Positions 1 through 64,000 of a DNA stretch of 64,000 nucleotides are shown piece by piece. The notes beneath the pieces were generated by a model. The model made no database searches. It was not told where the DNA came from and saw only the letters and a list, made by a program, of their open reading frames with translations. The position numbers were made by a program, and so were the translations under genes. Positions within the stretch are counted from its first letter, which is position 1; each line of letters starts with the position of its first letter. The DNA is from Candidatus Bathyarchaeota archaeon (lineage in GTDB: Archaea > Thermoproteota > Bathyarchaeia > Bathyarchaeales > Bathycorpusculaceae), in assembly GCA_026014485.1 (NCBI GenBank), contig JAOZIE010000008.1:160716-224715 (forward strand), in the 5' to 3' direction.

Positions 1-318
1 CCCGACGAAGCAGGACACGTTAAAGACCCCGCACTGAAAGTGAAAACCATCGAGGACCTTGACCGCAGAGTCCTGGGCAGAATCCTCCACGGACTAAAAG
101 ACCCCGTCGCGGTCGCGGTTTTGCCCGACCACCCCACGCCCATCACGGTTGGCACGCACACACGCGACCCTGTGCCCTTCACGATTTACACTCCAAACAG
201 CGCTGGCGATGGCGTTGAAAGGTTCGACGAATCCTCAGCGGCAAAAGGCTCCTACGGGCTGGTAACACAGCAGTCCCTCATGTCTCTGTTCGTTTCCTCA
301 ACCACGAAACCGAACTGA
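1..318 (+). CDS. apgM: 2,3-bisphosphoglycerate-independent phosphoglycerate mutase, archaeal ApgM type; C-terminal fragment (5' end outside window)
   Basis: Frame is open from nt 1. The translation PDEAGH...VAVLPDHPTPITVGTHTRDPVPF matches the conserved C-terminal metal-site blocks (DEAGH, DHxTP, HT..PVPF) of archaeal cofactor-independent PGM. Confidence 0.8.
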   Translation, partial: PDEAGHVKDPALKVKTIEDLDRRVLGRILHGLKDPVAVAVLPDHPTPITVGTHTRDPVPFTIYTPNSAGDGVERFDESSAAKGSYGLVTQQSLMSLFVSSTTKPN

Positions 319-349
319 GACGAATTTCATTACGCCGCAATCTGGTGGT

Positions 350-2800
350 TTAGCGTTGTTTTCTAAGCAGCACAGCGTTTAAAGCTACGGATACAGCCGC
401 AACTGCTGCGATGGCTACCCAGAGCGTGATTTGCTGTAGTTGTTTGTCTTGGTTTGGTGGCTCTGCGGTGCAGGTGGGAAATGGCGAGGCGCTGGGCTGT
501 GTTGTCGGTTGTGTTGACGGCTGTTCGGGTGAGGACGTTGGTTGCTGTATAGTCGCTGGTGAGGGTGATGGTGCATACTGCTGGGCAATGTTGCTTATTG
601 GAATGTTTATCTTGATTACGTGAGAGCTGTGCGTGTAGTTGAGAGTTAAAAGCCAAGAATCAGCGATGGAAGATGCAGAGTAGGGCACTTGGTTTCCATC
701 AAGGTACACTGTGGCGTAGCCTACGTTATCCGTGAGGTTTTTAGCGATTGCTACCTTGAAGTATCCGAAGGTTCCTGAGGGTCCACTAGCTGTGAAGCCC
801 AGTTGCGAGGATGTCGAGTCGAATGCCAGCGAGGAAATCGTACTGTTTGACTCAACTAAGAAGACATATTGGTTTTGGCAGGGCACTGAGCTTAAGGTGA
901 CTGTGCTGTTTGTGCCCACAAAAGTGGCGTTGCCTTGCCATTCTGCTTTTAGCGTAAAGGTTCCTGTTGCCGTGTTAACCCATTGGATATAGTAAACGCC
1001 GTTTTCGTTAGTAGCACTTGAGCTGATGGGCAACCAAGAGTCGAAGCCGGCAAAGGTGTAGGAAAGCACAACCGTTTCTTTGCTGAGTTTGGTTCCGTAA
1101 ATATCAGCGAGTTCTCCGCTTATGCTGACTGGAGAACCCACAACAGTGGACGCTGCTGTTGAAATGGAAACCGAGGTTGACATTTTCACCTGTACTGTCT
1201 GTGTGGAGGAAGAGTTTTTGCCCGCGTTGTCATACACCGTTAATGTAACGTTGTACATGCCTTGCACTGCATAGGTGTGGGGTATTGCAGGTTGATTTGT
1301 CGTTGTTGTGTTTCCGTCACCGAAATCCCATTTGTACGCTGTAATTGTTGCGGGTTGGTTTACGCCGATATTTGGCTGAGATAGCGAGGCGTTGAACAAA
1401 ATGGGTCTGCCAACTGCGCTAGACGAGGGTGACCAATCAAAGATGGAAACAGGTTCTGAAAACTGAAGGTAAAGATTCTCAATTTCCTGAGTAGTTAGTC
1501 CTTTATCGTAGACCATTACGTTGCGCATTTGTCCTTTGAAGTATACAGGAATTCCCCATCTGCCCTGAGCGTATATGCCTAGTGAAGGTGGCCACCCAGA
1601 GCCAGGGTTGTAAAGATTCAAATCAGGGATTACCTTTTCCTCTCCCATCAAGACTCCATCCACGTAGACCTTCAACGAAGTTCCTTTAACCCACACCCCG
1701 AGAAGTTGGTGCCAAAGATTTGGCTCCATGGGTGACGAGGAGTAGACATTGTACCACTGAAAATTTGATAGGTGTACACCGAATCTGGCGAAATTTATGT
1801 TTAAGGCTGGAGCATGCCCGTTGGTCAATTCGCCATTAGCAAGTTCAAATTCGCCCATGTTGCCTTGTTCGTACACATATCCCACTTGCGTTACGTTAGT
1901 GTTTATCCAAGCAGCCACAGTAAATGAGTCCACCGTTGTTAGAGGTAAAGAGGGAAGACTGACGTAATTTGAAATACCGTCGAAACTGAGAGAGTTGCCA
2001 GTTTGGTCACTGCCCCAAGTTGCCCCCTGAATTACTCCGTGGTGATTGTTTCCTGACGAATCTATGGCAACAACTCCTGTTCCTTCATTCATTTTCCACC
2101 ATGCCATCAAGTCTGGTTTTGGCGTTGGATTTTGAGTGGCTGGAGGCAAAGGCAGGTTTGTTGTGTTTTCAACTTTGAAGTAATCAAAGCCAACGTCAGC
2201 CCGTCTGGCTCTTAATCCTGCCAGTCCACTGCTGTAACTGATGTCGGTTCCAGACATCACTTCTTGGTCGTTAACGAAGCATCGGAAAACGCTTCCCTGA
2301 ACGACCACTTTCAGAGTATAGTTTTGGTTTTGTTGAATGGGGAATGTTCCAGGTGCCCCGTCTGCTACAGTTCCCGTATTCAAACCTGCAACGGGGGTTC
2401 CGTATCCTGGGTCTTGCGGGGTGTACTTAACTATCGCTACAGAGTCATATTCGTTGCTCAGTTCAAATGAATAGTAGTTTTCGTTGTCTGTGTATCTGAA
2501 AATTATGCCTGCTCTAAACCCAACGGTGTCTGTGAAATTCAGTTTGGTTTCTATTGTACAATCCGTCAGAGGCATGTCTGTTACCGTGGTTATGCCGTTT
2601 TCGATTATGCCAACTGAAACGGAGTATTCTCTATCTATAACTTGCCAGTTTCCAAGGTTCCTTGCCCAACCATCCGAATTTCCATCTGAAAAATCATCAT
2701 AGAAATAAGTGTCAGATGCTTTTGCGAATTGAGGTGAAATAGCTGTTACTAATGAAAGCATCAAGAAAACTGCGATAAGCAATCCAGTTTTCTTTCTCAT
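350..2800 (-). CDS. Large secreted, C-terminally membrane-anchored surface protein (two concanavalin-A/LamG-like lectin domains, PKD domain, Ig-like stalk module, P/T/S/Q linker, TM helix)
   Basis: 816-aa ORF with GAGG upstream of the ATG. N-terminal signal peptide MRKKTGLLIAVFLMLSLVTAISPQFAKA. LamG-like block WWKMNEGTG...NHHGVIQGATW...FTVAAWIN. PKD block YKWDFGDGNTTT...YNVTLTVYDNAG. Pro/Thr/Ser/Gln-rich linker, then the hydrophobic helix LWVAIAAVAAVSVALNAVLL followed by RKQR. Confidence 0.85.
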   Translation of the reverse strand: MRKKTGLLIAVFLMLSLVTAISPQFAKASDTYFYDDFSDGNSDGWARNLGNWQVIDREYSVSVGIIENGITTVTDMPLTDCTIETKLNFTDTVGFRAGIIFRYTDNENYYSFELSNEYDSVAIVKYTPQDPGYGTPVAGLNTGTVADGAPGTFPIQQNQNYTLKVVVQGSVFRCFVNDQEVMSGTDISYSSGLAGLRARRADVGFDYFKVENTTNLPLPPATQNPTPKPDLMAWWKMNEGTGVVAIDSSGNNHHGVIQGATWGSDQTGNSLSFDGISNYVSLPSLPLTTVDSFTVAAWINTNVTQVGYVYEQGNMGEFELANGELTNGHAPALNINFARFGVHLSNFQWYNVYSSSPMEPNLWHQLLGVWVKGTSLKVYVDGVLMGEEKVIPDLNLYNPGSGWPPSLGIYAQGRWGIPVYFKGQMRNVMVYDKGLTTQEIENLYLQFSEPVSIFDWSPSSSAVGRPILFNASLSQPNIGVNQPATITAYKWDFGDGNTTTTNQPAIPHTYAVQGMYNVTLTVYDNAGKNSSSTQTVQVKMSTSVSISTAASTVVGSPVSISGELADIYGTKLSKETVVLSYTFAGFDSWLPISSSATNENGVYYIQWVNTATGTFTLKAEWQGNATFVGTNSTVTLSSVPCQNQYVFLVESNSTISSLAFDSTSSQLGFTASGPSGTFGYFKVAIAKNLTDNVGYATVYLDGNQVPYSASSIADSWLLTLNYTHSSHVIKINIPISNIAQQYAPSPSPATIQQPTSSPEQPSTQPTTQPSASPFPTCTAEPPNQDKQLQQITLWVAIAAVAAVSVALNAVLLRKQR

Positions 2801-2949
2801 ATTTTTTCCTCGGTTGCCCTGAACGTTTTCTCATTCATAGGCATCAATTAGACCTCCGTGATTTTTTGCCTAAAAGGGTATTTGTAAAGAATTCTTGTGT
2901 CAAGAAAAACTGTGTAACTTTTCCCTTTCCGATTGAGGAACCTGACAGT

Positions 2950-3414
2950 TCATTGTTGGTTGTCCCAGCGGTACTTCTGTTTCTTTTCTTTTAGCTTTTC
3001 CAAATCACAGTTGAAGCATAGTCCATTGTGGCAACAAATCAGCCCATCGCATTTATCGCACTTCCAAACCTGCCTTTGGCTGGCAAGGAAGCTTTCCATT
3101 CCGGATTCCTTGATGAACTTCAGGTTGTCTATCATGCTCATCCTGTAGCGTTTTCTGTACCCGCGGTCCAGCGCCTTTAGGTTATCGCAGGGGAAGCTGG
3201 CGCATTCGAAGCAGAAGTTCACTTCGCCGTTGAGCAGTTTTTGGCACCGTTTTTTCAGGAACGCACAGGTTTTGCCTCGGGGACGGCACCCGATACAGTA
3301 GGGAATTTTGACACCTTTGCTCTTTACATCGGTCTTTGCCGCTAAGTAGCTTGAGCATAAGGCACAGTTCATGCCGCACGGCGCCACTAACTCGACGTTT
3401 TCAGGTGTATTCAT
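2950..3414 (-). CDS. Cys-rich metal-binding protein, DUF3795-like
   Basis: 154-aa ORF with many CxxC pairs (CGMNCALC, CIGC, CFEC, CDKCDGLICC, CFNC), an arrangement typical of DUF3795 proteins. Assignment is by motif recall only. Confidence 0.6.
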   Translation of the reverse strand: MNTPENVELVAPCGMNCALCSSYLAAKTDVKSKGVKIPYCIGCRPRGKTCAFLKKRCQKLLNGEVNFCFECASFPCDNLKALDRGYRKRYRMSMIDNLKFIKESGMESFLASQRQVWKCDKCDGLICCHNGLCFNCDLEKLKEKKQKYRWDNQQ

Positions 3415-3589
3415 CCAAGACCAAACTCCAATTAGGGCTATCTGCGGATAAGGTTTTCTTAGATTTTTAACTTTAGCAAACAGAGTGCGTGAGGTGCAAA
3501 AATTAGGGGCGTATGTTAATTGTTGGGGTGTTTGGCGATTCTGCTGTCAGTGGGTATTGAGTCTATACTTTTGCAAAACCTATTAATAC

Positions 3590-5137
3590 GTGGAAATCAT
3601 TCCTCGTTGCCATCGGTTGGAGGAGAAAGCGCTCAAACCACAAAAAAATACCCGTACAATTGAAGAAATAAATCAGAAAATCAGAAATGGCGATGTCCAA
3701 GTTTTAACCGCTGAGGAAATGAAAAAGCTTGTTGAAAGCAGCGGTGTAGAAGTGGCTTTTAGGGAGGTTGATGTAGTCACCACAGGTACTTTTGGTGCTA
3801 TGTGCAGCTCAGGAGCCATCGTAAACATCGGGCATCCCGACCCCCCCATAAAACTTGAAAACGCTTGGATGAATGATGTGCCGATTTGTCATCCGGGCGC
3901 AGCAGTAGACCTGTATATTGGGGCATCTGCCATGTCCACAACGCAGCCCTATGAGTATGGCGGTGGACATTTAATTGAGGATTTGGTGGCGGGCAAAGAG
4001 GTTGAGTTGAAAGCTAACTCTTACGGCACAGACTGCTATCCCCGAACTCAGGTGAAGACGAACCTCACTAAAGATGACCTTAACCAGTTTTATCTGCTTA
4101 ACTTCCGCAACTGCTACCAACACTACAACTGCGCCGTGAATAGCCGAGACGAAACCATCTACACTTACATGGGCAAGTTGCTGCCTCGAATGCGTAACGC
4201 AACTTTTTCTGGTGCGGGCGAGCTTAACCCGCTTATGAACGACCCCGACTACGAAACCATCGGCATCGGAACCCGCATTTTCCTTGGCGGAACCCAAGGC
4301 TACGTCATCGGCGAAGGCACGCAGCATGAAGCCAGCAGCCTGAATGGCACTTTGATGGTTAGGGGAAACGCTAAGAAGATGAGCCCAGAGTTTCTGCGCG
4401 GCGCCGCATTTACGCGGTATGGCACTACCCTTTACGTGGGCTTAGGTATCCCTATTCCCATCCTGAATGAGGGGTTAGCGCGGAAAACGGCTATCCGCGA
4501 CGAAGAAATCTTCACTAACGTGGTGGATTATGGGGTTCCCCGTCGAGACAGACCGAAATTGGCGAGAGTCAGCTATAAGGAGTTGAAGTCTGGCGGCGTC
4601 ACGGTTGGCGACAGAAGAATTAGAGTTAGCTCGCTTTCCAGCTTGAAGAAGGCGCGTAAAATCGCTGGCACCCTCAAAGATTGGATTGTTCAGGGCGAAT
4701 TCTTTTTGTCTGCGCCTGTGGAGCGTTTGCCCCTTGACGGCGTCTTTAAGTCTATGAAGCAGACGGAAGCCATAGTTTTTGTGGTTAACGTGATGCAGAA
4801 AGCGGTTACCTGCAGGGAAACCGACGCGGTAAGTGCCATCGCAAAACGCATCGTTACCAAATCCGTAAACCACATAGTCGTTGTGGATGAGCAGGGTAAG
4901 CTTACTGGCATCGTTACTTCATGGGATATTACGCGTGCGCTGGCAGAAGGCAAGGATGCATTGGCAGAAATCGTTACGCGGCATGTGTTTACCGCTAAAC
5001 CTGATGAACCCTTGGAGACTGCGTCGAAGCGTTTGGCTCAGCATAACATCTCTGCGCTTCCAGTTATAGACAACAAAAACAAAGTGTTGGGGATAGTTAC
5101 CTCTGAAGACATCTCCAAACAGCTTGGGAGGAAGTGA
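3590..5137 (+). CDS. Homocysteine biosynthesis protein, DUF39 (COG1900) domain fused to two C-terminal CBS domains (MJ0100 / MA1821 type)
   Basis: 515-aa ORF. N-terminal TIEEINQKIRNGDVQVLTAEE and VDVVTTGTFG are typical of DUF39. The C-terminal approx. 120 aa has a tandem CBS signature (HIVVVDEQGKLTGIVTSWDI ... ISALPVIDNKNKVLGIVTSEDI). The start is uncertain: GTG at 3590 or in-frame TTG at 3617. Confidence 0.85.
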   Translation: MEIIPRCHRLEEKALKPQKNTRTIEEINQKIRNGDVQVLTAEEMKKLVESSGVEVAFREVDVVTTGTFGAMCSSGAIVNIGHPDPPIKLENAWMNDVPICHPGAAVDLYIGASAMSTTQPYEYGGGHLIEDLVAGKEVELKANSYGTDCYPRTQVKTNLTKDDLNQFYLLNFRNCYQHYNCAVNSRDETIYTYMGKLLPRMRNATFSGAGELNPLMNDPDYETIGIGTRIFLGGTQGYVIGEGTQHEASSLNGTLMVRGNAKKMSPEFLRGAAFTRYGTTLYVGLGIPIPILNEGLARKTAIRDEEIFTNVVDYGVPRRDRPKLARVSYKELKSGGVTVGDRRIRVSSLSSLKKARKIAGTLKDWIVQGEFFLSAPVERLPLDGVFKSMKQTEAIVFVVNVMQKAVTCRETDAVSAIAKRIVTKSVNHIVVVDEQGKLTGIVTSWDITRALAEGKDALAEIVTRHVFTAKPDEPLETASKRLAQHNISALPVIDNKNKVLGIVTSEDISKQLGRK

Positions 5138-5141
5138 GCGC

Positions 5142-5564
5142 ATGGTGCGGATTCTCCTAAAGTTCTCTGAGCAAACGGTGGAGCAGCCTATCGTTTCGCA
5201 GATTATCCTCGACTTGAAAGTGCCCCTAAACATCTTGACCGCTTACGTGAACAGTAAAGGCGGCGAAGTTCTAGCTGAGATTCCTGATGAAGCGTTAGAG
5301 AAGGTTGTGGCGGCTTTCCGAATGAGAAACGTTACGGTTAGCTTGCCAAAGCTCATCGAGGTCGACACGGAGAAATGCATCAGCTGCGGTTCCTGCGTGG
5401 CGCTGTGTCCTGTGGAAGCCATCACGTTAGATGAGGAATACTCGGTGGTTTTCGACAAGGAGAAATGTGTAGGCAGCACTTGCAGCGCCTGCGTGGATGC
5501 TTGCCCGGCGAGAGCCATCAAGTCGGTTAAGCAGAACAATCATGAACTCCACAGTTCTCGTTAG
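5142..5564 (+). CDS. NIL-domain / 2x[4Fe-4S] ferredoxin-domain protein (MJ0099 / MA1822 type partner of DUF39)
   Basis: ATG at 5142 lies 4 nt after the upstream stop, with GGGAGG about 10 nt upstream. N-terminal NIL-like block FSEQTVEQPIVSQIILDLKVPLNILTAYV. Two cluster motifs: CISCGSCVALCP and CSACVDACP. Confidence 0.8.
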   Translation: MVRILLKFSEQTVEQPIVSQIILDLKVPLNILTAYVNSKGGEVLAEIPDEALEKVVAAFRMRNVTVSLPKLIEVDTEKCISCGSCVALCPVEAITLDEEYSVVFDKEKCVGSTCSACVDACPARAIKSVKQNNHELHSSR

Positions 5565-5587
5565 AGAAAGAGGCGGTTAGCCAGCCA

Positions 5588-6298
5588 ATGAAGAGCCTGT
5601 TCAGGGAAGCTTTTACCTACAAGGATTCTCAATGCAGCCTAATTGCTGACAGGGCAAGCGGCATCCAAACCGCCAAGCAGTCGCTTATGCGTAACCGCAC
5701 GCGGCTTGAAGAGTTCATTGCGGCTAACCCGAAGTTCGAGTATGCACTGCAGCCTGTTTCTGTACCCAACGAGCCTTTAGTGGCTAAGCTTATGGCTGAA
5801 GCCGCAGAAAAGGCAGCGGTGGGTCCCATGGCTGCGGTTGCGGGTGTCTTGGCGGATTTAGCGGTGAAGGACATGGTTGCGGATGGCTGCAGGGTTGCTG
5901 TGGTTGAGGACGGCGGCGAAGTCTGCGCGGTTTCCGATGTGCCCATTGACGTTGCGGTTGCGGCTGGGGAAGAGGCGTTGTCGCGGCGGTTTGGCTTTCG
6001 CCTCACAGAGTTCCCTGCTGGTTTGGGGACGAGTTCGGGCAGGTTTAGTCACGCGTTAAGTTTTGGCGATGCGGAGGCTGCAACAGTTTTCTGCGGCGAA
6101 GCTGGGTTGGCGGATGCCGCTGCCACGGCGGTTGCAAACGTTGTGAAAGGTGAAGATGTCCAAGCGGCAATTGAAAGAGGGCTTTCGGTGGGCAAGGCAA
6201 TCGTGGGCGTGGATGGCGTTTTTGTGCTTTACCGAGGCTGCGTTGGAACTTGGGGCAAACTGCCGCAAATAATCAAAGTCGACCCCCAAGTACCCTAA
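5588..6298 (+). CDS. UPF0280 / COG2122 family protein (ApbE-like superfamily)
   Basis: 236-aa ORF. IADRASG...RTRLEEFIAANPKF...VGPMAAVAGVLADL...VVEDGGEV resembles the conserved core of UPF0280 proteins. It sits directly after the DUF39/NIL pair. Confidence 0.7.
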   Translation: MKSLFREAFTYKDSQCSLIADRASGIQTAKQSLMRNRTRLEEFIAANPKFEYALQPVSVPNEPLVAKLMAEAAEKAAVGPMAAVAGVLADLAVKDMVADGCRVAVVEDGGEVCAVSDVPIDVAVAAGEEALSRRFGFRLTEFPAGLGTSSGRFSHALSFGDAEAATVFCGEAGLADAAATAVANVVKGEDVQAAIERGLSVGKAIVGVDGVFVLYRGCVGTWGKLPQIIKVDPQVP

Positions 6299-6605
6299 CA
6301 GAATCCCTGTGGTTCTGTGCTGTCTGCTGTGATTTTGGTCTACCCTCTATCTTTGTGATGCGCTTGTTTTGGGTTGCTTTTTTGTTTCTGGTTGCGTTTT
6401 GGGTTTTTCTTATGTCCTAAAAAGGTCTGAAATGGCTGGATATGGTCTGTTTTGGCTGTTCTGTCTCTTCTACAAATGTGTTTATCTGCTGCCTTTTGCG
6501 CCGCTCATAAGCTGATGTTTGGGTAAGCTTTTTTGTTTTCAGGTTTGTCTTTTAGGTAAACCTTAAAACCTGAACGTTGCATTAGTATTTTGCTTGGTGG
6601 ATTTG

Positions 6606-7286
6606 ATGCAGCAGGGTGCTCAGGGAAGAGTTTCGAAAACTGTTTACGCCGTTTTCTTCTTGACTTTACTTGTGGCGGCAGTGGGTTTATCTCCAGTTGC
6701 CTTCGCTTCCGACTCAAGTTTTGGCAACCAAAGCCAAGGCCCCTACAGCGCCACAGCTTTCGGAGGCTTATACGTTTCCAACTTTGTCAGCCCCGCAGAC
6801 ATTGGAGCCATAACTCAAATTCAAGTTTACCTAGCTACAGGCGGGACATCCGTTAAAGCCGTAATATACTCTGACAATAATGGACAACCCGGCGCCTTGT
6901 TGGCGGCAAGTGATTTCGTTGCGGTGGAGGGCACATCTGCACGTTGGGTCAGCTTTGATGTTTCTTACGCTGGGACAACACCCGACACGGTTTACTGGCT
7001 GGGCGTAGTCTTCGAAAGCGCAGGAACCTACTATTACACCGACGTTAGCGGAAAAACACTTTACTCCGCCTCCAACACGGATGCACCAAACGAGTTTCCC
7101 GAGGGAACCCCGAACCAACTAGAGTCCTTGAACGTCTACGCAGCTTACACACCCGCATATACCTCCACTCCCACCCCAGAAGACAACCCTGACCCGATGC
7201 AGTCAACACTGCTGTGGGTCATCATAATCGGCGTGATTGTTGCTGTAGCGGTTGCCGTCGCCTTTGTAATGCTTAAGCGAAAGTAG
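6606..7286 (+). CDS. Secreted protein with C-terminal TM anchor, function unknown
   Basis: The ORF frame opens at TTG 6594 and the first ATG is at 6606. Signal-like segment VYAVFFLTLLVAAVGLSPVAFA. C-terminal helix LLWVIIIGVIVAVAVAVAFVML followed by KRK. Confidence 0.6.
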   Translation: MQQGAQGRVSKTVYAVFFLTLLVAAVGLSPVAFASDSSFGNQSQGPYSATAFGGLYVSNFVSPADIGAITQIQVYLATGGTSVKAVIYSDNNGQPGALLAASDFVAVEGTSARWVSFDVSYAGTTPDTVYWLGVVFESAGTYYYTDVSGKTLYSASNTDAPNEFPEGTPNQLESLNVYAAYTPAYTSTPTPEDNPDPMQSTLLWVIIIGVIVAVAVAVAFVMLKRK

Positions 7287-7517
7287 CCCTCGCAGTTGCT
7301 TTTTCGCCTTTTCTGCAGCAGAATCCCCCTTCATTTAACTTGTATCTGGCAGTTTAGACTCGGCTTAAACTGGATGTTCCGAAACGCTTTTATTTTTGAA
7401 AATCAGTCTGAATTAACAGATTCGAGGCTATAACGATGGATTCAACGCTTAAGGCGAAAAAAATTTCTACACGCTTCTATAGCTTCGAGTACTGCTTTTA
7501 TTATTACTTTAACTAAG

Positions 7518-7552
7518 CCCAGAACAAAATTTTTGGAGAAAAGTTCTGGGCG
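7518..7552 (+). promoter_or_regulatory. Perfect 9-bp stem hairpin immediately upstream of the aspartate kinase ribosome-binding site
   Basis: GCCCAGAAC (7518-7526), 17-nt loop, GTTCTGGGC (7544-7552). It is followed by GAGGG and the ATG at 7560. Confidence 0.3.
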
Positions 7553-7559
7553 TTGAGGG

Positions 7560-8810
7560 ATGGTTATGAAAACGGAAAAATCTTGCAAAAAAATCGTGGT
7601 CAAATTCGGTGGTTCTAGCCTTGCTGACCCTGAAAGGCTTTCCCGAGCGGTAGCTGCCGTAGTTAACGAGGCCAAACGTGGTACACGACTTGCCGTTGTT
7701 GTCTCGGCTATGGGCAAAACAACTGATGTCCTTCTCAACACGGTCAAGAACACCTCCAATGGCAAACTTGAAAAGCATGAGCTTGACGATATACTATCCA
7801 TGGGTGAGCGGACCAGCGTTCGCATTTTCTCTGTTGCTCTGCGAACCAACGGCGTGGACTCCCGCTACTTCGACCCGCGGGACGACGATTGGCCAATTAT
7901 CACTGATGCTTGTTACTCGAACGCGAATCCTCAGCGCCAGCAGTGTGAACAGCGAATCCGCGACTGCATTCTGCCTTTGGTTGAAAAAGGTGTTGTCCCA
8001 GTTATCGCTGGGTTCGTGGGCAGAACCACAGAGGGCAAAATCACCACTCTGGGACGCGGAGGCAGCGACACAACCGCCTTCCTTTTGGCTGAAGCCCTTG
8101 GTGCAGACGAAGTTGTTTTAGCAACCGACGCCGACGGCATAATGTCAGGTGACCCAAAGGTTGTTGCGGAACCTCGGCGTCTATCTGAAATCGACGTTAG
8201 CACATTGGTGGGCCTCGCAGATTCAGGAGCTAAATTCATTCACAGTAAAGCCCTCAAGTATAAGCCTCAGTCTGTGGATGTCCGCGTCATAAGCAGCGCC
8301 CACGGTGACTTAACCCGCGAGGGCACCATAATCCGCGGCGCCTTAGCTGCTGAACTGGATGTGGAGCAGGCTCACGGTTCGCCCATGGCAGAAATAACCA
8401 TAGTGGGACAACGCATATCCGACAACCTTAAACTCATTGAGGATTTAGTCGCCAAAGCCAAGGTACACACCACCCTGCTTGCCATGTCCATGAACACTAA
8501 CTCCGCCATCCTGTACGTCTCCGCCGAGAAGAACCTTGACGCACTCTTCAACGCCATCCACCAAACCGTTCTGGAAAACGAGGAAGCCAAAGCCATGGCA
8601 GTCAAAAAAGACATCGTTTTCCTCAAAATCCGCGGCGTCGGCTTAGAGGAAACGCAGGGTATAATCGGCAAAGTCAGCGAGGTTTTGCGTGTTAACAGCA
8701 TCAACATAGCTGGCATTCTCACAATAACCTCCAGCATCCTGCTTTTTGTAGACTGGAATGAACGGGAGAAAGCGCTGGAGTTAATCAGAAAATCCTTAAG
8801 GAGCCACTAA
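7560..8810 (+). CDS. Aspartate kinase
   Basis: 416 aa. Amino-acid-kinase N-terminus KIVVKFGGSSLADPERL...LAVVVSAMGKTTD. The C-terminal approx. 130 aa has ACT-like repeats (ITIVGQ..., FLKIRGVGL...). Confidence 0.85.
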   Translation: MVMKTEKSCKKIVVKFGGSSLADPERLSRAVAAVVNEAKRGTRLAVVVSAMGKTTDVLLNTVKNTSNGKLEKHELDDILSMGERTSVRIFSVALRTNGVDSRYFDPRDDDWPIITDACYSNANPQRQQCEQRIRDCILPLVEKGVVPVIAGFVGRTTEGKITTLGRGGSDTTAFLLAEALGADEVVLATDADGIMSGDPKVVAEPRRLSEIDVSTLVGLADSGAKFIHSKALKYKPQSVDVRVISSAHGDLTREGTIIRGALAAELDVEQAHGSPMAEITIVGQRISDNLKLIEDLVAKAKVHTTLLAMSMNTNSAILYVSAEKNLDALFNAIHQTVLENEEAKAMAVKKDIVFLKIRGVGLEETQGIIGKVSEVLRVNSINIAGILTITSSILLFVDWNEREKALELIRKSLRSH

Positions 8811-8852
8811 AATGAAAAACACAAACCCCAAAACCCAAAGGAAGGACCCAGA

Positions 8853-9644
8853 ATGATTTCAGGCAAAACCCGCAGACTCAGAAGAATTCTCCAACCCGAT
8901 AACCACACAGTCATCGTTCCCATGGACCACGGCGTCACCATTGGTCCAATTAAGGGCATCGAGAACATGCAGACCATAACCAACCAGCTGCTGGATGGCG
9001 GCGCAGATGCCCTTGTCGTTCACAAAGGTATAGCCAAAAACATCGAGGCAAAAACCGCTGGGCTAATTGTTATGCTTTCTGGATCCAGTAACCTTAACCC
9101 CAACCAGAACAACAAGGTCCAAGTCTGCTCGGTGGCCGAAGCCGTCCGCATAGGCGCCGACGCCGTCTCTGTACACGTTAACGTAGGCGCCCAAGACGAG
9201 GACAAGATGCTTCAGGTGCTGGGGAAAGTTTCTGACCAATGCGATGTCTATGGTTTGCCTCTGCTTGCCATGATGTATCCGCGTGGACCCAAAATCACCC
9301 TTGAACATGCGCCTCAAACGGTGGCACACGCAGCCCGAATCGGAGCGGAACTCGGTGCAGACATAATCAAAACCAACTACACAGGCGACGTGAACACCTT
9401 CCGAGCCGTCGTGGAAAGCTGCAGCGCCCCCGTTGTTATCGCAGGTGGACCCCAAGCAGGAACCCCCCGAGATGTGCTGCAAACCACCCACGAAGCCATG
9501 GAGGCAGGCGGCGCAGGACTCTCCATCGGCAGAAACATATTCCAACACGACAAACCCACGTTGATGGTTAAGGCGCTCTCCGCCATCGTTCACGAAGGCG
9601 CCTCCGTGGAGGAAGCACTTAAAATTCTGGGGGACTCCCCATGA
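8853..9644 (+). CDS. aroA': 2-amino-3,7-dideoxy-D-threo-hept-6-ulosonate (ADH) synthase, class I aldolase family (MJ0400 type, AroA')
   Basis: 263 aa, DhnA/class-I aldolase-like (VIVPMDHGVTIGP, IIKTNYTG, LSIGRNIFQH). Its stop overlaps the start of the DHQ synthase II gene (ATGA), which supports AroA' over a glycolytic aldolase. Confidence 0.75.
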   Translation: MISGKTRRLRRILQPDNHTVIVPMDHGVTIGPIKGIENMQTITNQLLDGGADALVVHKGIAKNIEAKTAGLIVMLSGSSNLNPNQNNKVQVCSVAEAVRIGADAVSVHVNVGAQDEDKMLQVLGKVSDQCDVYGLPLLAMMYPRGPKITLEHAPQTVAHAARIGAELGADIIKTNYTGDVNTFRAVVESCSAPVVIAGGPQAGTPRDVLQTTHEAMEAGGAGLSIGRNIFQHDKPTLMVKALSAIVHEGASVEEALKILGDSP

Positions 9645-10675
9645 AGGAACTCTGGTTTGAAACAGCCGCAGCCGCCCAGGAAAAAGAAAGCCTGCTCCAG
9701 CAAGCCTCCAAGGTCTGCGACGCCACAGTGGAGGGCGCCCAAGCTGCCCTTGTTAAAGGCGAAGGTAACGTTGCCGTCTTGGAAGGCTTTAGCTCTCAGT
9801 CCATCACGAAGCTGAAGGGTGAGGGCAAACAGGTTGCGTTGCGAGTTGCCATACGGGGCAAAGAGGACGAGAACCAAGCTGTTGAAGCCGCTGAACTTGG
9901 AGCCGACTACATCATCATAGACTGCCTTGACTGGCGTGTTATTCCACTGGAAAACCTCATCGCCAAAACCCACGGCAAAAGCAAGCTCCTCGCCCAAGTC
10001 TCCAACGCCGAAGACGCCCGTCTGGTACTGGAAGCGCTGGAGTTGGGAACGGACGGCGTGTTGCTGAAGACCTCTAACCCTGAGGAACTGGCAAAAACCG
10101 TTGCCCTCATAAAGGACCAAACCCCAAAGCTTGAGTTGACGCATGCTAAGGTCTTGACGACTAAACCTATAGGAACTGGCGCGCGGGTCTGCGTGGACAC
10201 CTGCGACCTCATGGAGCAAGGCGAAGGCATCTTGGTGGGTTCACAGAGTGCTGGTTTGTTTCTTGTAGAGGCAGAAGTTCACGAGAATCCCTACGTGGCA
10301 TCGCGTCCCTTCAGGGTAAACGCGGGCTCCATATCCATGTACACGTTGGGTTCCCTACAGAACACTCGGTACCTGTCCGAGTTTAAGGCAGGCGACGAAG
10401 TCATCATAGTCAGCAAGGACGGCGAAGTGCGGAAAGCCAACGTGGGCAGAACCAAAATCGAATTCCGCCCCCTCATCCTTGTTGAAGCCGAAGTGCAAGG
10501 CAAAACCATAAAGACCATTCTACAGAACGCTGAAACCATACGCCTCGTCACCCCCAACGGCTCCACCCCCGTTACGGACCTGAAAGAGGGCGACGAAGTC
10601 GTAGTTCATGTGGCGGCTAAAGGCGGCAGGCACTTTGGCGTATCTGTCCCTGACGAAAAAGTGATTGAGCAATGA
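9641..10675 (+). CDS. aroB': 3-dehydroquinate synthase II (MJ1249 type, AroB')
   Basis: 344-aa ORF of the length and position expected for archaeal DHQ synthase II, between AroA' and aroD with 4-nt overlaps at both ends. I recognise no diagnostic motif. Confidence 0.75.
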   Translation: MKELWFETAAAAQEKESLLQQASKVCDATVEGAQAALVKGEGNVAVLEGFSSQSITKLKGEGKQVALRVAIRGKEDENQAVEAAELGADYIIIDCLDWRVIPLENLIAKTHGKSKLLAQVSNAEDARLVLEALELGTDGVLLKTSNPEELAKTVALIKDQTPKLELTHAKVLTTKPIGTGARVCVDTCDLMEQGEGILVGSQSAGLFLVEAEVHENPYVASRPFRVNAGSISMYTLGSLQNTRYLSEFKAGDEVIIVSKDGEVRKANVGRTKIEFRPLILVEAEVQGKTIKTILQNAETIRLVTPNGSTPVTDLKEGDEVVVHVAAKGGRHFGVSVPDEKVIEQ

Positions 10676-11334
10676 CCATGCGAATCTGCGTTTCGATTCT
10701 TCCCAAAACCGCAGCGGAAGCCAAACAGCTTCTCACCAAAGCGGAAGATTCCCACGTAGATTTCATCGAAGTTAGACTGGACAACTTAGAAAACAGCGGC
10801 AAGCTGACCGATTTGGCAGCTAACTCCAAAACGTCGCTAATCGCAACTGACCACTCACGCAGAAAAGAGGCAGACCGAAAGGCGCTTCTGCTCGCAGCGG
10901 CGAAAAGCGGCTTCCGATATGTGGATGTTGACCTGCAGACGCCCAAGCTGCAGAATTTTATAGCTGAAGCCAAAGTGGCAGGCGCCAAATGCATAGTGTC
11001 CTTTCACGACCAAAACAAAACTCCCAGTATCCCCACGTTGAACCGCATCTTAGAGCGGGAAGTCTCCAGCGGCGCGGACGTGTGCAAAATTGTCACAACC
11101 GCCACAAAAATGGAGGATAACCTTACCCTGCTGCAGTTCCTTCAGGCAGCCCCCGTCAGAAAGAAGCCTGTGTGCTTTGCGATGGGTGTATTGGGCAAGA
11201 CCTCGAGGTTGCTGTCGTCAGCGTTCGGCAGCTTCTTCACTTTTGCCTGCTTGGAGCAGGGCAGCGAAACGGCTCCAGGACAGATGACAGTGCAGGAGAT
11301 GCGGTCGGCTTACAATTTACTGGGGCTCAAGTAA
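10672..11334 (+). CDS. aroD: 3-dehydroquinate dehydratase, type I
   Basis: 220 aa. RICVSILPKT...VDFIEVRLD...FHDQNKTP...CKIVTTA pattern of type I DHQase. Confidence 0.8.
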   Translation: MTMRICVSILPKTAAEAKQLLTKAEDSHVDFIEVRLDNLENSGKLTDLAANSKTSLIATDHSRRKEADRKALLLAAAKSGFRYVDVDLQTPKLQNFIAEAKVAGAKCIVSFHDQNKTPSIPTLNRILEREVSSGADVCKIVTTATKMEDNLTLLQFLQAAPVRKKPVCFAMGVLGKTSRLLSSAFGSFFTFACLEQGSETAPGQMTVQEMRSAYNLLGLK

Positions 11335-11336
11335 CC

Positions 11337-12224
11337 ATGAACCTATCGGGAAAGACAGCGGTTTACGGCGTTATAGGTGACCCTGTAGCGCACTCTCTGA
11401 GTCCAGCGATGCAGAACGCCGCCTTCGAAGCCTTAGGGCTGAACAGCGTTTTCCTTGCGTTTCAGGTGCCCGCAGTCAAGGTGGAGTTTGCCTTGAGGGG
11501 CATGCGGGGATTGGGTATTTGCGGCTTAAACGTGACCATGCCAGACAAAAACGCCGTCATCCCCCACTTAGACGAAGTCGATGAGACAGCTCGGTTTCTT
11601 GGCTCCGTAAACACAATCCTCAACGACAGCGGCAAACTCCGCGGGTTCAGCACCGACGGCGCAGGTGCCCACCGAGCGCTGATAGAAAACGGCGCGGAGT
11701 TAGCGAAAAAAAAGCTGGTTGTCCTCGGCGGAGGCGGCGCAGCCAAAGCCGTAGCTTACACTCTTGCCCAAGAAGTCGCTGAGCTAACCCTGCTGAACAG
11801 AACACCGCAGAAACTCGCCGATTTAGCCAAAGCCATAACCCAAAAATTCCAAACAAAAGTCACCGTCGGCTCAACCTCACCAAACGAAATCCAACGCAGC
11901 CTGCAGGACGCCGACGTGCTCGTCAACGCAACCAGCGTGGGCATGCACCCGCACACGGCGCAGAGCCTTGTCAAGCCTGAATGGCTCAAACCTACCTTAA
12001 CAGTCATGGATATAGTCTACAACCCGGAGGAAACCAAGCTGGCACAGGACGCAAAAGCAGCAGGAGCACGCGTCGTCAGCGGAGTGGAGATGCTTATTTA
12101 CCAAGGCGCCGCATCGTTTGAAATCTGGACAGGCAAACCTGCCCCCGTGGAAGTAATGCGGAACGCCGCACAAAACCAGCTTAAACATAGGGCAAGCGGA
12201 GGAGATGGCATTGGGGAAAGCTGA
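11337..12224 (+). CDS. aroE: Shikimate 5-dehydrogenase
   Basis: ATG at 11337 lies 2 nt after the aroD stop. YGVIGDPVAHSLSPAMQNAAF and LVVLGGGGAAKAV (Rossmann) motifs. The 165-nt upstream extension in the ORF track overlaps aroD and is rejected. Confidence 0.9.
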   Translation: MNLSGKTAVYGVIGDPVAHSLSPAMQNAAFEALGLNSVFLAFQVPAVKVEFALRGMRGLGICGLNVTMPDKNAVIPHLDEVDETARFLGSVNTILNDSGKLRGFSTDGAGAHRALIENGAELAKKKLVVLGGGGAAKAVAYTLAQEVAELTLLNRTPQKLADLAKAITQKFQTKVTVGSTSPNEIQRSLQDADVLVNATSVGMHPHTAQSLVKPEWLKPTLTVMDIVYNPEETKLAQDAKAAGARVVSGVEMLIYQGAASFEIWTGKPAPVEVMRNAAQNQLKHRASGGDGIGES

Positions 12225-13086
12225 GGCAGTAGCTCACGGTGCAGCCACCATTGTAAACGCCATTGCTACAGGTGCGGGCGCCGCTTTCGGCGTGGATCTC
12301 TGGACAAAGGCAGAGGTTGAACTCACAAGCGAGGCAGGTTTCATCCAAGCTGAAATCATATCTGACCCCTCCGAAAGCACCCTGCTAATTGAGCGGGCGG
12401 CGATGCGGGTTCTGGAGCACTTCAAGGTAGAGCAGCAGTTCGGCGTCAAAGTGAAAACCAACTCAAACATACCCGTTGCCCGCGGCTTGAAAAGCAGCAG
12501 CGCCGCAGCGAACGCGGTTGCATCGGCGACGGTTGCGGCTTTGGGCAAGTCGCTGGACGATTTGGCGATTGTCAATTTAGGCGTGGATGCTGCTTTTGAC
12601 GCGCAAGTCACAGTGACAGGCGCCTTCGACGATGCCTGCGCATCATATTTTGGCGGAGTCACCGTAACCGACAATCTCAAGCGCAAGATAGTTAAGCGTT
12701 CAATTCTGCCCGAAGGCTTCGTTGTTCTTTTTCATGTACCCTCCAAGAAAGCGTACACGGCAAACTCCGATGTTGCTAAACTGCGGTCGATTAAGCCGCT
12801 GGTGGAAGTTGCCTACAGGGAGGCGATGCAGGGAAACTTCTGGACTGCCCTCTCACTGAACGGTTTAGTGTACTCGTCAGCGCTGGGATACGATGTCTCC
12901 GTGGCGCTGGACGCTTTGAACGCAGGCGCGGCTGCAGCGGGACTCTGCGGGAAAGGACCTGCAGTGACCGCGGTGTCTTCCCAAGACAAAGCCGAACAGG
13001 TAAAGGCGGCTCTGCAAGGGCATGAAGGCGAAGTAATCATTGCAGGACTGAACCGGCAGAAAGCCAAAGTGGTGACTAACCCTTGA
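12205..13086 (+). CDS. aroK: Shikimate kinase, archaeal GHMP-kinase type
   Basis: 293 aa. GHMP motif PVARGLKSSSAAANAV. Sits between aroE and aroA. Confidence 0.8.
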   Translation: MALGKAEAVAHGAATIVNAIATGAGAAFGVDLWTKAEVELTSEAGFIQAEIISDPSESTLLIERAAMRVLEHFKVEQQFGVKVKTNSNIPVARGLKSSSAAANAVASATVAALGKSLDDLAIVNLGVDAAFDAQVTVTGAFDDACASYFGGVTVTDNLKRKIVKRSILPEGFVVLFHVPSKKAYTANSDVAKLRSIKPLVEVAYREAMQGNFWTALSLNGLVYSSALGYDVSVALDALNAGAAAAGLCGKGPAVTAVSSQDKAEQVKAALQGHEGEVIIAGLNRQKAKVVTNP

Positions 13087-14387
13087 CCAACATGTCTGTA
13101 CCGAAAACCCAAAAGCTGAAAGGAGCCGTCTATGCGCCTCCATCAAAGGCTTACACTCAGCGGATGCTCATAGCTGCGGCGCTCTCAAACGGCGCCTCAA
13201 AAGTGTTAAATCCGCTGATTTCCGAGGACACCCAAGCAACCTTGCGTTCCGTCGAGGCTTTAGGCGCCAAAGTGCAGGCGACAGAGGACTGCTGGATTGT
13301 CCAAGGCACCAACCACATAAAAGGCGCTGAGGACCCCATTGACTGCGGGAATTCAGGCGCCACTCTGCGCTTCATGGTTCCCGTCGCTGCCCTCGCCCCG
13401 CAGCCGTCCACATTCCTGCTGGGCGCTGGCTTAGCCAAGCGTCCCGTGGAGCCCCTGCTTACCAGCCTCAAGCAGTTGGGTGCTCAAGCTGAAGTGCAGC
13501 AGGTTAACGGAAGAACCCAGGTTCGTGTGGAAGGTGGAGGCATACGCGGCGGCAAAGCCACCATGCCTGGTGACGTAAGCAGCCAGTTCGTTTCGGGGCT
13601 TATGTTCGCGTGTCCCTTGGCGGAGGCGGATACGCAGTTGACGTTGACATCGACGCTGGAATCCAAAAGCTACGTTCTCATGACCGAGAACGTTCTTGTC
13701 AAGCACGGCGTCAAAGTTGGCATATCCGAAGACTTTAGCAAAGTGAAAATCTCCGCAAACCAAGCTTACCAGCCTTTGGAAGGTGGGGTTCCAGGGGATT
13801 TCTCTTCTGCGGCTTTCTTGCTGGCGGCGGCAGCCATCACCGAATCCGAAGTCGCCGTTAAGAATCTTGATTACGGTAGCGTGCAGGGCGACAAAGCCAT
13901 CTTGCGTATCCTCAAGCAGATGGGCGTAGATGCCACGGTCTGCGAAAACCAAATCGAGATAGCTGGCACGGGCGAGTTGCTTTCCGCTGTGGATGTGGAT
14001 GCATCTGATATACCTGACCTTGTTCCCGTCTGTACAGCGCTTGCCTGCTGCGCGAAGGGCACTTCGAGAATTCATGATGCAGAGCGGTTGAGGCTGAAAG
14101 AGTCCGACAGGCTGAATTCGTTGTACGTTGAGTTGTCAAAGATGGGCGCCGACATAGCCATGGACGAGGGTAGCTTAACCGTGAATGGTCCCTGCAGGTT
14201 ACATGGCGCCGTGATTGACTCGCATAATGACCACCGTATAGCTATGGCCTGCGCCGTTGCAGCGCTGCGTGCGGACGGCGAAACCGTAATTCAGAACGCC
14301 GAGTGCGTCAGAAAGTCTTATCCGCAGTTCTTCACTGATTTAGGCTCGTTAGGAGTAGATTTGGTTGGCGGGAAACTCGATAGGTAA
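13083..14387 (+). CDS. aroA: 3-phosphoshikimate 1-carboxyvinyltransferase (EPSP synthase)
   Basis: 434 aa. PPSKAYTQRMLIAAAL, GNSGATLRF, DHRIAMA motifs. TTG at 13083 overlaps the upstream stop; ATG 13092 is an alternative start. Confidence 0.9.
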   Translation: MTNMSVPKTQKLKGAVYAPPSKAYTQRMLIAAALSNGASKVLNPLISEDTQATLRSVEALGAKVQATEDCWIVQGTNHIKGAEDPIDCGNSGATLRFMVPVAALAPQPSTFLLGAGLAKRPVEPLLTSLKQLGAQAEVQQVNGRTQVRVEGGGIRGGKATMPGDVSSQFVSGLMFACPLAEADTQLTLTSTLESKSYVLMTENVLVKHGVKVGISEDFSKVKISANQAYQPLEGGVPGDFSSAAFLLAAAAITESEVAVKNLDYGSVQGDKAILRILKQMGVDATVCENQIEIAGTGELLSAVDVDASDIPDLVPVCTALACCAKGTSRIHDAERLRLKESDRLNSLYVELSKMGADIAMDEGSLTVNGPCRLHGAVIDSHNDHRIAMACAVAALRADGETVIQNAECVRKSYPQFFTDLGSLGVDLVGGKLDR

Positions 14388-15474
14388 AGAATTCGTGGTT
14401 ACAAGCTTTGGCGAGAGCCACGGCAAACAGGTAGGTGTGGTGGTTGACGGTTGCCCAGCTGGACTGCCATTCTCGGAGACGGATGTACAAGCGGATCTGG
14501 ATAGACGGATTCCGCTGCAGAAACCCGAGCTTGTCTCAGGCAGAGTCGAGAAAGACTCAGTTCAGGTAATTTCAGGGGTCTTCAACGGCTTAACAACAGG
14601 TGCCCCCATAGCTTTAGCGGTTGAGAACAGGGAAACAAGATCCAGCGACTACGACTCCATACGGAACCTGCCCCGACCCGCCCACGCAGACTACCCCGCC
14701 ACAGTCAAGTACGGCGGCTTCCACGACTACCGCGGCGGCGGACGCTTCTCAGGCAGGCTCACCGTAGCCACCATAATGGCTGGCGCCGTAGCAAAAAAGC
14801 TGCTAGGATACTTCGGTGTAGATGTGCTTGCTTACACCAAATCCATCGGCAAAACACAAACCGATAACCCGCTAAGCCCCCAAGGCATCCGACAGAGAAC
14901 TTATTTGTCTGCGGTTCGATGCCCAGATTTGGCGTGTGCAAAGAAAATGGAGGATGCCATCTTGGATGCGCGCAAGGCAGGCGACAGCTTAGGCGGCGTG
15001 GTTGAATGTGTAGCCTTGAATGTGCCTGTGGGCGTGGGTGAGCCGTTGTTTGACGCGTTGGACGCGGATTTGGCTAAGGCGCTTTTTTCGATTCCCGCCG
15101 TGAAGGGCGTGGAGTTCGGTGCAGGTTTTGGTTTAACAAAGATGCGGGGCTCCGAGGCAAATGACGCTTATCAGATTGTCGAGGGTAAAGTTGTGACGGT
15201 GACGAATCTTGCAGGCGGCATCTTGGGCGGCATATCCTCAGGCATGCCCATCACCCTCCGAGTTGCTGTTAAGCCTACCCCGTCAATTGTAAAAGAACAG
15301 CAGACCGTTGACTTATCCAAAATGGAAAACGCCAAGATAAAGGTGGGCGGCAGACATGACCCCTGCGTGGTTCCCAAAGCGGTTCCCGCAGTAGAAGCAA
15401 CCGTAGCCGTAACCTTGGCAGACCACATGATACGGGCAGGGTTTATTCCCAAAGTCCTCAAGAGGAAAAAGTGA
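14365..15474 (+). CDS. aroC: Chorismate synthase
   Basis: 369 aa. TSFGESHG, RPAHADY, GGGRFSGR, GGRHDPCVVPKAVP motifs. Non-ATG start, overlaps the aroA 3' end. Confidence 0.9.
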   Translation: MAGNSIGKEFVVTSFGESHGKQVGVVVDGCPAGLPFSETDVQADLDRRIPLQKPELVSGRVEKDSVQVISGVFNGLTTGAPIALAVENRETRSSDYDSIRNLPRPAHADYPATVKYGGFHDYRGGGRFSGRLTVATIMAGAVAKKLLGYFGVDVLAYTKSIGKTQTDNPLSPQGIRQRTYLSAVRCPDLACAKKMEDAILDARKAGDSLGGVVECVALNVPVGVGEPLFDALDADLAKALFSIPAVKGVEFGAGFGLTKMRGSEANDAYQIVEGKVVTVTNLAGGILGGISSGMPITLRVAVKPTPSIVKEQQTVDLSKMENAKIKVGGRHDPCVVPKAVPAVEATVAVTLADHMIRAGFIPKVLKRKK

Positions 15475-15734
15475 TGGCTGACCTAAAGAAAATGCGTGGC
15501 GAAATCGACGAGGTTGACGAGCAGATTTTGCGTTTGTTAGCTGACCGCGTGAAGGTTTGCGAGGAAATCGGTTCTGCCAAGAAAGCGCAGGGACTGCCCG
15601 TGAAGAACAACGCCCGAGAAGAGGAAGTTTACAGGCATATCCGTTCGCAAGCCGTTAAACTGGGTATAGACCCTCTTAAAGTGGAAGCGGTTTACCGCCA
15701 AATAGTTAATATGTGCAGTTCCGTTCAAGAATAG
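15471..15734 (+). CDS. Chorismate mutase, AroQ class (stand-alone)
   Basis: 87 aa. MRGEIDEVDEQILRLLADRVKVCEEIGSAKK is a typical AroQ helix 1. 4-nt overlap with aroC. Confidence 0.8.
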   Translation: MMADLKKMRGEIDEVDEQILRLLADRVKVCEEIGSAKKAQGLPVKNNAREEEVYRHIRSQAVKLGIDPLKVEAVYRQIVNMCSSVQE

Positions 15735-15763
15735 AAACCAACTCTTTACGGAGAGCAACCAAA

Positions 15764-16843
15764 ATGCTATACGAGATAAACGAAAAAGCTCTGAAACTGG
15801 AAAGCGAAGGCAAACGAATAATACGCTTAAACCTAGGTGACCCCGACCTAGACACGCCCCCCGCGATAGTTGAAGCCGCATACGACGCCATGAAGGCAGG
15901 CAAAACTAAATACTCCTCGTCATACGGAGAAAAGCCGCTCCGCGAAAAAATCGCTGAACTGCACGGCGTCAAACCAGACAACGTTGTAGTTACTCCAGGC
16001 TCGAAATGGGGCGTCTTCGCAACCATGTACCTTATGTTGAGGAACGGCGGAAACGTCATCATCCCCACGCCTTACTGGACCGCCTACGGGCTCATCGCAA
16101 AAAGCTTAGGCGCCGAAACCCGCCTTCTGAAAACTGAGTTGGAAAACGATTGGAAAGTGGACCCCGCAGAGTTAGAGGCACTCATCGATAAAGACACCAA
16201 GATGATTATCCTCAATAACCCGAATAACCCAACCAGCAAAGTCATGGACGACAAAACTCTCGATGGCATAGTCGAAGTAGCCGAAAAAAGGGGCGTTACA
16301 ATTCTCTCCGACGAAGTTTACGGTGCTATCGCCTTCACGAAGACCAAAAGCATCTTGGAGTATGATGGCGGCTTCAAACACATTCTTACTAACGGGTTCT
16401 CCAAAACCTTCTCGATGACCGGCTGGCGCATCGGCTACATCGTAGCAGACAAACTGCTGGTTGACAAAATAACTAGACTAAATCAGATAACCATCAACAA
16501 CGTGCCCATATTCATCCAAGACGCCGCATTAAAGGGCATAGAACTCCGAGCTCAAATTGCCACCGCCATAAAGCAGGAGTACGAGGAACGAGCCGAAGTG
16601 GCAAGCAAAATGCTCACAGCAGCAGGTTTCTCGTTCTCAAAACCCGATGCGCCCTTCTACGTGTTCCCCAAAAAGGCAGGGTTGAACTCGGAGAAGTTCA
16701 CATTGGACCTGCTGGATAAAGGCGTCGCCATCGCACCTGGCTCGTCGTTCGGAGACTACCTCGAACACTTCCGTATTTCTCTGACTGCACCCAAAGAACA
16801 AATCGAGGAGGCGCTGAACATCATCTGCGAGGCTCCAAAATGA
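15764..16843 (+). CDS. PLP-dependent class I/II aminotransferase (aromatic/aspartate aminotransferase)
   Basis: ATG at 15764 preceded by GGAGAG. LNLGDPD, NNPNNPT, and SKTFSMTGWRIGY (PLP lysine) motifs. Confidence 0.85.
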   Translation: MLYEINEKALKLESEGKRIIRLNLGDPDLDTPPAIVEAAYDAMKAGKTKYSSSYGEKPLREKIAELHGVKPDNVVVTPGSKWGVFATMYLMLRNGGNVIIPTPYWTAYGLIAKSLGAETRLLKTELENDWKVDPAELEALIDKDTKMIILNNPNNPTSKVMDDKTLDGIVEVAEKRGVTILSDEVYGAIAFTKTKSILEYDGGFKHILTNGFSKTFSMTGWRIGYIVADKLLVDKITRLNQITINNVPIFIQDAALKGIELRAQIATAIKQEYEERAEVASKMLTAAGFSFSKPDAPFYVFPKKAGLNSEKFTLDLLDKGVAIAPGSSFGDYLEHFRISLTAPKEQIEEALNIICEAPK

Positions 16844-17712
16844 AGACGGCGATTCTGGGCGCAGGAAAAATGGGCGTCTGGTTCGCCAAATTCTGTAAAG
16901 AGAAAGGCGACCATGTGATTCTTGCGAGCAGAAACAAAGAGAAACTGGCAAAACTGGGAAAACAGCTTGACGTTGAAACCGCAGACTTCGCTCAAGCCGT
17001 GACCGACGCAGACCGCGTCATGATATGCGTGTCCATTAGCTCTTTTGAAGAAGTCGTAAAGCAGATTGCCCCCAACGTGCGGGGCGGGCAAGTCGTCATG
17101 GATATATGCTCCATCAAGGATTTTCCCGTTAAAGTCATGCATGAAAACATCCAAAACGGCTTGGTTCTGGGTACTCATCCCGTTTTCGGTCCAGGCAGCC
17201 AAGGTGTTCAGCACAAAGCCTTCATTTTAACGCCGACCAACGAGCAGGAAGCCGAATACGCCGAAGGCTTCAAGAATTGGCTACAGCAGCAGGAAGCCCA
17301 CGTGTTTATTATGCCCCCAAAAAAACATGACGAATTAATGTCTGTGGTGTTGGGGTTGCCGCATTTCTTGGGTTTAGTTGCCTGCGAAACATTGCTGGAG
17401 CAAAAAGATTTCCCCGAAACCAAACAGGTGGCAGGCACAACCTACCGTATGCTGTTTACGCTTGCAGAAGCAACGGCGATGGAGACTCCTGACCTTTACG
17501 CTAACCTGCAGATGAACCTGCCTGAAATGGGGAAAATCGAAGACCAATTCATTGCCAAAGCGCAGGAGTGGCTAAACCTCATCAAACAGAAAAACTCGCA
17601 AGCCATAATTGACCGCATGGAACAGCTTAAGGCGAAACTCCTCAAAATCGACTCTGACTTCGCCGAGTCATACGAAGTCATGTACAAAATGTTAGAATCC
17701 ACAGAAAAATAG
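16840..17712 (+). CDS. tyrA: Prephenate (or arogenate) dehydrogenase
   Basis: 290 aa. N-terminal Rossmann ILGAGKMGVWFA and HPVFGP motif. 4-nt overlap with the aminotransferase gene. Confidence 0.8.
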   Translation: MKTAILGAGKMGVWFAKFCKEKGDHVILASRNKEKLAKLGKQLDVETADFAQAVTDADRVMICVSISSFEEVVKQIAPNVRGGQVVMDICSIKDFPVKVMHENIQNGLVLGTHPVFGPGSQGVQHKAFILTPTNEQEAEYAEGFKNWLQQQEAHVFIMPPKKHDELMSVVLGLPHFLGLVACETLLEQKDFPETKQVAGTTYRMLFTLAEATAMETPDLYANLQMNLPEMGKIEDQFIAKAQEWLNLIKQKNSQAIIDRMEQLKAKLLKIDSDFAESYEVMYKMLESTEK

Positions 17713-17812
17713 TTTCTCATCGAACCTTTGTAACCAGAAATAAGTTGTGTTTTAGCCTGCTTTCTTTAAGAAAAAAGAAGTTGGGGTGAACCCTAAAGGT
17801 TCAGCGTTTTGG

Positions 17813-19441
17813 TTACTCGGTGGGTGTAGGTTCATACCTTGACAGGTAGCCTTTGGTTATCTTTTTGGGTCGGGGCTTCCACTGTGAAAGGCGGTTCTGG
17901 ATTTCTTCGTCTGAAAGCTTTACGCTTAGGACGCGGTTGGGGATGTCAATGGTTATGATGTCGCCGTTTTGGATGGCTGCTATGGGTCCGCCTTCGGCAG
18001 CTTCAGGTGCAACGTGTCCGATGCATGGTCCTCGTGTAGCTCCTGAGAAGCGCCCGTCGGTGATGAGCGCCACGGATTCGCTTAAACCCATACCTGAGAT
18101 GGTGGCTGTGGGAATGAGCATTTCGGGCATGCCTGGTCCCCCTCGGGGTCCCTCATAGCGGATAACAACCACGTCGCCAGCTACGATTTCGTGACGTTTC
18201 ATGGCTTCTTCTGCTTCTTTTTCTGACTCGTACACTTTAGCTGGACCTGAATGCCTAAGCATAGCGGCGGAAACTGCCACTGCCTTCACGACGCCGCCTT
18301 TTGGTGCAATGTTGCCTTTCAATATGGCTATACCGCCTTCTTTATGCACGGGGTTAGTTAGGGGTCGGATAACCTCGGAGTCTATGACTTGGGCGTCTAG
18401 GATGATTTCGCCTACAGTCTTGGTTGAGACTGTGGATGCGCCTTGGTTCAGGAACTGTTTAAGCACGTTCATGAGCGCTGGCAAGCCGCCTGCGTTATGC
18501 AACTCCTGCATGTCATGGTCCCCGCTGGGCACCATGTTGGATACGTGGGGAACTTTGCGGCTGATGTCATCAAACGTCATTATGGGCAGCGATACCCCTG
18601 CCTCTTTGGCTATGGCTGAAAGATGTAGCACCGTATTGGTGGAGCCTCCCAGCGCCGTGTCTACAACCACCGCGTTCTCAAAGGCTTCTTTAGTCATGAT
18701 GCTGGAGGGCTTTATGTCCTTGTTAATGAGTTCAACGATTTTTTCCCCTGACTCCTTAGCAATGTGCATTTTCTGAGCGCTGGTAGCTAACGATGTGGCA
18801 CAATACGGCAGAGACATACCTAACGCCTCAGTCATGCATGCCATGGTGTTGGCGGTGAACATGCCGTTGCAGGAGCCGCAGCCAGGACAAGCAGCATTTT
18901 CCAGCTGAGTCAACTCATCTTTGTCTATTTTACCTGCGAAAGCTTTGCCTACCGCTTCAAAGACGTTGTTCACTCCGACTTTTTTGCTTCCGACAAAACC
19001 TGACTCCATAGCTCCCCCCGTTACCGAGATTGCAGGTACATCTATGCGGGCTGCCGCCATGAGCATGCCAGGCGTGACTTTGTCGCAGTTAGAAACTAAC
19101 ACCACGCCGTCTAGGCGGTGGGCTTGTATCATGATTTCCACAGAATCCGCGATGAGTTCGCGGCTGGGCAGGCTGAAGCGCATGCCTTCATGTCCCATAG
19201 CTATGCCGTCGCAGACCGCAATTGTGTTGAATTCAAAGGGGACGCCGCCTGCGGCTCTTATGCCTTCTTTGACTGCTTCCCCGATGCTTCTCAGGTGCAC
19301 ATGACCTGGGACAATGGATGTGTAGCTGTTTGCTACGCCGATGAAAGGTTTAGACATGTCTTCATCGGTTATTCCGTCAGCTTTAAGCAGCGCTCTGTGA
19401 GGCGCTCTTTCTACTCCATGTTTAATTTCGCAGCTTCTCAA
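17813..19441 (-). CDS. ilvD: Dihydroxy-acid dehydratase
   Basis: 542 aa. [53 protein letters not shown] motifs. Confidence 0.95.
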
Positions 19442-19512
19442 TTTATGTTTCCTCTTATATATGACGCCGCAAATTTTATATTTAAGCGTGCCGCTCTTGA
19501 AAAGAGACTAAT

Positions 19513-21066
19513 GTGAGAGATGTAAAATGGGGTATTGCTTTATCCAACCCTGATCCTTTCCCGAGCAAAATACGAATTTTTGACACCACCCTCCGCGACG
19601 GTGAACAAACTCCCGGAGTCTCCTTGACTCCTGAAAACAAGCTTCGAATCGCCAAGCGCCTAGACAATTTAGGCGTGGATGTCATTGAAGCTGGGTTTGC
19701 AGCGGTTTCTGAAGGTGAAATGGAAGCCGTCAAACTCATCGCCGATGCTGGCTTGCAAGCGGAAATTTGTAGCGCTGCCCGAGGTACCCGAGGCGACATC
19801 GACGCGGTGGCGAAGAGCGGAGCCGACAGCATCCACCTGATTATTCCCGTTTCAGACCTGCACATCGAAGCTAAGTTGAAGAAGACCCGTGAGCAGGTGC
19901 TCCAGATAACCCGTGACATGGTGAAACATGCCAAAGACAGTGGCTTAACCGTTGAGCTTTCAGCGGAGGATGCCACACGCGCAGACCGCGAATACCTCAA
20001 AAAGGTTTTCTCCACAGGTGTTGAGGCTGGCGCGGACCGCGTGGTTGCCTGTGACACTGTGGGCGTGTTGACTCCTGAACGCAGCTACGACCTATTTAGG
20101 GACCTGCGTCAATCGCTGGATGTCCCCGTGGTCAGCGTGCACTGCCACAACGACTTCGGCATGGCAGTAGCTAACACTGTCGCGGCTCTGCGGGCAGGCG
20201 CAAACCAGTTCCATGCTACCATAAACGGCTTGGGCGAACGTGCAGGAAACGCTTCGCTGGAGGAGATTGTGGTTACATTGCACAACCTCTACGGCTTGAA
20301 GCTCGACATCAAACTGCAGCAGCTATACAGCATTTCCCAGTTGGTTTCACGTTTAACAGGTATCTACGTGCAGCCCAACAAGGCAATCGTGGGCGAGAAC
20401 GCCTTCACGCACGAGTCAGGCATCCACACCCAGGGCATGCTCGCGCACACATCCACGTATGAGGCGATAAATCCTGAACTGGTCGGCGGCACCCGACGGT
20501 TAGCTTCTGGCAAACATTCAGGCTCTGCAGGCGTTAGAGCAACTTTGTCCGCTATGGGTTTAACGCCGACCGAGGAACAGTTCGCGGAGCTTTTCCAACG
20601 TGTCAAAGCAGCAGGCGACAAAGGCAAAATAGTGACCGACGCGGATTTGCTGGCTATCGCTGAAAGCGTGCTTGGACTAAGCAAAAAGAAGCCTATCCAG
20701 CTACTGGAGATTACGGTAGTCAGCGGCAACACCGTGACGGCGACGGCTTCAGTGAGGCTGAAGCTGAACGGCAAAGAAGTCAACGGCGCAGCCATAGGCG
20801 TCGGACCCGTAGATGCGGCTATAAACGCAGTTAAAAAAGCCATCCAAGAAGTGGAACCCATTAATCTAGAGCAGTACAACGTCAAAGCAATTACAGGCGG
20901 AACCGATGCCATGGTGGAAGTGATGGTTCGCATGCGCAAAGGCAACCGCACAGCAACCGCCATGGGCGTCCGCGAAGACATAGTTATGGCAAGCATGGAC
21001 GCGGTAATTAGCGGCATGAACGTGCTGATAGCCTACAACGGCAACGGCGCCCCAAAACCAAGCTGA
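19513..21066 (+). CDS. 2-isopropylmalate synthase / (R)-citramalate synthase, long form with C-terminal LeuA-type regulatory domain
   Basis: 517 aa. IRIFDTTLRDGEQTPGV, HCHNDFGMAVANT, GLGERAGNA motifs, plus a C-terminal extension of about 130 aa. GTG start. LeuA and CimA cannot be told apart by eye. Confidence 0.85.
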   Translation: MRDVKWGIALSNPDPFPSKIRIFDTTLRDGEQTPGVSLTPENKLRIAKRLDNLGVDVIEAGFAAVSEGEMEAVKLIADAGLQAEICSAARGTRGDIDAVAKSGADSIHLIIPVSDLHIEAKLKKTREQVLQITRDMVKHAKDSGLTVELSAEDATRADREYLKKVFSTGVEAGADRVVACDTVGVLTPERSYDLFRDLRQSLDVPVVSVHCHNDFGMAVANTVAALRAGANQFHATINGLGERAGNASLEEIVVTLHNLYGLKLDIKLQQLYSISQLVSRLTGIYVQPNKAIVGENAFTHESGIHTQGMLAHTSTYEAINPELVGGTRRLASGKHSGSAGVRATLSAMGLTPTEEQFAELFQRVKAAGDKGKIVTDADLLAIAESVLGLSKKKPIQLLEITVVSGNTVTATASVRLKLNGKEVNGAAIGVGPVDAAINAVKKAIQEVEPINLEQYNVKAITGGTDAMVEVMVRMRKGNRTATAMGVREDIVMASMDAVISGMNVLIAYNGNGAPKPS

Positions 21067-21107
21067 GAACCCAAAAGCTCTCCAACCGCCCCTCTCTTTC
21101 CTTTTTG

Positions 21108-23084
21108 TTAGTTTCTGTGCACCCGTTTTTTTGCGGCTACCGCCGTCAGCGTCACCACCGCTATAACTGCCAACGCAGTTGCCACTGGAAACTCAGGTAT
21201 TACCGCTACGTTGCTGTTTGGATGCTGGTAGCTTACGTAAACGTAGGTGTTCTGGCTGTCTGTCCAGTTCGTAAACGACTGAGGCTCACCGTTCAGCACG
21301 ACCGTGTAGTTGTTTTCCCAGTTGTCTTGGATGACACGGTTGGGGATGGTTATCCTGCAGAAACCCACGGTGCCTTCAGCGCCTGAAGCAGTGAAGCTTA
21401 TCGTGTTCGCCGAAACCTCCACGTTACTGAGTGTGCTGTTGCTTTCTAACTCCACGTACACGGGGTTTCCGTTTGTGGTGCCTGCATCAAAAATCTGAAT
21501 GGGTGCTGCAAGCGGGTAGAAGTCCCAGTGAATGTATGCTTCATCGATTATTCCGTCGCTGCCAAGTTGCCCCTGCGAGACTCCCATGTGAAAGTCGGCG
21601 CCGTTGAAGCTTCCCCAGTAGTTGCCGCCTGATGGGTACGTGATGTTCCAGCCGTTTGCCGTGAAGTTGCCCACGGATATGCTGTTGCTTATGAAGTTGT
21701 TGTTGTAGATGGCGTCGTTAGTTGTGTCCAGCAGGTGTAGGGTTTGCGAGTTATGTGTCATGTTGTTGCCTATGATGGTGTTGCCGCTGGAGTGTTCTAG
21801 CCAGATACTGTTTGTTCCAACTGACAGGTTGTTGCCGATGATTGTCGCGTCGGAGGATTCGTAGACTCGGATGCCTGTCGAGTACTGTTGGATGTCGTTG
21901 AAGGTGACGGTGTTGCTGTTTGATTGGTTAACCATGAAGATTGTGTCGCCGTTTTCTCTGAAGGTATTGTGGGTGATCAGCGAGTCTGTGGTGTGTGCAA
22001 GAAGCAGCCCGTACAGATTGTTGGTTAACGTCATTCCCTGAACGGTGGCGTTCCTGCAGTTTATCAACGCAAGGTAACCGACTTTGGGGTAGGTGGTTGG
22101 GTTTACGTTGAAGTTCTCCTGATTTGTAATATAGTAGATTGGCTTGCCGTTTGCCGTGTTGGTTGTGTCAATGTCTAAGGCGAAGTCGTCAAGGTTGTAG
22201 CCGAACACCCCGAAAGCATACGTTGAATTGGTGATTTTGTTGTTCCGCAGCAATGAACCGGGTGCCTCGCTGATGCTGATGCCCCTCCAGCCGTCAGTTA
22301 CTTCGTTGTTGACTAATACGGTGTTGGGTGACTTTTCGATTTTTATGGCTTGGTTAATGTTGATGGTAAGTTTGTTGTTGGAGAGGGTGTTGTTGGCTGA
22401 GTTGGTGAGGATTATTCCGTTGTCTGGGTTGGATATGTCGTTGCCGTCGATGAGTATGTCATTTATCCTGTCAAGAATTATGCAGTAGGATAGGTAGTTG
22501 TTTTCTATGACGTTTTCAGATATGGTTCCGCCTGTAACTGAGGCAAACCTGATGCAGATGCTCCCAATGGCAGTGAAGGTGTTTTCGAATATGCTTATAT
22601 TCGTGCATGATTCAGCTTGAATCCCTGCGTCTTCGTTGCTGATTACATTATTGCTGATTACACAGTTTGCTGCACCCACTACATGCACGCCATAACGAAA
22701 GCCAGCAGCGTTTTTTATAGTTAGGTTGGCTATCAAGACGTTGTCCGCAGCGACTTCAAACACGTTTCCTTCCCCTTGAGAGTTAATAGGTGGAGATTCT
22801 TCAATGCCAATAACTGAAGTCGTCGAGGGGGAATCGCCGATTATCGACACTGACTTGTTAACAAACACGTTTTCGTAGTATCTTCCCGAAGAAACAAGGA
22901 TAGTGTCGCCGTTGCCCGCTGCATCTACAGCTGACTGGATGCTGAGGTATTGGTCTGGAACCCGCAAAACCCCCGAATCGGCACGGGCAGGGCTAAAGGT
23001 AGGCGCTGAACAAAAGAAACCGATTACGAGTAAACAAAGCAGGCGCGCAAGAACTTTTTTGGGATCCCCAAAAGTCCTTTGCAT
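21108..23084 (-). CDS. Secreted right-handed parallel beta-helix repeat protein (NosD/pectate-lyase-like) with stalk module and C-terminal PEF + TM anchor
   Basis: 658 aa. Signal peptide LLCLLVIGFFCSAPTFSPARA. About 20 iterations of N-rich approx. 22-aa turns (NNVISN, ENVIENN, GNDISN, NNKLT...). The C-terminus is IPEFPVATALAVIAVVTLTAVAAKKRVHRN. Confidence 0.8.
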   Translation of the reverse strand: MQRTFGDPKKVLARLLCLLVIGFFCSAPTFSPARADSGVLRVPDQYLSIQSAVDAAGNGDTILVSSGRYYENVFVNKSVSIIGDSPSTTSVIGIEESPPINSQGEGNVFEVAADNVLIANLTIKNAAGFRYGVHVVGAANCVISNNVISNEDAGIQAESCTNISIFENTFTAIGSICIRFASVTGGTISENVIENNYLSYCIILDRINDILIDGNDISNPDNGIILTNSANNTLSNNKLTININQAIKIEKSPNTVLVNNEVTDGWRGISISEAPGSLLRNNKITNSTYAFGVFGYNLDDFALDIDTTNTANGKPIYYITNQENFNVNPTTYPKVGYLALINCRNATVQGMTLTNNLYGLLLAHTTDSLITHNTFRENGDTIFMVNQSNSNTVTFNDIQQYSTGIRVYESSDATIIGNNLSVGTNSIWLEHSSGNTIIGNNMTHNSQTLHLLDTTNDAIYNNNFISNSISVGNFTANGWNITYPSGGNYWGSFNGADFHMGVSQGQLGSDGIIDEAYIHWDFYPLAAPIQIFDAGTTNGNPVYVELESNSTLSNVEVSANTISFTASGAEGTVGFCRITIPNRVIQDNWENNYTVVLNGEPQSFTNWTDSQNTYVYVSYQHPNSNVAVIPEFPVATALAVIAVVTLTAVAAKKRVHRN

Positions 23085-23247
23085 GACTAATTATGTCCTA
23101 GCAGCTAATATAAACTTGGCGAAAAAGCCAGCAACACACTATCCCGCCATTAATGGCGAATTCGGCTTCTGTTGCGCGGTTGGTTTATTGGGTTTATTGT
23201 GAAAAGTCTTAAAAACCCATTAAGTGTAAGAGGGTGTCTGATGCAAC

Positions 23248-24456
23248 TTGGCTGATGTCGTCACTTCGGCACTTATGATAAGTGCCTTCGTAATCATAAT
23301 TGGTTTCGTAGCGGACTACCTGTTCAAGAGGACACGTGTTCCCGACATGCTTGTCCTGATTTTTGTGGGTGCCCTTGCGGGTCCAATTTTGGGTGCTTTT
23401 GAGCCCTCTGCAGTCATGGGCTTTGCGCCCTACATTTCTGCTTTGGCGCTGGTTTATATCCTGTTCGACGGCGGCATGGGCTTAAGCATCCACAAGGCTC
23501 TATCGCATAGTCCCCGCGCGTTAGTTTTAGCTACGTTAAGTTTCGTCTTCAGCATCCTCACTACAACTTTGATTATGGTGGTGGCTTTCGGAGTGCCCTT
23601 GCTGTACGGCTTACTCTTCGGAAGCATATATGGGGGAAGCAGCTCAATTGTGGTGATTTCCCTTGCATCCAAAATAAAACTCAGCGAAAAAGCTTCCACC
23701 ACCCTGATTTTAGAGTCGGCAATAACCGACATTCTCTGCATCGTTGTCAGTTTAGCCATAATCGGATTCATAGTCACTGGACAAACCAACTACGCTTCTG
23801 TTGCGGTAGGCATCGGAGGCAAATTCTTAATCGGCGCCGGCATCGGCGTGTTCGTTGGTCTCATTTGGCTACTGATGATGAGGCGCGTAACCTCCCTTCC
23901 CTTCTCCTACATACTGACCTTGGCGGTGGTGCTGTTTGCCTACGCCTTTTCTGAAAGCCTTGGCGGAAGCGGCGCTTTAAGTTCTTTGCTTTTCGGTTTG
24001 GTTCTGGGCAACGAACAGCAGATTCTTAATTTCTTTAAGCTGAGCGGTAACGGCGAGGTGGCGGTAAGCGAAGGCTTGCGGCGGTTCGAATCGGAGATTG
24101 CTTTCCTCATCCGAACCTTCTTCTTCGTCTTCTTAGGCATAATAGCCTCAACCTCCAGCATTACGCTCTTGTTCGTGGGCATCGTGTTGTCGCTTACCCT
24201 GTTTGTTGTGAGGTACGGTGCGGTCTGGCTTGCCACCATCAAAAGCGAGTTGCGGGCTGAATCCAAACTGATAACTTCAATTCTCACCCGCGGTTTAGCC
24301 GCCGCTGTGCTGTCCACGCTGCCTGCTCAGTATGGACTTGAGCACTCAGACCTGTTCGTTAACACCGCAGTGGTAGTTATTGTAACAACAGCCATAATCG
24401 CAACCGTAGGCGTCATCGTCATCCCCCGCAGGCAGAAAAACCAAATGCAAACCTAA
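23248..24456 (+). CDS. Monovalent cation:proton antiporter (Na+/H+ exchanger family)
   Basis: 402 aa, about 11 hydrophobic helices. FDGGMGL and SAITD-like motifs typical of CPA-family exchangers. TTG start. Confidence 0.7.
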   Translation: MADVVTSALMISAFVIIIGFVADYLFKRTRVPDMLVLIFVGALAGPILGAFEPSAVMGFAPYISALALVYILFDGGMGLSIHKALSHSPRALVLATLSFVFSILTTTLIMVVAFGVPLLYGLLFGSIYGGSSSIVVISLASKIKLSEKASTTLILESAITDILCIVVSLAIIGFIVTGQTNYASVAVGIGGKFLIGAGIGVFVGLIWLLMMRRVTSLPFSYILTLAVVLFAYAFSESLGGSGALSSLLFGLVLGNEQQILNFFKLSGNGEVAVSEGLRRFESEIAFLIRTFFFVFLGIIASTSSITLLFVGIVLSLTLFVVRYGAVWLATIKSELRAESKLITSILTRGLAAAVLSTLPAQYGLEHSDLFVNTAVVVIVTTAIIATVGVIVIPRRQKNQMQT

Positions 24457-24568
24457 AAAACCAAAACCCCCTTTTCCACAGCTTTTCTCCAACCCCACAT
24501 TGCTTCCTGAATTGCATCTTTTTTAGAGAGCGCTTTGTATTCACTTGTAAAACAAGAAGGCTAACTGG

Positions 24569-25447
24569 ATGGCAGACCGCCCACGTTTTGGTCCCGCAGG
24601 GGTTCCCCACATGTTTAGGTTAAAGGGTGCAAAGCTAGTTGATGTGCCCAAGTTGTTGCGGATAGAGGAGCTGGATGCATTTGAATACGCGGCGGTGCGG
24701 TGGGGGCAGGTACCGCAGATGAAGCGGGAAGACGCCCAAGCTCTACGTGAAGAAGCCAAACGAAACGATGTGTTGCTCAGCCTCCACGGGTCATACTTCA
24801 TTAACCTGCTAGGCGAAAAAGAGGTGTTTGAAGCCAGTAAACGGAGGCTAATTGCCTGTGCCCAAGCCGCAGAATGGATGGGCGCCTACGTGGTAGTTTT
24901 CCACGCGGGGTTCTACGGCAAAAACGGCAAAACGGAAGCCCTCAAAAAATGCATATCCGCAGTGAAAGAGGTTTCCGCAGACTTGAAGTCTATAGGCATA
25001 GAAAACGTGAAGCTGGGTCCAGAGACGATGGGGCGACACAGCCAGTTCGGCAGCTTAGACGAAATTTTTGCGGTCTGCCAAGAAGTAGAAGACACCCAGT
25101 TGGTGATTGACTGGTCGCATCTGCACGCGCGAACTGGAGGCGGACTCCGCTCGGCGGAGGACTTCCGAAAGGTAGTTGTAGCAGCCGAGGAAAAACTGGG
25201 CACAGCCGCCGTCAAGGACATGCATTGCCACTTCAGCAAAATCGAATTCACATACAAAAGCGGCGAAAGACGCCACCACATCTTAGACGAGCCCGGATAC
25301 GGACCTGAATTCGAAAAACTGGCGGAGGTCATAGTAGAATTCAAGCTCAGACCAGTCATGATATGCGAAACCGCCGTGCAGGACGTGGACGCGGCGAAGA
25401 TGAAGAAGATGCTGGCGAAAGCTCAAAACAAAATGGGCTCTCAGTAA
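24569..25447 (+). CDS. TIM-barrel protein of the AP-endonuclease 2 / xylose-isomerase-like family (endonuclease IV-like)
   Basis: 292 aa. FGPAGVP, SLHGSYFINL, VVFHAGFY, IDWSHLHAR pattern resembling the Endo IV-type metal sites. Confidence 0.6.
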   Translation: MADRPRFGPAGVPHMFRLKGAKLVDVPKLLRIEELDAFEYAAVRWGQVPQMKREDAQALREEAKRNDVLLSLHGSYFINLLGEKEVFEASKRRLIACAQAAEWMGAYVVVFHAGFYGKNGKTEALKKCISAVKEVSADLKSIGIENVKLGPETMGRHSQFGSLDEIFAVCQEVEDTQLVIDWSHLHARTGGGLRSAEDFRKVVVAAEEKLGTAAVKDMHCHFSKIEFTYKSGERRHHILDEPGYGPEFEKLAEVIVEFKLRPVMICETAVQDVDAAKMKKMLAKAQNKMGSQ

Positions 25448-25750
25448 GCGCGATTTGAGGCAAAACCCCTCTTTTTCTTGGACTGTGCTATCAGCTGGTA
25501 CGCCGCTGAGAACCTGCCACTTCTACTGTGCTAATTTCTGTCTTTTCCATGTTTACTTAACTAAACAAAAATGCGAATTCCACTTCTCAACAATTATTAT
25601 CTATCAAAAAACTATGTTATGTGTAGCTTAGGGTGCCAAGCTTGAGATCTCTGCCCCAACAGCGACACTTCCCCCAAGTGCAAGCTTTTGCACCCTAACG
25701 CTCCCCACCCCTTAAGCTAATTTTTAGCTGGTGATTTGGCTGTTCAGGGT

Positions 25751-26293
25751 CTAGCGTAGCGGGATTTCCCAGTAGCTGATGATGTCGCCTTTTACCCATC
25801 TGCCGCCTAGGCTTCTTACTGTGTCGTTGATGTCGTCCCATTCTGCCTTCAAGAATTTTATGGGTTTTACCACGACGAATTCTCCGTCAACAGAGAAACT
25901 AAGCAGTTTACGCTGCTCATCAGTGAATTCTTCCTCCATCAACCCTGTATCCTTTTTAGAGCTAACCTGCTTGGTGACAACAGGCTTCGGCGTTGACGGT
26001 TGTGCTGCTGGCTTCATCTCCGCTTTAGGCGCTGGAACAACGGCGGAGGGCGTGTTTGTCTCAGTTTTTGGGGTCGCCGAGTAAGTTAAGTTGAATTCTG
26101 GAATCGGATACGCGTCTGCAACGTCTTCGAAGCTGTCGCTTCTAACAACTGCCAGAACTTGACCCGAAAACATGTCGAATTTTATGTCCATAAGCTCAAC
26201 GTCGCTTGGCAGATTCGCCGGTAAAGACGTAGGTTTTCCCTGCAGCCTCTCCATGAGACATTCAGGGGTCAATTTTATGAGTCTCATCTTCAT
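25751..26293 (-). CDS. Hypothetical two-domain protein with P/T/K-rich linker
   Basis: 180-aa ORF with no competing ORF. No recognisable motif. Confidence 0.5.
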   Translation of the reverse strand: MKMRLIKLTPECLMERLQGKPTSLPANLPSDVELMDIKFDMFSGQVLAVVRSDSFEDVADAYPIPEFNLTYSATPKTETNTPSAVVPAPKAEMKPAAQPSTPKPVVTKQVSSKKDTGLMEEEFTDEQRKLLSFSVDGEFVVVKPIKFLKAEWDDINDTVRSLGGRWVKGDIISYWEIPLR

Positions 26294-26457
26294 AACTCGC
26301 GCACTCCCGATGCTTCCAGAACAGTCGGCAAAACTTAAAAGCCTTGTTCAAACGCTGCGCATACCCGATGAGTGTTTGTTTTGAGCATGCAACGTTGGCT
26401 GGCGGAAAAAGAAAAAAGGTTATAGGCTGAATCTTTTCATAATCCAAGGTACCCACA

Positions 26458-27198
26458 GTGTGCTGTGAGACTTTGAGAGACCCAAACAAAAACCCGTTGC
26501 TGTCAAGCATACTCGCCGCTGGCTTGGTAGCTATACTTTTTTGTAGCGCCTGTTTTTCTGTTCAAGCCCAATCCGTGGCTTCCTTTACGACAGCAGACCC
26601 GTTCGCCATCCCCGAGAAAAACAGCGCCATACACTTCGCCGTCAACGGCACCTACACCCAAGCAAGCCTCGAAAACGGCACATGGTTCTTCACAGACCTG
26701 CACCTAAACAATGCTGGGCCCGCGGGCACACTGGAAAGCTTCCAAGCCTCAGTTCAAGACTGCAACGTGATGATTTTGATGTGCCAAAGACTGAACTTTT
26801 CAAACACGGTGGTTAGACTCCGATATAATGTTACAGGAGCTGGTGTTCAGGCATTCAAGTTTGGGCTTAATCTGACGGGGGGTGACTGGATGGTTACCCT
26901 AAACAATGATTTTAAAGCGGAGAACGACGGATGGAGCGTTTTGCCTGACGGGACCTTAACTGTAACTGGCGCAACAGCCAACGTCTCCATATCATACTAT
27001 GTTTTTCCACACGACTTTGGTGGTCCAGATACTTCCGACCAGTCTTTCTTCCAGCAGCATTCCGTGTCAATCACGATAGGGGTTTCCGTGGCGGTAGCGG
27101 TCGTTTTAGCTGTGGGCATCAGAGTTAGGTCAGGAACAAATGAGCAAACAAAAGCTGACAGACAACAAGAAACCCGTTCCCAAGGGGTTTGCCGTTAA
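26458..27198 (+). CDS. Secreted protein with C-terminal TM helix, function unknown
   Basis: 246 aa. Hydrophobic N-terminus LSSILAAGLVAILFCSACFSVQAQ and C-terminal helix ITIGVSVAVAVVLAVGI. GTG start is uncertain. Confidence 0.55.
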   Translation: MCCETLRDPNKNPLLSSILAAGLVAILFCSACFSVQAQSVASFTTADPFAIPEKNSAIHFAVNGTYTQASLENGTWFFTDLHLNNAGPAGTLESFQASVQDCNVMILMCQRLNFSNTVVRLRYNVTGAGVQAFKFGLNLTGGDWMVTLNNDFKAENDGWSVLPDGTLTVTGATANVSISYYVFPHDFGGPDTSDQSFFQQHSVSITIGVSVAVAVVLAVGIRVRSGTNEQTKADRQQETRSQGVCR

Positions 27199-27255
27199 AA
27201 TCGGATAGACTAATAAACCCACAGTCGAATAGGAGTAGCCTTAGGAAAAGAGAAA

Positions 27256-28476
27256 ATGCCTTGGATAGACTCCACAATTCTGATATTGCTGGTCTACGCG
27301 GCAGCGGTGGCAGTGGGCATTTTTGTCATTCTCAAGTTTACTAAAAATAAAACCCGAAAAGTCAGCAACCTTCGCCTTTTTGTTCAGTTCGTTGCCGTTA
27401 TAGCTGTATTTATGGGGCTTTTCATCGGTCCCTTCAACACGCCTCAATCCCCCTGGGCACCTTTGGGTCCAGCGCCTCGCGACAACCTCATCGGAGCCAA
27501 CTTTTTGGGGAACCAATTCCCCGACGGCCTCTCCGTTCCCATCCTTGCCTGCTATTATCCCTCTGGAAGAACGGTGACCTGCCCCATTTGGCAAATCCAA
27601 GCCTACATTTTCCCGTTCTGGGACGCTGGGGTAAGAGGCTACGGCGTTTTCTACACCACCACTGGGCTCGAAAAACTAGGTATCGTTCTCGGTTCCATCA
27701 TTGTGATGAGTCTTGTTTTGGGACGTTTCTTCTGTGGCTGGCTTTGCCCCTTTGGCTTATACATGGACCTGCTAACCCGCATCCGCAAAGCCTCTCGGCG
27801 GCGCCACTTAAGCTTCTCGGCTAAATCTAACGTGCGGCTCAGGCAATTCAGCTATATCATCATCGCAGTTTTCATTATCCTAAGCGTCATATTCGGCTCC
27901 CAAGCCATATTCGGCACCCAGATAATCCCCGGAACGGCTGTGGGTGGTCCGCAGGGAACCGAGGCAGGCATCACGGGACGCATAAATGAGCCCTTCTGTT
28001 TGGTTTGTCCAGTGCGACCGCTTTGTTCGCTTGCTGAATGCGCGGTGGGCTCCATGAGTTCTTCATACGTTTTCGGTTTAGTTGAGGGTCCTCTTGCAAT
28101 CTTCGGCTTCTACGTGAACTCCCCCAACTTAGTTGTCTTGGTTCTTGTGACGGTTTTGGCGTTGGCGTATCGGCGGTTTTGGTGCAGAATCTGCCCGTTG
28201 GGTGCGTTGACGGCGCTTTTCAGCACATTCAAACCGTTTAAGCAGATAGCAATGATGAAGCTGCAGAAAAACGAGGAAAAATGCACTAAATGCGGCGTCT
28301 GCAAACGCGTGTGCCCCACACAGGCTACAGACGTTTACGAGAAGAAAGGCGGAGACGTAACGGAATCCCGATGTATGCTGTGCGCTCGATGCGTAGAAAC
28401 GTGTCCCTATCCAGGAGCTTTAGAGTTGAAGTTTGCAGGAAAAACCGTGATGAAATCAAGAAACTGGCTTGAGTAA
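27256..28476 (+). CDS. Integral-membrane polyferredoxin of the NapH/MauN type (4Fe-4S binding)
   Basis: 406 aa, multiple TM helices. FFCGWLCPFG and FWCRICPLG motifs, plus a C-terminal 2x[4Fe-4S] block CTKCGVCKRVCP ... CMLCARCVETCP. Confidence 0.75.
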   Translation: MPWIDSTILILLVYAAAVAVGIFVILKFTKNKTRKVSNLRLFVQFVAVIAVFMGLFIGPFNTPQSPWAPLGPAPRDNLIGANFLGNQFPDGLSVPILACYYPSGRTVTCPIWQIQAYIFPFWDAGVRGYGVFYTTTGLEKLGIVLGSIIVMSLVLGRFFCGWLCPFGLYMDLLTRIRKASRRRHLSFSAKSNVRLRQFSYIIIAVFIILSVIFGSQAIFGTQIIPGTAVGGPQGTEAGITGRINEPFCLVCPVRPLCSLAECAVGSMSSSYVFGLVEGPLAIFGFYVNSPNLVVLVLVTVLALAYRRFWCRICPLGALTALFSTFKPFKQIAMMKLQKNEEKCTKCGVCKRVCPTQATDVYEKKGGDVTESRCMLCARCVETCPYPGALELKFAGKTVMKSRNWLE

Positions 28477-28532
28477 AAAAAGCCCAAACCGCTTAGAAGC
28501 AGACGCCTGGCAAGCGCGTAGTTGCTTAATGG

Positions 28533-29615
28533 CTATGCCGTTGGGTCTGCTTGCTCCTCCTCTTCTACTTCTTCAATGGTTCTGGAGTTTAGCACATTCT
28601 TTGCCCCAATCACCTGAAGACACGCGTAACCCACGATGAGGGGAAAATAGAAAGTTACTATTCTTACAATGACTGCAGCTACTCCGCTGGTTGCTGGGGG
28701 GATACCGTACAAAATGAAGATGTTGGTCAGAAGAATTTCTAAACCGCCCACTGAAAACGAGGCTGCCCCATCTTGAACCGCGCCCGCCAGAAAGTAGATA
28801 ACAATAAAAAAATCAAGGGGTAGCATGCCTAATCCGAGGGAGTGGAAAACCAGAATATACACAAGGAAATTCAAACTGAACGATACTGCGCTGAATATGA
28901 CGGGTGCCACGAGGTAATGGGGGTTGGCGCCGAAAAACTTGAAGCCTTCGTTGAAACGTGATAGAAACCTGAAGACTCTGTTTGACATTTCTTCGAAGTT
29001 GTGTTTAAGCCGCAAACCCCGCAGTAATCGCATCAGGGCAGACACAATTTTTCTTGCTGCGTTCTCTTTCACGGATACAAACCACAAAAGCGCAAACAAG
29101 GCCAACGCTCCAAACCACACAGCCATCAGAAGACCTGACGCGAAATAGGGAACCGTTTGGGTTACCAGCAGAAACCCTGTGCCTAAAGATAACCCGCCAA
29201 CCACTACACCGTAGACTATTACGCGGTTGGTGATTCCTGCGGCGGCGATTACTCCGTAGGTGCTTAGTGTGTCTCCGCGGACAAAGAATGCTCTTGTGAC
29301 TTCGCCAACTACGCCTGGGCTGGGAACGATGCGGTCAACGAAATCTCCCGCCATGTAGTACAGAAAAGTCTTTCTGAAACCCAGATTCATCGATAAAGCT
29401 CTCAGAAGAACCAGCCAAGAGGCAGTCCAGAGAATCATAACCAGCAGCATTGTTCCAAAGCTTAGGCTGTAGTAAAGCAGGAAAGACGAAAAGTTTAGGG
29501 TTTCAAGCACCGTAGCCAATCTGTCGATGCCAATTGAGAAGTATATGTAAAATGCAAACGCAACCGAGCCAAGAATCATGAAAAAGAGCATGCGCCGCGG
29601 AGTTAGATACTTCAA
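28533..29615 (-). CDS. Flippase-like / lysyl-phosphatidylglycerol-synthase TM-region family membrane protein (UPF0104)
   Basis: 360 aa, about 8 TM helices. The overall pattern resembles UPF0104. Weak, motif-free assignment. Confidence 0.5.
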   Translation of the reverse strand: MKYLTPRRMLFFMILGSVAFAFYIYFSIGIDRLATVLETLNFSSFLLYYSLSFGTMLLVMILWTASWLVLLRALSMNLGFRKTFLYYMAGDFVDRIVPSPGVVGEVTRAFFVRGDTLSTYGVIAAAGITNRVIVYGVVVGGLSLGTGFLLVTQTVPYFASGLLMAVWFGALALFALLWFVSVKENAARKIVSALMRLLRGLRLKHNFEEMSNRVFRFLSRFNEGFKFFGANPHYLVAPVIFSAVSFSLNFLVYILVFHSLGLGMLPLDFFIVIYFLAGAVQDGAASFSVGGLEILLTNIFILYGIPPATSGVAAVIVRIVTFYFPLIVGYACLQVIGAKNVLNSRTIEEVEEEEQADPTA

Positions 29616-29903
29616 TATTGATGACAGCTTGTCTGTGCCTCCGTGAATCTGAACCTTTCTTGTTTCTGAGACATGAAAAATTATCCTGCTGGGCAGTGAC
29701 TATCTGAATGTTGCTCTTGTTTGGTTTTAAGCGTTTTGCTCCTGTTTAGTTCCTTGCCCCCTCTTTTGTTTTCTGTGCGTTGCGCTGCATGCTTAAGTTA
29801 CAGTTCTACACACCTTCTTTTGTTTGTTTCCTAAACGAAAAATATTAATATCGTTTATGTAATCAACTATTGCTTAGTCAATTATACAAAAAGGTTAACC
29901 AAC

Positions 29904-30278
29904 ATGACTAAACGAATTATAGTGCCCGCCGTAGACCAATCGGGCTTAGATGCACAAGTTGCACAGCACTTCGGAAGAGCTCCCTTCTTTGCGGTTGTGG
30001 ATTTAGATGAAAACGGAAACGTCCTAAACGTCAAAACCGAAGCAAACACAGGCGAACACACAGGCGGCGTTGGAAGCCCCCACGACATCCTTCTCTCGTT
30101 GAAACCCGATGCAATCGCAGTTTTCGGGATGGGTCCCCGCGGTTTACTAAGCTTTGAAAATGCAGGCGCAACCGTATTGAAAGCTGAAGGAACCACCGTC
30201 AAGGAAGTAATAGCTGCGTTCAAAGCAGGCAAACTGGGAAAGGTTGAAGGCGGCTGCGAACACGCCCACCATCACTAG
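29904..30278 (+). CDS. NifB/NifX-like dinitrogenase FeMo-cofactor-binding domain protein
   Basis: 124 aa. IIVPAVDQSGLDAQVAQHFGRAPFFAVVDLD is the typical N-terminus of this family. Confidence 0.75.
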   Translation: MTKRIIVPAVDQSGLDAQVAQHFGRAPFFAVVDLDENGNVLNVKTEANTGEHTGGVGSPHDILLSLKPDAIAVFGMGPRGLLSFENAGATVLKAEGTTVKEVIAAFKAGKLGKVEGGCEHAHHH

Positions 30279-30400
30279 CTCTGGCAGGCACTCTTAAATC
30301 TAAACTTACGCAAAAGGCTACTGATTAAAGACTGCCTAAAGTTAAGGCAATTTGGATAGAAAATATCAAATTGAACGTGGATAACTAAACTCCTATAGAG

Positions 30401-30946
30401 GTGAAAACCACGAAAACAGCTTTAATCCTTTATTCTTCAAATACGGGTAACACCGAAAAAGTAGCTCAAGCCATACGTTCCGGGCTAGAAGACGCAGGCG
30501 TCCAAGTAACCTTCAAGAAACCTGAAGCAGCTGCAGATGTTGATTACTTCAACTTTGACCTTGTGTGTGTTGGGTCACCCGCGATACAGTGGCATCCTAC
30601 CAAGCAGATGGATGACTTCCTCAAAAGCAAGATGAATGAGTACCGCAAGCAAGGTAAAATCAAGCCGTGTGCTCCAAAAGTTGCAGGCAAAAACTTGCTT
30701 GTCTTCGTGACCTACACTGGCCCTCACACGGGACTGGACGAGGCGACACCCGCTGGCAAGTACATGGCGCAGTTTTTTGCACATGTTGGCTTCAACATCA
30801 TTGATGAATGGTACATTCTGGGCGAGTTCCATGGCAACGAGGCAAACAGCACCCAAGGCAGAATGGGTGATGTCAGGGGAAAACCCACTGCTGAAGAACT
30901 GCAGAAAATCAAGGAAGGCGCCAAGGCTTTAGCCTCCACCCTCTAA
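30401..30946 (+). CDS. Flavodoxin-family protein
   Basis: 181 aa. ALILYSSNTGNTEKVAQAI (FMN phosphate loop) and VGSP motifs. GTG start. Confidence 0.75.
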   Translation: MKTTKTALILYSSNTGNTEKVAQAIRSGLEDAGVQVTFKKPEAAADVDYFNFDLVCVGSPAIQWHPTKQMDDFLKSKMNEYRKQGKIKPCAPKVAGKNLLVFVTYTGPHTGLDEATPAGKYMAQFFAHVGFNIIDEWYILGEFHGNEANSTQGRMGDVRGKPTAEELQKIKEGAKALASTL

Positions 30947-30951
30947 TTTTT

Positions 30952-32268
30952 TTATTCCATCGTATTTAGAAAAACTGGTTCATCCTGCTTTTCTCTATCG
31001 ATAACTAGTCTGCCGTTAGCTATCACTTTGTCAACCAAGTTGACGCCGAAATTGTAGCCTAAATGCTTGTGGTTAGGCACATTCAAGATAGCAATGTCCG
31101 CTCGTTTGCCCACTTCTAAACTTCCTACCTCGCCTGCACGGCAAATTGCATGTGCCGCGTTTATGGTTGCGGCTGTTATGGCTTCGGCGGGCGTCATGCG
31201 CATGAAGTGGCAAGCCATAGCGATGACGAGTTGCTGGTTCAGGACCCAGTTGCCCGCGTTGAAGTCTGTTCCTAACGCCACTGGAACCCCGCTGTTAATC
31301 ATCATCCGCGCGTCAGGATAATGGTTCATCATTAAACTGAACGTTGCCGCGGGAAGCAGAACTGCCACGACTCCTTTTTTCGCCATAGCCTTCAAACCTT
31401 CCGCAGAGGCATAATTCAGATGGTCCGCTGAAACTGCACCTATGTCAGCAGCAATTTCTGCTCCGCCTAGAAGGCTCATGTGGTCCGCGTGTATTTTAGG
31501 CTTCAAACCCACGCTTTTGCCCTTCACAAGTATGCGTTTGGCTTGTTCCATGCTGAAGAAGCCTCTTTCGCAGAAAACATCGCAGAACTCCGCCATTCCT
31601 GACGCAGCCGCTTTCGGAAGGGTCTCTTCTATGAGTTGATCAACGTATTCGTCAATGTTGTTCTTGAATTCGTAGGGCACCGCGTAGGCTCCCATGAAGG
31701 TAGATGCCATGTACATGCAGTGAAGCCGATTGATGCGCCGCGTAACCTGCAGTAGTTTTATTTCATCTTCAGTGGTTAAGCCGTAGCCACTTTTCGCCTC
31801 CACCGTTGTGGTTCCGTGGGCAAGCATGATATCCAGCCTTTCCAAGGCGCGTTCAACCAGCTTCTCAGCTTTGGTTCTCTGCGTCTCCCTAGCCGTCTTC
31901 AGAACAGCATTACCGCTGTTTAGAATCTCCATAAAAGACGCGCCCTCAACATACCTCTCAAATTCGTCTTCGCGTGAACCAGCAAAAACCAGATGCGTGT
32001 GTGGGTCTACAAAGCCGGGAAGAACAGTTTTCCGTTTAGCATTCAAAACGCTTCGGCCACGGAAGGCTTTGGTGATTTCGCGGGTTTTGCCAACCGCTAC
32101 TATCCTGCCCTCATGCACAGCTATAGCTCCGTCGCGGATGATTCCGAGTTCCCGCATCTGTTTGCCTGTGCGTGGTGTTTGGCTTCCGCCGGCTAACGTC
32201 AGCGTTTCTTCGGCGTTTACGATGAGGATGTCAACGATTTCCCGTTTTTTGCTCCGTTGAGGCTTCAT
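30952..32268 (-). CDS. hutI: Imidazolonepropionase-like amidohydrolase
   Basis: 438 aa. LPGFVDPHTHLVFAGSREDEF, HADH, SADHL, GTDFN motifs match HutI-type metal sites. Confidence 0.8.
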   Translation of the reverse strand: MKPQRSKKREIVDILIVNAEETLTLAGGSQTPRTGKQMRELGIIRDGAIAVHEGRIVAVGKTREITKAFRGRSVLNAKRKTVLPGFVDPHTHLVFAGSREDEFERYVEGASFMEILNSGNAVLKTARETQRTKAEKLVERALERLDIMLAHGTTTVEAKSGYGLTTEDEIKLLQVTRRINRLHCMYMASTFMGAYAVPYEFKNNIDEYVDQLIEETLPKAAASGMAEFCDVFCERGFFSMEQAKRILVKGKSVGLKPKIHADHMSLLGGAEIAADIGAVSADHLNYASAEGLKAMAKKGVVAVLLPAATFSLMMNHYPDARMMINSGVPVALGTDFNAGNWVLNQQLVIAMACHFMRMTPAEAITAATINAAHAICRAGEVGSLEVGKRADIAILNVPNHKHLGYNFGVNLVDKVIANGRLVIDREKQDEPVFLNTME

Positions 32269-32483
32269 ATCCTTTGGCCTCTTGGCTTGAGCTGCTGAAT
32301 TGTCACTGTTGTTTTTTGGCGGTTCGGAGCCGCCGTGGTAGTTGATTGGCTATCTATAACCGTAGATTGGCGGATGCATGCTTCCGAAAACATAAAGTAT
32401 GCTTTGCTTTCTACTTGGTAATATACGTTACCCAAAGATGCGGCAACGGTAACAAGAAAAACTAAAAGCCAACGTTTAACCAT
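32265..32483 (-). CDS. Possible small membrane/secreted protein translationally coupled to hutI
   Basis: 72 codons from ATG 32483. N-terminal hydrophobic helix MVKRWLLVFLVTVAASLG. Its stop overlaps the hutI start as ATGA, and it fills an otherwise empty 250-bp gap. The RBS is weak. Confidence 0.35.
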   Translation of the reverse strand: MVKRWLLVFLVTVAASLGNVYYQVESKAYFMFSEACIRQSTVIDSQSTTTAAPNRQKTTVTIQQLKPRGQRI

Positions 32484-32518
32484 ACATTTTCCAACAGCCT
32501 CGGCTGGCGGCGCAGAAA

Positions 32519-33124
32519 ATGGTGACACAAAAAATTCTCTATGAAGCCCCAAACTGGAACCAGATATTTAGCATGCTGCTTGAGCTAAGCCATCGTGTGT
32601 GCAGCAGCGGCTTCAAACCCGACGTCATCGTTGGCGTCTGCAGAGGCGGCTGGATTCCCGCACGTATCCTTTCGGACCTGATGGAGAACGTAAACCTTAC
32701 AAGCGTCAAAGTTGAATACTATTTGGGAATTGGTCAGGCGCGTAGCCGCCCAGTTTTGACACAGCAACTCTCAGCGGACATCTCGGGCAAAAAGGTGCTT
32801 GTCGTCGACGAAGTGGCGGATTCTGGGGCAAGCCTGACGCTTGTCACTGCTCACGTGCTGGAGCAAGGCGCCCAAGAGTTGAAGACAGCCACACTCTACT
32901 GCAAACCCAAATGCTCCTTCAAACCCGACTACTGTGCCAAAACAACCGACAGTTGGGTGGTTTTCCCTTGGGAAATTAAAGAAACCCTCCGCGAAATTTT
33001 GGAGGCAAACAAAGCTGACCCCGCACAAACAAAAAGAGAACTAGCGCGGCTCTCCGAGGCTGGTGTGCCGCAAGGTTTGATAGCGGGGTTCCTCAAAGAG
33101 TTTTCCGAGTTGAGCACATGCTGA
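32519..33124 (+). CDS. Purine phosphoribosyltransferase (hypoxanthine/guanine type)
   Basis: 201 aa. VIVGVCRGGWIPARILSD and the PRPP loop VLVVDEVADSGASL. Confidence 0.8.
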   Translation: MVTQKILYEAPNWNQIFSMLLELSHRVCSSGFKPDVIVGVCRGGWIPARILSDLMENVNLTSVKVEYYLGIGQARSRPVLTQQLSADISGKKVLVVDEVADSGASLTLVTAHVLEQGAQELKTATLYCKPKCSFKPDYCAKTTDSWVVFPWEIKETLREILEANKADPAQTKRELARLSEAGVPQGLIAGFLKEFSELSTC

Positions 33125-33684
33125 AGGCTTTGGAGGAATACGGGAAATTCGTGGAAATTTGCGGATTCAGAAAACCCCAAATTAATGATGCTAAAGCCTT
33201 CTTGGATACGTTAAGCAAAGACTTGCCCGCAGGCGTTGAGGTTCAGTTGTTCAACGCTGATTTAGTGGCGACTTGGCAGCACCTGTACTTTGCCGCCCTA
33301 AATGCCCTTGTAGCTTTCAAAACCAACCGTAGCCTATCAAAAAGCCTCGCCGTTGAATCGGCGCTTTATGCTTCGGCGCAGCGGCAAATCAAGAAAGCCA
33401 TCGAATTAATCGGTATAAAACCTGAAACAGAAAACGTAGCGGTTATGGTGATGGGTTCCGATGCGTTTTCGGTGGAAACGGGCTTTTTAGCGGTTGCAAA
33501 ACGCATGGGCGTGGAACCCGACGAGGCGGTGCTGGAGCTTTCAGAAGCCAAAACGCAGAAAATCCGAAGCGCCTTTGACGTTTCTGATGTGGAACTCGCG
33601 ACGGTTTCTTCCCGTAGCGACGTCAGGCAGACGCTGGTGGACCTAGTCGTTGAAAGAGTCGCTTTGCTCTCTACCCAGCTCTGA
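33118..33684 (+). CDS. cgi121: KEOPS complex subunit Cgi121
   Basis: 188 aa. VQLFNADLVATWQHLYFAALNA and ASAQRQIKKAIELIG closely parallel my recollection of M. jannaschii Cgi121 (FQILNADVVATKKHVLHAINQA ... ASGQRQIHEAIKIIG). Confidence 0.75.
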   Translation: MLKALEEYGKFVEICGFRKPQINDAKAFLDTLSKDLPAGVEVQLFNADLVATWQHLYFAALNALVAFKTNRSLSKSLAVESALYASAQRQIKKAIELIGIKPETENVAVMVMGSDAFSVETGFLAVAKRMGVEPDEAVLELSEAKTQKIRSAFDVSDVELATVSSRSDVRQTLVDLVVERVALLSTQL

Positions 33685-33687
33685 GGC

Positions 33688-34212
33688 TTAGAGCATTTTC
33701 TCTTTTTGCACGCTTATGATGTCTTGAGGTTTCAGCAGTGACACCCCTGTGAATCCGCCGAGCACCTCAATGAGCAAAACTTTGTCGGGTTTTTCAAGTT
33801 CCACCTTGTTTTTCACGTTTGCAGCGACAGCTTCGATGAGGTCGCGGCTGTGGATGTTGGTGAATCGTTTCTCCACGGTCACGCGGAACGTTTCTGTTTC
33901 TTCTAGACCCGTGATGAGTTCGGTTGCTGCGTTTTTTATCTCTTCAAGTTCTGTGTGGACGACTTTTTCGATGGGGATTATTCTGAGTGCGTAGCGGAAT
34001 TCGAAGGGGCGCTCCTGCAGCAGGCTGTGGAGTTTCTCGACTGCTTCCACGGGGGTCAACGCGGTTTTTGCGACGACTAAGCCACGTATGCCTGTCTTGT
34101 CCACTTTAGGTTCCGCATCGCCTGCCTCTTTAAGCAGGAAAGAAAGCTCATAGCACATCTGGCGTTCATTTCCACGCATCGTTGACGCTAACACGTTAAA
34201 GTCCGACAGCAC
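33688..34212 (-). CDS. THUMP-domain RNA-binding protein
   Basis: 174 aa. ETFRVTVEKR...IHSRDL and LIEVLG pattern typical of stand-alone THUMP proteins. Confidence 0.65.
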   Translation of the reverse strand: MLSDFNVLASTMRGNERQMCYELSFLLKEAGDAEPKVDKTGIRGLVVAKTALTPVEAVEKLHSLLQERPFEFRYALRIIPIEKVVHTELEEIKNAATELITGLEETETFRVTVEKRFTNIHSRDLIEAVAANVKNKVELEKPDKVLLIEVLGGFTGVSLLKPQDIISVQKEKML

Positions 34213-34412
34213 CTTACTGTAACTCCGCTTAGCATTTGGTGCAGCGAAGCTTATTTCTGTTTGTTTCTATCCCCGAGAGGGATTCTGTAGCTGCTTTTGC
34301 GTTGGCGCTGAAATTTTTTCTGCCGTAGTTTAGTCAATTTTTCTTGTCAAAGTTTTTCTTGTCAAAAACACCTATTAACCCTGTGCGGGGCGTTATTTTT
34401 GAGGAATGAATT

Positions 34413-36617
34413 ATGCTGAAGCGTACAGCAACGTTCTTCGCGTTTTTGCTGATTTTGTCCACTTTGGCGGCAGTTGTGCTGCCAGCTAACTTTGCTTATT
34501 CAACCGTGGAGACCTCCAGTTCAGAGCCGACTGGTTCTGGACCTGTTATTCATTCAGTTAGCCCAATTTCAGCCGTCCGCCTGCAGATTATACGTATCGA
34601 AGGTGTTGGATTCGGGAACACCCAACCTGTGACCATGAGCCTCGGAGATGGCTCCATCAACACGGTTGGCGGTGGCAGAAACCTGCCTGGCAGTGCTGGG
34701 ACTCCTGTCATTCAGGTGCATGACGAGGATAGGAACGCTTGGCAGGCTGGCGTTCAGGATTCGCCTGGTTCCGCGTGGTGTTCAATTGGGATTTTTTTGG
34801 TGAGTTGGTCAGATACTGAGATAGTGCTGGGCGGCTTCGGTTCAGCTCTTAGCACTTCAGGTTACGGACAATGGAGCATCATGCCTGGAGACCCGATGCG
34901 GATTGTAGTTATCACGTCTCAAGGTACAGCGACATACAATACCGTGGTCAATTCAGATGGCGGTGCCCCATCAACTCAACCGACGCCGACGCCAACGCCA
35001 ACTCGAACGCCTCCCACAATTTCCGCAGTTAGCCCGATTGCCCCTGTTCGCCTGCAGACTATCTACATTAACGGTAGCGGCTTTGGGGATGTGCCGCCTC
35101 AAACAATAGAGTTGGGCAACGGCTCCGTGGACACCATCGACGGCTTAGCTACGCCAGTTATTCAAATCCGCGATAATGCTATGTGGGGCGGCTGGACGGC
35201 AGGCTACGCCAGTGCAAGCGACATAAACGGCATTGGGATATTCCTTCAAAGCTGGTCAGATAACCTTGTAGTGCTGGGCGGTTTTGGGTCGCGGCTTGGT
35301 ACTAACGGCGAAATATCTTGGTGCATAATGTCTGGTGACCCAATCGATATATTGGTGAAAACTACAGAGGGCGTCGCCTTTTTTAGCACTGCAGTTACTG
35401 GTTCACCAGCGAGGGTAAATCAAACTTTCAGCGGTCCAGCACCCGTAATTTCTTCGGTTAGCCCAATTGTTGCTTCACAAACGCAGACCATACACATCTT
35501 CGGTAGCGGCTTTGGGGATGTGCCGCCCCGCATTGAAAGCCTTGGCGACGGCTCCGTAAATACTGTGGGCGGAGGAAGCACCCCTATAATTCAAATCCAC
35601 GATGATGGGTGGAAAGGCTGGCAGGCAGGCGTCCGAGATTCTCCACAGTCAGGCGCCTGTGCCATAGGGGTAGTTCTCACGAAATGGTCTGACACTGAAA
35701 TTGTTTTAGGCGGATTCGGCTCAGCGCTTTCACTCACTGAGCAGGGTCTCTGGAACATAATGGTGGGTGACCCGATGCGAATTGTCATTTGGACATCAGG
35801 TGGGATAGCAACCTACAATACAACAGTGGTATCCGACGGCGAACCCCAACCTAAACCTACCCCGACTCCAACGGCTCCCCCTGCTCCTCCCGTGCCCACC
35901 GTGGACATATCCTGCCAAAGCTCCACAACCGACTCAACCTCCAAAGTAACAATCGCGGGGAACGTAACCTATAATGGAACAGGCTTGCAGGGGCTTCCAG
36001 TTATGCTTTCCTACAGCGTCAACGGCGGCAACTCATGGAGCGACTTGACCCTGGTAAACACCGACAGCAACGGCGGCTTCATCGCGGTTTGGACGCCTCT
36101 CGTGACAGGCAACTTCTTAATCAAAGCTATCTGGGCAGGCAACTCCACGTATGGCCGAACAGCCGCGCAGGTGAATCTGGTGGTGACGCCTTTGGGAAGG
36201 CAAAGCGTTTTCTCAATAACGTCAAACTCCACCGTTTCAGTGTTCCAGTTTGACGCAGCAGCCCAAGAGATAACCTTAACCGTCAGCGGCGAAACGGGCA
36301 CCACGGGATTCATTGATTTATGCATCGCCAAATCGCTCGTAGCTGATGTCTCCGATTTCAAAGTGTACCTTGACGGTAACCCGCAAACCTGCAATTATAC
36401 GTCTCAGGGAGATTCGTGGCTGCTCTCGTTTAGCTACCACCACAGCACCCACCAAGTAACCATCAACATAGACACAACCGAGGCGGACTATGCTCAAAGT
36501 CAGGAAGCGAACTGGGTTTCTATTGTGGGCGTAGCCGCAGCTTTTGCAGCCGCGTTGTTTGCATTGTTAGCTGTTTTGGCTTTGCTGAGAAAAAGAAAAC
36601 CTGCGGTCACCGCGTAA
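34413..36617 (+). CDS. Secreted surface protein: three tandem approx. 145-aa Ig/IPT-like repeats + shared stalk module + TM anchor
   Basis: 734 aa. Signal peptide FFAFLLILSTLAAVVLPANFA. Three internal repeats, PT-rich linkers, and the C-terminal helix IVGVAAAFAAALFALLAVLALL followed by RKRK. Confidence 0.85.
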   Translation: MLKRTATFFAFLLILSTLAAVVLPANFAYSTVETSSSEPTGSGPVIHSVSPISAVRLQIIRIEGVGFGNTQPVTMSLGDGSINTVGGGRNLPGSAGTPVIQVHDEDRNAWQAGVQDSPGSAWCSIGIFLVSWSDTEIVLGGFGSALSTSGYGQWSIMPGDPMRIVVITSQGTATYNTVVNSDGGAPSTQPTPTPTPTRTPPTISAVSPIAPVRLQTIYINGSGFGDVPPQTIELGNGSVDTIDGLATPVIQIRDNAMWGGWTAGYASASDINGIGIFLQSWSDNLVVLGGFGSRLGTNGEISWCIMSGDPIDILVKTTEGVAFFSTAVTGSPARVNQTFSGPAPVISSVSPIVASQTQTIHIFGSGFGDVPPRIESLGDGSVNTVGGGSTPIIQIHDDGWKGWQAGVRDSPQSGACAIGVVLTKWSDTEIVLGGFGSALSLTEQGLWNIMVGDPMRIVIWTSGGIATYNTTVVSDGEPQPKPTPTPTAPPAPPVPTVDISCQSSTTDSTSKVTIAGNVTYNGTGLQGLPVMLSYSVNGGNSWSDLTLVNTDSNGGFIAVWTPLVTGNFLIKAIWAGNSTYGRTAAQVNLVVTPLGRQSVFSITSNSTVSVFQFDAAAQEITLTVSGETGTTGFIDLCIAKSLVADVSDFKVYLDGNPQTCNYTSQGDSWLLSFSYHHSTHQVTINIDTTEADYAQSQEANWVSIVGVAAAFAAALFALLAVLALLRKRKPAVTA

Positions 36618-36992
36618 CACTTATTTCACAAGCTATTGACTTGACGCCCCAGAGAGGTCTCTCCTCCTCTTCTGCTGCAATGATTGGCTAATAGGCTCCA
36701 AATATGACCGTGCCTTCCCCTTGGGTCAGTTTTGGTTTGGCTTATTTCACTGCTCCCTTTCGGGGCTCCTAGCCGTCGCCTCACATCATCCCCACCTGAA
36801 AATCGTTGTACAGGGGATTTATCCATTTTGCTTGGGGCACTGTGAAATTTTTTTGGAGAAGAACTTGTGCAGAAAAGCCTTTACTCTCCGTGGATGTCTG
36901 CTGGAATCTACGTCAGTTGACGAATAATAATGTTTAAACTGTGGCTGTGCAAGGTAAACTATACCGCCAGAAAACGCGGAGGTGAAAAAGAC

Positions 36993-37064
36993 ATGGTGTT
37001 CATCGAAGAAGACGAAGAATGGGAAGAAGGCGAAGAGGAAGAGTGGGAAGAAGAGGAATGGTAA
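36993..37064 (+). CDS. Candidate 23-aa hyper-acidic mini-protein MVFIEEDEEWEEGEEEEWEEEEW
   Basis: ATG preceded by GGAGGTGA with 7-nt spacing, and a T-run downstream of the stop. Below the ORF-track length cutoff. No homology is assessable. Confidence 0.35.
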   Translation: MVFIEEDEEWEEGEEEEWEEEEW

Positions 37065-37212
37065 ACTCCGTAAGTGCACTTTTGTGCCTTAAACGTCTTT
37101 TTTATTACATTAGTCTTAATGGTGCGCCTCCATCTCTGCAGGTAAACATTTTTTTCTGTTTCCAAAAAACTTTTACCCCCTAACGTTCACCTTTTTGTGA
37201 GGTGAAACCAGA

Positions 37213-37362
37213 ATGGGCATGAAACTGACGGTTGACGGCAAAGAAATCCCGCTGAACGACTTTGTCTCCAACTTCGTCCAAGGCACCGTAATCGGGGGCG
37301 TCTCGTCTCTGAAAGGCATAAAGGACAACTGGAAAAAAATCGAAATTGAGGTCACAAAATAA
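37213..37362 (+). CDS. Candidate 49-aa small protein (MGMKLTVDGKEIPLNDFVSNFVQGTVIGGVSSLKGIKDNWKKIEIEVTK)
   Basis: ATG preceded by GAGGTGA with 7-nt spacing, the same SD context as the mini-ORF at 36993. Non-repetitive, balanced composition. Confidence 0.45.
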   Translation: MGMKLTVDGKEIPLNDFVSNFVQGTVIGGVSSLKGIKDNWKKIEIEVTK

Positions 37363-37375
37363 AAGAAAAGACGGG

Positions 37376-37936
37376 TTAGCTGAAAAACTTGACTTTTGTT
37401 TTTATCTCTGTGAACATTTCCTTTTTTGCCTTGCAGATAGGGCACACGTACGGGGGGTCTTCCCTGAAAACCACGTAGCCGCACTGTTTGCAGTACCACA
37501 GTTTAGGGATCAACTCCACAAGCTCTTCTCTTTCCTCCGCCGCTGGGGGTTCGTTTTCTTTTTTCTGGGCGGGTTTAGGTGTACTTGCGGCTTGGAACGC
37601 CCTTGCCTGTTTCGCTATGGGTCTGCGTTCGGGGACGCTGGGTAACTCCTTTTTGCCTTCGTAGATGTCTTTGTTGACGTAGAGTCTACAGTAGCAGGTG
37701 CCGTATTCGGCTACGTCGGGGTCGCGGTAGTCACAGGGACAAATGATGTCGCGGTCAAAGCTGAACTCGCCTGAAGCCAACCTACACGGGCAAGACGGGT
37801 AGCCGTAGCGGTCTTCGTTGATTTTTAAGCCCTCCATAAGACCCTGCAAAAGCTCCGCGTCGTTAACCAAAAAGTAGCCGAAGGTTTTTGCGTCTGCCTC
37901 CGCCCGCTTCCGAGTCTGCTCTATTGTATGCGTCAA
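37376..37936 (-). CDS. Ferredoxin:thioredoxin-reductase catalytic-subunit-like protein fused to a C-terminal rubredoxin-type zinc ribbon
   Basis: 186 aa. CPCR...CPCDYR...CYCRLY is the FTR catalytic [4Fe-4S]/disulfide motif set. The C-terminal YCKQCGY...YVCPICKA is rubredoxin-like. A P/A/K/E-rich linker joins them. Confidence 0.8.
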   Translation of the reverse strand: MTHTIEQTRKRAEADAKTFGYFLVNDAELLQGLMEGLKINEDRYGYPSCPCRLASGEFSFDRDIICPCDYRDPDVAEYGTCYCRLYVNKDIYEGKKELPSVPERRPIAKQARAFQAASTPKPAQKKENEPPAAEEREELVELIPKLWYCKQCGYVVFREDPPYVCPICKAKKEMFTEIKTKVKFFS

Positions 37937-38217
37937 AGCTCCAGTGCCTCCTTCAAAAGGTCCTTGCGGAAGCCCGTGATTACTTTTTTGTCGTCCACTA
38001 TGGTGGTGGGGTAGCTGAGGCTGCCGCCTTTATCTTGAATGGTCCTGCGGATTTTTTCTTTGTCTTCTTCGGTGCAGAGGTCTACATCCACGTATTCAAA
38101 CTCGACGCTGTTATCTTTGAGGTACTGCTTGGTCATTTTGCACCAGACGCAAGTGCTGAGCGTGTACAGGAAAACCTTATGATTATTGTACTTTCCAGTA
38201 ACTTTAGAAATGTTCAT
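37933..38217 (-). CDS. Glutaredoxin/thioredoxin-fold protein (CVWC active site)
   Basis: 94 aa. LYTLSTCVWCKMTKQYL...VEFEYVDVD...YPTTIV is the glutaredoxin-like pattern. Its stop overlaps the FTR-like gene start by 4 nt. Confidence 0.8.
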   Translation of the reverse strand: MNISKVTGKYNNHKVFLYTLSTCVWCKMTKQYLKDNSVEFEYVDVDLCTEEDKEKIRRTIQDKGGSLSYPTTIVDDKKVITGFRKDLLKEALEL

Positions 38218-38389
38218 AACCCGCTCACAGTAAAAACCATGCTTTTTGGGGAATATAACTTTTTAGTTAACCCTTTCACGGGTAAAACTGTTTGCAGTTT
38301 ATCTTTTCTTTTCTGGTTTTGAAGGGGTGACTCCCGCTTTGTGAGGCTGTGGAAATAAGTTAATATTTCTTCATGTGACATATGGTTTC

Positions 38390-39742
38390 ATGAAGCTTGT
38401 AAAGAAAAAAGGTAACTGCTCATTAGCCGCTTTGGTTATCCTGACAGCGGTACTTTTGAGTGTACCTTTTATTTTAATACCTCAAGCATCAGCACAAACC
38501 AACCCAAACACAGACAACTGGCCAATTTACCGCCATGACGCAGCCCACACAGGCTACTCGGAAACCTCTGCGCCTGCTTCTGCGCCGTTGCTATGGAGCA
38601 GCACAATCGATGCCACCCCCGCATCCACGCCTGCACCTCCCTCTGTGGTCAACGGCTACGTCTATGTTGGCTCAGGTGACAACAACATTTACTGTTTTGA
38701 TGCAGCCACGGGCACAAAAGTGTGGACTTATCCAACTGGCAACTATGTAAGCTGCACACCTGCCGTTGTTGACGGACGCGTTTACGCAGGCTCCGCTGAC
38801 GGAAACATCTACTGTCTGGAAGCCTCCAGCGGAACGATGCTCTGGTCTTTCTCTACGGTTTTACCTGGTCAATCTGGCGGTTCAGGTGTCTCCTCTCCGA
38901 CCGTTGTGGGCGACCGAGTCTACTTTGGACCCTTAAACGACTATGTCTACTGCCTTAACGCAGTTGACGGCGGCATGGTCTGGAATTTCTCTACTGGTTC
39001 CGATACGATAAGCGGTTTTGCTTCTCCTGCGGTTGACGGCGGCTACGTCTACGTCGGCGACAACTCTGACGGCAACGTTTTCTGTCTTAACGCAGCGGAC
39101 GGCTCAAAAGTTTGGAATTACACCGCTGATGGGGCGGTTCGTTCGCCCACAGTGGCAAACGGCAACGTGTATGTGGGTTCAAAAGACGGCAACGCCTACT
39201 GCCTTCGCGCCTCCGACGGCGCTAAAATCTGGAACTACACCACCGAGTACAACAGTGCTGGTCCATCCCACGGCTACCACTGGGGAAACACTGTGTCCGA
39301 CCCTGCTATTGCTTACGGCAACGTGTATGTGGGCTCCTCTAACTTCCTCCTATACTGCCTTGACGCAGCATCGGGCAGCCACATCTGGGACTTCACTGCA
39401 GACGCCCAATTCTACGCTGCATCCACAGTGGCAGATGGATACGTCTTGGCGGGCTCCTACGACGGCTACCTCTACTGCCTGAACGCTTCAGACGGCTCCG
39501 AAGTGTGGAGTTACCCCGCAGGCGAATTCTCCCCCGTCAGCGCAGGCGGCAGCGCAGGTTCAGCCGCAGTTGCAGGCGGAGTAGTCTACGTGGTCGGCAA
39601 CGGCGTACTCTACGCCTTAGGCACACCGACATCAACCACCTCTCCCCCCTCATACGAAAACGTCGTAATCTTTGCGGTGGTGTTCATCGTGGCAGTGGTG
39701 CTTCTGGCGGCGGCTTTACTTCGGTGGAAGCGTAAAGTGTAG
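38390..39742 (+). CDS. Secreted PQQ-like (BamB-like) beta-propeller repeat protein with C-terminal TM anchor
   Basis: Signal peptide MKLVKKKGNCSLAALVILTAVLLSVPFILIPQASA. Seven to eight repeats of the G.VYVGS.DGN.YCL.A..G...W type. C-terminal helix VIFAVVFIVAVVLLAAALL followed by RWKRK. Confidence 0.8.
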   Translation: MKLVKKKGNCSLAALVILTAVLLSVPFILIPQASAQTNPNTDNWPIYRHDAAHTGYSETSAPASAPLLWSSTIDATPASTPAPPSVVNGYVYVGSGDNNIYCFDAATGTKVWTYPTGNYVSCTPAVVDGRVYAGSADGNIYCLEASSGTMLWSFSTVLPGQSGGSGVSSPTVVGDRVYFGPLNDYVYCLNAVDGGMVWNFSTGSDTISGFASPAVDGGYVYVGDNSDGNVFCLNAADGSKVWNYTADGAVRSPTVANGNVYVGSKDGNAYCLRASDGAKIWNYTTEYNSAGPSHGYHWGNTVSDPAIAYGNVYVGSSNFLLYCLDAASGSHIWDFTADAQFYAASTVADGYVLAGSYDGYLYCLNASDGSEVWSYPAGEFSPVSAGGSAGSAAVAGGVVYVVGNGVLYALGTPTSTTSPPSYENVVIFAVVFIVAVVLLAAALLRWKRKV

Positions 39743-39744
39743 CC

Positions 39745-41118
39745 CTAGACGGGTCTGAGGTTCCCGAAGGCGTTCTGAACCACTTCGGGCATGGCTGGGT
39801 GAATGTGCATACTGCGGATGATGGATGCGAAGCTGCGGTCTTGGGTGCTCATGGCGTTTATTACTTCCTGAATCAGGATGCTGGCGTCTGGTCCGATGAT
39901 GTGGGCGCCTAGAATTCTGCCTGTATCCTGTTCCACGATGGCTTTCACAAAGCCCGCGGGTTCACCCATCGCCGCGCCCATGGCCGTATCCTTGTAGAGG
40001 GCGGTTCCGACCAGAATTTTGTATCCCTGCCGCTTGGCTTCTGCCTCCTTCAGCCCAACCGACGCGACTTGAGGTTCGCTAAAGACGGCGTGAGGCACCG
40101 CAGAGTAATCCACCGCCACCTTATGGTCGTGGGCGAGGTTGTGCCACGCTATGCCCGCTTCGTAGTTGGCAACATGTTTGAACATGTATTTGCCGATGGC
40201 GTCGCCTAAAGCCCAAATGTTCTTTTTGCTCGTTTCAAGGTACTCGTTGACTTCGATGAAGCCGCGTTCGTCAACTTTCACGCCTGTCCGTTCAGGCTTA
40301 AGCAAATCCGAGTTAGGTGCCCTGCCTGTGGCAACCATAACCGCGTCTGCCGTGAATTCCTTTTGGGAACCATCCGCAAGGTTCTTGGCAACCACCCCCT
40401 TCTCGTTTCCCTTCTGCTTGACCTCCACCGCTTCATATCCCGTGTAGATGTCCATGCGTTTCTGCAGCTCCAGCAGGAGCAGGTCGCTGACTTCAGGCTC
40501 CTCGTTTTTTAGCAGTGTTTGGGGTCTTTGAATGAGCGTGGTTTTGACGCCTATGCCTGAGAAGAAGTGCCCGTACTCGGCGCCTATGTAACCTCCGCCC
40601 AGAATAATAAGGCTTTTAGGCGGCTCTTGCAGTTCCAGCACCGAGTCACTTGTAAGATAAGCTACCGTGTCTAAGCCTTTAACTGGGGGGATTTTGACGC
40701 GGGTGCCGCTGACGATGAAAATCCTGTCTGCCCGCAGGGTTTCCCCGTTTACTTGTAGCGTGTAGTCGCCTGTGAATTCGCCTGTTCCCGTGTACCACCG
40801 AATTTCAGGTGTGGCTTTGACGGCTCGGGCTTGGGCACCTGTATCCTCGTTCACAAGGGCGTGCATGCGGGTCATTATGCTTTTGAAGTCTACAGAGTCC
40901 ACGGAGGCGTTCACGCCCACTTTGCCTGCCTGCCGAATCAGGGTTGCCACGTCTGCGGGGTAGATGAGCATTTTGGAGGGGACGCAGCCGCGGTTGATGC
41001 AGGTGCCGCCCATTGGACCATTATCGATGATGGCAACTTTCAAGCCGCTGTCTACCGCCGCCGAAGCGATAAGCATACCGCTGCCCGTGCCGATTACAAG
41101 TACGTCAAAACGTTCCAT
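39745..41118 (-). CDS. FAD-dependent pyridine nucleotide-disulfide oxidoreductase (dihydrolipoyl dehydrogenase / glutathione-mycothione reductase family)
   Basis: 457 aa. VIGTGSG FAD loop, redox-active GGTCINRGCVPSK, second Rossmann ILGGGYIGAE, C-terminal HIHPAMPE. Confidence 0.85.
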   Translation of the reverse strand: MERFDVLVIGTGSGMLIASAAVDSGLKVAIIDNGPMGGTCINRGCVPSKMLIYPADVATLIRQAGKVGVNASVDSVDFKSIMTRMHALVNEDTGAQARAVKATPEIRWYTGTGEFTGDYTLQVNGETLRADRIFIVSGTRVKIPPVKGLDTVAYLTSDSVLELQEPPKSLIILGGGYIGAEYGHFFSGIGVKTTLIQRPQTLLKNEEPEVSDLLLLELQKRMDIYTGYEAVEVKQKGNEKGVVAKNLADGSQKEFTADAVMVATGRAPNSDLLKPERTGVKVDERGFIEVNEYLETSKKNIWALGDAIGKYMFKHVANYEAGIAWHNLAHDHKVAVDYSAVPHAVFSEPQVASVGLKEAEAKRQGYKILVGTALYKDTAMGAAMGEPAGFVKAIVEQDTGRILGAHIIGPDASILIQEVINAMSTQDRSFASIIRSMHIHPAMPEVVQNAFGNLRPV

Positions 41119-41390
41119 AACAAAACCTCAATAGTAGAAATTCGCAGGCGGCGCCAAATAAACCTTTCAATCTCCCGCTACGCCTGTTTTTCAGGTGAGA
41201 AAACGTTGAAGGATTGCTTAGACCCCTCTGTCCTTTTTTCCTTTAAATTCTTGTACTGGAGGCGCGGAAATCTTTTATTTTCCACGTTGCATAATGATAT
41301 CGGGTGATTCTGTGGCAGCTAAAAAGAAGGCGGAAGAAGAGAAAAAGAAAAAGGAATACTACACTAAGAAAGAGAAGAAAGCCTCTGAAG

Positions 41391-42173
41391 TCACAAAGAA
41401 GTAAGTTTTCCTCGTAGGAAAGCGGGGATGCAGCGCGTGTCGGTGACGGGGTTAAACTTCTCTACTTCATTTTTCTGTAGCGGCAATGCAACTCGGGACA
41501 CCATGCCGTGTAGGCTGTAGGGTAAACGGATAAACCGCATTTCCCCCGCAGTCACCCAAGCGTCCACCTCAAAGCCGCGGTTTTTCACTGTTTCCGCCAG
41601 TTCACTTCTCTGCTTGGTCGTTAGGCTGTAGGCTTCTTGGTCTAAGACGTGGATATGAAAGCCCCTGCCTGAATAGACAACTCGTAAATCCGAAAACTGC
41701 CGCTCCAAGTACTCGTATAAGCCCCGCGTCTGCTGTTTAGCCAGTTCTAGCTCGATGGTGCAGAAGCTTAAGCCTTGATGCCGCTTCATCTTGTCGGCTA
41801 AGGTGCCGTGGATTGGGCAAGTTATGTTTTCTGGGTCAACGTCGAAGGCCAGCTCCTGTCCCTCTGCGCGGTCATCTTCCAAGTAGACGTTGCGGTCGTA
41901 GTAGACGGCTTCAGGCAGAAACTCGATTACCTGCGCCCTTATCTCCTCTAAGTTGGTGTATTCGTCGATGATTATGGTGGTGTCTGCGTCTTCGCGGTAG
42001 GCTTGCGGGAAAATCTTTGTGTGTATGCCTATGATGACGGCGAACTTGGTTTTGCCTCTGCGCATTTGGAGCCACGAGGCAACTTTTTCGAGGGCAAACT
42101 CTGAAGTGTAAAACTCTTTGCGCTCCTCAAGAGTAGCCGGACGCATACCTGCCGGCAAGTAGAATTCTGCCAT
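41391..42173 (-). CDS. priS: DNA primase small (catalytic) subunit PriS
   Basis: AEP motifs LAFDVDPE (DxD), SGRGFHIHV (SGxGxH), and VDAWVTAGEMRFIRLPYSLHG. The start is taken at ATG 42173; the ORF track extends to 42212. Confidence 0.8.
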   Translation of the reverse strand: MAEFYLPAGMRPATLEERKEFYTSEFALEKVASWLQMRRGKTKFAVIIGIHTKIFPQAYREDADTTIIIDEYTNLEEIRAQVIEFLPEAVYYDRNVYLEDDRAEGQELAFDVDPENITCPIHGTLADKMKRHQGLSFCTIELELAKQQTRGLYEYLERQFSDLRVVYSGRGFHIHVLDQEAYSLTTKQRSELAETVKNRGFEVDAWVTAGEMRFIRLPYSLHGMVSRVALPLQKNEVEKFNPVTDTRCIPAFLRGKLTSL

Positions 42174-42306
42174 ACAACTCAATACAGTAATAGGTGCGTA
42201 TCCAAAAAACACTTCGCATGCCTACTCATATTTGACATTCAGCATCAGGCTTTCATAAAGCTTATATGACAATTCCGAAAAGACACTTCTCTTCAAGTGA
42301 AATAAA

Positions 42307-42540
42307 ATGAATAACCTGCTCAAAGTTATAATCACGGGCGCAGTAGCCGCAGTAGTCACCTTCTTCGCCTTGATTTTGTCAGGGTTAGGCACAACTGGAC
42401 TGGCGAATTCTGAAGGCAACTGGGTAAGCCTGACCACTGTGAACCTTGGCGTTAACGAATTTGGGTTTCTGATGGTTTTCGCCGTGTTCGCAGCAGTCGC
42501 CATCACAGGCTACGCACTCAACGCCCTAGACAAAAAATAA
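42307..42540 (+). CDS. Small two-TM membrane protein, unknown function
   Basis: 77 aa with two clear hydrophobic helices. Preferred over the overlapping antisense ORF 42222..42506. Confidence 0.45.
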   Translation: MNNLLKVIITGAVAAVVTFFALILSGLGTTGLANSEGNWVSLTTVNLGVNEFGFLMVFAVFAAVAITGYALNALDKK

Positions 42541-42627
42541 AAAACGCCGCAAAGCCCTCAAAACCCCTTTTTTGTTAACAAGCCTACTGGCAGAAAGGCT
42601 TAATATTCTAGAAATTCCAAAAGTAGA

Positions 42628-42945
42628 GTGGTGAATTTTTTGCCGATAGACCCTGATTTTCAAACTAAACGAAAAGTTGTAGGCGAACATAACGGACATA
42701 AAGTCTGGGGTACACCTGAAGAAGGCACGTTGGGTATCCATGGAACTAACGTTGCCGTAGACTGGGACATATGCGTCGGAGACGGCGTATGCATTGATGT
42801 CTGCCCCATGGCCCTTTATGAGTGGGCTGAAACGCCAAGCGGGGATAAACGGTCTGACCCTGTGCGGGAAGCTGACTGCATTCAATGCTTAGCCTGCGAA
42901 ACCCAGTGCCCCACCCAAGCCATAAAAATCACTCCCCCACCCTGA
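42628..42945 (+). CDS. zfx: Zinc-containing 7Fe ferredoxin, Sulfolobus type
   Basis: IDPDFQTKRKVVGEHNGHKVWG...LGIHGTNVAVDWDICVGDGVCIDVCP...CIQCLACETQCP parallels the Sulfolobus Zn-ferredoxin N-terminal extension (VVGEH.GHKV.G ... LGIHGT.VGVDFD.C) and its cluster motifs. Confidence 0.85.
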   Translation: MVNFLPIDPDFQTKRKVVGEHNGHKVWGTPEEGTLGIHGTNVAVDWDICVGDGVCIDVCPMALYEWAETPSGDKRSDPVREADCIQCLACETQCPTQAIKITPPP

Positions 42946-43051
42946 GCCGTTTTGGGCGTTGCGGCTTTTGCGCCTTCTATTCTTTCTTTTTTAAAAATTG
43001 ATTATTCGGGTTATCGTTAGAAACTAAAGAAAAAAGATGTGGGTTGTTGTT

Positions 43052-43672
43052 TTATTTTATCATTGCGCAGACTTTGTTAGCGTAGTCCCAGTTGACGACG
43101 TTCCAGAAGCCGTCGACGAATTTGCCGCGGTTGTTTTTGTAGTCCATGTAGTAGGCGTGTTCCCAAACGTCCAGTGCCAGTATGATGCGGAATCCGGGGT
43201 AAACGTTGATGTTGTGCTTTTCAATTTGCATAATTAGGGGTCTGGCGACGCATTCCTGCATGGCTAAAACTGCCCAGCCTGAGCCTTCCACGCTGTTGGC
43301 TGCCTTTGTGAACTCCATTTTGAACCGTTCGAAGCTGCCGAACTCCTTGTTTATGAGGTCAGCTATTGCTCCGCTTGGGTTACCTCCGCCTTTGCCTGTT
43401 GGTGCCATGCAATCCCAGAATGTGCTGTGTAGTATGTGGCCGCCGATGTGGAAAGAAAGCTCCTTCAAAGTGGACTTTATGTCTATTTCCACGTTGTCTT
43501 TTCGGGCTTTATCCAGCTTCTCAAAGATGGCGTTAGCGCCGTTTACGTATCCTTGGTGGTGTTTGTCGTGGTGCAGCTTTAGCTGTTCCTCGGACATGTA
43601 GGGTGCTAAAGCGTTGTAGTCGTATTGAAGTTTGGGTAGACTAAAAGATTTTACTCCTTCTGCTTTACTCAT
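43052..43672 (-). CDS. sod: Fe/Mn superoxide dismutase
   Basis: LPKLQYDYNALAPYMSEEQLKLHHDKHHQGYV ... DVWEHAYY. The start is taken at ATG 43672 (GGAG 9 nt upstream); the ORF track extends to 43705. Confidence 0.95.
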   Translation of the reverse strand: MSKAEGVKSFSLPKLQYDYNALAPYMSEEQLKLHHDKHHQGYVNGANAIFEKLDKARKDNVEIDIKSTLKELSFHIGGHILHSTFWDCMAPTGKGGGNPSGAIADLINKEFGSFERFKMEFTKAANSVEGSGWAVLAMQECVARPLIMQIEKHNINVYPGFRIILALDVWEHAYYMDYKNNRGKFVDGFWNVVNWDYANKVCAMIK

Positions 43673-43866
43673 TAAAATATGCTCCATTTTGCTCACCAGA
43701 AGCAATGACTCAAAATGTGATTCTTACCTAATATACTTTTGTTGTCTCCAAATTACCTCTGCCTCGTGACATTTGCTTTAGTTCCAGCGAGAAATTCAAT
43801 CAAGTGTCCAGTTCAGCAGAGCTTATAACTAACCAGCGAATAATACTTTTCAGGAGAAATTCTGCG

Positions 43867-44370
43867 ATGACTAAAACTGATGAAAACCTGAAATCAGCTT
43901 TCGCGGGCGAATCTCAAGCCAACCGGAAATACCTTGCTTTCGCACAGAAAGCGGAAAAAGAAGGCTTCACGCAAGCTGCTAAACTTTTCCGAGCGGCAGC
44001 CGAAGCTGAAACCATTCACGCCCTAAACCACCTAGGCATAAGGGATGAAATTGAATCCACCTTGGAAAATTTGGACGCGGCTTTGGGCGGTGAAACCTTC
44101 GAGTTCACCAAAATGTACCCTGAGTACTTGGAGGTTGCAAAGCAAGAGGGAAACAAGCAGGCACTGTGGAGTTTTGATGTCGCCAACAAAGTTGAACAGG
44201 TACACGCTAATCTCTTCCAGAAAGCAATCGACGCCCTAAAAGCCAAGAAGGAACTGGAGAAAGTCGACTACTACGTGTGCGGCACCTGCGGAAACACCGT
44301 TGAAGGGGAACCACCAGAGAAATGCCCCATATGCGGCGCTCCCCAAGAGAAATTCTTCAAGCCCTCTTAA
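43867..44370 (+). CDS. rbr: Rubrerythrin
   Basis: ATG 43867 is preceded by GGAG. NLKSAFAGESQANRKY diiron motif and C-terminal rubredoxin-like CGTCGN...CPICGAP. Confidence 0.9.
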   Translation: MTKTDENLKSAFAGESQANRKYLAFAQKAEKEGFTQAAKLFRAAAEAETIHALNHLGIRDEIESTLENLDAALGGETFEFTKMYPEYLEVAKQEGNKQALWSFDVANKVEQVHANLFQKAIDALKAKKELEKVDYYVCGTCGNTVEGEPPEKCPICGAPQEKFFKPS

Positions 44371-44539
44371 CTACCCAACTCTCAACCTTCTACACCCTTT
44401 TTGAGAACTACCTTTCCAAGTACGTTTTCTCCAAAAGTTTTTCTAGACTAAAAAGGGTTACAAATAGGTAGCAACGAAAAGAATTTTTGGTCTTAAAGTA
44501 AAGGGAAAACGAAAATTTTAGGTGGAAAGAAAGAGCTGA

Positions 44540-45772
44540 TTAGCGGCAGTTGGCTTTGTCTTCTTGCGGAAGCAGTTTTTGTTCGCGCAGGATTTTCTTG
44601 AATTCTTCCTCTTTCAAAGAGGCTCTCCTGCCGTTAGCATAAACTTTCTTGACTTGTTCCACTACTGCAGCGCTTTGTTCTTCGGTTGGCTCTTTGCCTG
44701 TTAAATCCGCGATTTTGTGGTTTATGCCGCTTTTTCCTGATTGTTTGCCGATTGTTAAGCGTCGTGTGTTGCCTACTAGTTCTGGTGGATAAGGCTCGTA
44801 AGTCCAAGAGTTGTTTAACACGCCGTGCATGTGGATGCCTGATTCATGTGCAAATCCGTAGTCGCCAACGATGGCTTTGTTTGGCGGAATCACGTAGCCT
44901 GTGGCTTTGCCGATGAAGTCCGCGGTCTCTTTTATCATCTTTGTTTTCCCTTTATACTTCATGACGCCATGATGCATGTACAGGTTCAGCAGAACCTTTT
45001 CGGTTTCAGCGTTTCCAGCGCGTTCACCAATGCCCAGATACGTTGTGCTCACGTAGATTTTGTCCCAGACACCTGACGCTGCACGAACCGCCGCCATAGA
45101 GTTCTCCACTGCATTTCCGAAGTCGTCATGTGCATGTATCTCCAAAGCTTTAATCCGCGTTTGCCTAAGCGCCTTAACCTTGGCTGGAATCCCATTCGTC
45201 ACAGGCGCACAAGGGTCTGAAAGCCCAATGCCCACTGTATCGCAGATGCGGTAGCATTCCGCGCCTGCATCAGCAACCGCGTTCACCCACTTCTTCTCAA
45301 ACTCCCAGTCCGCACGTGTGCTGTCTTCGCCGTGAACAAACACCCGCAAGCCATGATCCTTCGCAGCATACTCCACCACATCCACGACGTTTGCTAAAAG
45401 CTCGTCAGCTGTTTTGTCTGGCCACTTTGCCTCGAAATGAATGTGGGACACAGGGTGAGAAATGCCGACTTCGCTGAATCCGAGATCAAGGGCGTTGTCT
45501 ATGTCTGCTCGAACAGCGCGGCACCAACCAGCAACGCGACAGGGTAACTTTAATTTGTGGATAAGTTTGGCTGCCTTTTTGTCTGGCTCCTGATAATGGA
45601 AAACCTCCAGCCGCTCTACACCTAACTCGCAAAGGCGCTCCGCGATTTTGGCGGCGTCTTCAGGACCTACTGCTAAGCCCGGCATCTGGATGCCGTCTCG
45701 GAGCGTGGTGTCGTCTATGATTGGCTCCGTTTTTAGATGGGGCATTTTGAAATAAAATTCTTCTAACTGCAT
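44540..45772 (-). CDS. HMGL-like pyruvate-carboxyltransferase-domain enzyme (homocitrate / isopropylmalate synthase family), short form without LeuA regulatory domain
   Basis: 410 aa. IIDDTTLRDGIQMPG, HAHDDFGNAVEN, GIGERAGNA motifs. A paralogue of the 19513..21066 gene. Confidence 0.75.
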   Translation of the reverse strand: MQLEEFYFKMPHLKTEPIIDDTTLRDGIQMPGLAVGPEDAAKIAERLCELGVERLEVFHYQEPDKKAAKLIHKLKLPCRVAGWCRAVRADIDNALDLGFSEVGISHPVSHIHFEAKWPDKTADELLANVVDVVEYAAKDHGLRVFVHGEDSTRADWEFEKKWVNAVADAGAECYRICDTVGIGLSDPCAPVTNGIPAKVKALRQTRIKALEIHAHDDFGNAVENSMAAVRAASGVWDKIYVSTTYLGIGERAGNAETEKVLLNLYMHHGVMKYKGKTKMIKETADFIGKATGYVIPPNKAIVGDYGFAHESGIHMHGVLNNSWTYEPYPPELVGNTRRLTIGKQSGKSGINHKIADLTGKEPTEEQSAAVVEQVKKVYANGRRASLKEEEFKKILREQKLLPQEDKANCR

Positions 45773-46008
45773 TTTTTTACGACTCTGTTTGATTTTTTTA
45801 TGGTTGCCTGTTATTATGTAATGTTTATTTACTGCAAGTTAGTCGTTGATAAATGTTTCTGCAACTTTTCTGTAAGTTTGTCCAAGAAAACGTGGCCTAT
45901 GTTATGGGTGGGCTTGTCTTAATTCACCTAAAAACTTTATACAGCAACAAAACAAAAACAAACATTCAACAACAATACCCGCAGAAAACAACAAAAACAA
46001 ACCACAAA

Positions 46009-46329
46009 CTAACCCTGCACTTTCTTACGCAGAGCCTTAATCGTTCCCGAAACAGCCACAACATGCACCGCAGCTTCCCTGCCCACAAGCGAAGTAACCG
46101 TCGCCAAAGCCGCACGCACATTATCCACCACTTTCAAATTAACCCGCAAAACTGCCCTCTTCGCCTCAGCGTCAAAGCTAATCAAAGCTAAACCAGCCAA
46201 ACTCGCCCCACATTCGCCAAACAACCGCGTCACCGCACCCCAAACGGCATCCAAAAACTCTCGTTCCGTGGGCACAACAGAAACCTCAAGCTGCAAAGCC
46301 AAATAACGCCTTTTTATCCGTTTCAACAA
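46009..46329 (-). CDS. rnp2: RNase P protein component 2 (Pop5/Rpp14)
   Basis: 106 aa. [10 protein letters not shown]...[15 protein letters not shown]...[11 protein letters not shown] is the archaeal Pop5 pattern. Overlaps the rpp30 3' end. Confidence 0.8.
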
Positions 46330-47057
46330 TCCCCACCCCGCCTAACCAAACGGATTCCCGGAGCAACAAAACCGCTTTCCAGCTTTTTACGGTTGCGCTC
46401 AACCAGTCCAACTGGATTTGTGGAAACGGCATCCAACAGCGAACCGGTGGGTGCGCCGAAAAGCAACGCCAAAAGAGCCATCTCACGGGGTCTGCGCAAA
46501 AGTAGCATCTGTGAGACACCGCTGGAAATTACAACAGGAACATGAAACTCCAAAGCCAACGCAACTTCCCTACGCAGGCAAGACAAAAACCGTACCCGCG
46601 CTGGTCCCTCCAAAACCAACAGGGGCTTGACATCCACCTCCAACCCTGCCACGCCCCCAGTAGCCAACTCCGCTTCCGCTCGGTCAAAAAATCTGTGTCG
46701 ATAATCCAGTAGCGGAAAGTTTAGTAAGTCAACTCTGCGGTCTTTGGCGGCTTGTCTTGAAACCTCTTTGTTTTCGCACAGCACACAAACCACTTCGAAT
46801 TTTCTCCGAAGCCTCCGCAGAGAACTCAAAAGGTCATTTTGTGACCTAGGCTGCAAATCTACCCGTGAAGCCAAATCCACGCCAAAATCCGCGAAGACCG
46901 CTTTAAGCTGACGAATTTCTTGGGCTTTAGTTTCCGTTGCAAACGGCGCCGCCACCAGTTTATAGCCGAGTTCCGCAGCTTTACAGGCAAACTTTGCCGC
47001 TTGATTTGGGTCTTTGCTGTTTAGGCGCAAGTGTAAGTCTGCAAAAGTTCGTTTCAT
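46323..47057 (-). CDS. rnp3: RNase P protein component 3 (Rpp30)
   Basis: 244 aa. [10 protein letters not shown]...[10 protein letters not shown] and the later GLEVD..., [11 protein letters not shown] pattern of the Rpp30 TIM barrel. Confidence 0.8.
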
Positions 47058-47527
47058 GGCAGAAGACCAGCTTGCCCGCAGAGTTCCATGATTTGCTGGG
47101 GGGTCTTGTTTTTGAAGTGGATTTTAAAGTGAATGGGGTCGTTAGAGGAAACCTTCACTTTGCCCAGAGCGGCGCTTTGCTTGTCTAGCCGCAGGTACAG
47201 GTTATGCTTTTCTATATGCTGCTTCAACTCATCAGCAAACTGCTCTTTATCTAATGAGTTCAGTGCTGCCCCGATTTTCTCTAAAAACGAAGGCAGCGCT
47301 GTTCTATCTGTGAGTTTAGCTTGCGAAAGAACAATGGGGTTGCCATGGTGCCCCATACAGCTTGTTTGGGTAAAGCTGACTTCAGCAGCTAACGCTTCAG
47401 GTAGAGTGTTGCGTACAGCAGTTTCCACTTTGGTTTGGTCTTCGGTGGCGTGACTAAAAACCCGAATCTCTATGTAACCGATTGGAGATTTAGAGGAAGA
47501 AGAAGGAAACAAATTGGGACACCGCAC
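47054..47527 (-). CDS. DUF54 / COG1325 predicted RNA-binding protein (exosome-superoperon associated)
   Basis: 157 aa. IEIRVFSHATEDQTKVETAVRN...GHHGNPI is the DUF54 signature. Its position between eL13/eL15 and Rpp30 is the conserved archaeal context. GTG start. Confidence 0.7.
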   Translation of the reverse strand: MRCPNLFPSSSSKSPIGYIEIRVFSHATEDQTKVETAVRNTLPEALAAEVSFTQTSCMGHHGNPIVLSQAKLTDRTALPSFLEKIGAALNSLDKEQFADELKQHIEKHNLYLRLDKQSAALGKVKVSSNDPIHFKIHFKNKTPQQIMELCGQAGLLP

Positions 47528-47547
47528 ATTTCGGATAATGGCGGCTT

Positions 47548-47790
47548 CTAGTTTTTAGATTTTTTCTTACTTCCGCCAGTTACAGCTTTCGCGGGGGCAT
47601 TTTTCATGTGCGCTTTGAGGCATTCAACGTTTGCTTCGTGGCTGCTTTTCCGTTTGCGGTCAATTGGAATGCTGAGTTTACGTGCGCTGCCCGCGTCTAA
47701 CCCTGCCTCTTTGATTTCGTCAGGGCTAAAGCCTCTCCCTGGCCGTTTCTTGCCAGTTTGGGCAGTAATTATGGGTTTTATGTGGTGCAT
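47548..47790 (-). CDS. rpl13e: Ribosomal protein eL13
   Basis: 80 aa. RPGRGFSPDEIKEAGL...ARKLSIPIDRKRKSSHEANVECLKAH parallels eukaryotic L13 (GRGFSLEEL...IGI.VD.RR.N.S.ES...NV.RLK.Y). Confidence 0.8.
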   Translation of the reverse strand: MHHIKPIITAQTGKKRPGRGFSPDEIKEAGLDAGSARKLSIPIDRKRKSSHEANVECLKAHMKNAPAKAVTGGSKKKSKN

Positions 47791-48374
47791 TACTGGTGCA
47801 CTCCCTTATGACCGAATTTGCGGCTTGGTCTTGCTTTCTCTGCGCCTTTACCTCGTTTGTGTAAGCCTCTCACGTTTTTGCCTGCGCTGGTTAAGCTTCT
47901 AAATGCGCGCCGCTTGTGCTGCTTCTCCGTTATCCAGCCGATGTCTTTGTCTGACTTGATTGCTGGGTGACTTGTGTCAACAAGTATGACTTCGAACCAT
48001 TTGCTGCGTCCATCTTCGCCGACCCAATAGCTGTTCAGAACTTCCGTGTTTGGGAACTTGCGTGCTGCCCGTTCCTCTGCGATGAGTTTGAGGCTCTTGG
48101 CTGGCTTGAACTGCTTGACACCCATGCGTTTGGGTCTGCGTCCTGAGACTGGTCGAATTTTTCGTAGGTTGCCTCTTCGAACTTTAACGCGTGCAATTAC
48201 GAAGCCTTGTTTGGCTTTGTATCCGAGTTTTCTGGCTCGGTCAAGCCTGAGAGGTTTTTCAACACGGACTATTGTGTGTTCTTTGCGCCATTGGATTAGA
48301 CGTTGGCGCATAAGCTCGTCAACGAAGCTTTTTTCAGGGTTTGCCCATTCTGCGGCTATGTATTTGTATGCCAT
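47790..48374 (-). CDS. rpl15e: Ribosomal protein eL15
   Basis: 194 aa. [10 protein letters not shown]...[10 protein letters not shown]..., [17 protein letters not shown] motifs of L15e. Confidence 0.9.
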
Positions 48375-48827
48375 TTCAAGTTATCTCCTAACATGTGTTT
48401 GTGTTTGCGGTTTTACGGTTCAGCCCTCAAGGGGCCACATCCCAACGGACACTGTGTTCCGTCAACAAATCGAAGTTTAACACTTCAAGCCAGAAAATAA
48501 ACCTTTCCAGAGGTGAAGCGGTTTTCAGGTTTAATTATCAACAGTTGATGTGTGATTCAGCGAAAACCTTTCAGGCTTGAGGCTTTTCAGCTATCATGTT
48601 CGTTAATTGGGGGCGTAGCTTTTGAGAATGCCGTGTAATAGAAACGTGTGGGTGCGTTTTAGGTGTTGGTAGCCCGTGAGACATGGGCTCTTGGGCATTA
48701 ATTTATACGAAAACAGGTCTCGGAGATATAGCTCTTTATCTCCCTTTTTTCTTTTTTGCAAGCGCTTTTTGTTAGCAAAGAGTAGTCTAATTTTTTCAGG
48801 CAGAATCGGCATAGGGAGGCCTTAGTT

Positions 48828-49868
48828 TTGGCTGCACAAGAAAAAAGGCAACCTAAGTCTTCGGTAACCAACACGACCAACACGTCTACCAACGCATACT
48901 ATGTGGTCTTGGATTTCTTGGAGCAGAAACCCTCAAGCGACGCCTACTGGTGCCCCAAACTAATAGCGGAAGAACTCGGCCTCAACTGCAACACCGTCCG
49001 CTGGGCACTAAAACAACTGCTCAAAGATAACAAGGTATTCTGGGTCCCAAAAGGCAAGGTACACCTCTATGCCTCGTCACGTCGATTCAGCGATGATTTT
49101 AGCCGATTAATGAAGCTCCATCCGCCCAAGAATCGATATGAAATACACGGCTTAACCCTAAAGATTACTGCCGAAAGCTTAGGCAAGAAGGCACTCGCCA
49201 ACGCGATACCAGTAGGTGGGGTAGTGCGAGATGGCTGGAAGGGCGTCGGCGGAGAGGGAACTGGCGAGACACGTTTCCAGTTGAGTGCTAAGTGTCTTAT
49301 GGTTTGGGGCAGCTTTACGAATTTGAGTTTGGATTTTGATCGGTTCTTGGTGTGGTTGGCTAGGGTTGATGGTTTTTTAGCGGCTAGGAAGTGGCCTAGA
49401 ATTGAGGGACAGCTAAAGTTGTGGATTGTGTGCCAGTTTGGCTTGAACAAGGATTATCAGCGCTTTCGTGTTGATGGGCTGGTGAAGGCGTTTAGTTTGC
49501 AGAGTTTTGAGGATTGGTTTGCCCGTGTCTATGACAAAGAGTTGCCCGGTGGTGAGCATGTGTTGCGTACGGAGGTTCACAGCAACCATGAAGAGCGTAG
49601 TTTAGATCAGATGATTGCATTACTGAATGGAGATTTGAGCGTGGTTGAAGCTAACAACTTGCTGTGCACCGTAACTGAAGCCACTAACAACAACACCAAG
49701 GCTCTGGGCGAAGTCATCAAGCGCCTAGGACAATTAAGCGATGCCATTGTTGCTACACGAAAAGAAAACATAGAGTTGGTGAATGCACTGCGTGAGCTTC
49801 TAAGTTTTAGGAGCGTTAATTGCCCGGATTATCCTAAGCGCCAGGGAGATAAAAGCTATGTTTACTAG
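48828..49868 (+). CDS. Hypothetical protein with N-terminal winged-helix-like DNA-binding region
   Basis: 346 aa. TTG start with GGGAGG about 9 nt upstream. After an N/T/S-rich leader, YYVVLDFLEQ...LIAEELGLNCNTVRWALKQLLKDNKVFWV looks like a wHTH. The rest is unrecognised. Confidence 0.6.
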   Translation: MAAQEKRQPKSSVTNTTNTSTNAYYVVLDFLEQKPSSDAYWCPKLIAEELGLNCNTVRWALKQLLKDNKVFWVPKGKVHLYASSRRFSDDFSRLMKLHPPKNRYEIHGLTLKITAESLGKKALANAIPVGGVVRDGWKGVGGEGTGETRFQLSAKCLMVWGSFTNLSLDFDRFLVWLARVDGFLAARKWPRIEGQLKLWIVCQFGLNKDYQRFRVDGLVKAFSLQSFEDWFARVYDKELPGGEHVLRTEVHSNHEERSLDQMIALLNGDLSVVEANNLLCTVTEATNNNTKALGEVIKRLGQLSDAIVATRKENIELVNALRELLSFRSVNCPDYPKRQGDKSYVY

Positions 49869-50229
49869 CTTGTTCTGTAAGAATCAGGGTATGTCTTGTT
49901 TGGTACTTTATATTTTTCGCAGTGAAAACCTGTTCAAAAGCACTTTTCATACCCCATCGAAGGCATGGAAAAAGTCCATGCTTTTTACAAATCACTTTTC
50001 TGCAGTTGCTTAGTCCTGATTACTTAATGCCGAATTTGCTTTTTGTTGATGGGCGAGAAAATATAAAGTGAGCACTTTGATATGGAGCGCACTTAAAAAT
50101 CTGTTCAAAACTTGAAAAGAGTGCTATTTATTATGCTTTCTTTTCTCGTTCAGCTTGTTTTGTTAAAGCTTAAATGTGCCTTTGTGGTTTAAATCATAAC
50201 ATCACATAAAATATTGCTTTGTGATATGA

Positions 50230-50865
50230 ATGATAAAGTCAAGTATCTTGCTAAAGAAACTTCGAATAGACAAAAAGGAATTCGTAACCGCAGAAGAGCT
50301 CAAGCGCTATTGCAAAGCATTGACCCTGAACTATGAGAAGACAATCAAATACTATGTTTCCAGAGGGTACCTTATCCGAATTTTCAAAGGCATCTTCTAC
50401 GTCAAATCCTTAGACGAAGTCAAGCTTAGCAAAGCTAAACACAACCATCTGGAACTTGTTGCCAAGGGCCTAGAACTTAAAGGCGTTAAGAACTGGTACT
50501 TCGGATTGTACACCGCACTGAAATTTAACAACCTAACGCATGAGAGCTTTGCGGTGGACTATGTTGTTAACGATAAACTGTTAAGGACAAAGCCCATCAA
50601 TGTAGCTGGATACAAGTTCAGATTCCTAAAGCTAGCTCCAAAACTCCTAGACTTTGGCATACTTGAAAATAATCTCAGATATTCAGACCCAGAAAAGACA
50701 ATACTTGACTTCATTTACACTTGGCGATATAACGGCATCCCAAAAGAGAAAATAGTCCTTGACGTTTCAGAATGGGCTAAGGATACATCAAAAGAAAAAA
50801 TCAAAAAGTATGCTGCCAACTATCCAAAAACGGTTCAGGAAATCGCTGACATGGTGATCAGATGA
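50230..50865 (+). CDS. abiEi: AbiEi-family antitoxin/transcriptional regulator (type IV toxin-antitoxin / abortive infection)
   Basis: 211 aa. FVTAEELKRY...YYVSRGYLIRIFKGIFYV resembles the AbiEi N-terminal wHTH motif (G.l.ri.rG.Y). 4-nt ATGA overlap with the downstream nucleotidyltransferase gene. Confidence 0.7.
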   Translation: MIKSSILLKKLRIDKKEFVTAEELKRYCKALTLNYEKTIKYYVSRGYLIRIFKGIFYVKSLDEVKLSKAKHNHLELVAKGLELKGVKNWYFGLYTALKFNNLTHESFAVDYVVNDKLLRTKPINVAGYKFRFLKLAPKLLDFGILENNLRYSDPEKTILDFIYTWRYNGIPKEKIVLDVSEWAKDTSKEKIKKYAANYPKTVQEIADMVIR

Positions 50866-51803
50866 GAGGAGACTTTGTAAACGAAGTAGCTAAACTACAA
50901 AAAGTCAAAAGAGCGGACCTGATAGAAAAAGACTTAATCCTTCACCAAGTGCTCTTTGACCTATCCAAAAATAAGTTCTTCCACGACAATTTTGCTTTCA
51001 AAGGCGGCACCTGCCTAGCTAAATGCTATCTTGATTACTTTAGATTCTCAGAAGACATCGATTTCACATGGAAAGACCAAAGTGTCTTTGACGGGAAATC
51101 GCAGAAAGAGGTTAGAAGGTACCTCTCACAGGTCATCGATAGGATTGGAGAAGTCTTTGAAGAAATCGCTAAAGCACATGAGTTAGACTTCAGTTGTCTA
51201 AAAGACGATCGGAATTATGTTGAGCTGACTGGTGGCGATAAGACTTGTACCTTTAAGTTGTGGTACCAATCCGAAGTTTTAGGACGCAAAAGCTTTCTTA
51301 AGGTTCAACTGAATTTTGTAGAGAAGATATGTTACCCTTTTAAAGGCGCTGAGCTGAAAAGTCTCATAGTCGAAAACCCCGAAGAGCTCATTTTACTGTA
51401 CCCTGAACACGAAGTTTATGCCAAGAAAATAGCGTTTGATGTTTACGATTGCCATGAGATTTTAGCGGAGAAAATCCGAGCAATACTTACCCGACAAGGC
51501 ACAAAAGCAAGAGATTACCTCGATGTATACCTAATTGAAAAACAATTCAGAATCCACTTAGATGACATCTATACCTGCGTATTAAAGAAAACCCAGTTTA
51601 CGCTCAACCTCTATGAAAGATACCGCCAAAACTTAGAGGAGAAAAAGCGAACGCTTTTGTCGACGCCGTTCAACTGGGGTGAAGAGAAAGGACTTCTGCT
51701 AAAAGAAATCGACGAGACGGATTTCTACAAATTTATTGAAAGACTGAAAGCTTTCTTAAAGAAAGTCATAGATAACTTGCCTGAAAGAGAAAAAAGCAGG
51801 TAA
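50862..51803 (+). CDS. abiEii: AbiEii/AbiGii-family nucleotidyltransferase toxin (DUF1814)
   Basis: 313 aa. FAFKGGTCLAKCYLDYFRFSEDIDFTW matches the GGT.L...y..R.SeDiDf core of DUF1814 nucleotidyltransferases. Confidence 0.8.
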   Translation: MRGDFVNEVAKLQKVKRADLIEKDLILHQVLFDLSKNKFFHDNFAFKGGTCLAKCYLDYFRFSEDIDFTWKDQSVFDGKSQKEVRRYLSQVIDRIGEVFEEIAKAHELDFSCLKDDRNYVELTGGDKTCTFKLWYQSEVLGRKSFLKVQLNFVEKICYPFKGAELKSLIVENPEELILLYPEHEVYAKKIAFDVYDCHEILAEKIRAILTRQGTKARDYLDVYLIEKQFRIHLDDIYTCVLKKTQFTLNLYERYRQNLEEKKRTLLSTPFNWGEEKGLLLKEIDETDFYKFIERLKAFLKKVIDNLPEREKSR

Positions 51804-51943
51804 GCTTTTCTGTTGTTGGATTTTGAGCAAAAAGTAGCCAACCAAGAAATACACATATACTCTCTACTTGCGGGTAACTGCCGAAAAATAAGAAAGCATT
51901 ATTTTTAACAACCCGTAATATTTGCATGTGAGCCAAAACTTAA

Positions 51944-52517
51944 CTTAAATTTCATGGGCCATTTCACATTATTAACGGTCAAGAAGAAAATCTTCTGCTA
52001 TCTCCACTTGGCGAATTAAAAGGCGTTTATGTTTGGGCCATTCCCTTTCAAAACAAATACTTGTCATATTATGTGGGTGAAACAGGTAAATCATTTGTTT
52101 ACCGCACTATGGAACACGTCAAGTGTTATTTGAATGGCTTTTATCGAATCTATAACCCTGAAGAGTTTGCTATGGGCAAGAAGAAGCTGGTCTGGGGTGG
52201 AATGTGGAAAACCGACAGAAAAAGCCCAAAAATAATGATAGAATACTTACAACTACCAGCAGTTATCAGCTCTTGCATATGCATTTCTAACGCAATTTCG
52301 AGTTTTCTTAGTTCCACTTGATAATGATAACCAAAGACTTCGACAAAGAATAGAAGCTGCAATTGCTCAAGACTTACTTCAACAGGATGGGATTATAGGC
52401 AGCTTTCAAGATAACGACATAAGATATTATCTTAGGCGACAGAGCGAACCGCCAATCAAAATAAAGCTAAACGGGTATGAACAGTTACTTGGACTAAACT
52501 GCGAACTAACCATATAA
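51944..52517 (+). pseudogene. Decayed GIY-YIG nuclease-family gene (at least two frameshifts, no in-frame start)
   Basis: The middle frame encodes LKGVYVWAIPFQNKYLSYYVGETGKSFVYRTMEH (GIY...YVG...R..EH). The N-terminus (ATG 51954, MGHFTLLTVKKK...) and the C-terminus (...FRVFLVPLDNDNQRLRQRIEAAIAQDL...ELTI*) lie together in a different frame. The shifts fall near A-runs at about 51981-51990 and between 52241 and 52319. Confidence 0.6.
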
Positions 52518-52557
52518 CCGGTACAGCAACAGAATTAGTGTTTTTTTCCTTCGTCTT

Positions 52558-53079
52558 TCATTTGTGGTTGTTAGGTTCAAATTCTACTTTTCCAGTTGTA
52601 GTTATTCTGGCTACTTTCCAGTCATAGCTACCCTTTGATACCGCTGTTTTAATAGAACCAATGACTGTGTGCGTCTGTGGAGTTGTGGGTTTAGCAAGAA
52701 AAGTTACACTTTTCACTTGCTTTTCTTGGTTTAGACCATCGAAGACCACAAAGTCCACAGGGTCCATAATCGCTTTTATGTCATAGGGGTCGTACTCCAA
52801 CTCCTTGAATTCTGGGCACAAGCAGTTTTTGACCATCAGCGGAACCTTGTTTCTGCCACGCTCGATTGCTGTCTCACGCATTTCTGCTTCCTTAGCTTGA
52901 AATACTTGCTCTTTATCCTGCAACGTAAGAAGCTTCAATTCGTATTTGTCTAGCCAAGTTTTAGGTGATTTGCCTGAGTATTTCAGGTGCAAATCGCTCA
53001 TCCGCACGATTTCTCCGCAGCAGGGACAAACGCAAAGAATCCGCCTAAACGACTGAAAAGCATCTAACAACTTCTTCAT
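52558..53079 (-). CDS. Cys-cluster + coiled-coil + Holliday-junction-resolvase-related endonuclease-like domain protein; paralogue B, catalytic E-x-K replaced by L-A-K
   Basis: 173 aa. CVCPCCGEIVRMSDLHLKY; charged helix QDKEQVFQAKEAEMRETAIERGRNK; DPYDIKAIMDPVDFVVFDGL...VKSVTFLAKP. The ATG overlaps the stop of the upstream paralogue (TAATG). Confidence 0.65.
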   Translation of the reverse strand: MKKLLDAFQSFRRILCVCPCCGEIVRMSDLHLKYSGKSPKTWLDKYELKLLTLQDKEQVFQAKEAEMRETAIERGRNKVPLMVKNCLCPEFKELEYDPYDIKAIMDPVDFVVFDGLNQEKQVKSVTFLAKPTTPQTHTVIGSIKTAVSKGSYDWKVARITTTGKVEFEPNNHK

Positions 53080-53558
53080 TAGAGAATCCTCACGTCAACC
53101 TTGTTATCTGCGATGGCGTCGCGGATAAGCCGCTGATGCTTATTCAGGTCTGAATTTCCCGATTTAATTTCAAGAAAGGTTATGTGATCAACTTCTCTGT
53201 TTAGCAAACCGTTGAACACTATGATGTCAATTGGATCGAATAGTGGTCTGCATTCTGCAAACTGCAGATTGAGGTCCTTGTAAGCTGGAATGAATCGTTC
53301 TATGATTTTGCCAAACCCAATTTCGATCGCCTTCTTTTCAGAAGTCACGTCTGCAGATAACTTTCTTTTCTCCAGATCCTTTGTGCGTTCGGCAAGTTCA
53401 CGCATAAGCTTAAGCTTGGCGAATATGGCCTCTTTGGGAAAATTCTTTGTGCCGTCAAAGAGCATAGAATCAGAGAGGTTGAATTCATTATCGCATTTTG
53501 GACATTGAGCTAATAATTTCGAGTTCTTTAGATTTTCAATGAATAAACCCAAATCCAA
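53079..53558 (-). CDS. CxxC motif + coiled-coil + Holliday-junction-resolvase-related PD-(D/E)xK endonuclease-like protein; paralogue A, motif intact
   Basis: 159 aa. TTG start with AGGT upstream. CPKCDNEFNLSDSMLFDG; charged helix; LFDPIDIIVFNGL...VDHITFLEIKSGNSDLNKHQRLIRDAI, matching the D...(D)...E-x-K layout I recall for the Endonuc_Holl/COG4741 family. Confidence 0.65.
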   Translation of the reverse strand: MDLGLFIENLKNSKLLAQCPKCDNEFNLSDSMLFDGTKNFPKEAIFAKLKLMRELAERTKDLEKRKLSADVTSEKKAIEIGFGKIIERFIPAYKDLNLQFAECRPLFDPIDIIVFNGLLNREVDHITFLEIKSGNSDLNKHQRLIRDAIADNKVDVRIL

Positions 53559-53762
53559 GGTTTGAACCTGAATATTAGGTTCCCACTGATTAAACTTAAA
53601 TGATTTATGAATTCATATTAAGTAAGCAACCATTGTATTTCCGTTTGAGGTCACGGTTTAATTTTATGAAAGCACTGCAAAAAAACAATTATTTGCTAAC
53701 TCTGAAAATGTTAAATACTTATAGAAAATATAAGTAAACTGAAAGCTGGTTGAAAAATTAGG

Positions 53763-55466
53763 ATGCTTGCTTATGAACTTTACTTGAAAAATAAAGAAAA
53801 CACAGAAGAGTTTGTGCCTAAAGTTCCAATTAAGAAAGTGTTCGTTAAGGTTGGCGATAACGTAACTCTTCAACTGGACCAAAAAACCTTAGAACATTAT
53901 GGAGACGACCTGAGCGAAAAAGATCACAATTATTATTTTCAAAAATCTCTCTCCATGCCGTCAAAAAACCTTGCATCAATCGGTCTGCCTTACAGAGGAA
54001 CTGGAACTAACAATAATAACCCATATGTAGAGTTCTTCGGCAAATATGAAAAAGGCGAATTAAAAATCTCCATAAAAGGAAAAAAGAAAATCAGTAAAAA
54101 ACAAAATGAGGCTTATGAATACTCATATAGCTTTGAAAATGATAAAGAATTTGCCGCCGTTCCAGTTGATTTCTTGGTTTTAAGACTTGATAGGAAAAGC
54201 TATTTTTTTGGTGAAAAGCTGCTTTTCGACAGTTACAAAGAAGTCGGAGTCATTAGCGCAGAAGGTGCGTTGCCGTCAAAGGTATTTCTTGCGGTTTGTA
54301 GAGCCTTCTCTTCTTTATGGCAAGAGAAAATAAAGAGTGAAGAACTCAAAGAGTACAGTAGATTCTCATTTCAGATAGTCATCTTGCCGTTTTCACTTCT
54401 GCCAAATGGAAAGATCACCTACCGTAGTGATGAGGCATCCAATTGTTCGGTTAAGGAGTCCGAAGACAGTTTTGGAAACCAGGTAACGGGTTATACAGCA
54501 AAACGTACACAGACGGCAAAATTTTTTTCTTTCAATGATCCAGCTTTTTCTATCAACTGCAGAACCGGCAAAGAGTTCTATCAGAATCTCGATATCGGTG
54601 ATCAAACTGTACGTAAAATTAATTTGTCCGGATTGAAAACGGGTGTAAATTGGTATTTTTATGATGTAAATAACCCGTCATTCCAGTTTGAGAATACACG
54701 TTCAGGTATCTATGACCGGCTTCTCAACAACTATAACCACTTGATAAAACAAGCTGGCGAATTTGCAGCCAAAAAATCCACTATGAAGATTATATTTGTT
54801 AAAAAAACGCAGGCTAAACTTGAAGTACTTCTCGATGAGAATTTGACTTTTGATCAACTGAAACAGATGCTAAGTCGTGCTCAAGATAACTTAGCCCATC
54901 ATCCAATGGCTTTAGAGTCGCTTATAATAAAAAGGAAAAATGACATCGTATGGACTGATTATCTCACTGCAATAAGGCATTTCTTGAATGGCACCTTTGT
55001 TGATCGTACCTTTTTGGTTCAGCGGTTTACCCTTATCCTCTGGGAAAATCTCCGAGAATGGATAAAGGGTAATAAGCCAGACAGCAAAGCAGGGGACTTT
55101 TTTGAAAAATCCCAGTTTTGCTTGAATCTATTAACTAAAACTGAGGGAGGATTAGCTGTGAATAAAAACGAAAAATATGCATACAAGATTGGCTGTATAG
55201 CCGGAAAATACGTGAAATTTAAAAGAGAAAAAGATGAAGCAAACAACTCGACCAAAGACATTCTGACTTATTCTAGATATGATTTGGACCGCCTTAAATG
55301 GGTATATCAGCGGGCATGCAACAGTACCTTGCTTTCTAAAGCCGACTATATCGATTTCAGTCAATCTATAAAAAACGACATACCTGAAGATGAAATTGAA
55401 GAAGAAAAAGCACACGAAGACTATTCCTACTTTTTCTACAAAGGCGTCTTCCAAAATCTAACTTAA
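53763..55466 (+). CDS. cas8: Putative Cascade large subunit (Cas8b-like), highly divergent
   Basis: 567-aa ORF directly upstream of cas7-cas5-cas3, of the size and position expected for a type I large subunit. I recognise no sequence motif. Confidence 0.55.
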   Translation: MLAYELYLKNKENTEEFVPKVPIKKVFVKVGDNVTLQLDQKTLEHYGDDLSEKDHNYYFQKSLSMPSKNLASIGLPYRGTGTNNNNPYVEFFGKYEKGELKISIKGKKKISKKQNEAYEYSYSFENDKEFAAVPVDFLVLRLDRKSYFFGEKLLFDSYKEVGVISAEGALPSKVFLAVCRAFSSLWQEKIKSEELKEYSRFSFQIVILPFSLLPNGKITYRSDEASNCSVKESEDSFGNQVTGYTAKRTQTAKFFSFNDPAFSINCRTGKEFYQNLDIGDQTVRKINLSGLKTGVNWYFYDVNNPSFQFENTRSGIYDRLLNNYNHLIKQAGEFAAKKSTMKIIFVKKTQAKLEVLLDENLTFDQLKQMLSRAQDNLAHHPMALESLIIKRKNDIVWTDYLTAIRHFLNGTFVDRTFLVQRFTLILWENLREWIKGNKPDSKAGDFFEKSQFCLNLLTKTEGGLAVNKNEKYAYKIGCIAGKYVKFKREKDEANNSTKDILTYSRYDLDRLKWVYQRACNSTLLSKADYIDFSQSIKNDIPEDEIEEEKAHEDYSYFFYKGVFQNLT

Positions 55467-55476
55467 GGTGACAAAC

Positions 55477-56505
55477 ATGACTGAAAATCAAAAAACTGGA
55501 TTAAAAAATCTAAAAAAAGAACTGCTCTTCTACTATGAATCTAGACAGAATCCGAACGGCGACCCAGGCTTTGAAAACCAGCCGCGCCAAATGCCTGATG
55601 GCACAATAATAGTTACTGACGTGCGGATTAAGCGAACAATCCGTGACTACGCAAAAAGCAAGTACGACAATACCACCTTGTTTGTCGATTTGGGAGAAAA
55701 TGGCAAACCTGTAATGGCTGATGACAGGGCTGAAGAAATTATCGGCTCACTTAGCGGTGACGCTATAAAAAGTTTGGCAATCAAAACGTTTGATGTTCCT
55801 CTGTTCGGCGCTCTAGTTACTATTAGAAAGGGTAAAGATAAGAAAGGAAAGGACAAGGACAGTGGCTCTCAAAAGTTAACTGGACCCGTTCAGTTTGCTA
55901 TAGGCCGAAGCGTTAATCAAGTGCAAATTTTGAACCCCCAAATTACGGGAAGGTTTGTGGGCAAAGAAAAAAAGAGCGCATTACAAGATGACGACCAGAA
56001 ACAAGAGCAGTTTGGCAGTATTGGAAAGTTCTATGCGGTGGATTATGCTTTGATTAAGATACAGGGCGCCGTGAACCCCGCTAACCTTGGGGAATACCTC
56101 GAAGACGCCGCCGTCGTGGAGAGTTTTAAGAAAGCAGAGAACAAACTGTTCAATTGCCTTTGGGAGGGAACCAACGCCTTAATTACTCGGTCCAAGTTCC
56201 CGCAGAGAAGCATATTCCTCTTGGAGGTAACCTATGATTCTTCAATCTACAATGACCTGCCAGTTCTGGTTGAAGAAGATCAGGCGCTTAAAGGCCGAGC
56301 CAACGGCTTAACAGATTCCCCGCTAAAGTTCACCAAGTTGCTTGAAGCACTCAAAACCCGCGAGGGAAAAGTCAAAAAAGTGCGGCTGGCATCCTGCAGA
56401 GAACTGCTCAAAGATACGCAAAAGCTCAAAGCCGACATAGAAGCCCTTAGAATTCCAGTTGAATTAGTACCGACTGAAGAGCCTTTGGGGGTGGCAGCGA
56501 GTTGA
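55477..56505 (+). CDS. cas7: CRISPR-associated Cas7 (Csh2/Csd2-like backbone subunit)
   Basis: ATG 55477 with AGGTGA 5 nt upstream. ESRQNPNGDPGFENQPRQMPDGTIIVTDVRIKRTIRDY is the signature N-terminal block of Csh2/Csd2-type Cas7. Confidence 0.85.
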   Translation: MTENQKTGLKNLKKELLFYYESRQNPNGDPGFENQPRQMPDGTIIVTDVRIKRTIRDYAKSKYDNTTLFVDLGENGKPVMADDRAEEIIGSLSGDAIKSLAIKTFDVPLFGALVTIRKGKDKKGKDKDSGSQKLTGPVQFAIGRSVNQVQILNPQITGRFVGKEKKSALQDDDQKQEQFGSIGKFYAVDYALIKIQGAVNPANLGEYLEDAAVVESFKKAENKLFNCLWEGTNALITRSKFPQRSIFLLEVTYDSSIYNDLPVLVEEDQALKGRANGLTDSPLKFTKLLEALKTREGKVKKVRLASCRELLKDTQKLKADIEALRIPVELVPTEEPLGVAAS

Positions 56506-57266
56506 GTATTGTCTCCTTCGATCTTGAAGGAGACTTTGCAGCCTTCAAAGACCCCTCAGTGACAACAAACCAAACGGTAACCGTTATACCATCAAAGAGT
56601 GCGCTGATAGGTCTGTTAGGTGCTCTACTTGGAATTAAAAGGTCTAACTCGATATTCGACGATATGTACAGTGAAGGCTATCTTGACCTGCTCAAGAAAA
56701 CCGCTGTAGGCATCCAAGTTCGGAATCAAGTGACCAAATGCACCTTTTTTACGAACCACCGCTCACTCATAGAACCCAAGACTAAACCCTTCAAAACCGA
56801 GTTGCTGGTTAACCCCCAGTACACGGTTTACATAAAATCCACTGATGAGGTAAACCAGGCTTTGCTTGACAGACTCAAAGATAACCGGTTTGTGTTTTCT
56901 CCGATGCTTGGGCATGCATATTGTCCAGCGAGAATTTCCCAGTTTAGGGAACTGTCGGGTGTTAAAGAGGTTAAACCAATAAAAAGTCTAGTTTCCTCTG
57001 TTTTCTTAGATGAAGTTTCTGAATCAAAAAGCAGTACTCAAGGAGTTATTTTTGAAGCAGGGCTTTCGGCTAAAATTATTGTTGAGCGTCACTTACACCT
57101 TTATGTCATGGACAATGTTCTAAAAAGAGCAGTCTTACGTCACTATATCCCCGTTCCTCAAAATGACGAAAGCTCAATCTTAGAAATTACCCATTATGAT
57201 TCTCGCCTATCATTAACTAAATTCTATTCTGTTGAAGGTTCGGAGCAAGCTCTGTGCCTCTTTTAG
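56502..57266 (+). CDS. cas5: CRISPR-associated Cas5
   Basis: 254 aa. FDLEGDFAAFKDPSVTTNQTVTVIPSKSALIGLLGALLG is the canonical Cas5 N-terminus. TTG start overlaps the cas7 stop. Confidence 0.8.
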   Translation: MSIVSFDLEGDFAAFKDPSVTTNQTVTVIPSKSALIGLLGALLGIKRSNSIFDDMYSEGYLDLLKKTAVGIQVRNQVTKCTFFTNHRSLIEPKTKPFKTELLVNPQYTVYIKSTDEVNQALLDRLKDNRFVFSPMLGHAYCPARISQFRELSGVKEVKPIKSLVSSVFLDEVSESKSSTQGVIFEAGLSAKIIVERHLHLYVMDNVLKRAVLRHYIPVPQNDESSILEITHYDSRLSLTKFYSVEGSEQALCLF

Positions 57267-57283
57267 AGGCTGGGGGATAACAA

Positions 57284-59590
57284 ATGGACTTTGCTGTTTC
57301 GGAAGACTTTTTGGCACGGCCAAGAGATGATCCGAAGGGTCAAAATTCAGGTTTGTTTGAGCACTCTTTAAAGACGGCTTATAAAGCAAAGGAAATAGCG
57401 GCGAGTCTATCCGATGAAGAATTGGCGAACACTGCGTTCTATGCAGGCTTACTTCATGATGTGGGGAAACTTAATCCCTATTATCAGATTCTCTTCTCCA
57501 GCGGATGGGTTGATGGAGATTATCTTAGGGCGCATGCAATTTTTTCTGCCTTAGCAGTGCATTGGCTTGCAAACACAGCGGCTTTTTCAAAACGCACCCA
57601 AAAGCAGATACTTTTTGCAGTGGCTGGGCACCACACAAAACTTACCCAGTTCGCTAAAAGTTTAGCCTTCATTGAAAATGATAAGACGCTGTTTGAAAGA
57701 AGCTTTAAAGACACTTACAATAACCTTTACCGTTTTAGCCAAACAGTAAGAGAACTTAAAGAGTTCAAAGATTTAGACTGGGATTATTGCCTATCCAAAT
57801 TTAAGAACCCAATCCCGAGAATACCTCAAGAGCCAGATTATACTGTTGATGAGGGTAATAGTTTTGTTGAGGATTTTTTGGATTTCTCATCGGTTTTCTC
57901 AGCGCTTATTCAGGCAGATCGAGGAAGCTTTTTTGAGAAGTTTCCGCAACCTGCCTTCGGCATCAGCTTAAACACGGGTGTGCTTGTACGGACAGGCAGT
58001 GATGCTTCTCTCCCAAAGATTCGAACGAATTTTCAGGAGAGGCTCCTTTTGAATAACAAGTTTGAGGATAATCTGTTAATCCTCAAAGCGCCTACCGGTA
58101 TAGGCAAAACCAAAATTTTTCTTGACATCGTTAACAAGTTTTTAGCTTCACCCTCCCGGCGTTTTGAGAGGGTTTTTTATTTTTCTCCCCTTCTGGCGCT
58201 CACAGATGATTTTGAGGGCAAACTCTATACAGATAATGCCGTATCAGTGCTTAATCAAGCCGATGCAGAAAAAGTGCTAGTTTATAATCATGCATTTAAA
58301 GGAAGTCTGCCTAAAAAGAGGTCGTCAAACGACTCTTGCATAAGCCTCGATGAAGAAGCAGAGAACACTGAATTTTTTAAAACCCCCGAGTATTTTGAGC
58401 GGGAATCCTTCAACAAGGAATTAATCATCACCACAACCCAGAGACTGCTGATGGTGCTCTACTCAAATGAAGTTTCTGAGAAGAAGAAGCTTCTTTCTTT
58501 TAAGAACTCTTTTCTGATAATCGACGAAGTACAGACTATACCTAAAGTTTTGCTTCCAAACTTGATAGCTCTGCTTAAAGTTCTTACTAAAAAGTACCAT
58601 TCAAAGATACTTCTGGTTAGCGCCACTATACCTGATGAGCTACTGGGTCTACCCATGGTGGCAACCCCTGATGATGTGGAAGAACAGTATCTGCAGATGA
58701 CTGCTAAAAGGATAGAGTATATGGAAGTTTTGGATGCTAACAGGGAAGTTCCGCTTCTGAGAGTCGACGAGCGTGTGTTATTCATGTTTAACACTAGGCG
58801 TAAAGCCTTGTGCTTTTTTGAGAAGGTATCTGAGCTTAAGCCTGATGCTGTTTACTTATCCACAGGAATCAGAAAGCGTGACCGAGAAAAGATTATAGAG
58901 AATCTTCACGGGTCGACACCTGCAACAGTGGTTTCGACACAGGTTTTGGAGGCTGGTGTGGATGTGAGTTTTAGCCGCATGTACCGCGAAATGGCGCCGC
59001 TAGATAATATTGTGCAGGCTATGGGACGGCTTAACCGGGAATGTGAGCGTAGCGATCCATTGCTAACAGTTTTTCGACTGTTGGATAACAACCATATGCC
59101 CTACAGCGAACTTGAGGTAGAAGAGTCTAAAAAGCGGATTCCCCAGTTACACTCCTCAAAAGACCTCTACGATGCCTTGTCCGACTACTACAAGACGGTC
59201 TCATCTGAAAACCTAACAAACAAAAACTTAGCGAAAAACTTGGATGACTACATGAAGAGGCTAAACTTTGACGATGTATGGAAGTTCGTCAAAGACCACG
59301 CGTTGCCTTTAGAGCTGGGCGATTCACTTCTGGTTCCTGACCCACAAGACTTTGAGAAAATTAAGAAGGATTTTTTGTCTTCGGACTCAAACAAGGGCTT
59401 GGGAAAAATCTATACACATTATGCAAAACTCATGGCTCAACTTCCCGGATCAATTGAGAAAATCAATGGTTTGGAGGACCTGCTTGATGAGGAACTGCTT
59501 GAGGTAGGGGTTCTTTTTCCTAAAGAGAAAGCTCTGGGCGAGGTATATGATTCCAAGGTGGGGCTGGATAAGTGGGTGAAAAAGACGTGA
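57284..59590 (+). CDS. cas3: Cas3 HD-nuclease/helicase fusion
   Basis: 768 aa. HD domain (EHSLKTA...AGLLHDVGKLNPYYQ...AGHH). Helicase Walker A APTGIGKTK, DEAD-like IIDEVQ, SAT, QAMGRLNR motif VI. Confidence 0.9.
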   Translation: MDFAVSEDFLARPRDDPKGQNSGLFEHSLKTAYKAKEIAASLSDEELANTAFYAGLLHDVGKLNPYYQILFSSGWVDGDYLRAHAIFSALAVHWLANTAAFSKRTQKQILFAVAGHHTKLTQFAKSLAFIENDKTLFERSFKDTYNNLYRFSQTVRELKEFKDLDWDYCLSKFKNPIPRIPQEPDYTVDEGNSFVEDFLDFSSVFSALIQADRGSFFEKFPQPAFGISLNTGVLVRTGSDASLPKIRTNFQERLLLNNKFEDNLLILKAPTGIGKTKIFLDIVNKFLASPSRRFERVFYFSPLLALTDDFEGKLYTDNAVSVLNQADAEKVLVYNHAFKGSLPKKRSSNDSCISLDEEAENTEFFKTPEYFERESFNKELIITTTQRLLMVLYSNEVSEKKKLLSFKNSFLIIDEVQTIPKVLLPNLIALLKVLTKKYHSKILLVSATIPDELLGLPMVATPDDVEEQYLQMTAKRIEYMEVLDANREVPLLRVDERVLFMFNTRRKALCFFEKVSELKPDAVYLSTGIRKRDREKIIENLHGSTPATVVSTQVLEAGVDVSFSRMYREMAPLDNIVQAMGRLNRECERSDPLLTVFRLLDNNHMPYSELEVEESKKRIPQLHSSKDLYDALSDYYKTVSSENLTNKNLAKNLDDYMKRLNFDDVWKFVKDHALPLELGDSLLVPDPQDFEKIKKDFLSSDSNKGLGKIYTHYAKLMAQLPGSIEKINGLEDLLDEELLEVGVLFPKEKALGEVYDSKVGLDKWVKKT

Positions 59591-60267
59591 GTAAAGAGGC
59601 AGATCCGCAAAAAGAGGTAGCGGTTAAAATTTGCAGGGTTACACTTAATGTTTCAGACCCAGACCGTGATTATATTTCCTCGGTTAAGCTTCGGGGTTTC
59701 CTTGGCAGCCTCTTTGTTGACGACGCCGAGTTCCATCATCACTCAGAGCGGTCTTATCATTACCCGCTTATTCAGTATAAACGGGTAACAGGCGAACTGA
59801 TGATTCTTGGGCTTCAAGACTACGCCAAAGTCCTCATGAACAAGATGTCAATTGTAGACAGCATTTCAACAAAGCATGGCAGCTTTAAGGTTGATAGTCA
59901 AGAGATGAATTTATCGACTTGGCAAATACGTAACATTTCTTGTTGCTACGATTTTGCGACGCCTTGGCTTCCGCTTAACGAGGCTAATTACTCTGCCTTT
60001 AAGAATTGCACTCCCGAGAAGCAGAAGGCTTTTTTGGAAAAGATGCTAGTGGGCAACACATTAAGCTGCCTTAAGGGGTTGGGTATCTTTGTAGATTACC
60101 GCGTTGAATCATTTCTCGTGTCGTTTCGTTCTTTCTATGTGAGAGCACATGGGAACCCGTTTGAGGCATTTACTGCCCGTTTCTTTCTGAACGTTGATCT
60201 TCCTGATTTTATAGGCTTGGGAAAGAGTGTTTCCAAGGGATTTGGCACTATAAGGCGAGCGGTATGA
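59572..60267 (+). CDS. cas6: Cas6-family RAMP endoribonuclease (putative)
   Basis: 231 aa. C-terminal glycine-rich loop GLGKSVSKGFGTI and N-terminal KLRGFLGSLF...YHYPLIQYK, as in one Cas6 subgroup. GTG at 59572 or 59587. Confidence 0.6.
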   Translation: MGEKDVSKEADPQKEVAVKICRVTLNVSDPDRDYISSVKLRGFLGSLFVDDAEFHHHSERSYHYPLIQYKRVTGELMILGLQDYAKVLMNKMSIVDSISTKHGSFKVDSQEMNLSTWQIRNISCCYDFATPWLPLNEANYSAFKNCTPEKQKAFLEKMLVGNTLSCLKGLGIFVDYRVESFLVSFRSFYVRAHGNPFEAFTARFFLNVDLPDFIGLGKSVSKGFGTIRRAV

Positions 60268-61226
60268 TAGTTGAAATAAGTGAACATGGAAGTGTACTGA
60301 AAAGAGATCACGAGTGCTTTATCGTCCAGACGCCAACTGAAAAAACAGAGGTTCCCGCCGAAAAGATAGATGCCATAATAGTAACGGCTAATGCTCTGAT
60401 TAGCACGCAGGCAGTTTCTCTCTGCTTGGAAAAGAACATTCAGCTAGTGCTGGCTAACTGGTCAGGTAAACCCTTTGGAAGGTTCTGGGTAAGCACTCCA
60501 GGTAGGGCAACTGAAAATAGACGCAGACAATACCTGAATCAAGATACTGCTGTGGCTTTTGAAGTTTCTAAAGATATAGTCGCACGCAAGCTTAAAGCAC
60601 AAAGAAAGCTTCTTGTAGACCTGAAAGGCAATCGCAAGACGCCCAACGAAGCAATAAACAATGCCATCAATGCTATCACCAAATCGCTACATAATCTAAA
60701 CAATCTTGAATACACATCTTCTTTTAAGCAAACACTCTTAGGAATTGAAGGGTTTGCGGCTGCAGAGTATTTTTTGGCAATCTCCGCAGTGCTGCCTAAA
60801 AAGTATGTTTTCAAAGAAAGAAGCAGACAACCTGCCCAAGATAAATTTAATGCAGTTCTAAATTATGTCTATGGCTTAACATATTCGACGGTGGAAAAAG
60901 TAGTTATTTTAAGCGGTTTGGACCCGAATGCGGGTATATACCATGCTGATTCTTATGGTAAACCAACTTTGGTTTTTGACCTAATAGAACTGTTTAGGGC
61001 TAAGGTTGACCGCATCGTTGTAAAGTTGTTTACAAAAAAGTATGTCAAAGATTCTTGGTTTGCTTCATCAGAAGAAGCGCCTTTAGGCGTTTTCTTGTCC
61101 AAAGAGGGGCGAAAAGCCGTAATCACCGTTTACATGAATGATGCTTGTGAGAATATCGAGAAGGAAAGCTGGTCTTACTGTAGGAAAATGATGCCCACCT
61201 TAGCCAAGGAGGGTCAAGTAACTTGA
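60264..61226 (+). CDS. cas1: Cas1 integrase
   Basis: 320 aa. Starts IVEISEHGSVLKRDHECFIV. Later FKERSRQPAQDKFNAVLNYVYGL and DLIELFR, conserved Cas1 C-terminal domain motifs. Confidence 0.85.
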   Translation: MIVEISEHGSVLKRDHECFIVQTPTEKTEVPAEKIDAIIVTANALISTQAVSLCLEKNIQLVLANWSGKPFGRFWVSTPGRATENRRRQYLNQDTAVAFEVSKDIVARKLKAQRKLLVDLKGNRKTPNEAINNAINAITKSLHNLNNLEYTSSFKQTLLGIEGFAAAEYFLAISAVLPKKYVFKERSRQPAQDKFNAVLNYVYGLTYSTVEKVVILSGLDPNAGIYHADSYGKPTLVFDLIELFRAKVDRIVVKLFTKKYVKDSWFASSEEAPLGVFLSKEGRKAVITVYMNDACENIEKESWSYCRKMMPTLAKEGQVT

Positions 61227-61519
61227 AGAAGAACATGTACTATGCAGTCTATGATATTTCCGATGACAAAACTAGAACTCATACCATTCAAGCGCTCAAA
61301 GACATAGGCTTTATTCGCATACAGAAAAGTGTTTTCTGTGGCTCATTATCCTCTCAGCAGAAAAAGGATTTGATAGAAGCTCTTAAACGGATAACTGGGG
61401 AAAATGAATCGGTGTATCTGATTTTAGCTTGCCAGAAATGCTTTGGCAAGGTCATAATCATAGGGCATGGGTTCGATAAAGAATATGTAGCTAATGATTT
61501 GGAGAGCATGGTTCTTTGA
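61223..61519 (+). CDS. cas2: Cas2
   Basis: 98 aa. YYAVYDISDDKTRTHTIQALKDIGFIRIQKSVFCG. AAGGAGGG lies about 9 nt upstream of TTG 61223. Confidence 0.85.
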   Translation: MKKNMYYAVYDISDDKTRTHTIQALKDIGFIRIQKSVFCGSLSSQQKKDLIEALKRITGENESVYLILACQKCFGKVIIIGHGFDKEYVANDLESMVL

Positions 61520-62085
61520 GTAACTGCCTATCTGTAACAAACGCAGTGGAGCATGCATTTTGCCCAAGATTTACTTACTTTCAGTTGGTCCTTGGTATCG
61601 AGCAAAGAGAAGGCAAACGTGGTACTGTCCAATCTGGTCGCGCTTTTCACAGCAGGCACTCAACCACTAACAAGACCTACAAAATAAAACGATTAGACGG
61701 CATCAAACAAACAGAGCTTCTCCTTTACTCAAAAAAGTACTCGTTTTCTGGAAAAATAGATGAGGCGATAGAAGGAGAAGACCAGATGCTGATTATAGAG
61801 CGCAAATATTCCGATTATATAATTGTAGGTTTAACCCTAAAAACCCAACTGGGGTTGCTGGCTATTTTGGCAGAAGAAAACATCGGGAAAAAAGTCAATC
61901 AGGCTATCGTAGTTTTTGATAAAAAGGGACGAGTTGAGGTACAAGTCAATATTACCGAAAAAATTAAGCAAAATGCGCTTCTAATGCTCCAGAAAACAAG
62001 TCACATAATAGAGACCGGTAGGATGCCCTACTCAAAGCATGATAATCGATGCCTAAACTGCTGTTATAGAAAAATTTGCCCATAG
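61516..62085 (+). CDS. cas4: Cas4 (RecB-like nuclease with C-terminal Fe-S Cys cluster)
   Basis: 189 aa. N-terminal Cys in AFCPRFTYFQ, GKIDEA...LIIERKYS (D...E-x-K), C-terminal CLNCCYRKIC. Confidence 0.8.
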   Translation: MSNCLSVTNAVEHAFCPRFTYFQLVLGIEQREGKRGTVQSGRAFHSRHSTTNKTYKIKRLDGIKQTELLLYSKKYSFSGKIDEAIEGEDQMLIIERKYSDYIIVGLTLKTQLGLLAILAEENIGKKVNQAIVVFDKKGRVEVQVNITEKIKQNALLMLQKTSHIIETGRMPYSKHDNRCLNCCYRKICP

Positions 62086-62222
62086 AGGCGCTACGTTGAT
62101 GGGCAACACGGAATGGGTGTACTCTTATAAACGATTTAATAAGCAGCCGACAATAAGATTGCTGCAAGAAATCGCCAAAAATCAACGCTCTAGAAGTCAA
62201 ACAGACCCCGAAAAAGTGGCTG
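62086..62222 (+). promoter_or_regulatory. Putative CRISPR leader
   Basis: 137-nt non-coding stretch between the cas4 stop and the first repeat. Repeat polarity (3' ATTGAAAC) places the leader on this side. Confidence 0.5.
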
Positions 62223-64000
62223 TCCAAAAAGGTAATCCAACACAACAAGGATTGAAACTTTCTTCCTCTCTTGGATCAGGTTTATTATCAATGTCCAAAA
62301 AGGTAATCCAACACAACAAGGATTGAAACTTATTACTTGGTTCGGAAAGTTTATTGACGCTATAAGTCCAAAAAGGTAATCCAACACAACAAGGATTGAA
62401 ACACTTGACTGCTTTGGCGTATTCTCCGAGTACTGAAGGTCCAAAAAGGTAATCCAACACAACAAGGATTGAAACATTTTTGTAGATTCCCCTTGGAACT
62501 TGGGCAATTTGAGTCCAAAAAGGTAATCCAACACAACAAGGATTGAAACATGTCTGGCTACTCCAAGACATCCACTTCTTTCGGGTCCAAAAAGGTAATC
62601 CAACACAACAAGGATTGAAACTCCATTGACGCTTAAGGGTTCGTGTATCTATGTAGAATGTCCAAAAAGGTAATCCAACACAACAAGGATTGAAACTGGC
62701 GGTCACGACCCAGATGGCAACGTGCAGAGTAGGTCCAAAAAGGTAATCCAACACAACAAGGATTGAAACGGCTCGAATTCTGGCAATTCCACAAGTGCCT
62801 TAAAGCGTCCAAAAAGGTAATCCAACACAACAAGGATTGAAACTCGGCGAACACAAGAGAAAATACCGAGTTTCAGCAGTCCAAAAAGGTAATCCAACAC
62901 AACAAGGATTGAAACCCCGGTGAACTAAGCAATTTACCAATTGTCTGACGCAGTCCAAAAAGGTAATCCAACACAACAAGGATTGAAACAATCTGTGGCT
63001 GCTTCCTATCATCTGTACTTTGTGTGTCCAAAAAGGTAATCCAACACAACAAGGATTGAAACACTTGACTGCTTTGGCGTATTCTCCGAGTACTGAAGGT
63101 CCAAAAAGGTAATCCAACACAACAAGGATTGAAACTCCTGCTCAGAAGGAGTGGTAACAGCCTCCCAAAGTCGTCCAAAAAGGTAATCCAACACAACAAG
63201 GATTGAAACTTATTCATTTGTTGATTCTTCTCCTTTGATTCGGTTGTCCAAAAAGGTAATCCAACACAACAAGGATTGAAACTATGCCTCCAACGTCAGG
63301 TAGAGTTCCGTTAGCGCAGGTCCAAAAAGGTAATCCAACACAACAAGGATTGAAACAAGCCGTCCTCCGAATCGAGCAGTTGGTCTTTCGGCGTCCAAAA
63401 AGGTAATCCAACACAACAAGGATTGAAACAGGCTTCGCGGTCAACCTTAAACCCGTATTCCTCGCATGTCCAAAAAGGTAATCCAACACAACAAGGATTG
63501 AAACACCTTAAATCAGCGAAGCCGACGCATCTCTCATTTGACGTCCAAAAAGGTAATCCAACACAACAAGGATTGAAACCTTTACTCTAGGCAAATTAGA
63601 AGAGGGGCAAAAAGTGTCCAAAAAGGTAATCCAACACAACAAGGATTGAAACTCCGTCACATTCCACTGATACGACACCACATCACCTGTCCAAAAAGGT
63701 AATCCAACACAACAAGGATTGAAACAAGTACCCAGCTAACTTGAAGAAACTCTTAACTTCGTCCAAAAAGGTAATCCAACACAACAAGGATTGAAACATG
63801 ATGGCCTCTACAAATTCTAAACTCTCGGATGCTCGTCCAAAAAGGTAATCCAACACAACAAGGATTGAAACTTGTTAGGGTTCCAACAATAATCGTCAAA
63901 TAAACGAGTCCAAAAAGGTAATCCAACACAACAAGGATTGAAACTTCTGCTAAGTCTGCAAAAATGGGCGTAATGGAAACCGTCCAAAAAGGTAATCCAA
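62223..64000 (+). CRISPR. CRISPR array, 37-nt repeat GTCCAAAAAGGTAATCCAACACAACAAGGATTGAAAC; 24 complete repeats + a 25th cut by the window end; 24 spacers of 34-38 nt
   Basis: Repeat starts read directly: 62223, 62294, 62366, 62439, 62513, 62585, 62660, 62733, 62807, 62879, 62953, 63026, 63099, 63173, 63246, 63320, 63393, 63468, 63543, 63616, 63689, 63761, 63835, 63908, 63982. All complete copies look identical by eye. The 3' end ATTGAAAC is the classical 8-nt crRNA handle. Confidence 0.98.

Follow-up and report, generated by a model that had tools for sequence, protein, structure and literature searches.

A conserved pair of intact and degenerate PF10107 nuclease paralogues beside a type I-B cas operon in a Bathyarchaeota archaeon: a candidate genetic-conflict module

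This locus raises the question of what two small adjacent genes, lying divergent from a cas8b1 gene, encode, and whether they serve the neighbouring CRISPR-Cas system or act on their own. The window, which is the whole stretch of 64,000 nucleotides analysed here, comes from a metagenome-assembled genome of a Bathyarchaeota archaeon. The two genes, called A and B in the following, and the region that separates them from cas8b1 have these features:

53079 to 53558, minus strand: gene A, 159 aa with a TTG start; CxxC, long helix and minimal PD-(D/E)xK nuclease (PF10107), from the ORF list, the sequence and Pfam
53298-53300 (E87), 53226-53228 (D111), 53169-53171 (E130) and 53163-53165 (K132), minus strand: the predicted catalytic set of A, complete
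53493 to 53504, minus strand: CPKC (C19-C22) of A, a lone CxxC resembling a zinc knuckle, placed in the turn of a predicted beta-hairpin
52558 to 53079, minus strand: gene B, 173 aa with an ATG start; paralogue with the architecture of A and a degenerate active site
52753-52755 (D109, kept) and 52693-52695 (A129, replacing the Glu of ExK), minus strand: active-site positions of B, where K84/N85 replace the first Glu
53077 to 53081, minus strand: TAATG overlap of the A stop and the B start with one shared base, read ctcTAATGaag
53559 to 53762, no strand: AT-rich intergenic region of 204 bp between A and the divergent cas8b1, which starts at 53763

The ORF list and the sequence agree on two adjacent minus-strand genes of 159 and 173 aa that overlap as TAATG, as the original prediction had described them. 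Every motif then quoted as shared is found in the two proteins, that is, the N-terminal motifs of A and B (CPKCDNEFNLSDSMLF and CPCCGEIVRMSDLHLKY) and the C-terminal motifs DPIDIIVFNGL / ITFLEIKSG in A and DPVDFVVFDGL / VTFLAKPTT in B. Protein A is 100% identical to the NCBI entry 'hypothetical protein NWF05_04895 [Candidatus Bathyarchaeota archaeon]', and C103 is its sole further conserved Cys besides C19 and C22. The N-terminus of B is rich in Cys (C16, C18, C20, C21; H31), two further Cys follow (C86/C88), and its C-terminus carries a conserved extension, YDWKVARIT..GKV. The 204-bp divergent region shared with cas8 was also found as described, and A and cas8b1 presumably both have their promoters in it; from reading of the sequence, the TTG start of A is preceded by a candidate TATA-like TTTAAG at a distance of about 40 nt and by an AGGT at about 10 nt.

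Both proteins match PF10107 (Endonuc_Holl/COG4741), A with 72 bits (E=6.6e-20) and B with 56.3 bits (E=4.5e-15), well above the Pfam gathering cut-off of 23.8, and all homologues carry the precomputed assignment to this family. The two proteins are detectably alike in BLASTP (E=2e-8, 25% identity), and comparison of the profiles of their orthologues by hhalign gave 98.2% probability and E=5e-14 over 141 columns, the CxxC N-terminus included. From these comparisons, A and B are full-length paralogues with a likeness far above chance, in line with their earlier description as Hjc-related paralogues. The family motif, E-(V/I)D-E(V/I)K on a minimal alpha-beta-beta-beta-alpha core, has been described computationally (PMC1189080), and it is carried by A. 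A search of the literature on PF10107/COG4741 returned no experiment on any member and no solved structure. Direct similarity to Hjc was not detected, as a Pfam scan at E<=1 lists PF10107 alone for the nuclease region; neither sequence nor profile searches with A and B gave a nuclease relative among PDB chains, NCBIfam and PHROGs gave no match for either protein, and a Pfam match to Rad50_zn_hook was insignificant (E=0.94).

The catalytic motif of the family is present in A and absent from B. The E-D-ExK motif of the family is retained by almost all of some 115 diverse representatives, a set of 75 diverse family representatives shows no variation at C19 and C22, and in 94 orthologues of A the residues C19, C22, E87, C103, I110-D111 and E130-I131-K132 are all invariant. 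In contrast, none of 106 orthologues of B has an acidic residue at the position of the ExK Glu, where S, T, A or N is found instead; the first-Glu position is K, R or N, and the Asp (D109) is kept. This answers the objection that the missing Glu might be an artefact of alignment, since its loss is clade-wide. The view of B as catalytically dead thus stands for the Bathyarchaeial B clade and cannot be extended to its distant relatives, which have Asp at the ExK position (LLD-R/K/Q), lack the Lys two residues on and retain two Asp, although this conclusion is based mainly on the alignment consensus and the reading of (D/E)xK by regular expression is crude. The distant B proteins might be active. 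There are also B-like proteins whose motifs are intact, among them P0336 and P0341.

Structure prediction adds little to the fold assignment. The AlphaFold2 monomer models, built from the 94- and 106-sequence alignments, are weak, with pLDDT 49 for A and pLDDT 72 and pTM 0.41 for B; their order of secondary structure, a helix followed by three strands and a helix, is compatible with a PD-(D/E)xK fold. Searched with Foldseek, the weak model of B matched nothing in the PDB at E<1 and gave one borderline match in BFVD (E=8.9e-4), a viral 'Holliday junction resolvase-related' protein. The structural check of the fold that had been proposed earlier was therefore not successful, and because the models are weak and the PDB gave no match, the assignment rests on the profile matches.

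The sequences and the same weak models suggest that both N-termini consist of an amphipathic helix and a CxxC hairpin, with no classical transmembrane (TM) or leader helix. This differs from the classical members of PF10107, which are single genes with an N-terminal TM helix; the TM-type proteins of loci L027 and L028 are without CxxC. In A and B the helix and the CxxC hairpin replace the TM helix, a duplication has turned the single gene into a fixed A/B operon, and the motif has been lost from B. Two analogies may be drawn for the Cys residues. As in the zinc hook of Rad50, one CxxC lies beside a long helix in each protein, and two such halves could share one metal. Alternatively, as in the staple of Cas4 and AddB, the N-terminal Cys pair together with a Cys of the core (C103 in A, C86/C88 in B) could fasten the N-terminus onto the core of the nuclease.

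Whether the pair is peculiar to this island can be judged from its homologues. A metagenome scan for relatives was run with a 14-sequence alignment (A4). Of 115 loci, 99 have A followed by B, adjacent and on the same strand, overlapping or abutting, and 11 more are interrupted by contig ends; the loci that lack B and have room for it are just two TM-type singletons and one pseudogene. The commonest spacings between A and B are -4 (43 loci), -1 (12 loci) and 0 to +4 (15 loci), and related loci show a 4-nt overlap equivalent to the TAATG, so that both the pairing and the stop/start overlap are conserved. The operon is found in Bathyarchaeia, Actinomycetota, Bacteroidota and viruses, including a bacterial-type branch with only about 33% identity to A. 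The two genes have also evolved together: the Mantel correlation between them is r=0.95, a value reached by 0 of 999 permutations, with r = 0.80 and 0.90 within clades, and B is conserved as well as A, with mean pairwise identities of 0.47 and 0.49, respectively. The pair is thus an old, widespread two-gene module of archaea, bacteria and viruses and not a local oddity, and where PF10107 occurs in its soluble CxxC form, an intact and a degenerate paralogue are almost always joined in one fixed operon.

The position of the pair next to a type I-B system had suggested a CRISPR-linked accessory nuclease, acting for instance in spacer acquisition or interference. The genes for Cas8b1 (PADLOC E=9e-129), Cas7b, Cas5, Cas3, Cas6b, Cas1 and Cas4 lie downstream, and the window holds a CRISPR array with a 37-bp repeat. 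In favour of such a role, 204 bp separate the pair from the divergent cas8b1, and csa1-cas1-cas2-cas4 lie within about 3 kb of it at two other Bathyarchaeial loci. However, when 114 loci (56 of them of at least 8 kb) were searched by tblastn with the Cas1 of the window, cas1 was found in L001/L015 and L013/L014 alone, two independent loci besides the window, each from a close relative. Nor is there a Cas family among the 25 commonest Pfam/PADLOC families in the neighbours of 15 distant loci, or a cas gene in ten other annotated contexts, and the arrangement of the cas operon in the window is unlike that at the two other loci. As the adjacency to cas genes is limited to the closest relatives, an accessory role in CRISPR-Cas is not supported and we consider it extremely improbable.

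The surroundings of the pair differ from locus to locus, and defence genes abound in them. In the window, GC drops to 0.33-0.43 over positions 50000-55500, which together with the confirmed cas genes bears out the AT-rich island reported next to the cas operon, and AbiEi/AbiEii lie upstream. For the neighbour called a decayed GIY-YIG gene, the motif GVYVW..(x11)..YYVGETGKSFVYRTMEH was seen and no profile matched. Recognised defence genes occur within 8-10 kb of the pair in 11 of 13 distinct annotated neighbourhoods, taken as a raw count. Besides the AbiE and type I-B cas genes of the window, they comprise the cas adaptation modules of two other neighbourhoods and, in one neighbourhood each, McrBC with Mrr, Dam with SacI and NmeDI, Dnd-associated/SNF2/Schlafen genes, a methyltransferase with SNF2 and NOV_C, DUF4365/PLD/Schlafen genes, a MmeI-type restriction-modification system and an AbiA-like reverse transcriptase; SIR2 and HerA lie beside the pair in Terrimonas alba. 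A Pfam/PADLOC census of 88 neighbours of the 15 distant loci adds Gabija, GmrSD, OLD, DRT and WYL. In these counts the setting among defence genes recurs; for a defence function itself this evidence is circumstantial. Variable genome regions are also abundant in mobile elements.

In all-against-all clustering of 1150 neighbour ORFs no constant third gene was found. The lack of a conserved neighbourhood bears on another explanation, in which the pair is a housekeeping nuclease for DNA repair or recombination in Bathyarchaeia. The pair is Hjc-related, and some loci adjoin genes for NurA-HerA-Mre11-Rad50, XPB-Bax1 or AlkZ-like proteins, as might be expected of a repair enzyme. On the other hand, its occurrence is patchy, with clade-specific patterns (9 matches, all in Bathyarchaeia, among 185,579 species genomes), decayed copies exist, and in the window it sits in a low-GC island. 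Close relatives across bacteria and viruses point to horizontal transfer. A housekeeping function therefore appears very unlikely.

In archaea and bacteria the pair recurs in islands that vary and are rich in defence genes, and viruses carry it too, which makes genetic conflict its most likely role, and as it usually stands among anti-virus defence genes it is a candidate for a new immune module. The reading that we prefer, with a probability of roughly one half, is that A and B form an obligate nuclease complex with one active site that serves as an autonomous conflict or defence module. In this model A, as a member of the Hjc-related PF10107 family, would be a metal-dependent PD-(D/E)xK endonuclease with E87, D111, E130 and K132 as its site, and B would retain fold, CxxC knuckle and long helix, having lost in this clade both the catalytic Glu and the first Glu. 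The two would be subunits of one small module, inherited and transferred as a unit. Coupled translation would supply them in equal amounts for a common hetero-oligomer, the simplest form of which would be an A/B heterodimer that imitates the homodimeric Hjc-type enzymes, with the long helices and the Cys/Zn elements holding it together. This dimer would have one catalytic centre, and B would be its non-catalytic partner, with a DNA-binding or regulatory part. The pair may then be a stand-alone nuclease of innate immunity or of competition between elements that acts on foreign or branched DNA by nicking or cleaving it. The anatomy of the genes, their paralogy and family membership, the conserved residues, the pairing and co-evolution and the neighbourhoods are observed; the complex, the binding of metal and zinc, the substrate and the defence role we infer from sequence and context. 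Support for the complex comes from the conserved stop/start overlap and from the strict co-occurrence of the two genes. Against a defence module, there is no obvious discriminator of self and non-self, so that a control step, as yet unexplained, is needed, and the viral setting described below suits a role in DNA processing equally well.

A catalytic subunit combined with a paralogue that lacks the catalytic residues is familiar from XPF-ERCC1, Mus81-Eme1 and the alpha/beta tRNA-splicing endonuclease of Crenarchaeota. In XPF-ERCC1-type pairs the inactive paralogue keeps the fold and serves structure or substrate binding. At the level of sequence A and B follow the same principle, with paralogy, loss of residues in B and equal conservation of the two. 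The known pairs differ in belonging to other folds or families (ERCC4; splicing endonuclease) and in being housekeeping enzymes, whereas A and B are accessory and mobile, and their heterodimer is a proposal. Small size and a catalytic E/D...D...ExK arrangement are shared by A with the PD-(D/E)xK resolvases of the Hjc, RecU and T7 endonuclease I type. These resolvases act as homodimers. Hjc has two active sites and makes paired cuts, whereas an A/B dimer would have one site; it is also without the CxxC element and the long helix, and is a core gene, unlike the island genes A and B.

These differences bear directly on the possibility that the pair processes the DNA of mobile elements, as a heteromeric resolvase of branched DNA or Holliday junctions in replication, recombination or genome maturation, the chromosomal copies being marks of integrated or decayed elements with no part in host defence. 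The family is Hjc-related, and the sole structural match of the B model was the resolvase-related viral protein mentioned above. Two virus-like contigs (IMG/VR) carry the pair within replication and nucleotide-metabolism modules, beside genes for ribonucleotide reductase, DNA methyltransferases and DNA polymerase, and upstream of the pair in one Bathyarchaeial locus lie a transposase and genes for PolB, a Rad51-like protein and a PDDEXK protein. Relatives of the nuclease domain are also found on conjugative plasmids of Sulfolobus and Acidianus and in one Acinetobacter phage. Still, only 5 family loci occur in 2.9 million viral contigs, two of them TM-type singletons, and neither A nor B matches a PHROG. 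An origin of the CxxC-type pair from plasmids or phages was considered and rejected: tblastn with P0282 did not find the pair in 50,697 phage (INPHARED) and 72,556 plasmid (PLSDB) records, and gave partial nuclease-domain matches alone, to TM-type or plasmid Hjc-like genes. Most chromosomal contexts contain defence genes without integrases or structural genes. Moreover, the one intact site in the A/B composition would speak against symmetric resolution of a four-way junction, as a single active site per dimer should be incapable of the paired cuts that resolve it. Taken together, we regard a resolvase of mobile elements as unlikely; were it true, the pair would still represent a new heteromeric form of Hjc-like enzyme.

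The small bicistronic operon also resembles type II toxin-antitoxin systems. Here A would be a toxic nuclease acting as a homodimer and the dead paralogue B would poison it by forming inactive heterodimers, so that loss or degradation of B upon infection, or upon loss of the element, would free A and lead to abortive infection or addiction. The overlapping genes always occur together, among toxin-antitoxin and Abi genes (AbiE, VapBC, ParE); B is without catalytic residues and yet strongly conserved, and their common architecture implies that the two proteins dimerise by way of homologous surfaces. Of the two genes, however, the upstream one would encode the toxin, which is atypical of type II systems, and Pfam, NCBIfam and PADLOC reveal no recognisable DNA-binding or antitoxin domain in B. 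In locus L112 the B gene is truncated and A is apparently intact, which should not be tolerable if A were lethal, and in locus L022 the opposite is seen, A being truncated and B intact. To our knowledge, paralogous toxin and antitoxin pairs are no described class. On balance a toxin-antitoxin mechanism seems quite improbable.

Returning to the single-site A/B complex as a defence module, it may be compared with Shedu/SduA, GmrSD, McrBC and Gabija, which occupy defence islands, as the pair appears to do, show a patchy distribution with horizontal spread, and have nuclease effectors of the PD-(D/E)xK or a similar type; several stand-alone nuclease defence systems directly adjoin the pair. In contrast to these systems, the pair consists of just two proteins of about 165 aa, neither of which contains a domain of the ATPase, helicase or sensor type. 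The statement that no described system has this composition has held, as PADLOC, NCBIfam, PHROGs, the PDB sequences and the literature give none: the 5027 models of PADLOC-DB v2.0.0 gave no match to A or B at E<=1, and a search of the literature on defence and Holliday junction resolvases returned no described system of two such paralogues. We know of no named system that this composition would fit.

It is tempting to speculate, although we hold it to be rather doubtful, that the pair is a two-gene system of innate immunity, old and widespread in archaea and bacteria and borrowed by viruses, in which a Zn-linked heterodimer both detects and cuts the DNA of invaders, such as branched intermediates of replication or recombination, with no ATPase, methyltransferase or signalling partner. 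If the innate-immune reading is true, the pair would be among the smallest self-contained nuclease defence modules. As a defence system it would be a very compact nuclease module of archaea and bacteria that current annotation tools have missed, and a prokaryotic case of the active/inactive-paralogue nuclease design of XPF-ERCC1 and Mus81-Eme1. Since 2005, PF10107/COG4741 has been known from computation alone. The setting of the operon spans restriction-modification, McrBC, Gabija, SIR2-HerA, AbiE, retron/DRT-type and CRISPR-Cas genes, and with orthologues in bacteria, among them the pair of Terrimonas alba, the idea is directly testable. Other genes recur beside the pair as well, namely those for MBL/RMMBL proteins, a GHKL-like MPN635_N protein, ERCC4 with a Zn-ribbon, and TPR proteins, each in a few independent contexts.

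The coordinates of the pair, read from the ORF table and the sequence, are as follows:

53079..53558, minus strand, gene A, 159 aa, TTG start
52558..53079, minus strand, gene B, 173 aa, ATG start

In the TAATG overlap the stop codon of A and the start codon of B have one base in common. The TTG of A is the first start codon past an in-frame TAA, and is supported by orthologues of the same length and with the same N-terminus. All motifs attributed to A and B in the original prediction were found in the sequence, as was the 204 bp separating A from the divergent cas8b. Protein A is 100% identical to the NCBI entry [quoted passage not shown]; hence the window is archaeal and bacterial promoter logic is not applicable.

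PF10107 (Endonuc_Holl/COG4741) is the sole Pfam family above the curated cut-off for A (72 bits, E=6.6e-20) and for B (56.3 bits, E=4.5e-15); A carries the catalytic motif in addition to the profile match, B the profile match. BLASTP aligns A and B at 25% identity (E=2e-8), and the profiles of 94 A orthologues and 106 B orthologues align over 141 columns, including the N-terminal CxxC, with 98.2% probability and E=5e-14. By these comparisons the two are true full-length paralogues, and the proposal of a paralogous, Hjc-related nuclease-family pair is borne out by the family matches and the profile alignment; by sequence, neither protein is Hjc itself. The family has been described as a minimal PD-(D/E)xK core with the motif E-(V/I)D-E(V/I)K, its classical members carrying an N-terminal transmembrane helix (Kosinski et al. 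2005, PMC1189080), and is among the uncharacterised families in Steczkiewicz et al. 2012. It is known from computational work only: the literature search found no experimental study, and neither the literature nor sequence and profile searches of PDB chains yielded a solved structure. A and B differ from classical members in lacking the transmembrane helix, which is replaced by a CxxC hairpin, and in forming a fixed operon in which B is degenerate. No model in PADLOC v2, NCBIfam or PHROG recognises either protein, and the PADLOC v2 result agrees with the earlier view that no matching system had been described.

Residues E87, D111, E130 and K132, together with C19, C22 and C103, are invariant across all 94 A orthologues. 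A scan of 1.84 billion proteins gave 1877 matches at E<=1e-3 and 388 at E<=1e-10, and in some 115 diverse representatives taken from it these residues are nearly universal. In B, the position matching E130 of A is Ser (65), Thr (25), Ala (13) or Asn (3) and acidic in none of the 106 orthologues, and that matching E87 is Lys, Arg or Asn in most of them; the PxD Asp is retained in 102. For the Bathyarchaeial clade this rules out that the "dead paralogue" is an alignment artefact. The description does not hold generally, as distant bacterial-type B proteins keep an Asp at the ExK-Glu position (consensus ..ikni.llDr..k), though without a Lys two residues later. The extent of active-site decay in B varies by lineage, and B is presumably inactive.

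A is directly followed by B in every Bathyarchaeial context retrieved, and at 99 of 115 loci A then B are adjacent on the same strand. At 11 loci the contig end leaves no room for B; where there is room, B is missing only at two singletons of the transmembrane type and at one pseudogene. The spacing is mostly -4 nt (43 loci), -1 nt (12) or 0 to +4 nt (15). Metagenomes were also scanned with a 14-sequence alignment of a distant branch, which is 43-56% identical to the homologue P0282 and about 33% to A of the window. This gave 519 confirmed relatives; among the best 80 loci of the scan, a B-type ORF scoring 100-147 bits on the B profile directly follows the A-type ORF wherever downstream sequence suffices. 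As a module the pair is both conserved and widespread, an Actinomycetota MAG and Terrimonas alba (Bacteroidota) being among its named sources. The identity matrices of A and B correlate with r=0.95 over 75 dereplicated pairs (reached in 0/999 permutations), with r = 0.80 and 0.90 within clades, and mean pairwise identity is 0.47 for B vs 0.49 for A. B is thus conserved to the same degree as A; the two genes are retained and transferred jointly, and B is under purifying selection.

The Bathyarchaeial form occurs, by clade-specific patterns, in only 9 of 185,579 species-representative genomes, and decayed copies were found in other Bathyarchaeia assemblies:

L112, 8480-8760, B cut off after RGRKKVP, A intact
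L022, 9911-10336, A without its N-terminal half, B intact
L023, 9926-10237, frameshifted A fragment alone

The module is accessory, and we regard a housekeeping repair enzyme as very improbable.

The pair is also present on two virus-like IMG/VR contigs, listed here, and two further ones have single genes of the transmembrane type:

L025, 7989-8910, pair; other genes ribonucleotide reductase and DNA methyltransferases
L026, 3329-4539, pair; other genes including DNA polymerase

This placement amid replication genes favours a branch-processing nuclease of mobile elements or viruses, a reading we nevertheless hold to be unlikely. The B proteins of these two contigs have LLDSK or LLDRK and may retain (D)xK.

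The flanks of the pair vary between loci. In the window the pair is flanked by AbiEi/AbiEii and, at its other end, by type I-B cas genes with a CRISPR array:

50230-51803, plus strand, intact type IV TA / abortive infection pair AbiEi/AbiEii, directly upstream of the island (PADLOC E=1e-53 and 1e-60)
about 51990-52320, plus strand, GIY-YIG-like remnant (GVYVWAIPFQNKYLSYYVGETGKSFVYRTMEH) without a proper start and with a broken downstream frame
62222-63944, reaching the end of the window, CRISPR array; its 37-bp repeat is GTCCAAAAAGGTAATCCAACACAACAAGGATTGAAAC, its spacers are about 36-37 bp long

The remnant had been called a decayed GIY-YIG gene; the motif and broken frame are there, Pfam and PADLOC give no match, and the motif is the sole basis for the name. 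Minus-strand ORFs listed at 62190-63217 are spurious, lying inside the array. Elsewhere the neighbours are csa1-cas1-cas2-cas4 and XPB-Bax1; Mrr and McrBC; an AlkZ-like and a ThiF/BilD-like gene; NurA-HerA-Mre11-Rad50, NmeDI, Dam and SacI; Schlafen/AlbA, SNF2, SMC and a dnd-associated gene; MTase, SNF2, NOV_C, VapBC and Fic; DUF4365, PLD, Schlafen and transposase; an MmeI-type R-M system; SIR2 and HerA (Terrimonas); or an AbiA-like reverse transcriptase and PLD. By our count, recognised defence genes are present in 11 of the 13 distinct contexts that were annotated; one more is ambiguous, and only that of the truncated B (L112) has none. Among 88 neighbour ORFs of 15 distant loci were Gabija (GajA + GajB, twice), GmrSD, OLD-TOPRIM, DRT and WYL. 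These counts suggest, in a qualitative way, an enrichment of defence genes around the pair. Clustering of 1150 neighbour ORFs found no constant partner gene.

The suggestion of a CRISPR-linked accessory nuclease fared poorly. In a tblastn search of 114 loci with the window Cas1, cas1 lay near the pair in only two other independent loci, both close relatives, whose cas operon layout differs from that of the window. The position beside cas8b looks like ordinary defence-island clustering and gives no sign of a functional link, and a CRISPR accessory is hardly credible.

AlphaFold2 models of A and B alike show a short helix, a beta-hairpin that turns at the CxxC, a long helix (residues 42-86 in B, mid-part pLDDT >90), three strands and a helix, the last two elements corresponding in the models to the expected minimal nuclease core. 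Overall pLDDT is low (A 49, B 72). Foldseek of the B model against PDB gave no match, and BFVD one borderline match, a viral family member; as structure searches yield little, it is the profile evidence that supports the fold. In each protein a single CxxC is universally conserved. C103 of A sits in the first core strand and Bathyarchaeial B has additional C16, C20, H31 and C86/C88, and a metal site is plausible, either as a staple between core and N-terminal hairpin or as one common to both subunits.

The analysis establishes how A and B are built, that they are paralogues, where the motif is conserved or lost, that the two strictly co-occur and co-evolve, and in which contexts they lie; that they form a complex and bind metal, and what their substrate and protective role would be, is inferred. 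As the most likely reading we give a probability of about 0.5 to an autonomous hetero-oligomeric nuclease acting in genetic conflict. A and B would be made together from one transcript and assemble; A would give the complex its single Mg-dependent PD-(D/E)xK site, and B would serve as a structural, DNA-binding or regulatory subunit without catalysis. We consider a TA-like arrangement, with B as the neutralising partner of A, doubtful. The proposed hetero-oligomer resembles in design the active/inactive paralogue nucleases XPF-ERCC1 and Mus81-Eme1 and the active/inactive paralogues of the crenarchaeal splicing endonuclease, from all of which it differs in fold and in its accessory, mobile setting. 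The nuclease effectors themselves are ordinary; the pair is a well-defined, testable candidate system.

Some further observations concern relatives and surroundings. Two homologous proteins, P0336 and P0341, fit the B profile with a higher score than the A profile although they have the full E...D...ExK set, and may be an active B-like or pre-duplication form. Between 49500 and 55500 of the window, GC falls at about 49,900 from 0.45-0.53 to 0.33-0.43; AbiE, the pair and cas8b all lie within this low-GC stretch, which is consistent with horizontal acquisition. Three direct neighbours recur without being universal, and each may be either an optional partner of the pair or an island gene of its own. 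Upstream of the pair are an ERCC4 and Zn-ribbon nuclease of 314 aa, in five metagenome loci (L050 6999-7940, L061, L065, L093, L098), and a GHKL-like "MPN635_N" protein of 469 aa, in archaeal as well as distant loci (L002 6573-7979, L099, L107). Downstream, two Bathyarchaeial contexts (L002 9021-10421, L011) have an MBL/RMMBL (beta-CASP-like) protein of 467 aa. Upstream of another Bathyarchaeial pair (L109/L110, 1484-5896), a family-B DNA polymerase, a Rad51-like ATPase, a PDDEXK nuclease and a DDE transposase may form a self-replicating integrated element.
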